A stretch of 59,532 nt of DNA, the filler included, from Platydemus manokwari (Eukaryota): the NCBI GenBank assembly GCA_037951405.1. It is 5 parts of 5 records of this genome, joined end to end, with 100 filler letters (N's around TTAATTAATTAA, not from the genome) between each part and the next. Parts side by side here need not be neighbours in the genome. Positions count along the whole stretch, not along the records: positions 1 to 17,911 come from JBBMOY010666652.1; 4 more parts are not named here. One strand, given 5' to 3'. Below are positions 1-59,532 of this stretch, piece by piece. The stretch's first letter is position 1. Each line of letters starts with the position of its first letter. A program made the translations under genes and the position numbers. A model generated the notes under the pieces. The model did no database searches, was not told the origin of the DNA, and saw nothing but the letters and a program-made list of their open reading frames with translations.

Positions 1-3000
1 TTTTGACCCAAGACAGTTTATAAATCTTTTTAATTTTAGTCTTATTCCACAATAAGATCTAAATTCTTATTATTTTCTACTTTATTTCTCATTAATGACG
101 TTTTTTAGGATTTTCTCGATTATTTACAATATTTTTGATTGATCTCTTGTATCATTTCTATTAAATTCCTTAAATTATTAAAATACTTTATAATGTTGAA
201 GCTATATAAAGCCACTAGGATCTCTAACTCTTAAAATAATAATCGATATGATGAACAGCCGAATAAAACACAATTATAAGTAAGTATATTGATTCACAAG
301 TCGAGATCAAAGCATTTATGAGTTTAAAAGTTTTGGCAAACAAATTTCCAAAAATAACAACAAATCACAAGAGAGTGTTCAGTACCTGAAAGATGAATAC
401 AAAGTTTAAATAATCTGCTTTTATCCAAAGAAACTGATGAATTTTATAGAGTTTATTCATTTTATAATGTGATAATTTAGATTTACATTTGTGGCCATTG
501 CACTTGATCTTGACTCAGATATTTAGTTTGATAATTTGTGGCATCTATTTCCAATTTGTTAACTTCGGAGCGTGTAGATTTTTGTTAGTTTATATTTACT
601 GATGTTCAAAGAGCTATTAATTCATGGATCTCTTATTGGTCAACTGACAAAGTATATTTAAGCAAAATATTCAAGCGGGTTGATTCAAAACATTTTTAAT
701 AAATTTATTTAAAAAGCATCTGTGATATTTTTACAAATAATCAAAGGTCGTGATCAATATCATTGGAACAGACTTAAAAAGGATAGAAAAACAGTTTTAA
801 TAGACACTTGTGTCAGCAACCAATCAGAGCACTTCAAATCAATACTCTGTGATTGAATTATGATTTTCAATTGGTGCATACCTACAGAAAACTACTGATA
901 CAAAAATGTATAAACGACATATAAAAGATTGAAGAAAAACTGCCAATCAAATTCATGGACAAGTTTTCTAACGCTATTGCCAAATGGAAAATAACAATGT
1001 GAAATAACGCACACATACAATCAATAAAAATAGTTGACTAACAAGTATGTTATGGTCATTTACTCTCATTGTGGTTATCTTATTGAGAACTTTTACATAG
1101 GTTACTGTTGGTGGTTTAAGCTATTTATTTTCATGTGAGTTAATAAACTAGCCATTTCATATTGGAATCAAATTGTCTGATTATTTGATCTAACAAGAGT
1201 AATTTTATTAAATTAATATTTAAAATATTAAGGAAGCACTTCAAAAATTCTTGTCTTATTCAAACTCGAAAATCCCTGAAAATGGGAAATGATTCACATT
1301 TAGTTGAGCTCAAATATTTTTATTTCAAACATATATTCGATGTCGTTTTTAATCTCGAAAATGCAATCATGGTTATTGATAAATTTTAATGTTAAGAACT
1401 TGAAATTGAAATGTTTTATAATAAGTTTTATATTTTATAAAAATTATATTATCTATTAAGTATTTTCAACCAATAAGCAATTCATTAATACAATACTTAC
1501 TTGTTATTTCCTTTTATTTGGGTTTAAATGATAATACTTTGAGATTCTACTGAAAAATTGGATTTCGCCTGATTTTTTATACTTTCATAACTTTTCTTTG
1601 GACTTTTTCCGATTTTCGTGATAAACGGTGTTTGTTACCTATAAGGATTGTGATTGGATGGAACAACCATCGATTCCATTAAGTAGCCCACATCCATTAT
1701 CAGTAATCTCTCTTTTGTGAACATTCTTATGTATATAGATTTTTGTTTCATATCATCATATCCAAACAATCTGTATCCCATGAATATTGATTTCGATTTT
1801 TAGTCAAATAACATTAAAAGCAGTTTTTATTAATAATCACACAATAACACATTAAGACAAAAAATTTTTTGTCAGAAATGTTTTCAATCATCTTGACCAA
1901 TACGAGCTTAAAATGTTGATTCTGTCGTTGGAGGAATATCCTTGGTAGTATTAAAACTCATAAAAATCTAAATGATTAGGTCATTGTTGTGGTGAAATTG
2001 CTTTCATTAATCTTTGATTTTCAGTCTTTTGACACCAAATCTAATTGTTTTAATCAATGAATTAACGTGTTAAAGAGATAACCTCTAACAAGAAATATAT
2101 TTAAATAATACAAAATAATGAATACTAACAAATTCTTATTAAACATACATTTCTAAATCTCTGAAAATAACCTTAGATACTTTGAGTAAAAATATGGAGA
2201 ATACTTGAAAAAAAAGTAATTTCTGTTTAAATGAAATCAATTATGAGATTTTTTAATCCCATATTATATCAATGAAAGATTATTATCAACTGAGGGGGTA
2301 CAATTCCCCTTCCACCTCTAAAACAGGGTAATTAAATATAAAGCCTTGATTTTATCGATCTTCATGGCATTATTCAACACAGAAAATCTATATTTCTAAT
2401 CAACGATACCACAATAATTATAAATTCTCTTCTCGTCATAACAAACTGCAGTCTACTAAAAATACATTGGAAAAATTACTGTTTTTGATTTTTTGTTTCT
2501 TTCACAGTTGGGTTTTGTAAAATTATTTCAGTCTCGATAACAGATGGCTTCGTTTTAACGTACTCATTAGCAGAGATAACAAAAATTTTTATATCAATTC
2601 ATTATGAAAGCTCAACGGTTATGGAATATTTATTATAATATTAAGAATAGCAATAAATTTTATCGAAAATCCAATCCAGGAATTCCAACCCAATCGTTTG
2701 AAATTCGACATTGAAACAGTGGGAGATGATTTAAACAAAAAAAACATTCCTGAACACAGATGGATCTGTTTTTCTTTGTATTTAACGGCAGAAAATCGGG
2801 TTACAATTCCTCCCTGTGAAATAGCTCGAGCGAAATACGAATAGCATTAGGAAACCAATAAATTTTACATGACTACATTTCATCTACATTTACATTTCTT
2901 TTTGTAGATGTTTCTGGTGGTTATGTTAATTTTTGATAGGCTGCTTTTGAGCACTCATCTTTCTTGAGGACATTATAATAATAATAGAATTTACATGCTA

Positions 3001-3131
3001 TTTCCCAGTCAGCTGATTGTCGTCGCTTATCGGATTTGTGGATTACTTCAATTTTCTTCTCCTTGCTGTTTTATAAGCGAGAATAATGGAATATTATATT
3101 TCACTATTCGAATTTCCTTTCCTGTCAACTC

Positions 3132-4004
3132 ATGAATGACTGTAAATCTTTAAGGGTTTTGTTTCTCGGAGCAGGAAAAACTGGTAAAACGAGTATAATA
3201 AAACGATTTCTGACAAATGTATTCGATGATGTTTACCATCCAACAGTCGAAGATATTTTCCGAAGGGAATTCTTGGTGAGAAGATGCATTATTGATATCG
3301 AAATGCTGGATACTGGGGGGTTTTATAATTTCACTGGTATGAGAAAAATCTATATCAAAACATCTGTGGCATTTGTGTTGGTGTTTTCACAGGATTCTCA
3401 TTTGAGTTTTGAGATGTGTACGAACTTGTTTAATGAACTCAAACAGGAGAGAGGCGATGAATTATTTTCAATTCCGATTGTTATAGTGTGTAATAAATCC
3501 GATACTGTCAAAACGGAGATCGGTGAAGTGGAAATCATGGATTGGCTCATCAAATCCCAATTGAAACCGTCGCAATTCGTCTATTGTTCAGCGAAAAACA
3601 ATGACAACATTGTCGATGTTTTTGAGAGTTTGTGGATTCAGAATTTCAACAGCGAAAATCCATTAATGTTTATCGATTTAGGATCGGATAAAAAACCACC
3701 CCGACGATTTAGTTCCAGTGAAATGAATAAATTGTTTTTCTGTTCCACTTCGAAAACCACTCAAAACGATCCATTCACATCGGAAATGTCAGTGATTAAT
3801 ATTCCTCTTCCGTGTAAGAACGACGATTCTTGTTGGACCCATTCACCAGTCAAATCATTAGATAACCACTTGATATCTTGTACACCAAATGAATCCAAAA
3901 CATCAAACAACCTGTTCCGAACCACGGATAAATTGAAACGCCATTCAACTAAAAGCAAAAGAAAGCATCGGAATCAAGTCAAGCTTAATTGCATAATTTC
4001 GTGA
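3132..4004 (+). CDS. Ras-family small GTPase, RASD (Dexras1/Rhes) or Di-Ras-like, single coding exon
   Basis: 290-aa ORF with G1 GAGKTGKTS, effector YHPTVED, G3 DTGG, G4 NKSD, G5 SAK, a long C-terminal extension, a polybasic tract (KLKRHSTKSKRKHR) and CaaX CIIS (RASD1 ends CVIS). Confidence 0.9.
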   Translation: MNDCKSLRVLFLGAGKTGKTSIIKRFLTNVFDDVYHPTVEDIFRREFLVRRCIIDIEMLDTGGFYNFTGMRKIYIKTSVAFVLVFSQDSHLSFEMCTNLFNELKQERGDELFSIPIVIVCNKSDTVKTEIGEVEIMDWLIKSQLKPSQFVYCSAKNNDNIVDVFESLWIQNFNSENPLMFIDLGSDKKPPRRFSSSEMNKLFFCSTSKTTQNDPFTSEMSVINIPLPCKNDDSCWTHSPVKSLDNHLISCTPNESKTSNNLFRTTDKLKRHSTKSKRKHRNQVKLNCIIS

Positions 4005-4757
4005 CCATTATTTTTGTCTTTATCTGTTTATGAGAATTAAATATAAGATTTATTTACTATCGATCATTTATATATTTCATTTAAATTATCTATAATCGAT
4101 TAATGATGTTTGGAGTTTGGGAAATTTAATTTATGAATGTTCGTTTTACTATCCTATTTCTTTCGATTACCGAAATGATATTACAAATGTTCTCGTTTGA
4201 AAAGCAATAAATGATCTGTTAAAAATGCTCTTAAGACTGCAAATTAATTAATATTAGTGTTTGAAAATAAATCAATTACTAGGATAAAAATTAGGTCAAA
4301 ATAGATGGGAATATCAATTACTTCGTTTTTCATCAGCAATATTATTGTTAATATTAATATTGTCAATATATTTTTATCATTTTAAAATTTTTCAATAGAA
4401 AAATAAGTTTATTTCTTTGCCTTAATCAAGACTTTTGGATGTCAATATTCACAAATACAATTTTAAAATATTATATTAATTAATATATTATTCTATGATG
4501 GAACACAAAAATTCATATTTGGAATGATTGATTTCCTTAATCAGATCAGGATACTGAGTTGTAGAAGTTCGTTGAAAGAGAAAGAAAAATAGCTTGATTG
4601 AATGCTTCAGTATGTAATAATCATGATTTATTGGGTAATAGTTGATGATCTAGTTTCTCTTTGCCATGGTTTCGTGCCTTAGTTTCTATTTGACACTGAA
4701 AGTTGGTCGGCTCGGTTGATTTCAAGGCTTTCAATAAGCCCGATAGCGCTAGAAATG

Positions 4758-5119
4758 TGTTGAGTAGAGGTGAACATCATACAAAAATACGGTTTTAACA
4801 TCTTGAAACCCTTGTTTCCTATGTTTAACATACATGCCTGCACGACCATACAGACATAGCAACGTACCAATTAGAGACGACGCAAGTTGAAGACTCCACT
4901 TCTTTGAAGAACATAACCATCAAACAATACACACATTGGGACTGAACAATTTCGATTATATTAAATCGATAAGTCCAATTAGATACGTAGAAATGAAATA
5001 TAAAATTGAAATGATGTATGCAAAAAGTCAAACAAACCGTAAGTATAAATAAATATGAAAACCGATTAAGAGTTGTATTTAACTGGGGTTAGTGTTATGG
5101 TATTTTGATAAACCCAACA
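4758..5119 (+). mobile_element. Solo LTR (Gypsy-like, degenerate)
   Basis: Begins TGTTGAG and ends CCCAACA. Flanks are AATG/GATG (near 4-bp TSD). Shares the AAAAxACGG...TTGAAACCCTTG...ACCATACAG...CCAAT block with copies at about 7200 and 59140. Confidence 0.65.
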
Positions 5120-6949
5120 GATGCGGGGAATGAATGGCGGTGGTTTGAATGCAAAGAACAGTATGAATTACAGGTATTTCTATCTTTTATGTCAGAGACT
5201 CGATGCTTGGTGATAGTTTTCTATATTTCCTCAGCGAGAAGAGCAGTATCTCTTACTAGTGTTAATAATTGTCACTCCTAATTTGAAGATCCAAGATATT
5301 AACCATATTGATCAACATACCAATCTAATGGCTGTGCTAGATTCGAACATAGAGTCGGATATTCGACGTCTATAGATTTTTGGGAAGTATTTTGACATGG
5401 TCTTCTGTGATGTCAGTGGTTCAGAGTGATTGATGGTTCTCTTTGTGATCGCCCCAAATAAAACAAGATATCGTGCATAGTATCTTTAGTATTAAAGTTA
5501 CTGGTTACCTTGATTAAATAGGCTCTTGACATTTACTAGTAAAATTCACAGGTTGTGTATTATGCACATTGTAATTTAAAATCGTGTTGAATTTTGATGA
5601 GGTTAGGAACCGACTCATTAAAAATTATTAACAGATCTGTTGACTCATATATGTAGTCAATGAGTGAACATGACTCAAAATTTACTCTACGATTCCTACA
5701 TCTTCTCTGGATGGAGTCTTTTTCGATTGATAAATAATATATTTAACTTACCACAATAAAACGCCAACGATGGTTAATGTTGAAGCCATTATACACTAAA
5801 CGATTGAATCTGAAATCAAGACTTATAAGCTGAGATAATAATTTAATAGATACCCGTCGCTTACATTTATTCAGAATCACATGAATCAGTCCTAAACTGC
5901 ATGAAAATCGTGTATTTGATCTTAAAATAGTCAATTGCTTTGATCATTAAAAGTCACCATGATTTTTATGAATTTTGTGTACGAGAATATTCAAAATTTC
6001 CATTAGAATTACCATTTAGTTGAATCAAATTACTTTGCAATATGAGACCAGAACCTACGATCATCGATGATCAATATATAATATAATATTATTTGATTAT
6101 ATTATAGTATTGGTTGTCTCAATTTCATAATCGAAATAAGCTTAAGACTTAGATAATCTGTGGGCCATTGTATTTATCAAATTCATCCCAATTATCAATA
6201 CATTCGCTTTCTGATCTAGGTATGAGTAACGGATATCAGAATTGTGTGGAGGATACAAAATCCTTCTAAATTATTCCTCAACCAAAAGCTACGTATGATG
6301 GAAATAATTGATCTCTTAAAGATTTTACTATTTGTAGAGAACACTTTTTGATTTTCCTTATTTGAAATGCAAAGTAAAGGTCCGCACCTATTATATTTTA
6401 TATTAGCCATGTATTAACAGAATCTACAATGTTATTTACATTTTTATGAATATTCGGAAGGTCTGATATAGATGACCTAATATCTAATGAGAACTCTCAT
6501 ATCTAATTGATAGAACTCCTCAAGATGATGTTGTTGGATTGATTGCAAGTTGGTTGCGATATCATTGCAGTTATTCTGCTGATATGATAACGAAATAAAC
6601 ACGCATTCCTGATGTTGAGACAGAATTGCACTTTTTCTGTATTATCATTTATCGAGATAAGCAAGGACTCAAATTTTCTTATTGAAGACATCATGACGAT
6701 TTGTATCTGCTTGTTCAACTGCATATGATAGTATATAGAGAAGCGATCTTTCTTCACCGTCAAGTTAATTTGAATCTTCAGAATAACTATATTTAAATGA
6801 TCACTTTCGTTTTAATGCCTATGTTGATATAAATAACAAGATACTTTGTAAATGATTTATTAGTCACAATAATACAACTTTGCCTCCAAAAACAGTCTAA
6901 CACAAATTCTAACATAAACATAACACTGGAAGCTAACATACTGGGCATT

Positions 6950-7252
6950 GACCATCTTGGTCTCATTATTTATATTCGTGTTTTGTGTGTTCGCTTTTAA
7001 TTGATTGTTTTGTTTATTGCATTTTCGTTGGATCCATCGATCATAAGATGTGGGGATTAGTCAATCCCTATGCGTGTCTCCTCGTGTAGTTATGTCTCTC
7101 GTAAAATTATAATTTTTCTGTTTAAGTCATCTGTGATTCGTTGGTTGTCAAGCTTGTATGATTATGTAAGTGTGTCAATGTTTAAATTGTTAAAACAAGG
7201 GTTTCAAGGCGCGAAATCGTTTTTCTTTTTCAGGACTTGTCTTCACTCAACA
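6950..7252 (-). mobile_element. Truncated LTR of the same family
   Basis: Reverse complement starts TGTTGAGTGAAG...AAAAACGATTTCGCGCCTTGAAACCCTTGTTT, homologous to 4758-4830. The 3' end is not recognisable. Confidence 0.55.
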
Positions 7253-10200
7253 CGTGGTCGAACTTCTCATCAATGTCCACTCGTTTGTGAAGTTCCCACC
7301 ACCTCGATGTTTCAATTCTTGAGTCTTCTTGCATCGTCGGCTCTATTTTGACTACGTCCTTTGGTTCACTCCACCCGACCTTCTAGGGCTTATCCCCCTA
7401 TAAACCACTCCATCCCAGTCTCCGTCATTATCCAATACTATCCTCTTGTTGTTGTTTGGGGTACATGGGCATTTGGGGCTATGTTATTTGAGGTACTTTG
7501 GGTATTTGTAGCACTTTCTCAAGGATCAATGATAACTATTATCCTAGCTTTCCAATTTAATTGACGAAAATAATCGTTCTGGTCTTCAGATTTTCAGATG
7601 ATAACAATAATTCCGTTAATGGCTAATTATGATTATCTATAATAAATTAAACATTATTTTATTTTTATTATATTTTTTACATTGTTATTTGCCATATTAT
7701 TTTATAATAGTTTTATTGATTCATTTTTGATGATTGCTATTTTTAGTTAATTGCTATTATCTAGTAATAGTGTCGACTGTAATTTTTGAAACTAATTTGT
7801 TACAATTATTAAATTTTAGAATCGTCAACTTAATGTTTAACTATTATGTGCCAAAAAATACTAACGATTATTTTTCCAAAATAACGGTGCTTTCTAATTT
7901 CATATAAATTTAGATCAGTATGACGTTATCATTTAACTTTTAATATTGATAATGTGTTGCAGATCAACACCATTTGCTATATATACGGTTTTTGACTCAA
8001 CTATAAAAATCACTATATAATAATAAAAAGTTATAGAAAGTTTACTTAAAATCAATAGCGAATGGCACTATGCATACGAAAACACTGACATGCACCCAAA
8101 TGTCGGCTTAATGTTAGTTGATATTTCTTCAGTATATTGTGTTTGAAATTAATGATTTCATTTCGTTTATTGATGTAAATTATTGAACACAAAAATTGCT
8201 AATTGAACGATATAGCTTACAAATATTACACTCAGGACTTTAATTATTGCGAATATGGGGCCTTGAATGACTTAAAAATTTTATAACAATACAGGATTTA
8301 TTGTTTATAAATTTACTGGACTACAGCTTTAAAGGAATTAATGATACTTCTGAAGATCTGATTTTTGTGATGACTGGTTGACGTCATCTGCGCTGCAACT
8401 ATTACTTAATTCTATCTGAATTCTAACAAATTCACAAATGAAATTTACAAAGTAGACAATCACACAAATTCATTCAAAATTTCATTCAATCTAAAAATTT
8501 CTTTCCATTTTTCCATAAACCAAATTCAATAAAAATAGACTTCTTAGTGATCTCAGTTATTACTTCTTACCTATCAATCAAGCTGTTTATTAACCAAATC
8601 AAACAAATCCTGTTGTGAAATATTAATTCAACTCAATTTCCAATTAATCAAGTAATCTCTAAAACATAAACTTTGGAATTAATATCAGTGAAGAACTTTC
8701 AGTCTTCAGTTAATATTGAATAAAGTCCACTTCTTCAAACACAATCTCATTGAGATGAACACTGAATCCATTCATGAATTGTTTAGTTCTATACTGCCTA
8801 CAGTATATCAGAAATTAAAAGTCAAATTATCGATCAACCCATTAAAAAAATATTATAAAACAGCTCAAGTATTCAATGTCAGTATAACAAAGCAATTAAC
8901 TTAATCACAATAAGCTGATGTTATTTAACTATTGATAAAATAAATGTCAAATATAAATTATCTTTCAATTATCTGACATATTAATACTGATAATTTTGTG
9001 TTGCTTGAAAAATAATATTGGCTATTAAATCTATTTTTTCAATTTTACGTACCAATCATATGTGTGATTTATGATGCATTTAATATTGAATAAATCCGAT
9101 AGATTACAGTTATATTTATAAACTAACATTGTATTTCAATTATGATTAACTTGACCAATACTAATAAATGACAATCAAAGCATACATATATAAATCAGGC
9201 TAAAGTGAAATTGATCACATTAGACTAAAATAACATAGAAAGAAATAAACAGCAAAATAAATAATAAGAATATAAGTAAATAATAGAATATAAAAAGTTC
9301 AAATTAATAGAAAAATAAACGAGATTAAATAAATGTATTATATAATCATTTAACAGAGACAGTAAAACACAACAAAGCATTTTGCCAATATATTTCAACC
9401 CAGAAAAATCAATCGCGTTAAAATAATTCAATCTAAATAATTGGAACTGAAATACTGGTTTAAAATCTCGGAAATTGTAAACAATGTATTAAATAAAAAA
9501 AATAGCCAACTGGTCCAATAGCAAAAAATTATTTTTCGCAACCCTAATATCATTGAATAGAAAATGTTTATATTTTACTTTCGGGCCTCATAAGTTTTAT
9601 TGTTTTATAAATCTTATTTCTATTTGATATCGCTATTGTCTTGATCAGTCTCGATGAGTTCTTAATTAATGGCACAGGTGTAATGAACCTTTTCATAGCA
9701 ATATTTCCACATCGTGCAACTTTATTGTATGAAGACAATAGGTGTGACAGTAGTGATATATCTTATCTATCAGTCTCCGATTTTTCACCTTATCTTAATT
9801 CCTAAACTGGCTTACACCAATGATAACGAACTATGATACGTATTTAATCAATAACATGGCTTGTTACTACATAGGTTTATTATTAAATAACAATGACAAA
9901 ATAGTAAAATAAAAATTACAGGCTGATTGTAAAGCTACACTATACATTAAACTTCACAACGAACTTAAACAATTACTGGATTAAGTTATGGTTAATGAAT
10001 TCCTTCACTTTTGGATGTTTGAAGCAAAGCTAGATATTACGAGATAAGCGACGTATAATTTGATCAGTATTTTACAAAAATGTATCTTACTGTAAGGTTT
10101 TCCAGTAAAATACTGGGCATATTTGGAATTCTAATTTCCGACGCAGAATGATCTTTTTCTCCTCTGGATCTCAATACCAGTGTTATGTATTATCGCGTTT

Positions 10201-13200
10201 CTCTATTCTAAACCGTAACCTAAAATCCTATGTAACAATTGTTCCTTAGATTTTTCCGTAAATGTGTATTTTGTAATCATGGTTACTACCTTATATTGAT
10301 GGCGATAAGTCCCTCGTAAAAATTCCATATGATTATCATTTAATGCCATACATTTTTATTTCCATGCTGAAATTTATTATCTAGGAGAAAAATTATCTAC
10401 GATTAAATTTAATCCCCTGGAATATTTTTATTCAATACCCTAATTTGTTCTCCGCGATATTAAATGGGAATTTATTTGTCTGTGTTATTGATCCATTGAC
10501 TGAATTCTACTTACAAACTAGTTAAAATAGCATTAAAATCATAGCAGTATAATATTCACATATTTGAAATGTGCTCCCATCTCTACTCTCATCTCGTATT
10601 GGTAATAGCATTGGTTATCAACCCATACTGTGTGCTAATAGCTATTTTCATTGCTAACAATGTTATTATTTTTGTGTAATTTATATTAAAATTTACATAT
10701 TTTATTATTTATTGTCTTTAATTTTACAGATTATTATTTAAATTTTATTTGCCAAATATTATATCGTTGGTGCAAGGTTATAAATACCTAAGTGATACAC
10801 ACATAATCTCAAGTGTTTACAATTTAAGGATCGAGTTTTTGTTTTTATACCTATTCTTAACGTTATCCAACTCAAACGTCATACCGTGTTGGGACAAACT
10901 ATCGGAACAAACTACTGATATAACAATAAGTTTTGTGACAAAATTCGGAAAATATCTCAATCATTATTTAATAAAAACTACTAATGGAGATTATTAATAT
11001 GTTCAATTTGATAATTTATTGATTCAGAAAATTAATATAAAGAGCGGGTCATTTTACAGCACCAAATAATAAAAATATTTCCCGAACATCCTCACATTGT
11101 CCAGAATTAATCACAAAAGATTTGATCGAATTAAATTTCCTTTATTGTTAAAATCATTATTCAAATTTTCAAATTTATTCACATCAACCAAATGTGATAT
11201 CAGTACTTGTTGTTAATTCCCAATTAAGAAATCAAAATCGAAATCTCTTCGATAAAAATAAGTCAAGTACGAGCACTAGTACACACCGATTAATACAGTG
11301 GCTACGTAACTGTAATTAACACTCAACTTCAAATAAATTTTACGACACGAATTCTCCTTCATCATATTAGGTTTCAATCGTGTAGGAAAGGTTTTTGTAA
11401 TTATTAAATATAAATATTTTAAACTATTAAAAGGTGAATAATGTTTATCTATGACTGTTACGGTCTGATAATGGTCAAACAATTCATTCTCTTAGTAATT
11501 GGACAGATACTAGCTTCTGGAAATATCAAGACTGGCTTCAGCGACAATGGATTTTGTAATAATTTGAACGATTGGTTTGTGCTTATATTCTGGCTAATTG
11601 GCTATTGGTCAACAAGAAAAATAATTTGGATTATTATTTTATTTGTCGTCAAATTTTGTTAAACACAATTACATTTTATTTATTTTCCTGATTAAACAGT
11701 GGGATAATATTTTAAGTCTATTTATTAAATTTACTAAGGAAGAATTTATTTTATTGTTCTTATTTGTTAAGGAATATTTTATTTTAATGATTTTATTTCC
11801 TATCACAGTGGTTTTCTTTAAAGGTTGTTACAATAAAAGTATAAATTGTTAATGAAAATAACGACAATAAAATTGTCCAATTTTTTCCATCAACATAAAT
11901 TATTATTAGACATTGTTATATTTATTTTAATACGTCACTAAAAAATTTCACCAAATCGTTATTATTTACACTATGATGTCATCACCATGAATGAATGTTG
12001 GTTAGTAGATTATTAGGGGTTTATTAGTCCCGAATCTCTAAACAAGTTTATTACTAAAAATCAAAATGAAATACTATTTATTGTTTTAAAGGTTCATCTA
12101 TAGAGAAGGAAAGGCGAACGAGTTATCGTAAAGGTAGTAATTGTTGTGGTAAATTTTGATTATAATTACATTTTATTGAAATCAAATATTTCGTTCTAAG
12201 ACTAGCCTTTTGGAGTTAAGTTAAACTTATTGATTTATTTTTTTGTCGATTGAAGTTGTTGGTTATTATGTCATGAAAATTCAACTCCTAAGATATATTC
12301 AAAGAATAAAAATTAAATCAATATAAATATTTATTTGATGAAATTAGGTTCATATATTGATCTCGAGCTATATAATTGAAATTACAAAAATAGACTGCTA
12401 TGCACACTTTTACGTAATCACAAAAATCCAAGAACATTCATTATACATTACTTAATCTAATTGATTAGCATACTAATCGAGTTATCGATCATTTAAAGAA
12501 ATCACATGAGATGTCTAATTCAATTTGCAAGCTGAATTTCTCTATATCGATTATATTTCACTCTGTCCTCTGCTTATCATTGAATTCATTTAATAAGTTC
12601 CATTTGTTAAAAAGAACAATTCACGTTCTAACGCTATGCAAGAATTTTTAAATTATAATGATCAAAAACAATGTAAAAATAAAACCATTGAGAAGGATAT
12701 GTATTCAAATAATCGATCGAGAAGACAAGTAGTATTTGTATTTCATAAATACAATGTTTTTTTAGTTTTTATAATAGATAGACGCGAAATCTACGTGAGC
12801 ATAAAAATGGCGAATCACCAATACAAATTCTGAAGAGAAAGAGAAATAAAAATGACGAACACTAGAAAATGATTTTTAATCAATAATATATTTGTACAAT
12901 ATCATTAGAAAGTGCAAATCATAAACCAAAAGAAATACGAGTCAAAATTATCAAAAAAAAATTGAATTCGTTGTAAGAATGAATATTAAAACAACGAAAA
13001 TGTGGATAAATTTTCACCAATCACAATTGATTACGAGACCGATATTATCAGATTTTTAAAAAAAAACGTTTCAAATCAAAACAACAACAACCACCACAAT
13101 TACACACAAAAATCAAATTATTAACAAAATGAATATAAATCAATAAAATAAACAAAAAAATCAAGTCAACAAGTTAGATATGCAACGCTTTACTAATAAT

Positions 13201-13336
13201 TTACAAGAGCAATAAGTTGATATAATATCTAGATAATGTCACCATGATATGCTATCTGATTGGCTGCCCCTATTAGTATGGTTTGAGTATGGATAATAAT
13301 AATATTCATTATTATAATATATATCTCTTCAATGAT

Positions 13337-13695
13337 TCAATTCTTAATTCCAACAGACAGTCCAATAATCAAAGCGATAACAGCCAACACACCAATTACG
13401 ATTCCAATAATACACAATTTCTTCCTCATTGCCGATCTCTTGTAAGTGACAGCTTTGTCCAATTCTTTATCTGCCAAATCCACTTTCACATAGGCATCTT
13501 CGACATTCATTTCTATTCGATCCACCATTTCCCCTTGCTCATAAACCATGTTATTCAATTTCAAGAACATATCTTCCAATTGAATGACGTCTTTGGTGAG
13601 TTTTTCCATTTGTTTTTGTTCTTCAATCGCCATTTTCATTTCAGTATCATTAATGGCCATTTGTTCACTGTGACGCATGGTGTTTTCATCGAAAT
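13337..13695 (-). CDS. Syntaxin (Qa-SNARE): terminal exon encoding SNARE motif and C-terminal transmembrane anchor
   Basis: Translation ...LEDMFLKLNNMVYEQGEMVDRIEMNVEDA...KAVTYKRSAMRKKLCIIGIVIGVLAVIALIIGLSVG has the Qa zero-layer Q (EQG), the DRIExNV motif, a basic linker and a TM helix. The frame stays open upstream of the ATG to an AG at 13696-13697 (phase 1, xFDENTMRH). An in-frame TGA lies just beyond. Confidence 0.9.
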
Positions 13696-13749
13696 CTATT
13701 TTTCAAATATTTGTCATAAATCGATTAAATAAATCAATAATAATTAACA

Positions 13750-13904
13750 AAATTTTGCGATGTTGTCCTAGCTGGTGGTGGACAATTGAAATGTTATTGA
13801 AATTCTTGGCAAGCTTTGGCACTACTCTGGTACACTATTGCATGGCTAACTATAAACACTTTATCCTCAAGCGGAAATTTAACATCGCCAGCTGCTTCCG
13901 CCAT
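13750..13904 (-). pseudogene. Tc1/mariner-type transposase N-terminal HTH (DUF4817-like) fragment
   Basis: MAEAAGDVKFPLEDKVFIVSHAIVYQSSAKACQEFQ*HFNCPPPARTT matches the E(R/K)VFIV...FxxxFNxPxPxRxT pattern of DUF4817. One in-frame stop, then truncated. Confidence 0.65.
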
Positions 13905-14601
13905 ATTGTAATAATGCAGATGATTAATAAGAAATTAGAAATAAAGTACATTAATCAGTGAATAATAATTAATATCAATAAGTATAAATATGTGAGTATA
14001 AATGATATTATGTTTCGTTGTTTTATTTTAGTTTTAGAGACGGAGGTTTATGAATCGCACGGTCTATTGCCAGATCGTATCTTAAATTTCAAAGCTTGCT
14101 TTTAAATCCAATTTCAGAAACATCATCATTGATCGTGCGTTTCATTTCAACTACCAAATATTATTCGATCAATATACAGGGCAAATGAACGAATTCAGTT
14201 GATCATATTTCTTATAATATTATCAACTATTTGACATATCCCGTTTATCAGATAATATTTTATTCAATAAACCCAATCAACCGTGTAAAAATGTGTCATG
14301 TTTCGAAATTTTTGAACATTAAAGTTGACATTTTATTTCCATAATTAAGAAATCCAATCAATTTTTATTTGCTTAACTCCACTAATAGCAATTTTGGAAA
14401 TTAATTTTCCTATTTGTATAAATAATATCAAATTGTATTGAGTTAAAATGGAACAGTCTAGATTTCAAGATCAACGATAAAGGAGTATTTCTTTATACGA
14501 TTAGTAGACTAGTTAATGAGATTGATTGAGTTATCGGTTTGTTGCTTTCGACGAAACATCAGGTCGCTTTGTGAGAATGTATTGATCATCGGACTACTAA
14601 C

Positions 14602-14620
14602 CTAATCCAGAACTTATCAT
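14602..14620 (-). CDS. Candidate short first coding exon of the syntaxin (MISSGL + phase 1)
   Basis: ATG ATA AGT TCT GGA TTA G followed by donor gttagt. Phase 1 matches the acceptor at 13696, giving MISSGLDFDENTMRHSEQ. No homology support. Confidence 0.25.
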
Positions 14621-15200
14621 TATTATTAGGTGAACGAGAGTGAATCAGTGTGAAATTCGAAAACATTATTTAGTAATTCACAGTGACTCTTTCTCACCAC
14701 TTAACAATGGGATCGTGTTATATTTGCATTTTGTTTACAAATCAACTAATCTATCACAATTCGTTTTGCTCATAACAGCATTCATTTTTATTCTACATCA
14801 ACACACATCAATTGTGATCGTCGAACGTAAGCAATTTGAAATTCTAAATTTCTAGAGTGCAACCGAAAAAGAATTTATGTAATAGTTTTTCGTTAGTACA
14901 TCTTCTGATTATGATGAGCTTTCGTGTCGGTGTTATTTGTTCGAATGTCTGTTGTAAGAAAATCGATAATAATATATTTTGATTGAATTTCATTAAATAA
15001 ATATTTTAAAAAATGTTTTTGTTTTTAAAAAAAAAGCCGGAATTATTAATACACCTAATATTAAAATTTTAATCGGTATTTAATAATTATTTAATTATAA
15101 TAATCATAATATCGATCATTCTTTATTTATTTATAGTAATGATTGAAGTAATAAATCACGTTATAAATTATTGTTATCGATATATTATTACATTTTCCAA

Positions 15201-15206
15201 TTTATT
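15201..15206 (-). terminator. Polyadenylation signal of the putative prohormone gene
   Basis: AATAAA on the minus strand 22 nt downstream of the TGA at 15229-15231. Confidence 0.5.
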
Positions 15207-15228
15207 TTCTTAGTCCATTAATGTGAAC

Positions 15229-15449
15229 TCATTTTCCAAATCCACTGTCCCACATTTGATGTTTCGGCAGAAGATTTCCTTCCTCAAGAAGTTTCTTGTA
15301 ATAGTCGTTCATTGAATCCTTTTTCACTTCTCTTTTACCGTAACTGCTGAACCATCCTTGTCGTAAATTTGGATCTCCTTTCATTTGTCGTAGAACTTTG
15401 AGATAATATTGGATAAGTTGTCTTGATATATTGTTGCTATTATCTGATG
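15229..15449 (-). CDS. Terminal exon of a putative neuropeptide/peptide-hormone precursor
   Basis: Acceptor tttatag (AG at 15450-15451), phase-1 frame: SDNSNNISRQLIQYYLKVLRQMKGDPNLRQGWFSSYGKREVKKDSMNDYYKKLLEEGNLLPKHQMWDSGFGK*. Contains GKR and terminal GK amidation/cleavage signals and KK sites. AATAAA follows at 15201-15206. Signal-peptide exon not located. Confidence 0.75.
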
Positions 15450-15749
15450 CTATAAATAGTATAAATAAATTTATTTATCGATTTTAACAAAATAATTTCA
15501 ATATTTTGGATAAACGAATTTTTGTAAGAAATCATAATCTATTTTATGTTAGGTTGTATTTATATTTCAGATTAATAAAATTCACAAGATAACAAATCAA
15601 ATCTTAAGGAAGTATTATAGATTAGGAAATAAATGCTTGAAGTAGTAGACATGAAATTTGCTTTATTATTTAATAATGGGGAGATACTCCCCATTTATAT
15701 TATATCACCATTTATATTAATATCTCTCAATACCATTGTGAGAATATCA

Positions 15750-15900
15750 AATTGAATTTAATTTGAATTAGTATAGAATTTAATTTATATTAAATTAAGT
15801 TTTATATTGAATTTAATGTTGTATTGAATTTGATTTAAAATTGAATTTAATTCTATAAAGAATTTAAATTTTCATTGAATTTAAATTTGGTATTAAATTT
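15750..15900 (+). repeat. Degenerate ~17-bp minisatellite (TGAATTTAATTTNNTAT-like)
   Basis: About 8 consecutive units, e.g. tgaatttaatgttgtat / tgaatttgatttaaaat / tgaatttaattctataa. Confidence 0.6.
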
Positions 15901-16413
15901 TATTTATTTGTTTAAACATAATTTGAATGTCGAGTTTTTTCAGTTCGTTTTCGATGCCTATTTTATAAAATGATGTAAGAATACCAGTTGCGCTTATTAT
16001 TTCCAGTTCACAACTGCTTCATTATGCACACGATTTGAATGTACGACCCATCGGTCTAGAAGGTTCGTTCTTTAATAATTTTATCATTTTCTACTTTTGC
16101 AGAAAAAGCGAAAGCCACATTTCAGCTACAGGTTTTCCTCATTTCTTGGAAAGTTGATGCGAGAACTTATTATATTTTATTCTTATTCTCATAGGGCTTT
16201 TACGAAGAATTTTAACGACTTTGTTTTATCAAAAGTTTCTGCTAATGAATTGACTGACAAATTAAAAAATTCGAATTCTTATTTGGTTTCCGCCATTCTT
16301 TAAGAATACAAGTTCTTTTAACAAGATATAATAAAAATAATCAAGATAATAATAATATATTCAATCATAAATAATGATCATAAATAATAATAAAGCTAAT
16401 AGCATCGATATCA

Positions 16414-16415
<2 letters not shown>

Positions 16416-16456
<41 letters not shown>
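16416..16456. repeat. (ATT)n microsatellite
   Basis: Direct reading. Confidence 0.9.
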
Positions 16457-17837
16457 TTATTCATTGAATTGGATATTCTCATCTGGCCAAGTACGAATGG
16501 TTTGAAAATGAAAACATGATTTATCAAAACAGATTTAGTGATCCAGCTACATTTTGCTGAAATTTAATTTTTTCTGAAATTTCAAATCTCAAAAATGCCA
16601 TTATGTCACTTCACGAAACTATATTTAACTTATTGGCTTTGTCTAAGCCAATGTAATCCTGGAAATATTTTTATCGCAATGCATTCTCACCATTATTATT
16701 TCGTGATGACAAAAACATATTGCAATGCACACCGAACCATTTCTAATTTTATTTTTAACATAAAATTTCAAATATAAAAGATCTTATGCAAATGGCTCAT
16801 TTGGGAATTCACATGTTATTCGTGTTATAAATCCATACAAATCCGTACAAATCCGTACAAATCGGAAAGCAATCTTTTTACTGCAATGATGGGATCATAG
16901 AAGTACAATTTTTTTCTGTCTCAACTTAAAAACTTCTCAAATTCCAGCACAAATCCCACCGTGAATTTGAAAATTTTTTGAAATTTTAAAAATTTGTTTT
17001 TTTTCTTTATAAAATTAAATTTACGATTTTAAATCATTTAAGATCTCATTCAGAAATTTGTAAATTTTGACCAATCACTAATTTTCAATCACTTGGCACA
17101 ATTCAAACTCCAATTGCCGTTTTCCAAGTCCAAAATACAAAATCAACCTTAACCTCATTAAATCAATTTTTGCTCAAACAATCCTCATCATAATAATTCA
17201 TTAAATCGAACATACGGTGGCAATTGCTTATCATCAATTAATGAACTCGGTAAGTGGATTCTGATTTAATTGAATGATTTGAAGAAATTAAAGTAATTTT
17301 CAACATTTTTTTTTAAATAATTCCATTAATGCCATTAACAAAGGCAGATTTTTATCATTTCTTTTTTTATTCCAATTAAAATAAGTCAAATCGGATGTAA
17401 TTAGATCGATTTTAATTACTTAAAAAATCAATAAACCAATTTCGAAATGTATGATTATGAAATGTATTCTCTCCGATTGAAAGTCATGTCTTTTCCGTAA
17501 CCTTTAAACTTGACTGGATTTTTATTTTATTATTTAATTAATGGGCCCAGTTTCGATTATCATTAAGAATTTTAATTTTCTAGTCTTTTAAATATGATTA
17601 TAATCAATAATTAAAATTGCATAAAAATTATTTGATTAAATTTCTTTTCATTATTTTCAAAATAAATATAAATTTAATTCGGGATTAAATATAAATTTAG
17701 TCGGACTTATCTATATTTATTTATTTTTATTAAATTTAATTATTTTTTATTTTAAATATTATGGTTGATTTATTATTGTTGTTGATATACCCGTCTGTTT
17801 TAATTTATTAATAAATTTGAATAATTAGAGAATGTAA

Positions 17838-17839
<2 letters not shown>

Positions 17840-17911
<72 letters not shown>
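17840..17911. repeat. (ATT)n microsatellite running into assembly gap
   Basis: Direct reading. Confidence 0.95.
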
Positions 17912-18011
17912 NNNNNNNNNNNNNNNNNNNNNNNNNNNNNNNNNNNNNNNNNNNNTTAATTAATTAANNNNNNNNNNNNNNNNNNNNNNNNNNNNNNNNN
18001 NNNNNNNNNNN
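17912..18011. other. Assembly gap linker
   Basis: 44 N + TTAATTAATTAA + 44 N. Confidence 0.98.
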
Positions 18012-18012
18012 G

Positions 18013-18120
18013 TTTTTAAATTTAAATTTTTATAATTATAAATCAAGTTAGTTAATTACAGACATGTTTAATAATATCATTGGTTATTATTATAAAATAA
18101 TTGTAAAAATTGAGAATATC
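18013..18120 (+). repeat. Dispersed repeat, copy 1 (contig start)
   Basis: Near-identical to 37909-38015: TTTTAAATTTAAATTTTTATAATTATAAATC...AAAATTGAGAATATC. Confidence 0.85.
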
Positions 18121-20803
18121 TCTCAATTTGCTTCTAATGTTAAGATAAAGGGTCCTCCCTAATTTTTAATAAATTTCAATTCGACCTACTTTGATCCCTT
18201 TTTCAAATAACAATTCTTAGGAGATTTTTATGCTCTAGTTTATTTAATATTTGATTTCAAACAACTCAAATTCTTATTAAGCACTTAAATAAATAATTCA
18301 AAATGTATTAAAAGAATATTATTAAATAAACTATATAGAATTTTGCAATACATTCAACAATTTTAAGAATTCATTTTAGGATCCTTTTTTAACTAAAGTC
18401 CAACAAAATTTTGTTGTATTTATTCAAACAGACGAAGAACGTTACTTAGATATTTATTATTTCTGTGATATAAATAACATTTTAAATATCAATTTTTCAT
18501 ATTTGTAACCATGGTTACTTAATTAATTTACTTTCGATAAAATTAAACAATTGAATTTACTTTACAGTAGCTTTCGAACGATATAGTTGTGGAGGATTTG
18601 TTTGTTTAGATAAACCAAATGCAGTTCAATATTTGCAGATATCACGGGAAATGGAATTAATTAATCTGCTTCATACGGGTTTGAATTAAAATACCTAAAA
18701 TTCATCAGAACTTATTAAATTACAAACAGGAACGAATTATTTAAAAGATTTACCGAAATGCAATTAATGCTAATTCGCTCACAATTCCTTTTTTGATAAC
18801 CAACGTTTTTCTATCATTCTAATTAGATGTAAATAATGCGAAATACACCAGACCATTTATTCCAGTAATTGCGAAAAAAATATTCAATGGCTAATTTTAC
18901 TCTTAGTAATTTGAATGGTGGATAATTTTTCCATTATTTCATTTTTTTTCAGTAGTCAAATAACACGCCACGATTTTTAATATCGTTATTTGACCAGACC
19001 GGCAACCATCGCTTGCATACTTGCTTAATGTTCAGCAGTAGTAGTTAACCCATATTTCAATTTAATTCAATTTATCAGTTTCATGCTCCACATATTCCTG
19101 GTTTGGTTCACTTATTATCTAGTTACCTATTTATTCAATTAATTTTAATGTTTTTTCGGCTTATTTTTGGACTTAATTATTTCCACTGAGATCGCTACAC
19201 GTGCAGTTTTGCTTGTGTCATTTGTTTCTGTTTGATAATCGTCTTTTTAGTTTCAAAATGCACAGTACGAAATAAATTTTATTCTTTTTATAACTTTATG
19301 TTCAAAACGAGTTAAATAAAGCACAAATAAAAATGATTTCAAACACAGAAAATCATCATTTTATTTTAAAATACTTATTCTGGCATGTCAAAATGAATCC
19401 TTGGTTCCTGAGTTTCTTTGAAAATGTTAGTAGTAGCTACCTAGTTTGAAGTTGGAAATGTGTTAAAAGAATTCTAGAAGATTTTCGTAATCTTTTTTAT
19501 AAAATTTTATAAAGAACGACTGAAAAGTCACGACATCAAATTATATATTTAAACACAATGATATAAACAAATTGATTCAATCTAATCCTTCAAATTTAAT
19601 TAATTTATAAATTCTCACATCTCCCTTTCTTTAAATTCCTTGATTTTGCTTGTATTCTTTATAAAATTTTCTAATTCTTCTATTTTCTTTATATTCTATT
19701 TCGTATCTCCTTCATATCTTCTGTACTTCTTATTTATATTTTTATATATTATCTGTATTTTTCTATAATTAAAGTTATGGAATGCTATTCAACTTGCTGT
19801 CTCTCAATTTTTGATCATTTTATGAAATAAAACCTTTTCTTCTCAATTAAATTTACTGTAGTCAATGAATATTATGTTTCCTCGTCACAAGACTCCGTGT
19901 CTTTGTTTTCTTTTCTATCTTCTTCCATATTGGTTGCTTATATTTTCAGAATTGTTCTAATTATTGAGTATCAGAAGCCTAATCTGGGGATAAATAATGA
20001 TAAGTAATCGTAAATCTAATTTATTTTCCAAAATAGATAGAAAAATAAAAATGTCATTAATAATATATTAAAATAGGAAAAGAAATGAAAACCACTATAA
20101 ATAGCAAAACAAAAAATGATAATAATAAAATAAATTAAATTGAAAATTGAAAATAACAACAGACAAAGAGCGACAAGAATAATCTAAATGTGCTTTAAAA
20201 TTGGCAGTACACACCCGAAAACAATTATTGAAAAATCTAGTATTATACGCTTATTATTATTTAACTTTAGAGAAAGCTCACGATTACAAATCGATACGAA
20301 AAGCCTTATATTACTACATCTGCAGGGATTATTATTAGAAACATTCCTATTAGTGGAAGAAAAATTAATCAATAAGTGATATTCAAACTGACCAGTCTTA
20401 TTGCAAGAACAGAAGAATTGTTCTTTTACATCATAGCCCCAACTAATTTTATTAATTATTCGAATGCATTGTTTAATTATCTTAACCGTAATCAATTTTT
20501 ATGACATTATTTCCGATTTTAATGAATTGGACCCAGTCCAACCATTCTTCTAAGCAACTCTAAATTCACGCACAAAATCATTCTTCCTCAGAGGGACTGC
20601 TAGCACTTATAAGCCCAATCCTCGGTGCATCACTCGACAAACATGGTTCTTGCATCGAAATTACAGGAGACTCTTAATTATCTTAACAGGTCAATATACC
20701 CTTATATAATCTATAATACAATACCTGGTTATTGTTCCAATTCATAATTCATAATTATTTTATTTTATTGTTGTATAACCATTGTATTAGCTGCAGTTTA
20801 AAT

Positions 20804-21113
20804 AAGTGGTCTTCACACTGTTTGTGTTGCGAACTACTTTATGAGTCCAAATTTTTCGCGACCCGTAGGGACTAAAATAAAAATAATAAAGTAAATTTTT
20901 TAATAATTTTTTTAACACACAAAAATTAAAATATCTTTAATAATAATAACGATTTTGCATATTCTGGCATAAAACATCGAATCTTGGCTCTTTTTCTGTG
21001 ATGCTTGGTTGCAATGCTAATTCCAGATCTTTAAAATTCGATCGATATTTTGTCTTAATATAAGTCAGTTTCGAAAATGAAATTTCTCGCTCACCCTATT
21101 TTAAAGAACACTG
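20804..21113. mobile_element. hAT-superfamily MITE with perfect 8-bp TSD
   Basis: Termini (a)AGTGGTCTT...AAGAACACTG. GTTTAAAT lies immediately on both sides (20796-20803, 21114-21121). Confidence 0.85.
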
Positions 21114-22305
21114 GTTTAAATTATATATTTTCAAAAGTATTCATTGTTATCTTTAATGTCAATTAACGATTTAGTTGTTGGTATTTGATTAACACCGAAG
21201 AAACCAACATTATCGAGAAATAAGCTGTTGGTTTATTCATCGTTGGTGAAGATTTTGTAAAGCTGTGTGTGTTTAAAATTAAATAACTCAGCTCATTAGA
21301 ATACTACATAGATAAATCAGATGAAATATCTACTAGATACCGTAATTATATAAATATACATTTATTAATAATACCATATGTTGTGGTATATTTATTGTAT
21401 TAATTTTAACTCAATCTCAAGTTGGTAACAGAGTTTCGTAGAAAGAATTTAAACTTTATTTTAGGATTTAAATAAAAAGTGATATACAACATTTTTGTTA
21501 ATTCTAAATATTACTTCAATTATTATTTCCAGCAGAAAATTTTCTCAATTAGCTCTTTTTGTGATTTCAATGTTATGCTCCACAGTTATTTCGGAAAATT
21601 ATAAATCATTAATAATCTCTGAAAACTTCTAACAAATAAATGAATACAAAAATTTATTTCGTAAAATTTTAAAACACGCACATTCACTAATTAATTAACG
21701 GAGAAACCAAAAATACAAACATGCTCCGGTACTCGTGATAATGAAATATTAACGAATAAAACTGACATAAATTTAATTACATACGAACAAGTAAAATCTA
21801 AGAAACATCTAAAAAAATAATAGTTTTTTACTGCTGAAATGTTCGCATTGTTTGATTTGAGGAGTAATTAATTATCTTATGATTAATTATAAGAGTTTTA
21901 TCTAAGCTGCTAAGCAATTTCTTAATGCATAAATAATTTAAAATATAAAAAACCATTCACCCTCAATAATACTTTTTATTATCTTTAAATTACTCTACGT
22001 TTTCGAGTCAATCTTATTATCTAAAACTTCCAATAAAACATATTTTTCAAATTCTCTTTGAAGTGATAGAAATTGTTCACAATATTTGTTTTAGCATACA
22101 TTTTTTTCAATTCTTTCCACATTTGTGATAGAATTTTATTGCTTCGTAAAGCACATGAATTTTAATATTTGATGAAATAATTTATTGATTTTGAATTTTA
22201 AAAGGTTTTCGAATAATTCACAGTAGACACCGGTAAGATTCACGCTTTGATATTTTGATAAATATTCCTGGAAAAAATAGAAAGGTATGAATATATGATA
22301 TAGAC

Positions 22306-22586
22306 CAGTGTTTATCAGGAGGGGCGCGAAAAATTTCATTTTCGACACTGAAATTTTAAAGATCTAGAATTAGTCCTGAGACCGGCCATCACCGAAATAG
22401 AGCCAACATTTGAGATTTTAAGCCAGAATATGCAAAATCTTTGTTATTATTAAATATATTTTAATTTTTTGATGCTAAAGTTTTATTAAAAAATTTACTT
22501 TATTATTTTTATTTTAGTCCCTAGGGGTCACAAAAAAATTTGGATATCGTAAAGTGGGTCACAACACAAAAGTGTGAAGACCATTG
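22306..22586. mobile_element. Second copy of the same hAT MITE, inverted
   Basis: CAGTGTTT...GAAGACCATTG. The reverse complement aligns with 20804-21113 (TAGGGACTAAAATAAAAATAATAAAGTAAA, TTTTGCATATTCTGGC, AGATCTTTAAAATT). TSD degenerate (ATATAGAC/ATATTTGC). Confidence 0.8.
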
Positions 22587-23117
22587 ATATTTGCGATTTT
22601 TCATATCAATTGACCCTATCCATGAATAAACACCGATATATTTCCACTAATTCTCCACAATTTTTTGAATATCCGCAGAATTTTTCCTGAAACTTGAATT
22701 TGATATACTTGGTATCAAATTGAAAGCATGTCAATACGTGACATGAGATTAATTAGTAAATTTCTTGGAACATTTAATTTGTGAGAGGTATTGGTTCATA
22801 CATCTCAAATAACTGTTTGGCACAAATCTCAATAAGTTTTGATCTGGAACATTGTTATCGATTAGTAATAGTTTATTTAAGATTTTTAAAAATTATTTGG
22901 TAACCAAGGTATTTTTTCTAAAATCTTAGACATATTATGATAAACGTTATCATTTTTACTGATAAACGCTGAAGTGTGATTGAAATCAAATATTAAGATT
23001 ATTCCACACTTCGTCAAAGGGCGGTTTTCATTAAATTATTATAATATTGAATTGAAAAATTGTCAACACACTTATAATGTGTAAAAATTATTCAAAAATA
23101 TTTTCAGGTGTACCTAC

Positions 23118-23759
23118 TGTAGAGCACAACAAATACTCATTTTGATCCCATCTATTTGACTCCAAAAAGTTAGTATTTGAACAATAAGATATATTTTCTA
23201 ACACTGTACAACCATTAATCACCAATAAAATCACAATCAAGGGTCCAACCCCTATATTCAGTTCAGAAAATCACCGAACTAGTCTGCTCACAATATTGGG
23301 CTGCAGGCCAAGGAGCTACTGATGGCCTATAATACGATACAAGCGTGCACAACAAACGGTTACGGACGCCCTACTCTACTTTAAGTTAAAAACGATATTC
23401 GGAAACAACATCCTCAAATACCCTACAATTTATGTTTAATATTTTCTTCAAATATTCGGGAAACAATTTCCTCGAATATTAAACTGTACAATTAAAGATT
23501 AATAACAAAATTCAATAACCTGTTTAATTTACTAATATGATCCTAATCGATAATATCCTATTGTCGATTCTGCTGATGGCTGCTAATATCGGCTGTTAAT
23601 TTTTTCTGCTAATATTCTGATAATGTTCTGATAATGTCTGCGAATGACTGCGACAGTCAATTATTGATTGCCTTTATATAGAACTTTGTTCACAACAAAA
23701 TTCCCTTCCCTAGTTAGCATGCACTGCTAACATCTAACTTTAATCAACAACTTCCTACA
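23118..23759 (-). mobile_element. Possible LTR of another family
   Basis: TGTAG...CTACA candidate termini. On the minus strand TATATAAAGG is followed by CAGTC. GC-richer than flanks. No TSD found. Confidence 0.3.
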
Positions 23760-25464
23760 TTAGGACGTTATTGCTACTTTAATTTTTTGAAACATTAAAA
23801 CAAACCATAATTTCTAAATATATATTTTATGTTATTTATTATTTCTACTTAATATTTATTTTTAACAATATTAATTTTATTTCAAAGTTGTTATCGTAAT
23901 TTAATTTCTTTTTTTGAATATAACTTTTTATATATAACTTTAAATATAACTTTTGAATATAATTTAACATTTATTATTTATTATTAACCTCTCTCTCTTT
24001 GACTTGTCATTTTAATTACTTTTAAACACCAAATTTTTACTTTTATATTTTACTGTTAATTGGGCTCTTTCAATATGAATTTTTGGTTTATATTTTATTA
24101 CGTAAATCACCTTGGATAGTTTATAGTGTCATTTTGAATAACTATTAAACAATATTAAAAGATAATTATCGTATTTTTATAAATATCATAGGCACGTTTT
24201 CCTTTATATTTATGATAAAATCGCGCATACACATATTTCTTGATTATTTTTAACAAATATTAATACTAATAATTAGTATGCTTTACGTAACACAGAGAAT
24301 TATAAGTATATTATACAAGAAAAGATTCCTTTTCGGTAGAATTTAGATAAAAATGAGTTTGTGAATCTTTGAATAACAACCCATTCCATTACTAAAGTTT
24401 ATTCAATACAATCAGCTCAGTGTATTCGAGTTTATACACAGTGTTAACGGGAAGAAAATCTGTGTATCTTAAAGATCACAATAAATTACAGTGGTTTAGT
24501 ATATTAACTATAAACCTTTATTTTAGATAAAAATTGCTAACTCCTACACTTTATATGTATATAAAGATTAACGAAGTTTAAAAATGACATTTTCGATTTA
24601 ATTATCATTAAAGAAGAAAACCATGACTGAAAATCAATTATACAATTCCAATATTAAACTCTCGATTTGCTTGAATTTATTACCTTGTTTACAGCAAGGC
24701 ACATCCATGTTTACCGTGCTTTAATTCCGGTAATTGTAGAATTCACATCATCTAATCTATTTAATAGATAGATGTCATCGTCAATGATTTTTATTCGCGC
24801 AGGCTTGATACAATTAATATATGCGAAATTTTATTATAATTTTACTATATAATTTATTATAATATAATTCTTAAATATATGAAAATAACAGGGCAATACA
24901 TAAATAAATGATTCACTAAATAAACATTCGAAACCTTATGCATACCGGTTTAAATATGGTTGTAAATAAGTCTATCAATATTATTGGCAACTCTAATATT
25001 TCCGTGATAGATTAGTTGTATGCTGTTGAAATATTCCTTTATTTGTGATTATATTTGAATATATTACGGCTGTATTAACAAAATTATATTTGGAAATAAA
25101 ATATTTCTAGTAAGCTTATCACCCATAAATTTCCCAATATCGATTTATTTTTACTAACTTGAATTGAAATTATTCTTATTCATTACAAACCCGCAGATGA
25201 ATTCTTTCGATAAAATTTTATAAAAATTTAAATAATTCTTTTTACAAGATTGTAAACATTTGCTACATTTTCTTTTTCTCTCTCTCACAGAAATGCAACT
25301 GTTTTAGAAATGACAGAATTGTGATGATATTTTGATTTATTAGATCAACTTTGAAAAATTACCGATTTGAGCATATTTATTTCAATCACAACGGTATTTC
25401 TAAAATTTTGAAATTGTGTCAATGATAAATGTGATTTCTTTTTAAAAAATTATTTTCGATATTG

Positions 25465-26021
25465 TGTTGGGGATATCATAAATCAATCAAAACGGTCACC
25501 AGAACCAAGGAACAATCCTAAAAAGGGTCAATACACACAAACCCGATAAACACACGTGCCGTTAACCAATCAGATTCATTATAATTTTAATCCATATTTA
25601 GAAGCTAAGAATCGACAAGCACCTACATACAAACGGCAGCAAGTCCAAATATCCGCCAATGACACTAGAGATATAAGAAAAATGCCAAGTAAATCGATTC
25701 ACAAACAAATTTAGCAAATTGAAAACGAAGATCCATGACATCAATTAGACACACTCAATGGGTCTATAAAAGAGGTTGAATTCCATGCATTCCTGTCAGT
25801 CTTTTTGGTCGGTAACTTTAGTACCCAGCTTATTTTTGGTTTTAGTAATCAGTCTTTTGATTACTTTTTATTCTGTTTTTGGCTTTCGGGCGCTGATCCT
25901 ATCTTGAATGATTTTCTTAGTGAATTGCGTAAATATTTGTTATTGTTATTATTTAGTCTTTGAGTGCTATATTTAGTTAATACAAATTTTCAGATTTAAA
26001 ATGTTGATTGATAACCAAACA
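25465..26021 (+). mobile_element. Solo LTR, 557 bp, 4-bp TSD ATTG
   Basis: TGTTGG...CCAAACA termini with ATTG on both sides. Internal CCAAT and TATAAAAG followed by CAGTCTTT. Colinear with the reverse complement of 35401-35964. Confidence 0.85.
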
Positions 26022-27391
26022 ATTGTTATCAAAATTGTACCATCATTTATCTCATTTCATTAAACAAACTATTTTACATGGGCAAATAGAGTTAAAAACT
26101 AAAAAAAACGAACCGTCCTATTTTCCCTTAAATAACACTCAACTAATGAGATAAATAAAATCCAGATTTTGTTTTTAAAAATGTTTGAAACATTAGCTGC
26201 TAAAATTTAATCTTTAAGTTAAAATTTTTAAAACATTTACAAGAAACAAATATATTGGAAAAATTACGAACGTTGTGAATTATTTGGGATTTGTCAAGCT
26301 GAAAATACCTTTAACAGTTATTTGTATTGAGTTAAACCCAATCAATTTCGAATATTTCATAATCCAACTACTGAATGAATGCTGTAATAAATTGTGCTAA
26401 CAAACACCAGATGATAAATAGATTCTAGTATGAATTCAAAACTGTTAAATGCCAAAATTACTCTAATAAAGTCTCGAGAGATTCACAATTTATCGGACTA
26501 TTCTAAGTCTACTGAGAATTAAAGGAAATGTCATAGACAAACATTAAAAAAAACGATATTATTGCAAAATGTTTAAATCATAGAGAATTAGTTTTACAGT
26601 TTAATTTGGAAAATAAATTTTACTACATTTAGATGTAGACTCAGTTTGAATCGAAATGGAGCCATATTGTCAATGAGATAGCATCTAATAGATAATGATA
26701 CAAAAAAATTTGAAATCATTCATCTAATATAGATAAATTACATCTCTGGTTTTAATATTTGTTTTGAGGAGCTAATTTTATTGATGATATGATAAATGTT
26801 ATTTTTGTCATGGTTTTTTGTAAGAATAACGTGATAATAAATTACAATAGTGATAAAATTTCGGAACTCGATCCATAATTTCAGTCTAAGATAGTGAGTG
26901 TGTAGAAATCGATTAAATGACACAAATGTCATTAACCGGCCATTAATCCGCGTATAATGATTTAGAAAAAATAAAGATCAATAATGAAATTTTAAAAATT
27001 AGTTAAATTTTCTCATGTCAATTTTCCCCAGTTGATTGTGTGCTTACAAAAGAGTGAATATATAATGAAAAATATAAAATAATAAATAATGATAATAATA
27101 ATTATTATTATTACATAAACGGGTGGTAGTGCCAGTTTGGTATATACAGAGAACTGCATCGAAAATTGGTGTAAATACTGCAGCAAAGCAATGGTCGTTA
27201 CCATTTCAAGCATAAAACCAGAACAAGTACCAAGGGTATATTTGATATAATTATTTGGTATTCGTATTAAAGATAATTCGTCATTCCTTTGTGTCATCGA
27301 TGATAATGTATAAAGGCTATAAGATCTTTCAACGAATATCGGCGACAATGGAAATGAATTTCAGCCGATGAATCGCCTTTGACAAATCCTA

Positions 27392-27491
27392 NNNNNNNNN
27401 NNNNNNNNNNNNNNNNNNNNNNNNNNNNNNNNNNNTTAATTAATTAANNNNNNNNNNNNNNNNNNNNNNNNNNNNNNNNNNNNNNNNNNNN
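27392..27491. other. Assembly gap linker
   Basis: 44 N + TTAATTAATTAA + 44 N. Confidence 0.98.
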
Positions 27492-28559
27492 AAATGACGT
27501 GTATGTTAATGATTTGCTACAGCACACACACAAGTGTTTACATCTGGTGTCAAATTCCGGTTATTAAGCTATAGACCCAATACTTTAGGAGTTCTTCTGA
27601 TTTTATTATAATAATTATTATTTTCTTTGACAACTTTTGACAATGTCAATGACTTAATCAATCTCCAACGATCCACAAGTAATAATAAACTTTAATGTTT
27701 GTAATTCATTCTCCTCGATCGCTTCTAATGCTCGTATGGAGACAAGATTTAATTTGGTATTTTAATTCCAAAACCAACCTTCTAAATTATTCCTCACTTC
27801 TCCTTTTGAAATAGTACTGACTTTATATGGCAACTCAATGATTGCTTTATTTGATTTTGCAAATGTACATACTATTATGAAAATAATGAATAATAGTTAA
27901 GACACAACAAAATAATAATTAACTTGAATTAGAAACCACAAGCACCTAAAACGAAAGAAGTCAATAAAGTACTAATAAATACAAATACAATAAATATAAA
28001 TACAATAACATGGATTTTACAACATATGGTTTTTTCATAAAGGTAATTTAGAAATGAATAAAGTGTAACTCATAAATAATAAATACATGGGTAAAGTAAT
28101 AATAAAACACAATTAATAATAATAATAATTTATATGCTAAATCCTTTCATTTCACTGCTAGCAAACACATGAGAATAAATAAATAATAATAGTAAACATA
28201 AACAATGATAATAAATAAACACAAAAATAGTGAAAATCAATGACAATTTTCGCATTACCAGGACAACCTGCGAAAATATCGTAAAAGGCAATTCAATAGG
28301 CAAAGGAAACAACTAATAAATCAGAAAAAGCATAACGTAGGCTACATTAAAATTAAGTGTAAAAGAAAGCATTGATACAGTAACGACAGTATTCAAATAT
28401 CGACGATAGGCAGAATATCTAACTTGTAGTTATGCTGCAAAGATTTATTACAAAATAAAGATATTTCTCATAATTAACTAGTAGTCAGCGAGAGATAATT
28501 TTTCGTTGTACAATTCATTTTGTTTAAATAAAATCCGACTAGCACTGGAACTCATTGGT

Positions 28560-29202
28560 TCACTGTGATGACTCTTCAAAATTTTCAATCACAGTTTTGC
28601 AGTCATCAAGTTGTTCAACGAAAATTTGTGCTAAAGTCTAAAAGAATAGGAAAGAAAAACAAACAATAACAAAATCTATCCTCTGGCGAATTTTCTCTGA
28701 TATAAAAATTAAATGTAAAAGCATGATTTATCCTATAGCCTATAGATGAATTTTAACACATTGTTTTCTCCACGATGAGATAAACTATGAACTTCGCAAC
28801 CACGACAGATGCGCTCTACTATGGTCTCACATAAAGCATCATAAAAGGTGCAGAATACTATATTGTCTCTCAAATACGATCTTAATAAAGGGAAAGTTTA
28901 AAAATTGAAAATGATCACGACCTTTATATACCTTTAGGTAAAGAACTTTTGTTATTCGAGTTATGTTCACCCGACTCTATTCAAAAAGATCTGTAGAAGA
29001 AAGTTGCTTTTAAGAGCCAACAAATATTCATTTGTTTTTGGTATCACGTTCTCCAGAAAACAATTCTAATATTAATGATTAGTCTGAGTCAAACCTGTGC
29101 AAATTTTTTGAATTTAGAATTTACTTATAGATTGGAATACTTACTGGACTGTGTTAGGTTGTCTTCATCAAAATATGAATCGAATTTTGTCATTATTTTC
29201 CT
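28560..29202 (-). other. Candidate exon chain (29145-29202, 28932-28990, 28560-28637), weakly syntaxin-Habc-like, with stops
   Basis: Consensus splice sites (gtaagt, ttcttctacag, aag/gtatat, ttcttttag), phase compatible, giving RKIMTKFDSYFDEDNLTQSNLFE*SRVNITRITKVLYLKTLAQIFVEQLDDCKTVIENFEESSQ*. Confidence 0.3.
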
Positions 29203-32200
29203 CTATAAATGTGATGTTGTCACAACATCTAGTTTAGTTGTCATGACTGAATAAATTACTCACCGACTCTTAACTGTGTGAAGTCTAATATTGCATTCAA
29301 AATGAATAAAAGTAATAATAATTATCGTTATTAATATTACCTTATAGTGATGATAACATGTAGAATTATTTTTGCTTTAGAGGGTAACCAAAATGTGAGC
29401 AATCGGAATTATTTATTTATGCACTTCTATTAATAAATAAATCGATAAATAAATAAATGAGTTCCACAAATTATGCAACTACTAGCAAATTAATTAGATC
29501 GCGTATCATAAATAACAATAAGATATCGAGATTACCTCACAAGTTAAGATGGAAAACTTCATTTATAATTCACAAAAGATAGTTGTGAAGTTGTTTATTC
29601 CTGATTGAGTTTGTACAGCTAGCTGTGGGAACTAATAACAATCAACTGTGGCATAAAACAACCAATAAAGGAAAAAATAGAGTTTAAGGAATTGATCAAT
29701 GTTTGGACATAGACTTGGTTGCTGTGTTTAAGAAGTGATTAACCCAAGGACTGCCAATATTAAATATAAACTAGCAGAAAATTTACTCGTAATTCCATTG
29801 TGATCCAACGGTAAAGTCGAGAGAATCAATAATGTATGAGTAGAGTATCTGTATTCTAATAAACTGAAATTCAATTGCTTAATATTCTTCAAATATTGGT
29901 TTCGATTCGCATGTGTGATTTAGGTTTGCAAAATTCGAAAAATTTATGCTCCAATTTCATCTGACATTTTTATGTACTAATACAGCGATTGCAATGTTAT
30001 TTTTATTATTTTGTGTTATCTCTATTTATATTTTTGGAATTTTAATTGTTTATTTTGTAGATGAAGTTTTCGAAATGCAACGTTAATTCTTAATTTCCTG
30101 TTGTTATGTTAATTTAAATTCAACTTGAACGATAAGAATATTTAATATTAGAATCATCATGCAGGCTTTGTTTTAATTAAAATTAATAGTCATGCTAATG
30201 TTTATTGGTTGTGTTTGTGTGTATCGTATTAGATTATAATCTAAAATAATTAGATTATTCAATCATAGGTTATCATTTTAAAAGGTAACATTAATTTTAT
30301 TTACCTTTAAAAAGATTATGACAGGAAATGCTGTTGTATTTATTTTTGGATCATGAATAATTTCTAGTATATATATATGATTTACGTTTGAGAAAAATTA
30401 AAAATTGTAAATATTATAATAATCATTTATATTTAATGAAGTTATTTAGGCAGATAAATTTCTAAAGCTATTTATCTAATAGTATTTATCATCTCTTGTT
30501 TTTCTAAATGACTCATTAACTAAGTTCGTACTGAGAAAAATGAAGATATTTTAAAAACGAGTAAATCTTATCGACAACTCTTCACCAAATGATTCATTCC
30601 GTTTGGAGATAAATCAGTTCGTTTATGATTTTAATTAAATTACCGTCACAGAATCATCATCTTCTGACCTTATGTGTTTTATTTATAGTCACACTATCAC
30701 GTTATCATGTAAAATATATTATACTGGTATAATTATGTAAAATTATAATACCAACACTTAACATTATCATGTAAGAGTTTAAGTTAAATAACAAAAATAT
30801 TTGTAATCGGTAATTCATATTCCTACAAATTATGTGGACATATATTATTTATTTATACCATTTTAGAAATACTTGAGAACCATCGATGTCCATTGTTCTC
30901 TAATCGCTTTTCATTCCTTTTTGTTAGTAACTGTGAAAAATTATATTTTTTGTTGTCACTGTGCTACGGTTTAACAAAAGTATTTTAAATGATTTGCGAG
31001 TTTCGAATTGAATATTTTTGAGAATTTTGATTTTAAAGTTGGCATAGTTGGATATGGTAAGAAGCAAGATAACTTTCATTGAAAACCAAACTCACTTGTT
31101 GCTTAATGTGATCATTCATGTATTGAGAAACCAACAGCATAAACTGAATTATTATTATTACTCCAAACTTGAATTAGCCAAATATACATAATAATAATTA
31201 CATCATTCACAACAATATAATAATACCAAATAACCTCACACACATATATAGCATGTTTTTTTCTTTAGTAATTTTGTAAGTTTATTTATTTTTATCTTTT
31301 GTAAATATTTAAATTTTCGAATTCTTTTCCGGTAAACTTAAAATTTGTTTTTTTTTATGTTATGTAAATATTTATTTTCTAAGTTTATTATTATTATTAT
31401 CATTGTATTATCAATATTATTATTATTTACGTACAGATCATTTCATTTGTCTCATACTTACTTAAATAAGTTAAAGCTTAGCTTCATTTTACCAGACTAA
31501 AATGAAATTTCTTTCCGTCTGTACATACTTTCTTAAATACAATAAAATTATAATGAAAAAATTCCGAGAAAATTTTGTTTACTCTGAAAGTTGAATGAAA
31601 GTTAACATTATTTGAGATTTCGAAATTAATAATTCTAATTAATTTTAGTAAAAATTGTACTATCAGGATTCAAAACATTCTTTTGAGTTAATAAGATAAC
31701 TGAAATATTTTGAGAAACAAATTTATTTATTGTTGATATCTTTTAGCAAGAAACTTAGATTGGATAATTGATCTAATCTCTATCAGTTCTATTCATTTTC
31801 TCGTTCTTATCTTCTATCAGATCTTGATCTTAATTTGGTTCATTTATTAATTGTATTTGACATTGACAAACAACCCGCTTTATAATTTCTTCAACAAGCT
31901 TATCTGATTAAGATTTAAGACTATCGAAATCAATAAATCAATTTTATTGTTTTGCTGATGTATATGATTTATTAAAGGAAGAAAATTTAAAATCTAGAAA
32001 TCAATTGTAATAAATAACTAATTAGATTAGAAAAGTAATTTCAATATTACGCATATGTGGTATATAGAAAAAACGGGTCACAGAAATCGATCCATACATT
32101 CTTTAAAATCAGAGCTACATAAGCACACCAACACAGAAAGAACCAATAAGATATGGGGAAATTAACCATTTCAGTTGAGAATGTGATACATGAACAACAC

Positions 32201-35200
32201 AAACACAGTATTCAGCAAGCAGCTTCATGAACCAATGGAAACATGATAGAAAAATAATCTGAATATGAAATAAATTGTTATCTCTATTCAATTACTCATA
32301 AAACAATATAAATACGATTATTAATTTTGAATAGTTCCAGTCTCCTATCGATTACCACCGGTTTCATTTGATAACCAGTTTAAGCCAATATCAGTTACCA
32401 TGCCACCGGTTTGTTAGTTGGCTGTTATTAGACGCATTGTAAATTATAGATTAGATTTGTGATATTTTTGACAGAAAAATAAGTTAATCGATTAAAATAA
32501 TGAGTAAAAAAAGTTTTAAAATAAAATTTAAATTCCACATGAACGTCAAGAAAGATCAAAATGATGATGAGATAAACCAGTTGGAAAAAGTTGGTATAAA
32601 CTACCAATTATAAGTCAATTAGGTACATTGTTTTAGTCAGATTATTTTATTTATATGTCAACACATAATAGTAATATTTTTGTCATAAAAACAATAATTG
32701 TGGATGAACCAATGTAGATTATTTTATCAGATAACAATGAATAATATTGATAAATTTCTCTTCACTCCATTATATAATAGACGCAATACAATGTTTACTT
32801 GTGAATGAGAAATATTTGAGTTGGTTGAGTTTATTGATGTAAATATTTTCTGTTGTCATCGTTTAATGGTTTGTCGAAGTATACACTCATTATTTGTATC
32901 GGATATGAGCGACAGTAGTGAGAGTATTGCACGATTATTTTTAGCTTCATTTTCATTTTCCTGTGAGGTTGATTTTTATTATCGATCTGGGAAATATATT
33001 GCGGAAACGTAATGATAAGATTGAAATAAGCTTTCATTTATTAGTTGTTATTTTCATTCGCTATATTACCGTCAACTACATAACTTGAATTATCCATTAA
33101 AAATCTAGTAGTAGATAACTTTTATAAACTGATATTTAAACAAAAATTTCTAAAGATTTTAAATTAGATTTTCTTAGAAGGTTAAACGATGTCTGTTTTG
33201 ATCAGAATAATTTTAAATTTAAGAAATAGCTTACAAATTAAAATTTTTCAAATCAATCACCACATCAACCTGATCCTTAACTAAAGTGTCAGTCAACTTA
33301 AACTTGATATTGATTTTTTTGTTTAATGCATATTTATCGATTTTATAATTGCTTCTTTATATTTTGAGTTGAAATATATTATTTTTTACACCATTTTACA
33401 ATTTGTCCTCTGATATTAAAAAAAAAACAAATATTTTCAATGATATTTTGTAAGTAATTATCTCATGTTTGTTGGCTTGAAAAAGTATTCTATCATTAAT
33501 ATCGCTGGCTGCCCTGGATGGTGAACATATTAATGTAAATATATCTGTCATAGAACAAGGATGTGAAATGAAAAGTTAGATTAATTTAAGAATGATGTTT
33601 CGATCAATTCTCATAGACAAGTTTCAACATACACTATTGATAAATATAACCGAGAATATGTGTCGATATTGATATGTAAAAATAAACATTTAACTAGTTG
33701 TGAATAAAAAGGCATTTCATATCATAAAAATATACGAAAATTAAATTATATACCGTAAGAAAATAATTTACGACGAAATTCGATAAAATCTCATTCATTT
33801 CTTATTATAGCGATAGAATAGTTTCTATCAAACAGATAATATGATAATATATAATGCTTGAAGCCAGAGAATGCAAGATCACCAGTGTCATTTAGGGAAA
33901 CTTCGAAGGGCAAATATTATCGATTCTGTGTATTTAAATACAGTAGATATTTGAGCTCTCTTTGTTCTAATTTAGTTTTCATTTTTGTAAACATATAATG
34001 CACAATATTGAATTATGGGTACTGATGGATTATATATATGCGTTTATGTATTGGACACAATTCTGAGTGATAAATTTGGCTCTGTAATGTATAATGATGA
34101 ATGGGGTCCAGCAATGATTAATTTTTGATAATCTTGGATTTAAGATTACCAATTAAGATTTATAGAAATGATGAAAATGAAAGAATTCCAAATTTTAAAT
34201 ACGTAGCATCAAGGTTTTAATATCAATTACCTTTCATCTCGACGTATAACTTTTTATTGTCTGATTCCCAAGAAATTTAGATCAATATGTTGATTTAAAT
34301 TATAAATTATGAAATAAAGGTTGGTATTGCTTTAGGAAGTATTGTAAAGGTAAAAAGAATAATCATGGTGCGTGGAAAAAAATTTCCTTAAAAATATAAA
34401 AAAAATATGAGGATAAAATCTATTTATTGGTAATATAAAAGCTTATAAATATACTAAAAGTAAGCTCTTGGAATTTATGGTCTTTAATTGTTGACAGAGA
34501 AAGGTAACGAGGATATTAAGAATTTATTTAAGGAGAATTAATGTAATTTAAAAGGAAAGAAGTTCCTATTACTATGCATATATATTTAAATTATGAGACC
34601 TCCAAATTTATAGAATGAAGTTCGTTTAAGTTCAGGAGGATTCTTACCTTACTAAAATTCTTATAAATATAACGAAAAAAATAAACTTAAACGAGTTAAC
34701 CTTTATCCTATAAAAAAGCTTGGGAAGTTTAAAAAACAGTAATCATATTTTAAGTTTACCAGACTGTTTAGAGTGTGACAACGAAAAATTAAATATAAGC
34801 ACAAATAAAACATAAATGGAAATATATAGAATTAAAAATTTTATCATTGAGAAAAGGGTGCTGGAAGATTTATTAGTTCATAATTATAAATTAAGAAAAA
34901 AGGCAAACCTGAACAGTGTTTTAAAATTAAAAGCAATCATTTCATTCAGTAAGATGATTAATAGCAGTTCCAGAATTACTAACAACTATTCACAACACAC
35001 AACTACCTAAACTCAACGAAGTCAACTTAATTTATTGATTCCTATCTAATTTTCTGATTCATATTGAGAGTAACAACAAATTATTCTATTTGTAAGAATA
35101 TATTTATTATAATAATGTTTACAAAATTTAATAAAGTACCATCTTAATAATCTATTAAAAGTCAATGATACTGTTAAACCAGAACCACGTTCTGATAGCT

Positions 35201-35400
35201 GACCTGATATGCCAGTATATGTAACTGCACCAAAAATACAAAAATCTACTTTACAAATATACCAGCAACTAAAGGAACTAGCTTAGAAATAAACATAATT
35301 TTTTCTTCCGCAGCTGTCCACTTGAAATGGCATTTTACAGAGTTTAGCCACTTTCTAAATACTATTCTGCACATATACGTATATTCGCTGAGCTTAACAG

Positions 35401-35964
35401 TGTTGAGTAACAATTAACAATAAAACCTGAAAATTATAATTTAAATTACAATATCACAGCTCGATTTATGAGCAGATCCATTTAAAATCTTTTCACAAGT
35501 CAGTAACAAATTATCATACAAGACGGGATCAGCACCTAAAAGTCAAAAAGAGAATAGAAAAAAACCAAAAAGACTGGCTGCTGAAAATCAAGTAAAAATC
35601 AAGAATAGAATACAGATTACCGACCAAACAAGACTGACAGTTATTCATGAAATCCTACCTCTTTTATAGATGTAATGAGTGTGTCTGCTTGATGTCACAG
35701 ATCTTTGTCATTCATTTGCTGGATTTACTCGTGCACAGGTCTGCTTGTAATTTTCCTAGCATCACTTATGCCATTAGCAGATATTTGAGTTTGCTGTCAT
35801 CTATATGTGCCTGTCGATTTTTAATTTCTAAATATGGATTAATATTAGAAATAATCTAATTGGCTGTTGGCACATGTGTTTATCGAATGAGAGTGTCAAC
35901 CTTTTTTAGGGTTATTTCCCTGGTTCCTGTAAGCATTTTGGCCGATTTTGTGACCTACTCAACA
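35401..35964 (-). mobile_element. Solo LTR, 564 bp, homolog of 25465-26021
   Basis: 9-bp terminal inverted repeat TGTTGAGTA...TACTCAACA, flanks ACAG/ATAG. Shares GATAAACACxxGTGCC, AATCCATATTTAGAA, TCTATAAAAGAGGT and CTGTCAGTCTT...TTGGTCGGTAA with the 25.5-kb copy. Confidence 0.85.
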
Positions 35965-36201
35965 ATAGCTAATCACCAATATTTTCCACGCCTACACAAT
36001 TTATTGCTAAATAAAAATGTTAGTTGCTAATTTAATTTATTTATCAATGTTTTTTGTCGAAATTTGCAGTTCAAGTATTTATTTTATACTCATCAATGAT
36101 TATTTTTAATTTATGGACTATTTCTTGTAAATATGAGCTGAAATTGAATGTAATTTTACGATTATATATGTGTATGTATATATTCCATTTTTCATTTTAG
36201 A

Positions 36202-36265
36202 TTTATTATTATTATTATTATTAATATTATTATTATTATTATTGTTATTATTATTGTTAATATTA
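36202..36265. repeat. Imperfect (ATT)n microsatellite
   Basis: Direct reading. Confidence 0.8.
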
Positions 36266-37808
36266 TAATATATTCAGATAATTATTTTATGAAATCAACG
36301 ATCATCATATTCTATGAAATTTATAATAATTATGCTTCATATTATCTCTATGTTTAATTAATCTCTGTATCGCCTTATTTTCCTTGAAATCCTTGGTCGT
36401 TAAACTGACTATAAATGTCTTCACAACTGTTTCCACTTTCGATATTCTATCGTTATAATACCTGCTTATTTTATTTTTTAACTAGTGTGAAATGACTATT
36501 GCTATGGTTTTGCTATTGTTACACATTCTGTCAATTCCATGTTAGCAGATTCTAATGCTGTGTATAAGCCGCTATGATTTTCAAATTCCAATTCATAACG
36601 AGTCCTCACACTATGTAAAATAACTTTTATGATCATCGGACGTAACGCATTATTAAATTTTCGAACAAGTATTTTAATGAGAATATTCATGTTAAAAAAT
36701 TAGTAAAAGTAGTTTACCATATTTTTCTTAATTTTTTCAAATTATACAATGTCCTTTTAAAATGAAGTTGTTTTCAAAGTATTGTGTTCATCTAGTAATA
36801 TTTAATAATAATTTTTAAACTGTATTTTCTACTCTATGCCACACTGAAGAATTTATTTTTAGAAAGTCTTAATTCATTATATGAGATCAATACTAATAGC
36901 TAAACGAAGTTCGTCTTGAACCCATCAAATTATTGTGAGATTCTTTATATTAATAACCAATCAGGTCAATTAGATATTGTTAAGTTTACCACTGACATTG
37001 AACTCAACTGGTCGAATGACCTCACTTCTTATCTTTGCTCAGCACTGAAAAGTCTCTTTTTGATGAAAATGTATTACGAAATGTATACAAAGTACACTTT
37101 ATCAAATTTATAAAGTGGGGACAACCTCCGCCTAAAAGTTATTGATAGAAAAAAAAGAATACTCACTCTTTTCACAATTCTGCTAATATATACGAAAAAA
37201 CTTTGTAGAATATCTTTTAATACAATTTCGCAAAAATACTATACCATGTTTTACTTTTACCACTAGTAAATACCAGTACCTAACTAGCTTTTTTTTAATA
37301 AAAGAATTTTAAAATTTCATTTTTTTCTCGTCATGGCAAAGATTACTACTTTGCTTATGTATTTTCGTTGAAATCCATATTTAATCAATATTGTTATATG
37401 ATTATATAATTATATTATATTCCATTTATCTTTTACTATTTTATACCATTTTCTTCCAAATCCTGTGTCCAGTATTCTTGATTCGAAAATATTTTGTTTA
37501 AATAAAAATATTAATTTTCCTAGATGTTTAGTCCAATTAGGACTGAACACTGTTCTGTCACCATCGTCAACATTTTTCCATTGGAATTAATTCGAATGGT
37601 GAGTGATAAAAATTACTTTAATTCTTATTTTATCAATGTTACTCCGAAACCAAAGTAGTATTCATTAAATAGCTATTGTGAGCTTGAATTTAAATTAACT
37701 GATAATAATTTAAAAATTTCGGCTAAAGTTAAAAAAAAGGGTCCTAAAATAAAATTTTAAAATTGTGGAGTGTATTGCAAAAATCTATATAGATTATTTA
37801 ATTAAATT

Positions 37809-37908
37809 NNNNNNNNNNNNNNNNNNNNNNNNNNNNNNNNNNNNNNNNNNNNTTAATTAATTAANNNNNNNNNNNNNNNNNNNNNNNNNNNNNNNNNNNN
37901 NNNNNNNN
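37809..37908. other. Assembly gap linker
   Basis: 44 N + TTAATTAATTAA + 44 N. Confidence 0.98.
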
Positions 37909-38015
37909 TTTTAAATTTAAATTTTTATAATTATAAATCGAGTTAGTTAATTACAGATATGTTTAATAATATCATTGGTTATTTTATATAATAATTGTAA
38001 AAATTGAGAATATCT
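37909..38015 (+). repeat. Dispersed repeat, copy 2 (contig start)
   Basis: Near-identical to 18013-18120. Confidence 0.85.
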
Positions 38016-41000
38016 TTAATATTTTAATAATATTTAATAACATAACATAAAATTCCAGTGAAAATTCTAGTTGCATAATGAAGCAAGTTGTTCTCTTGAG
38101 AAAACCAATTAAAAATTTCATAAAAATTCAAATTATTTTGGACCCATTTTCACAAAAATCTAACCATTAAATACATAAAATTTCAAGTAAAAATAAATGG
38201 TATTGGATTTTTTTAAAATTCATATCAATATTGATTTGCAATGAAATTCTTTAAATTGATATTCTGTAAATTATTAATGACAATAAAACTGAAATGCTTC
38301 ATTCTAAACATTATCTCCAGAGCTTTGGTCAAACGCGGTCATATTATTTATGATTAATAATTATTTAATGGAGATAGTTAGTCATTTTTCCAATATGTTT
38401 CATAGATAAAATGAATATTCTGAAAATGATTAAGAATTGTTTAATTTGATACTGAATTTTGAAAATCAAGTTGAAAATATCGGAGATTTTTCTGGTTTAA
38501 ATGCTGTCGTTACCATATCTGATAATAAACTCCATTCGGTTTAAGAATCGATGAGTTTAATTAAGATGGATTTTCAATGCTACGTGGATTTGAAAATAAT
38601 TTGATATGTTCATAAGATTGAACTTCTTTTTTATATTATAATTTAAGATGAAAGATTTTGTCATCAGCATATGTCTCTATATCATGTGTATCATAAAACC
38701 ACGTACAGCAACCCATTAATCATTTATTTTCGTTTTATGTCCTTTTAATTCCACCATAAAAAGTTATTTCTAATAATCGTAGTAAGTAATATATATGTGA
38801 TTTCTAAAACTACGTGAAGGATGTATTCGATATTATGTAAAAAAAATTTGTGAATAAAATATTAGAAAAGGAAAAACATGGTTAATAAATATTTATTCTC
38901 AAAATCTGAACATTAATACAAATCTTGATTTACATTACATTAGATAAATTCTAATTGAAATATTTGTTGAAACCAAATCATTTCATTTATTATGTTCATG
39001 TGATGAAGGAGCATCAAAATTAAATGATGCTGAACCATGTTTATATAGACGGATATACTCAGGGGAATAATGTTGGAGTCTTCAAAAAAATATTCCAAAT
39101 AAATTTATCAGTGAAATTATAGTCAACAATCTAATTAGAAACTAATTATAATCGTTTTGATTGCATATGGATTTGTTGTTTTAATTCAGATTGGGTTACA
39201 AATTTTATTGACAAATTAGAATGATTTATTATCTAACAATATAAAAGTTAATTGTTGACTTTTGGAATTGCCATCAATATTTGTGTATTAGCCAGTTAAG
39301 GTTTGTTTTTACTGAGGGCAAGGCAATTAAATTCCATTTACAAAAAATGATTAATTGTTTTGAAAGCCAGTGATAAAATTGTTAAAAACAAAAAATCTTT
39401 GGTTGTTTGGAACCATTTTTCAGCATCTTAGATTGATGCATCGAAAAATTATGACTTTACTGCCTCTCTTCTCTTTTGGCTCCAGTAAGAGCATTTATTT
39501 CGGCGTGTTCGCCAGTAAAAACATCGGTTGTTTCTATCAAAGTTTATTTATTTAAAAATCACACGCATTTTCTCGAATATTTAAACAAATCTAAGATTTA
39601 TTTAACTGTATAAAAATTTATATTATTTAAAATTATATTAATTGTATTCAAATACATTTTTAGTGCTATGTCTTTTCAGTTCGTTTTCGATGCTTGTTTT
39701 ATAAAATAGTATCAGCTTACATTGCGATCACGCATCTGGATTCAATTCTGAGAAGATCAATAGCTGAAAATTATGGATGAATATGTGAAAGATATTGAGA
39801 ATAGATAGAGAATATATAAAGAAAAGTTAAAGGTGTTAAGAAGAAATTGAGAAGATATAGAATAATTAGATATTTTCATATAGATGAATATGTAGAGTAT
39901 TCGACACAAAATCAGTTAAGGATACAAAGAAAATCAAAGAAAGAGGAATGTGTGAATTTTTAATTGAATTTCCAATGCGTGCTTTAAAAAGTAGTAGCGG
40001 CTACCATTTCGCGCGCAAATCAATACGTCATATGATAAAACGGAAATTTTTTGATTCATTACCATTGATTATCATTTTGCGTCGGATTTTCTTTTCCACT
40101 CCAATGCTCTAGGCATATATTAGAAATCTGTCAAGCTAATACTTGAAATTCCCAAAGAAAAAATTCAATATATTCAAAAATAGCTTGTTTATTATAATTC
40201 AGTATATTCAAACAACATCCATTGTATTGTCCACATTGTTTAGGATTTCTCGAGAATATTTACATTTATTCTTATTACTGATGATATATTTTGTCCGATT
40301 TGTGGGGATTATTATTGTAAATTCACAATCAATGTATTTATTCATTCAACAGATAATACCGATTTCAAGAATCCTTGCAAATCACGAGTACCGGATAGGA
40401 CACAGGATCTACCTATCCATTATTCAACCTAAAGTTATTAGTATTTATGATTTGGCTATAAATATTTACCAGGCCTAATCATATTTTATTTTCACATCAC
40501 ATATCTTTCAAATATTTTCTCCAAATAATCTCTTTCACATTCATTCAATGTATTTGTTTTCTTTATGAATTATGATTTGAAATTTTCTGTTTTCGTAAAT
40601 ATTTCTTGTGCTCTACAATGCAAATTTTTAGAAAAGAAAATGATTTTCGAATATTTTCAAAATCTTTTTTTAAGATTATAATCAAAATTTGAAAAATAAT
40701 TGAATTTTAACCACTATAACTCACTCGGCATGCATTTCCGTGGCATCATTTTAATAAAATCAATGACTTGCTGACAATGTTATGCCAACATTTTATGATC
40801 TATATGGCATTGGTGTGTATTTGGGATACAATACAATACCGGAAACTAATCATTCAAATATAATTTAATCATATTCAATGTTATAAAATCATCAAAAAGA
40901 TGTTCATATTTTCCGGGTCGAAAAAATCCATTTTCGAATTATGTTGTGAGATATTAAAATTATGACATGATTTTCAAAATTTCGAATCTATATTTTTTAC

Positions 41001-44000
41001 AATATTTTGTTTTTCTATTACGGCTTAGGAGAATATATGTATATCTACTAGATTTATTATGTGAAATTCGAGAGGTTTGTTAGTATGTAAACACAATACT
41101 CTTGAGCCAGAACGAGCATATAACTAGTTTTAGTAGTGTCACTGATTATAAAATAATAGCCACAAAAGATATGAGCACGATATTATGCATGTATATATCA
41201 AGATAATATCAAGTATAATAAGATAATAATAAATATATATATCTTCATTCTAGCACCAAAGTTTGATGCTATTTTTTCTTTCGACCGGATACTAGTGGTA
41301 AGGGCTTAAAGGTTTAAAGACATGTTCATCTTTGCCATGAAAAACCTTTTTTTGTCAATAAGAATCAGTTCATGATAAAATAAAATTAAAAAAAAATTAT
41401 TTCTTTATTTTTCGTTATGAATAATAATTATATTTAATAATTAATCGAAAAATCCTTGAATAAATAACCGACATAACTAATTATCAAATTGGTCTGGAAC
41501 AATATTGTTCTTTATTTCAAATTTGTCTTATAATGGAAAGAAGGTGGAGAAAGTGTCCGCGTTTGGATTTATTCTTGTTGTGATATTTTCTTTTAATTAA
41601 CACAAATATAACCATGGAATATCAATATATTTTTATTGTATAATTTATTGCCACAAATTTATATTTAAGTTTTGTGCGTAGGGTAATTGTTTTACTGATA
41701 GGTAATGAGAATTTCCTTTGTTATACGACAGTAATTTGAAAAAATTATGAAATAAGTGTTGCAGAAGTTTAATCTTGACCATGCCATGGTAATGAACATG
41801 AATCAGGATTATTTATAAACAAACCATAACCTGGTTTGCTAATGGCAGCAATAGACATTGTGGGGGATTTATATTTAAATGGTCACTTTAAATAGAAAAT
41901 ATATTTTGAAAATCATTAATTTAATTTGTTTGAATATTTCGATTAAATATACTTTCGAGGGTTGAATTTCTTAGATTTATTTTCGATTCGTATTTTATGA
42001 AATAGAAGTAGTTCAAAGATATGTTGATATAAAGCATTAACGAAAAAAACAAAATCCGGAGTAAAATGTCTTAAAATCTATCGATGAATGAAGTAGTTAG
42101 CATCCTTCCTGATATTAATAAATACTTTTGAATAATATAAAAAGGTCTTTCGGTAGAACTTCTTTTTTAAATGACATCGATTCAGCTAAAATCTCCTCGT
42201 GTGAACTCGAGAAATTAGTTTTGATCAGTATTATTAATAAATTATTGCGAGAGATATGCTTATATCGGACGAAATTCAAATCACGGCAGATTATTATATA
42301 TTTTTCGTTAGAAAAGCCAAATTTGTGATTTCACATCATTTGCAAAGCCATAAGTAAAAGGAAATAATGCCACGACAAAATATTTTTCCAATGATGTCTA
42401 TCATGAAACACAATTTAAAATTAATGCTCAGTCTATCATTCCATATATTGGCTGTGTTTTAACTACAAAAAACTATCCTCGTTTCATTACAATTGGTTGT
42501 TGACGAGATTTTCGATATCAAAATAGATTAAAGGGTTTTTAATTGTAACCCACAAATAATGTTGATGAATTGTAGAGATTAGAGTCCATTAATTTTTCTA
42601 TTTGCAGTTTTTCTGAATAATTATTATCAAAATATTGAAAAAAAAATCGTAAATGGATTTTGGTCAAAATAAAATAGAAATCTTTTTCATGGTGATTTGA
42701 TAAGTGGAGTAAATTGATTACATATTTTTTCCTGGTAATGTAAATATTTTTTTAAAATTAAACTGTGATATTGAATTAAGCCAGCCTACATTTGGAATAT
42801 CGAATTTCAATCGTTTTATTTACGAAATCACAATGAAGTTAAGCTTGATCGATTGGTTGACAGTTTTTGTACCTTGTGCACCAGCTTAATTAATTAATGA
42901 AGTAACTGGCTTTCTCAACCAAGTTTCGCTTTATTGGTATCGAAAATAATACCCAATTTTTTCCTTTCACAACGAAATTAAATTGATTATTAGGTTTTCG
43001 ATTATTTTGATTTTACTCTAGATTTATGAATCTAAAGGAGCTCAATAAATATGCGGAAAATAATAAAAATATTTTTTTTAATTTAATGATTAGTTGGACT
43101 GGTCCAAGCCAAGAAAGTTTAATTATCGAAGTTTAAATTATCGTTAAAATCATCATGATCATTAAATTCGTGAAATTACCACTAGATTTAAAGAATAGAA
43201 ATAAACTATTTTACCTTTTTTCTTTACAGAATATTGTAATGGATGATGAAACTAATTGTAATTAATACAAATGTAAATTAAATTTATAAATGAAACTCCG
43301 TGAATGATCGTTCAGAAATTTTTGGGGTGTGCTAAACTGTTTTGATCACCTACTTATATATCGGTTTGATTTTCTTTGCTTTCATCTTTTGTTGCTATTT
43401 CTGTATTTTAATGATACTATTTTTAGATTTCATTAATGATTGTTACTATATTTAGGCTTTTTAAATTATTTTATCTATTTATAGATTTAATTTAATCTAT
43501 TTTTAGTTTAATTATGTCATAATGTATGAAAATATCTTGAAATAAAATAATAAAACTTCAAAAGATTTAAAACCCTGTAAGAATATTGATTTTAAAAATG
43601 GATTTCGAATGACCTCCCAATAATACAGCTTCTCATATCTCTACAGTAGTTGAAATGGTTTAATTTTTGACTTGTTTTTAAAACTTTTTAAAGCTTTAAT
43701 TAATAACCAACTTAGTGATTAGGAGAGAATTCAACTTTAAATTATGATTCGCTTCTTTATGACCAATAAGTAAGTAAAGGTAATTATTGAAATATATTTT
43801 CACCTTGATATGAGTCTTTAGTAAAATAGTAAAAACTAGTTTTTAATCATTAAGTTATAATTATCAACAATAGCAGTCGACTCAACATTAGAGCGCCATC
43901 GAGAATAAATAATATCTTTACATTAATATTGCAATATAATTTGGAACCGAATTCCAATCAAAACAGTTGCACAATATTCAACAGCAAGACATATTCAAGT

Positions 44001-44342
44001 TAATTAGAATAGCTAAGTGCTCACATCAATTAACTTCCATCCGGTACTGATAAGTAGAAATGGTTGTGTGTACTCCTTATATAAATAGATTTCCTGTCGA
44101 GATTGGTCAAATATTAACCTTTACAGTCACTTTACCTAATAATTCTATGATAACCTCATTTGAACTGTAATGTGGATTAAAAAATATCATTTATATAACT
44201 TATTAATGCTGTTTAATCATTAATTTCATTTAAAACGTCTGTGAAAACTATGTGATGTCTGAATCAATTACCAACGAAAGATTCAACACTGGTTTTGGTG
44301 TCACTCGTAATGGGATTATGTTGTGTATTTGTGTGATAAATA

Positions 44343-44383
<41 letters not shown>
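44343..44383. repeat. (ATT)n microsatellite
   Basis: Direct reading. Confidence 0.9.
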
Positions 44384-44385
<2 letters not shown>

Positions 44386-44979
44386 TTAAGAACAATAATT
44401 ATTTTAATGACTAAAGAAAAAATATTATGAAAAATACAGTAAATGTGAATAGTTTGAAAGACCTCTTCGGAAAATTGAAGAAGAATTATTTAAATGACGA
44501 TTAAAATATTTTTATTATTTATCAAAGATGATTTTTCTGCAGAAACTCAGTTGAGAAAAATGTAGGTGATAATATTCATCTGCTAAATAGATAAATCACT
44601 GTGGTCTTGCTTAATCAATATTTTAGAATATAGATAATTTTATTTTTGATTATATGTTTTATAATTTATCCCCATACAATAACGGTGTCGAAATTATAGC
44701 AGTTGAAATCAAATACAAGTCTAAAGAAAATCAGTGATAGTTTTATGAATGAGGAAAGAAGATTCATTTTATAGAATAATGCTCGAAACGCATATTATTA
44801 CTATTTAACACTAATTATATCGTTAGACAACATATAATTGAATACGACACAATTGCTTGTTATCTGATAGAAACTAATAAGAGAGCTTATAAAATACTTT
44901 TATAACAGCCTTTATTGAGATAATGTCTACTATTTATAGAGTAATATAGGCTCATTATTTTTTCTTAGTATATGTAAAT

Positions 44980-45230
44980 TGTAAAGTACACAAGATTCCC
45001 TTAGAAAAACGACTTTTGGTACAATGAAACCCGGGCTTTGATAATTTAAAATATATACACCGACACAACCATATAAACACGATAACTGACATGGCAAAGT
45101 CAACGTGGCAAAATACATGGCTGCATTACGACACGTACACAGAGGAATTGATCGATACTTGTCATGAAACATTAATAAACCCAATTAAAATATCGAATAA
45201 AAGTTGAGCACACGCAATACACACAAACGT
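44980..45230 (+). mobile_element. Diverged LTR fragment related to the TGTTG family
   Basis: AAAAACGAC...TGAAACCC...CGACACAACCATA matches the 59160-59240 block. Termini unclear. Confidence 0.4.
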
Positions 45231-48200
45231 TTGATTATAAATTCCCTTACTAAGATAACATATTATCAGTTGAAGCAAATTGAAGAGTGAATTGTATTTG
45301 TTTATCGGTTGTCAGTATTGAGTCTCTTTAATCGAAATCACGGTTTTAAATTTCTACAACACATACAAGTAGATCCATACAGATATTCCAGTTGTGAGGA
45401 ATTTTAAGTTTTGATAAATCAATTTAAATACAAATATATTGAAATCGATATAATTTGTTTAAATATTTTGGTTAAATAGAATTTTTGGATTGATCGCCTT
45501 AAAATTGTTTTCAATTCCATTTTAACGAAATACTATCATAGTACAGAAATTATTCTTTATTAATAACAAAGTATTTAAAATAACTAAATAAATAATCGAT
45601 AATGAAATAAAATAAAAATTAAACTTTTTACTTCATATCAAAATTAAAATAATTTTTTTTTCAAAAAATCATTGTCATATGTCTGGTGGTACAAAAAACA
45701 CGTGAGAAAAATATGAAAATAATTCAACCTATTGATTTCTAATAAAATTAAAGGAAATAAAATGATAACGAAATAAATATACATTGTATAAAGGTGATAG
45801 TTTTTCGTTAAGCGTGAGAGCGGGTGAAACACATTTGTACCATTTTAGCCAATACAATGTAACCACTTTGTTACCACAATTCCACAATAAACCATTCCTA
45901 CCCATTGCAGCAATTGAAATTTAAATATAAACTCAATTTTTCGCGAACCTCTAGCGTGATAATGACCCCCATCCTCTAAGCTGGTGATCAAATTAGAATC
46001 ATAAATTTATCCACATCGAAAGATGATGAATTTATTTCTTAATTGGATTATTAATTTAATAAAATATTGACCATTTCTATTCTATCCAACTATTATGATA
46101 TCAATAGAAAGTCCAATTATTGATTAATAATGAAAATAAATATCCTAGAATGAGTCTAGACGAAAAATATGGATAATGCAGCAGCTTAATATAAGATTGG
46201 AAATGAATCTCGCAAACACAATGAAAATAGTGAACTTTCCAAAGAGTTTAGTTAGATTAATAGAATTAAAATCAATCGGACAAGTAGAACAGGTCTTCTC
46301 TGTGAGTACTAACGGGGAATTTTTCAAAAGAATTATTATATTATATAAAGAAAAGCAGACAACTCGTAAAAGTAACGATTTAGATGAATTAGATTTCGAT
46401 CATTTATATTTATTTATCCTCAAGATGTTGAATGCCTTTCATTAATATGGGATATTTATCTTTAATTTGAAGATTAATATATGAATGTGATCGTAAATAT
46501 AATAAAGGATGTTTCATTGATTTATTAATAAGTAATGTTGGTGTTTATTCAACGAAATCCAACTAAACAAGGATCAAGAAACACTCAAAATATGTATAAA
46601 GCTGCTTTATGAAGTGATTTAGATGAAAAATATCAAAAAGATTTCTAATTATCACCATCAGTCAAGAAAATGTACCGCCCTTCATTACAGTTTGTCTCTG
46701 TGTAAATGGACGAGAGACGAAGGATTCCATCATTTGTACGTGGGACCTTTATCCGAAGAAGTACCATAAATAATGATATTGTTTATCAGTCTTTCTAAAT
46801 ATATTACTGTGGTGTTTATTTAATATAAAATTCTATATATTTACTTACAAAATTAAATCGTGTCCTAGAAATCTACTTATCAAATGACTATAAAGGCTAA
46901 AATGTATAAAAATATTAAAAATTAATTAGAATTAGTTTGTAATATCTTAAAATATTATATTTGATAATTATATTATTTTATAATTTCAATACATTTTGAT
47001 TATATTTAAAAATGAAATTTACTATATATTAGTGATAATACGGTTATCATCAATATCGCTACTATTAATCATGATGAAATTTAATTAAAATTAAAAATTC
47101 GAACTAACGGCGATTCTCATTCAAAGTCAGACCATTTTCGAAGTAGCAAAATAACAAACACAACGTTAAACTAATTTTAACCAAAGGCATTTTGTTGTAG
47201 AGATAGCTCATCTCTATTTTTCGCCTGAAATGAATACCGGTTAAAATTAAAATATCATAACAAACGATAAAAATTCAACCAAATAAAGATATCACCTTCA
47301 AAAATTGTCTGAAACCAAAAACAAATGATAAATAAAAATTTACTCTTATGCTTTTCTCTTAGTTGGAAACAAAAAAAATGATCAATACCATTTCGTATGT
47401 GTGTGTCTGATGAAATAAAAAGAGAAGATTAGTCATACTGCATTGCCATTGGACGATAATCACGATTACGCTTCATTATTCTCTTACATTCGTGTCCCAG
47501 TTGTTAACACAACCGTACTCAAACACATCTGATGTTGAAGTTACAAATGTTTATTTTTAAATTGAGTTTGTCTATGCTAGGCAAAAAATAATGATAATGT
47601 ACAGATAATACTACAGATAAAAATGCATGCCCCCAAATGTTCTGTAGCAACAGAAAAACACAACATGTCGTTTGATAAGATAGATTCTTAAAATAAATGA
47701 TTAATGGAGGATTATTACGTTCCAATGTTTCGCTTCATGGGTTTCCAAATAAATTTCATTAAACATTTGATGGTATATTCAATGACAAACAAATATATTG
47801 GTCAAGAAAAAATTGATATTTCAAATTAGAATTGTTATTTATTAGTTTTGAATATATATATAATAAAAATTTATTTGAAATTTATTGTTTGACCTTATCA
47901 CGTGTCTCATATTGGTAGAAATATGAAGATATTAATTAATAGTTACTACAAATTGTGATATTATTTACAATTTTGGCTTTTATTTACAATAGATCTCTAT
48001 ATTGACACAGAATATCATCCTAACGAATAATTCGTTCACAGTCCCCTACAGATTACTAACAATTAAATTTTAATATCATTAAAATATTTTTTATTTCGCA
48101 TTTTGTAATTATTATCAGTTATTTTTATTAGCAAGGAGGTTTGGTGGAAAAAGTAATTTTATAATTTAGAAAACATATGTTGAAAAATCATGAAACAACT

Positions 48201-49208
48201 TAAATACATTAGCAGTTTTAATTCGTCTTATTATAGCTGTGGACAAAAACCACTTATATGCACAGAGGAATGTAGGATTTTAACAATCTAAAGCTGGGAC
48301 TCTCAACTTGAACCACTCATTTTGAAAAGCTATCTAGTAGAAATCTTCTGAATCAAATTTTCTCAATAACTTCTGTCAATTATTTTTTGTCTGATTTATT
48401 ATTTTTCATTTAATTTCGTCAGGTGTACCGTAAATATCAATACTCAGTAATATCTGAAACGGATGAAGTGATAATAACCGAATTCGATTGAAATGAACCA
48501 AGGTAAAGGCAGTGTAAGTCAGTTAAATCAATGGAAACACAATCATGAATAAACAAACGGGAAAAGGATTTCGACTCGTTTCCACATTGCAATGCAAATT
48601 GCTGTTAATCTGAAAGTCAGTTACCTCTAGAAACGGGATCCGTGGAAGACAAATAAGAATACAGCAGAGAGGTCTATCTCAGGAATGGATTCATAAGATA
48701 TACGAAAGAATCTGACAGTTCACTACTCAGGCAACGAAAGAAAAATCGAAAGAAAGTATTGTGTTGTAAATGAGAACCAGAACTGGAGGACTTGGACGAA
48801 TGATAGAAAATAATTCAAATGTGGATACAATCAACAATTTGCTAGATAAATAAAACCGTGGTTGATCCTTATTTTTTTAAGAATTGTATCTTTATATCAT
48901 TCTATTATTCCTATATGCATGTACCAATATCACTTACAATGAATTTTGCACACGTTCATTTTTGTGGTTAGTAATAATAATTTTATATTATTATTTGATT
49001 TTCTATAAGTGATTTAGATAAGAACTTTCAACCTTTTTTCTCTGGCTATCCATGTCCCCATTTTTACGATCTTGGGCACCCCAAAGAAAATCAATATTAC
49101 TAAAAATAAGTTGCCATATTTGATAAAATCAATTTACAACAAGTAATGAATTACCTATAATAATAAGATTATCAGATAATAACATTACCTATATAATACT
49201 TAACTGTT

Positions 49209-49308
49209 NNNNNNNNNNNNNNNNNNNNNNNNNNNNNNNNNNNNNNNNNNNNTTAATTAATTAANNNNNNNNNNNNNNNNNNNNNNNNNNNNNNNNNNNN
49301 NNNNNNNN
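49209..49308. other. Assembly gap linker
   Basis: 44 N + TTAATTAATTAA + 44 N. Confidence 0.98.
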
Positions 49309-50259
49309 GGAAATTTATCAATACGGAAATAGTAGTAGGATTTAAATGGTTTAACTTTAATAACTCAATATTGAATGTTTCACGAGCATTAATAATAATA
49401 TTGATATTTATATACTTATTATATAGTGATTTTATAAATTAATATCATTTAGTAATAATTATTATGCTTATGATTGTAGTGATGATAATATTTACAAAAT
49501 AATAATAATTTTTATTAATTATGTTGAAGGTTGTATTGAAATTTTTAAAAATATTTCGTCAAATGACAGTTATTTATAGGAATCAGATTTATCATAACTA
49601 CAGAAATCCGATCATTCTATTTATTAATTTATCCATCAGAAATAATTAAAAATAAGCACTGGAAAAAATTTATGGAAAATAAAATTGCTATTTCAAGGTC
49701 TAATATTTGCTAATATCTATGCAATAATAATTTATAAATTTTAAAATAAAATTCATAATTTCAAACAAAAATACTATTATATATTATTTTTTACCAATTT
49801 TCCTTTTATAATGGATGGCTGACTCGAAATAAAGAGATTTTTGCTTAATAGTCGCAAATCACTGATAGAATAACAAATATGATGTTATTGTTAAATTATC
49901 TTGTTTTATAATTATTTTTTATAACATTACAGACTTCCTAAATTTGCATTAAAAATCAAACAAACGAGGTAACACATGGGAAGTAAAGAATCAGACATTA
50001 TTTTTACGTTTAGATAATATATGATATTAAAATAAATATTACGAATAGCATATAATTCATAATTAGTTCAGGCAATCAATCTATTCTACAATGAAAAACA
50101 ATGATATCATTAATATTATACGATGAAATACCAGATTATTTTGCATCAATTATGATCCTGAAACAATACATTTCCAATCATTTACATTATGAAAAATCAA
50201 AATCTTGGATAACCAGTCAATGTGAGGGTTTTGAAACACAACAAAAAAACATATTTATA

Positions 50260-52925
50260 ATCTTATTGGTGAGGTAGTTGATATTTCGTTGGATACAATG
50301 TTTAATTGTATGGTTGATTTTGTTCTCACAAATGATAATAACTGCTCTGCTATTGTACCTTATGTTAGCAATAAAGAAATGATACCTAATCAATTTGGAG
50401 ATAAGCTCCTTGATGGCTTTCTCGGTTATGTGATTGATGAGTGCATAATACATCATCGGAAAAGTCACATTCCGTTCTTGGTCTTAGGTGATATTGATAA
50501 CATTTACCTCTCCAGCAGTTCTGATTTTGACTTTATGGTCATGGACATTTCTGCAAGTGCACAAATTGTTTTGGAAAGTGATCATTACTTTTTCATCTCA
50601 CCCCCCGTCAATTGTTGATTCTCAAGACCTAAAATTAGATATGAGTGTTTTAAACCTTTTGGTGGAACTAATAACTCTATTCCAGTTGCTGATATAGAAA
50701 TAACAGATCTTTCTACTATTCCTGAGATGTCAGTAATGAATATCTTTGCAGCTTGCTCTAACTCAAAGGTTTGGTGTTGTTTGTGTAGTACCAATATTAC
50801 AGTGGTACTTAAACACTTTGCTACAATTCATAATCTGACAGATATCAATGATCTTGGAATAACTTGTCATTGTGGTTTTTGTAGGAAATATTGTTAATTT
50901 TAAGAAGCATTATAATTCACATAATGCTAATTCTCCAGTAGAATCTTGTGAATCTTTGGCTTTAAATGACGAAATATTGATGTCATTACAGTTACGGGAT
51001 GACGATCTGACCTCACAATGACTGAGCGGGCCAGCGATTGAAGGTTATATCCGTCTTTGATTATCTGGTAGGAAAGGTATAGTTTTCATTCCGCTTCTTC
51101 CTGCTATAGCTATCGCCCGCTGTAAGTCGAATTTATGCTATGATTCTTTTCCGTTTCGGAATATAGGAACTTCATCGATAGTACTTTGGCTGATACATTG
51201 GAATAATGATCATTGGCTTGCCTTCATTGCCAATGTTGGTAAACAAAAATCTTTCCTAATAGATCCTACAAGGGGTGAGTTATCAGAAGAACAAGTATTT
51301 CTATGGGACAAATTTAATTGGATCTTGGAGCATCTCCTTGCTCCAAGACTTGTTATCTTTTTCTCAAAAAGTTTTATTGACAATGTGCCGAAACAACTCG
51401 CTTCATTTGAATGCGGTCTCTTTGTTATCAGGTATATGATAGACTATTCTAAAAATTGTAGTTTCTCATCACCAGTTTCGAACTTTAGATCTCAGATAAA
51501 CTCTTTTCTAAGAGAATTATTAAATAGAAAACGTGGACTTGAAAAAACCGTATATCGTCGTCTGGTCTTCACACTCCCCTCTCTGAGGCATTGATGTTGA
51601 TGGATGACATTGAAGTGAATTTGACTAAGGTCCTTGAATTTGGTAGAAACACAATATCACGTGTATATCCTGATAGGTTTCAATCCAAGATTATATATAT
51701 GCCAGATGAAAAAGTAGAACCTTCTAAATCTATTTTTGAGTTAAGAAAAGAGTATATAGTGATGCCTGATAATCGAAGTTTCTGTTGGGAGCCCGGGCTC
51801 TGCGGAAGAGATTAATAGATTGTAAGTTCGTTTTGCTTGAAGGAAATTTATTTGTTAATGCTATCTGTAGGGATTCACAATATATGATAGGCAACAAAGA
51901 GAAGGATAAATTGTGTTATATTCTTCATGATGGGTTTGGTTTCTTAAGTTTTATCTCTTGGGCTGAGAAAAAGTGCCAGGGTATGTTAGATAAGACTGTT
52001 GCGCTATCTAAGGTTTCAATGGAAGTTTCGGACTCCATTGTGTTGTCACTACAGGCTTTGCACTTCCTGTCTTTGGTAGAAATAACCTTTTACCGATGAA
52101 TTTCCGGCTTTTCCGTGTAATGCAGGGTAAAGATTTAAATTACCGTCGATGCGGTAATGCAGTGGAATCGATAGCCCACGCTCTTATGGGGCGATCTCTA
52201 AGCATAATGCAGTACTTGCAACTTCAGCTAAAAAGCTTATTGCTTTAGGATATAATGTAGACGTCGACTGCCCGCCAGCTGAGGTGAAGACTTCTATATG
52301 TCTTGACTTAATAATCCAAACTTCGGGTAGTAAAAACCTGAAAAAACATACATTTGAGGTAGATCTTAAGGTTCCACTTGATAAGGAAGAAAACTTTAGG
52401 AATAACCTGGCGAGAAACTATCGATAGTATGAAGACCTGGCAGTTCAAATAGCCAGGCAATCCAGAACTTCAGTGAGTGTGCATGTGTTAAACGTAGGTT
52501 GTTTAGGATTATGGGATCCACAGAATGATGGAATCTTGAAACAAATAGGGTTAGATAATAAGAGTTCAAATGAGTTTGCTTCACTTCTTGTTTCTACTTT
52601 TATTATAGAATCATATAGGTTATATAGATCTCACATAGCGAAGGAGGCTAGGCCTCCAATAAACAGCCCCACCAATATATCTAACACGCAATAACAGAAA
52701 AAATGACGGCTTGTACACACGTAAAAGGAATACAAGTATAGGTATTTCTATTATTACTGTTATTGTTTATTTTTTATTGTTTATAAGATGTATATGAGAG
52801 ATAGTACTGTCTTCTCCACCTTTCTATTCATTTTTATGGAGTGGTAATGACCATCTATCTTGATTATTGAGATCATCTCATTATGGAGAAAGTCATGTAT
52901 AAATCTATTATGGGATATAAAAAAG
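50260..52925 (+). mobile_element. Decayed NeSL-clade-like non-LTR retrotransposon (Zn finger, Ulp1 protease, CCHC, restriction-like endonuclease; RT missing)
   Basis: Broken frames give WCCLC...LKHFATIH...CHCGF (~50770-50885), Ulp1/C48 motifs, then YRRCGNAVESIAHAL, KHNAVL, CLDLII, EVDLKVP, R*YEDL and VGCLGLWDPQNDGILKQIGL, typical of R2/NeSL-type RLE ends. Multiple stops and frameshifts. Boundaries approximate. Confidence 0.85.
51016..51450 (+). pseudogene. Ulp1/C48 cysteine protease domain of the retroelement
   Basis: Q*LSGPAIEGYI...IHWNNDHWLAFIAN...FLIDPT...PKQLASFECGLFV: H (51211), D (51262), Q and C (51412) in Ulp1 order. Two in-frame TGA near the start. Confidence 0.85.
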
Positions 52926-53289
52926 TATTACCTTGTATTTTTATTTTAGATAAGAAACTCCCCCCCTGACATGAGTTTTATTATTGCTACATGACTATAT
53001 TCTGGTTTTTAGATTTTACCCTGGTAATTGATGAAAAACGGGGTGATCGCGGAACGAGAGGATTGGATTAAAGAAAAGCGCACAGTGAACGTTTCACTGT
53101 CTGTGAAAACCGACTACGACGCACCAAAGTTAGCCTACAAATAACCAGAATTTCGCACTTTGATTTTCAAATGAGAAATTTTAATGTTTTGAAATAAATC
53201 TTTATATCTTCCCTCCCACATACATTGAACATACAAACACACAACAAGTATAAAGGATTTTCAAACGGAAAGTTACCAGATTCACAGTT

Positions 53290-54170
53290 TACAATCTATC
53301 TTCTAGACTAAATTTATAAATCGACAAAATGCACAGTGAAACCTTACCAACTAATGGATATTATCAAGCTACTCAACAGTTGACCACTAAAACGAAGTCG
53401 TATCAGATGGTCAAATCCACAAAAATCCAAAAATTTCTAAACGACATATGTACCATAGATTGGAAATCTGAAATTCATCAAAGATCACCGGGAGGGAATC
53501 CAGCCAATTTGACAGAAATTCATTAGTATTAAATCTGTCTAATTTCAATAAATTTAGAGTTTATCAGAAGTAATGGAACTGTATTCAAATTACAACGAAT
53601 GGGTATTCAAGAAGTTTGGGACAGTCGAGTAAGATCAGCAAACTTACAAGGTTGGGTGGTAGTTGAACTTGGAGAAAGACAGATTGAAAGATGCAAACCA
53701 ACGGAAAGGAAATGAAGAAAGCAAATTCCAAATATGAAGTTGATCCGACAAAAGAAGATCTAAAACAAGGAAAATCATTCCTACAAGCATGACTAAATCT
53801 TAATGAAATCAAATATAAGCTAGTATAAGAGGAAATAAACGATAATGACAAATTATTAAAAATTAATGCGGAGCAGATGGCAGCATTACCAAATTAACTG
53901 ATAACCAAAGGAATAAATGAGATGGAAATTTTTTGCAACATAAAGAAAAAGCCACTCCTCCAGAAATTGAGGAGTCACTCAAAAAACAAAGCTTGTCAAT
54001 TATGATATTCTGTGTCCATTTTTAAAATACCTACAACGGCTATGTCCTTAAAGCCGAGAAGGACGAAATGACCATTGGAGAAATAGTCATCAATATGGAG
54101 TAGAAGAAAGAGTAGAAAGTGAAAGTAATCTAGAAGTTGTAGCTCCAAGGGATATGGACAGGGAGACAAT
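53290..54170 (+). pseudogene. Degenerate A-rich coding relic, probably transposon gag/ORF1-like
   Basis: Stop-interrupted K/E-rich frames with purine-biased composition. No diagnostic motif. Confidence 0.3.
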
Positions 54171-54396
54171 GTTCTATTTGATATTTCAACAATTTTTGTG
54201 CAATGGTATTGATCTGTTAGGAACAGAAATTTACTTGATCATATTTTAAGAAAATTATTTGATGTAATAACAAGTTGAGATACTAAGATTTATTAAAATT
54301 TTTTGGAGGAAAAATCGATTATTTAAAATGAAGGTTTATAAATGATATCTTGAGATTGAAATTTCATGAATCAATAATTTTGTAATTATTTTAAAG

Positions 54397-54801
54397 AAGT
54401 GATTCCCAAACCTCCTTTTCATAATAAATCTTACTTAGCGCTCCCAAACTAACCCACATCAAATTTTTTTAAACTTTTAGTAGAAATTTATAAAAAAATC
54501 TTAATGTTACTATCTTTTTCATTAAATATATTAAAAAAAAATACATAAATTAGGTTGAAACCATGCATTTTGAAAATAAGAACATATTTTTTACACTTAG
54601 AATAGATTTTATTACAAAAACTCGAAATTATGTTAATGAGAAGGATGAACCTGATGTACTGCTACCAATTTTGTAACATTGGGCTCATCAAAATTTTTAA
54701 TAATCATTCTCCTACATTCTTAAAGTATTATGGTCACCAGATGAGCTTGTATGCCCCACCGACCCTTTGGATCCTTGCAGCGCCTACTTTGGGAATCACT
54801 G
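54397..54801. mobile_element. hAT-superfamily MITE
   Basis: TIRs AGTGATTCCCAAA...TTTGGGAATCACT(G). 8-bp flanks TTTTAAAG/CTCTAAAG. Confidence 0.8.
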
Positions 54802-57800
54802 CTCTAAAGATTCGTGTTAATAAAACGTTGCTCTAGATAATAATAAAATAAAATATTATTCACAGATTGCTCAATGGATCATTTTTAGCGAAATTATTAA
54901 ATAATACTTAATTTTGAAATTTACACTGCTTCGACAAAACATCAAATCCATATTTAATATTATCCTCAAAAGTTTCATCATACCATGGTGAAATATAGGA
55001 ATAAAATATAGAAATTCAATAAAAATGTTAAAAAATAAATAAAATATTTTAGAAAACCGCTCTACATAATGATATTATGTGCACAAGATCTCGATCTATG
55101 AAGAAATTATTAACTCCGTCAAAGGCAGAGATATCCGAAGTAAATTAATGAGAAACGAACAGTAGAACGATAAACAATAATACGAATATGAACTGCGGCC
55201 ATTTATATTAAGCGGTAGGCTCAGAAGTTGTTATGTGAATAGTTAATAAAGTCGAGAAAGTATTCCTTTAAGACAATTCGGATTGCTCAATTTACGGTGT
55301 ATTTAAGGTGCTTTGAAAAGGCTGTCATTAAAACAGCTGAAAGTACATATAGGAAAGTACTTATAGCATTCCAAGTTTATTTAAGCGTGGTATTTTGAAT
55401 AGCTTAATTAATTCCATTACATTCTTACAATAATAATAGTTTTTATTCAATATTAATAATAAAAATTTTCAACATTATTATCTTTGAAATGGTTGAATGA
55501 CAGCCAATTCTAAGAATGAGTGACTATCATATTATATGGTATTGATCCTATGAAAATTCTTTTTTCATAATAAATAATTCCGAAGAACGTGGATTTGTTA
55601 AGCATGGTAAATTTTCAAGGAAACATCAACCTTAAAAATTTGGAACTTTTTGTCTAGAAGCTTTACATGCATATCCAGCAACGACAACCAATTGATGACA
55701 ATCAGTGTATATCGAAGATTTCATTTTATCAATATCTATGTTTAGTTTTTAAATAAATGAATAATGGATACCTAAAGCAGTTTATAAACTACAATAAGTA
55801 CTGAAAATGATTCATCAATTTAAAAACGACCACTCTATCGACCATCAATTGTTTAACATCGATTATAACAACTGTGATATTTGGAAAGATGTTTGATTAT
55901 TTGAAAGAACTTTGTTCTCCACAATAAATTTCAAACAAAATATGGTAAACTAAATGACCAGCGGCACAGACGTTGAGTTTTAAAGACTTTTTGAACAAAA
56001 TCTTTAAGAAGGAGGAGATATGTGGAGTAAATATGAACATTGCACATAAAGTACGTTTTGATATCATGGAAATCTTGTTTTGACGCTTCACACATATATT
56101 TGAATACATAACTCTACTGATATAAACAATCAGCCAATCAAAAATAGATTGAAGATTCCAATTCGAAAAAGGACATAGCTAAATAACAATACACACATAG
56201 AGATTGACCAATCTTGGCGTTAGAAGATCGATAGTTAAAACTGGAATTGGAAAAATGAAATATTAAATTAAAATAAGCACAAATAACTTCAAGTATAATT
56301 AATAAGATAGGGATAACCTGGTGCTGGTCGTTAGCCAATCAGAATTGTAATTTTATTGGAATCAGTGTTCATAGTTGTTAAGTACTGAGTAGAACACCTG
56401 TTTTTGAGAACAGATATTTTGCATTTTCCATACTTTCTAATAAGCATAACAGTTCTTCACTGACTTTGATTGGGCGGTGAACGTGTTTGCATTACTGTGG
56501 GGTTTATGTGTCTTTAAATATTGACGTAGGGTTCCAAGGTGTCAAGGGTCGCTATTTGTACCTGAAAATCTTTCATGGTCGAAAATGTGGATTTTTAATT
56601 TTGGAGTAGAAAAATAAAATTTAAGTTATATTTTTCTATTTTAAATAAGTAATACATTTATCAAATTTTGTTGTGGTAGCAAAACAAATCAGAAGTAATC
56701 TCATCAATTAACTAGTTATGATATTTAATCCAATTCTCAATTCGAATCAAGATCAGACAGTTCAGTGAAAACTCACAATTCTAGTAAATTCAGACTCCTC
56801 CAGTGAACGACCTGGATATTGATATTTGAAAATCTGTTGTACTTATGACAGTTATTATTTGATTTGGTGTTTATTGATTTTATTTTCTGAGGATTGATCT
56901 TGTGAAATTTCTGATTTTATTGCTCAGTATTTTATTTTGATTCTTTAAATTGATTTTATTTTTTTTAGTTTAGAAAATTGTAAATTTTATAACATCTGTA
57001 AAGATAAATCAATGATGATTGCCAAATATAATAAAATTTATAACACGAAAAAATATCATAATAATATAAAAATATAGAAAATTCATGAAGGCTTACATAA
57101 AAAGTATTTTATTTTGTAGGCGAAATTGAAAATCAAAAATAATTATTAATAATGTAATCAGATTTGAAGATGAAGGCTAGGGCAATGGAAATGGATAAGA
57201 ATGATTAAAAAAATTTTCAATTAACAAGGCAAAAATACTGGACAAGTAGAAATCTGTGAAAATCGCTGAAAAATTCTGGCATTTGGAATATCATAAATTC
57301 AGTAAAATTGGCAAGTCTATCAGAAACTTGAGTTCATTGCCGAAACGAGCTATTGAAAATTTATAGACATTATAAGTAAAGAGAGATTTATTTAATCGTA
57401 TTTTTGTGGCGAAAAAACATTTTAAATTGTTTGATATCTAAAATCAATATTAACACACATGGCGTTCGCTATCTGAGATTAATTTCTTGAATACATTTTC
57501 TAATGTGTCTACTTGGTGAAAATTTGTGCTCATCTCATTTGAAGTAAATTTGTTGATTGACATTCTTGGAAAACGGTAATTAAGATAACAAAGCAAACAT
57601 ATTTTACATTTTGATAAATTATTGCTGACAGAATCAATATATGAATTTTTTCATAACATGTGTGTTTTGATTCCAAACTCAGTTGATAGTTTGGATTAGT
57701 TGATAAAATTGGAGATTGATTATAATAGCTCTGTTGAATTGACATCCCAATTAAAAAAATAGATAGGAAATCATATAGTAATTGTAGTGATAATTACAAT

Positions 57801-59139
57801 AAACGGCACAAGCCCAGTGAAAGAGTTTTTAGAAACGTTCATAGACACACACAAAAAAATCACAATTTGTATTATAAGAAGTATTTCAGAACATTATCTC
57901 CATAAGAAATTTTTCGATACAGTAAAAATAAGTACTGTGTATTTTAATGCTATTTATTACGGTAAGTTTTATTATCAATAAACAATTATAAAAATCAACA
58001 AAGAATTGATTAAATACAAAAAAATCATTTTAACATATCAATTATCAATATATTTGATATTTTGAAATTATTTTTTATGACGAAAACAGAAAATTATCTA
58101 TCAAAATATTCTCAAAACACCCATGATGAAATGCATGCCAAGAATAAATTATATTTTTCGCTTTAAACAATTGGCTCAGGACATCTTTTCAAAAAATAAA
58201 AATTTCTTAAAAAATCAATAAGTATATCAAAAATATATTTTTATAAAATCTAGTAATTATAAATTTAAAATATGAATTTCGAGGTGAGTTTATTTCTTCT
58301 GTCAAAAGATCCATCATTGAAGAACGTGAACTAATAAATCCTGTGAGAGCTACCATGATCAAATAAAAAAAATAATGTTTTACAAATTAGTGACCTGACT
58401 ATTTTTCTTCTAAATCTCCTTTATTTGTCGTTAGAAGAAAATCAGAGAGAAAATCGTATGGCCTTCCAATCTTTTATAATTTTAAGGCAGCAAATTTAAA
58501 ATTTATTGACCAGCGGCATCTTTTCAAGAATTAATGGATAGGGAAAATTTGAAAAATACACCATGTTTCGATGATATTTCTTTTAATAATTTGTATATTT
58601 TGAAGCTCGTATCAGAGAATCAATTTATATTGTGTTATTGACAAAAATATTTTTCAGTAAAAAATAATATTTAAGTGACATAGCGCCATATATATATATT
58701 GATATATCAGACGTAATGAAAATAAATTGATTTCCGTTTGGTAACATTAATTTCTACTTTGAAATATAATTACACTTGAAGCTTAAGGCTGTATTTGTTG
58801 TTTTAATTTTAAATTATATAAAATAGAATTGAAATGTTTGTTTAAATGCTATTTATAACAAATATTGTGACAAAAACATTCAAAAAATTTTCTGATTATT
58901 TTATTTTTGTTTCAATATAAACGGTTTCGTAAAATTGAATAATTACGAGAAAGTCTGCAAAATTTTATGAAATTAGATAACTTTCCAATGATTAAAAGCA
59001 TTGTTCCAGGTGGACCATAAATTTGAAAGACTAATTGTGATAAAATCGGATTAGAGTTGGATTTCAAAATTTGATACACATTATTTTATTTATCGCTATA
59101 ATATAATTTTTTATGTTTTCGATTTTAATTATTAAATAT

Positions 59140-59352
59140 TGTTGAGTGAGATGAAATTCTATAAAAATAAAAACGGATTTTCACCTTGGAACCCTTGTAT
59201 AATCATTTTAAACATTTGCATATCGACACAACCATACAGCCATAGCAATCAGCCAATTATAGTGAAATTAGATGGTAAGCGTACACAAGCAAATACAATA
59301 TCAACCTTCTATTTTGTAGTCAGAGCCTAATTAATTATTTGAAGACCCAACA
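59140..59352 (+). mobile_element. Internally deleted solo LTR, TSD ATAT
   Basis: TGTTGAG...CCCAACA with ATAT on both sides. U3 block homologous to 4758-4880. Confidence 0.7.
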
Positions 59353-59532
59353 ATATTCTAAAATATTCAACAGAAAGTAATGATAATATAAAATCATTGG
59401 ACAAAAAAATAAAGCAGAACACTAAAAAAGTTAACTGTTTGAACGTAGTATGTATATAATCTCCAAGTTATTCTTAGTATGATAATATTTTTTGAAAACA
59501 ATTAAAATTATTTTAATTTTATATATTATTAA

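What the first reader, a model, noticed from the sequence alone, without database searches (positions are those of the whole stretch)
15229..15449. Hidden neuropeptide prohormone exon with two related QxWxSx[Y/F]-amide peptides
Seen: a 72-codon minus-strand exon absent from the ORF track, with an acceptor, stop and AATAAA. It holds an internal duplication, YYLKVLRQMKGDPNLRQGWFSSY-GKR and YYKKLLEEGNLLPKHQMWDSGF-GK*, with consensus YYxKxL...P..QxWxSx[YF]GK. Established: G-KR and C-terminal G-K are convertase/carboxypeptidase/PAM amidation signals, and an N-terminal Q can cyclise to pyroglutamate. Inference: the products are either long helical amidated peptides (e.g. DSMNDYY...WDSGF-NH2) or short ones such as pQGWFSSY-NH2. 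I do not recognise the motif among the flatworm npp/spp/NPY families I know, so it may be an undescribed peptide signalling family.
Basis: partly seen in the sequence, partly recalled or inferred. Interest (0 to 1): 0.8.

Follow-up and report, generated by a model that had tools for sequence, protein, structure and literature searches.

The report
Uncatalogued planarian amidated-peptide precursor exon
This is a real protein-coding last exon of a small planarian gene family whose invariant ending (HQMWDSGF-Gly-Lys/Arg-stop) looks like an undescribed amidated signalling peptide, but neither a signal peptide nor a transcript could be shown.

Summary

It is not a chance ORF. The same 911-Mb planarian genome holds exactly three loci ending HQMWDSGFG[K/R]-stop. 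All three have a phase-1 acceptor 58-72 codons before the stop and a dibasic site 32-34 residues before the C-terminus. Synonymous sites are saturated while dN/dS is 0.12-0.27. The nine invariant HQMWDSGFG codons differ only synonymously.

The conserved product is therefore a roughly 32-aa peptide ending ...HQMWDSGF-NH2. It has a glycine amide donor only in this copy.

No match was found in Pfam, 5.8 billion clustered proteins, a profile search of 1.84 billion representatives, or the Schmidtea mediterranea prohormone catalogues. Similarity to planarian NPY is short and weak, and the family's defining features are absent.

Still missing are the signal-peptide exon, RNA evidence and orthologues from other species.

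Verdict: probably a new lineage-restricted prohormone family (about 0.6). Interest is moderate.

The parts
15229..15449 (-). Terminal coding exon: 2 bases of a split codon, 72 codons and the TGA stop
   Evidence: Translation. GC 35% against 17-18% in the flanks. Two paralogous exons in the same genome. dN/dS 0.12-0.27.
15450..15472 (-). Putative 3' splice site: AG at 15451-15450 after an A/T-rich, AG-free run, phase 1
   Evidence: Sequence. No other AG lies upstream as far as 15540. An in-frame stop at 15477-15475 and the lack of an ATG make splicing necessary. Both paralogues have an AG in the same phase. Use of the site in RNA is not shown.
15331..15408 (-). Unit 1, YYLKVLRQMKGDPNLRQGWFSSY followed by Gly-Lys-Arg: an internal duplicate of the C-terminal peptide, with an amidation signal only in this copy
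   Evidence: Similar to unit 2 with p about 0.002 and to the C-terminal peptide of L002 with p about 0.0014. The paralogues end this region MKR or MKK without Gly.
15331..15336 (-). Lys38-Arg39 dibasic cleavage site. The dibasic site is present in all three paralogues (KR, KR, KK); K38 is invariant.
   Evidence: Alignment A1.
15238..15330 (-). Predicted main product EVKKDSMNDYYKKLLEEGNLLPKHQMWDSGF (31 aa, amidated after removal of Gly-Lys). It holds the conserved [FY]YK[KN]L motif.
   Evidence: Alignment A1. Purifying selection over the last 34 codons. The amidated product itself is inferred.
15238..15261 (-). Invariant octapeptide HQMWDSGF, the proposed receptor-binding C-terminus
   Evidence: Identical in all three paralogues with only synonymous codon differences. 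There are exactly 3 genome matches to W-D-S-G-F-G-basic-stop and 0 in the control.
15229..15237 (-). Gly71 (amide donor), Lys72 and the TGA stop
   Evidence: The paralogues have G-R-stop and G-K-stop.
15201..15206 (-). AATAAA polyadenylation-like hexamer, starting 23 nt after the stop
   Evidence: The paralogues have one at 31 and 68 nt. This is weak evidence in a genome this A/T-rich.

Best explanation
Window 15229-15449 (minus strand) is the last coding exon of a small gene for a secreted peptide precursor (prohormone). The gene belongs to a three-member family in this planarian genome. The proposed pathway has five steps, all inferred. (1) An upstream exon not yet found supplies the start codon and signal peptide, and the phase-1 intron sits near the signal-peptide cleavage region. 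(2) A prohormone convertase (PC2) cuts after the conserved dibasic site Lys38-Arg39. (3) Carboxypeptidase E trims the basic residues. (4) Peptidylglycine alpha-amidating monooxygenase converts the C-terminal Gly into an amide. (5) The main product is a peptide of about 31 aa with a helical N-terminal half and a flexible end, ...HQMWDSGF-NH2. Further cutting at the internal Lys-Lys could give an 18-aa form. It would act as a neuropeptide or hormone on an unidentified receptor, most likely a GPCR. In this copy alone, an internal duplication adds a second possible amidated peptide ending ...QGWFSSY-NH2. What is shown: the coding status, the paralogues, purifying selection focused on the C-terminus, and the conserved processing motifs. 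What is inferred: secretion, processing, amidation and signalling.
For: Three loci and no more end HQMWDSGFG[K/R]-stop. The protein search gave E 5e-4 and 0.02 and the profile search E 1e-27 to 1e-30. The DNA pattern for W-D-S-G-F-G-basic-stop matches 3 times against 0 for the control in 911 Mb. Alignment A1 has 13 invariant columns: K38, Y50, K51, L53 and H63-G71. Over the last 34 codons pS is 0.64-0.74 (saturated) and pN 0.26-0.31, giving dN/dS 0.12-0.27 and Fisher p 0.0003-0.006. The nine invariant HQMWDSGFG codons differ only synonymously, and third positions change most. All three exons have an AG acceptor in phase 1, 58-72 codons before the stop. The split codon is NTT (hydrophobic) in two copies and NCA (Ser, Thr, Pro or Ala) here, which fits an intron inside or just after a signal peptide. 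All three have a dibasic site 32-34 residues before the end and Gly-basic-stop. Nucleotide similarity between the loci is confined to the coding end, so this is not a transposon. Exon GC is twice that of the flanks. The genome is a planarian and encodes canonical prohormones: its npy-1 orthologue is 79% identical to S. mediterranea NPY-1. Planarian PC2, CPE and PHM are established (bioRxiv 10.64898/2026.10.10.758126; PMC2953531). One paralogue (L003) has an unspliced ORF with a plausible 29-aa leader, MTQFFAFLKRFISNYIKMAFLVLLTKTFG|MEFD. Soft lead: the language-model neighbours of the exon below score 0.9 include PDH, DH31, NPFF, pancreatic-hormone, CCK and QRFP precursor clusters.
Against: No convincing exon with a start codon and signal peptide was found in the 2.4 kb upstream in the window, or in the 3.0 and 2.1 kb upstream of the paralogues. 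The paralogues share no upstream coding segment. There is no RNA evidence. No orthologue from any other species was found, so conservation rests on within-genome paralogues only. The AlphaFold model has low confidence, mean pLDDT 56. AATAAA and hydrophobic reading frames are common by chance in DNA this A/T-rich.
Confidence: 0.62

Rival explanations
1. It is the C-terminal exon of a non-secreted or larger multi-exon protein. The conserved HQMWDSGFG[K/R] end would then be a C-terminal interaction or targeting motif, and the basic pairs and glycine would be incidental.
For: No signal peptide or first exon was found. The contigs are short, so upstream exons could lie beyond them. Lysine-rich sequence produces KK and KR by chance.
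Against: No conserved upstream coding segment is shared by the three loci within 2-3 kb. There is no Pfam domain. Conservation peaks at the last 9-10 residues and ends exactly at Gly-basic-stop in all three, with a dibasic site at a constant distance. That is the typical layout of amidated peptides. A possible alternative last exon of the neighbouring syntaxin gene is unlikely, because the paralogue contigs carry no syntaxin-like sequence.
Confidence: 0.2
2. It is a strongly diverged member of the NPY/NPF superfamily. This would be a prohormone as in the best explanation, descended from planarian npy genes, that kept the helix motif DPxxLxx[YF]xKKL and replaced the RPRF-amide end.
For: There is local similarity to the npy-1 orthologue of the same genome: DPRALQDFYKKL against DPESLRNYIKKL. 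Smith-Waterman gives p about 0.001 for two paralogues and 0.007 for the window copy against shuffles. Peptide length is similar (31-34 aa against 28-39 aa) and planarian npy genes are a large expanded family (PMC2953531 supplement). A pancreatic-hormone cluster is among the language-model neighbours at 0.85.
Against: Profile-profile comparison gives probability 4% and P 0.0098 over 15 columns only. There is no PF00159 hit, whereas S. mediterranea NPY-1 carries it. The defining RxRF/Y-amide end is absent. The npy genes of this genome break at an intron after GRPR, but here the peptide runs uninterrupted to the stop. The precursor layout also differs: the peptide sits at the extreme C-terminus behind a propeptide instead of directly after the signal peptide. 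The comparison was chosen after seeing the similarity and 16 pairs were tested.
Confidence: 0.1
3. It is a secreted peptide with a non-neuronal role, such as an antimicrobial, mucus or gland peptide made by secretory cells, and not a neuropeptide.
For: The predicted amphipathic, lysine-rich helices and C-terminal amidation are also common in antimicrobial peptides. Lineage-restricted multi-copy families are typical of such effectors.
Against: An octapeptide kept invariant across paralogues whose synonymous sites are saturated fits recognition by a specific receptor better than membrane activity. Antimicrobial peptide families usually diversify in the mature peptide.
Confidence: 0.06
4. It is a chance open frame or a dead pseudogene relic.
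For: An 81-codon open frame is expected a few times in 18 kb of six-frame A/T-rich sequence, by my estimate from base composition. There is no RNA evidence.
Against: Three loci share the frame, the stop position, the acceptor phase and an invariant C-terminus. dN/dS is well below 1 and all three frames are intact.
Confidence: 0.02

Closest known systems
Planarian peptide prohormones of the npp, spp and npy classes (Collins et al. 2010, PMC2953531; SPP-20, Ong et al. 2016, PMC4825013)
   Same: It is a small gene in an A/T-rich planarian genome. The peptide is flanked by dibasic sites and ends Gly-basic, and conservation is concentrated in the mature peptide. The organism has the processing machinery. 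Some catalogued precursors also end directly in Gly or Gly-Arg at the stop, such as npy-7 (...RPRYG) and spp-11 (...YIRFGR).
   Different: None of the catalogued sequences held as text contains WDSGF, SGFG, GFGK, GFGR or GWFSSY. The signal peptide is not in the same exon, whereas it is for the npy genes of this genome. The product is long (about 31 aa) with a C-terminal motif I could not match to any described one.
NPY/NPF family (Pfam PF00159 Hormone_3), especially Smed NPY-1 (E3T7T7_SCHMD)
   Same: It is an amidated peptide of about 30-36 aa with a central amphipathic helix. It shares a local motif D-P-x-x-L-x-[ND]-[YF]-x-K-K-L. In NPY-1 the KK inside this motif is a detected cleavage site, so the same could hold here.
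   Different: There is no RxRF/Y-amide, no PF00159 match, and no intron in the C-terminal motif. About 19 residues follow KKL instead of 12. The position in the precursor differs, and profile-profile probability is only 4%.
Gastrin/CCK-type peptides (C-terminal ...GWMDF-NH2)
   Same: From my own knowledge only: an amidated C-terminus with Trp, an acidic residue and a terminal Phe. A cholecystokinin cluster appears among the language-model neighbours at 0.85.
   Different: The order and spacing of residues differ (MWDSGF against GWMDF). There is no sulfatable Tyr next to the motif. Known spiralian CCK/sulfakinin-type peptides end in RF- or RW-amide. No alignment-based support was obtained. This is a resemblance, not a membership claim.

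Membership tests
Amidated peptide prohormone (generic class) | N-terminal signal peptide on the full-length precursor | tested here: inconclusive
   Scans for an ATG, hydrophobic core and GT donor found nothing convincing upstream of any of the three loci. The contigs end 2-3 kb upstream. L003 has a possible unspliced 29-aa leader. No SignalP tool or cDNA was available.
Amidated peptide prohormone (generic class) | Mature peptide bounded by mono- or dibasic convertase sites | tested here: met
   KR, KR and KK lie 32-34 residues before the C-terminus in all three paralogues, and K38 is invariant.
Amidated peptide prohormone (generic class) | C-terminal Gly followed by basic residue(s) or the stop, as the amide donor | tested here: met
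   G-K-stop, G-R-stop and G-K-stop, with Gly71 invariant.
Amidated peptide prohormone (generic class) | Selective constraint concentrated on the mature peptide rather than the spacer regions | tested here: met
   In the last 10 codons pN is 0-0.06 against pS 0.33-1.0. Over the whole exon pN is 0.35-0.45. The N-terminal parts are not significantly alignable.
Amidated peptide prohormone (generic class) | Expression in neurons or endocrine cells, and detection of the processed peptide | not testable with these tools
No peptidomics data were available for this species.
NPY/NPF (PF00159) | C-terminal RxRF-amide or RxRY-amide | tested here: not met
   The C-terminus is HQMWDSGF-Gly in all three. The npy genes of the same genome have GRPR(F/Y).
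NPY/NPF (PF00159) | Significant match to the family profile | tested here: not met
   There is no PF00159 hit at E up to 1 for any of the three. hhalign against an alignment of planarian NPY sequences gives probability 4.2%.
NPY/NPF (PF00159) | Intron interrupting the C-terminal RxRF motif. This is recalled as conserved in the family, and was observed here in the npy loci of this genome. | tested here: not met
   The npy open frames of this genome run into non-coding sequence right after GRPR. In the new family the peptide, Gly-basic and the stop are contiguous.
Catalogued S. mediterranea prohormones (51 genes plus spp-20) | Sequence identity or orthology to a listed precursor | tested here: not met
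   Motif strings are absent from the supplements of PMC2953531 and PMC4825013 and from the full text of 8.4 million papers. As a positive control, the protein database does hold Smed NPY-1, but nothing matches this family.

The most novel reading that the evidence does not exclude
These three genes define a previously undescribed flatworm neuropeptide family, the HQMWDSGF-amides: peptides of about 31-34 aa that are unrelated or only remotely related to NPY/NPF and signal through a still orphan planarian GPCR. The window copy has begun to evolve a second amidated product (...QGWFSSY-NH2) by internal duplication.
Probability: 0.5. Interest if true: 0.55.

Novelty: new member of a known kind. Interest (0 to 1): 0.45.

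Why it matters
Planarian neuropeptides control germline development, feeding, locomotion and, according to recent work, regeneration. As of late 2026, functional screens still work from the 2010 and 2016 catalogues. Hundreds of planarian GPCRs remain orphan (PMC4862687 abstract).

A conserved three-gene family missed by those catalogues would add candidate ligands for receptor deorphanisation and RNAi screens. It also shows that prohormone terminal exons can be recovered from raw genome sequence using paralogue conservation alone.

The gain is incremental. The kind of molecule is well known, and the family may be restricted to triclads.

Tried and rejected
RNA evidence:
- The run search found one holder, not recorded as RNA.

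Homologue searches:
- The word-indexed protein search found nothing.
- The profile search of 1.84 billion representatives gave three hits: a ribosomal-protein L5-like sequence and two long repeat-containing proteins. All matched only the lysine-rich helix and not the C-terminal motif, so I rejected them as spurious.
- A scan of metagenome contigs with a degenerate pattern for HQMWDSGFG found nothing.
- Exact-product look-ups found nothing.
- Pfam found nothing and Rfam found nothing around the locus.

First exon:
- Three scans for an ATG, hydrophobic core and donor were run. The best hit in the window is MIEYIIIILIIFIIS|T-GTTAAAAG at 16368-16322. It lies in microsatellite-like A/T-rich sequence with a poor donor, so I did not accept it.
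- The GC-richer stretch 15972-16300 has no signal-like ORF on the minus strand.
- Comparison of the translated upstream regions of the paralogues found only low-complexity matches.

Other checks:
- A looser genome pattern, W-x-S-x-[FY]-G-K-R, gave 84 matches against 58 in the control. The WFSSFGKR hits lie in frames full of stops.
- The weak extra profile hits L004 and L008 are unrelated.
- The AlphaFold model has low confidence and I did not take it to a fold search.
- One literature query was wasted on matches to sGFAP.

Full report
**Observation**

- An AG sits at 15451-15450 behind an A/T-rich run that contains no other AG. The stop TGA is at 15231-15229, and an AATAAA starts 23 nt after it.
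- The frame is open only back to 15474 and has no ATG before Met22. A mechanical ORF list therefore shows only a 51-aa piece.
- The exon stands out by composition: 35.3% GC against 18.4% and 17.4% in the flanks.
- The two halves of the exon resemble each other more than shuffled controls do. The local alignment score is 37 against 18.8 +/- 4.1, p about 0.002.

**Organism**

The window is contig C666652 of a 911-Mb assembly in about 2 million contigs.
- The genome encodes an orthologue of Schmidtea mediterranea npy-1. It is 93% identical over the mature part and 79% over 58 aa including the signal peptide. UniProt E3T7T7_SCHMD is the single database hit.
- It also encodes several other npy-like exons.
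- It is therefore a triclad planarian close to, but not identical with, the S. mediterranea reference.

**The exon is a real gene: three paralogues**

A six-frame search of the same genome found two further loci, on contigs C407222 and C1145538, whose open frames end in the same way:
- Window copy: ...NDYYKKLLEEGNLLPKHQMWDSGFGK-stop
- C407222: ...QDFYKKLVDEANKSIINRHQMWDSGFGR-stop
- C1145538: ...KNFYKNLIAQGKKARYHRHQMWDSGFGK-stop

A degenerate DNA pattern for W-D-S-G-F-G-basic-stop matches exactly these three places in the genome. The reversed control pattern matches none.

The alignment (A1) has 13 invariant columns: K38, Y50, K51, L53 and the block H63-G71.

The copies are old.
- Overall amino-acid identity is 33-41%.
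- Synonymous differences are saturated (pS 0.64-0.79).
- Over the last 34 codons dN/dS is 0.12-0.27, and synonymous changes are in excess with Fisher p 0.0003-0.006.
- The nine invariant HQMWDSGFG codons differ only at synonymous positions: CAT/CAC, CAA/CAG, TTT/TTC, GGA/GGC.

Nucleotide similarity between the loci is limited to the coding end, so they are not copies of a mobile element. The chance-ORF and pseudogene readings are effectively excluded.

**Gene structure**

All three exons begin at an AG in phase 1, with two bases of a split codon followed by whole codons. The acceptor lies 58-72 codons before the stop.
- In two copies the split codon is NTT, which can only be Phe, Leu, Ile or Val. 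It is followed by ...ECLMCRA|APS or ...LLTKTFG|MEF.
- In the window copy it is NCA (Ser, Thr, Pro or Ala), followed by SDNS.
- This pattern is what an intron inside or just after a signal peptide would give. That is an inference.

I could not find the first exon.
- Scans for ATG-initiated hydrophobic segments with a donor in the right phase found nothing convincing. They covered 2.4 kb upstream in the window (to the contig end at a microsatellite) and 3.0 and 2.1 kb upstream of the paralogues.
- The translated upstream regions share nothing but low-complexity sequence.
- One paralogue (L003) has an uninterrupted ORF starting MTQFFAFLKRFISNYIKMAFLVLLTKTFG|MEFD. This could be a 29-aa leader.
- Between the exon and the GC-richer stretch at 15972-16300 lies the end of a high-copy repeat.

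**What the exon encodes**

In all three genes a dibasic site (KR, KR, KK) lies 32-34 residues before the C-terminus, and the protein ends Gly-Lys/Arg-stop.
- From established knowledge of prohormone processing, these are the signals for convertase, carboxypeptidase E and amidating monooxygenase. All three enzymes are described in planarians.
- The predicted common product is a 31-33-aa peptide ending ...HQMWDSGF-NH2.
- The conserved Lys-Lys in YKKL could be a further cleavage site, as was detected for the KK in NYIKKL of Smed NPY-1.

- In the window gene the region before the dibasic site ends QGWFSSY-Gly-Lys-Arg. It is significantly similar to the C-terminal peptide family, with p 0.0014-0.014 against the paralogues' peptides.
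- In the paralogues the corresponding region ends NVYGNNMKR and NWYNRMKK, without a glycine donor.
- So ...QGWFSSY-NH2 is at best a recent, gene-specific addition.

The AlphaFold model has low confidence. It predicts helices up to residue 55 and a disordered C-terminal tail.

**Comparison with what is known**

Database searches:
- There is no Pfam match.
- No protein shares words with the exon among 5.8 billion clusters.
- The profile search of 1.84 billion representatives gave only three spurious matches to the lysine-rich helix.
- As a positive control, the same database returns Smed NPY-1 for this genome's npy-1 exon and nothing else. Catalogued S. mediterranea prohormones are therefore present. 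Planarian coverage is otherwise thin, so the absence of orthologues says little about conservation.

Literature:
- The motif strings are absent from the supplements that list all 51 S. mediterranea prohormones and their detected peptides (PMC2953531).
- They are absent from the 2016 peptidomics supplements (PMC4825013) and from the searchable full-text library.
- A 2026 preprint still defines "all known" planarian neuropeptides by those two papers.
- The flatworm catalogues of McVeigh 2009 and Koziol 2016 were not among the texts I could search.

The closest resemblance is to planarian NPY.
- The helix segment DPRALQDFYKKL resembles DPESLRNYIKKL of npy-1, with p about 0.001 against shuffles.
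- Profile-profile comparison gives only 4% probability over 15 columns.
- The RxRF/Y-amide end is missing and there is no PF00159 match.
- The intron that interrupts the C-terminal motif in this genome's npy genes is absent here.
- I therefore do not file the family under NPY/NPF. A remote common origin remains possible, at about 10%.

Language-model neighbours of the exon below the reliability threshold include several neuropeptide-precursor clusters. I treat this as a lead only.

**Verdict**

The best explanation is the terminal exon of a peptide prohormone from an uncatalogued, probably lineage-restricted three-gene family, whose conserved product ends HQMWDSGF-NH2 (confidence about 0.6).

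The main rival, at about 0.2, is that the exon ends a non-secreted or larger protein. It stays open because no signal peptide, transcript or orthologue from another species could be shown.

This is a new member of a known kind and of moderate interest. It offers concrete candidate ligands for planarian GPCR deorphanisation but no new principle.

Noticed in passing
window 3132-4004 (+): An uninterrupted 290-aa ORF encodes a Ras-family small GTPase (Pfam Ras, E 5e-27). It has a long Ser/Lys-rich C-terminal extension ending CIIS, a CAAX-type prenylation box. No identical product is on record.
   Followed up: partly
window 13337-13702 (-): This is the terminal exon of a syntaxin-like t-SNARE: a SNARE domain (Pfam E 1e-12) followed by a transmembrane anchor. 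It lies on the same strand, 1.5 kb downstream of the peptide exon. Its upstream exons were not identified, so the peptide gene could lie inside or next to the syntaxin gene.
   Followed up: partly
window about 15900-15971: This is the end of a high-copy dispersed repeat, with more than 500 first-look candidates and 86-96% identity over about 60 nt. It sits between the peptide exon and the unique GC-richer stretch at 15972-16300. Short tandem aaattcaat-like units follow at 15750-15890.
   Followed up: no
window 15443-15538 (-): The frame just upstream of the acceptor reads INLFILFIA|SDNS, which is hydrophobic and ends in Ala. An ATG ORF (MISYKNSFIQNIEIILLKS...) overlaps it in the neighbouring frame. 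A single-base indel would fuse them into a leader of about 31 aa, similar in length to the possible leader of paralogue L003. This may be chance in A/T-rich DNA or an assembly error. It is unresolved.
   Followed up: partly
window 16411-16527 and 17803-17911: These are (AAT/ATT)n microsatellites. The second one ends the contig, which is probably why the assembly breaks 2.4 kb upstream of the exon.
   Followed up: no
L012 (G000:C1440891, 344-nt contig): This NPY-type exon (MQKLVL...NELRQYLKELNEYYAIMGRPR) has amino-acid usage less A/T-driven than the other npy loci. It could be a further paralogue or DNA from another organism in the sample.
   Followed up: no
I left these places out of all later searches.
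   Followed up: no
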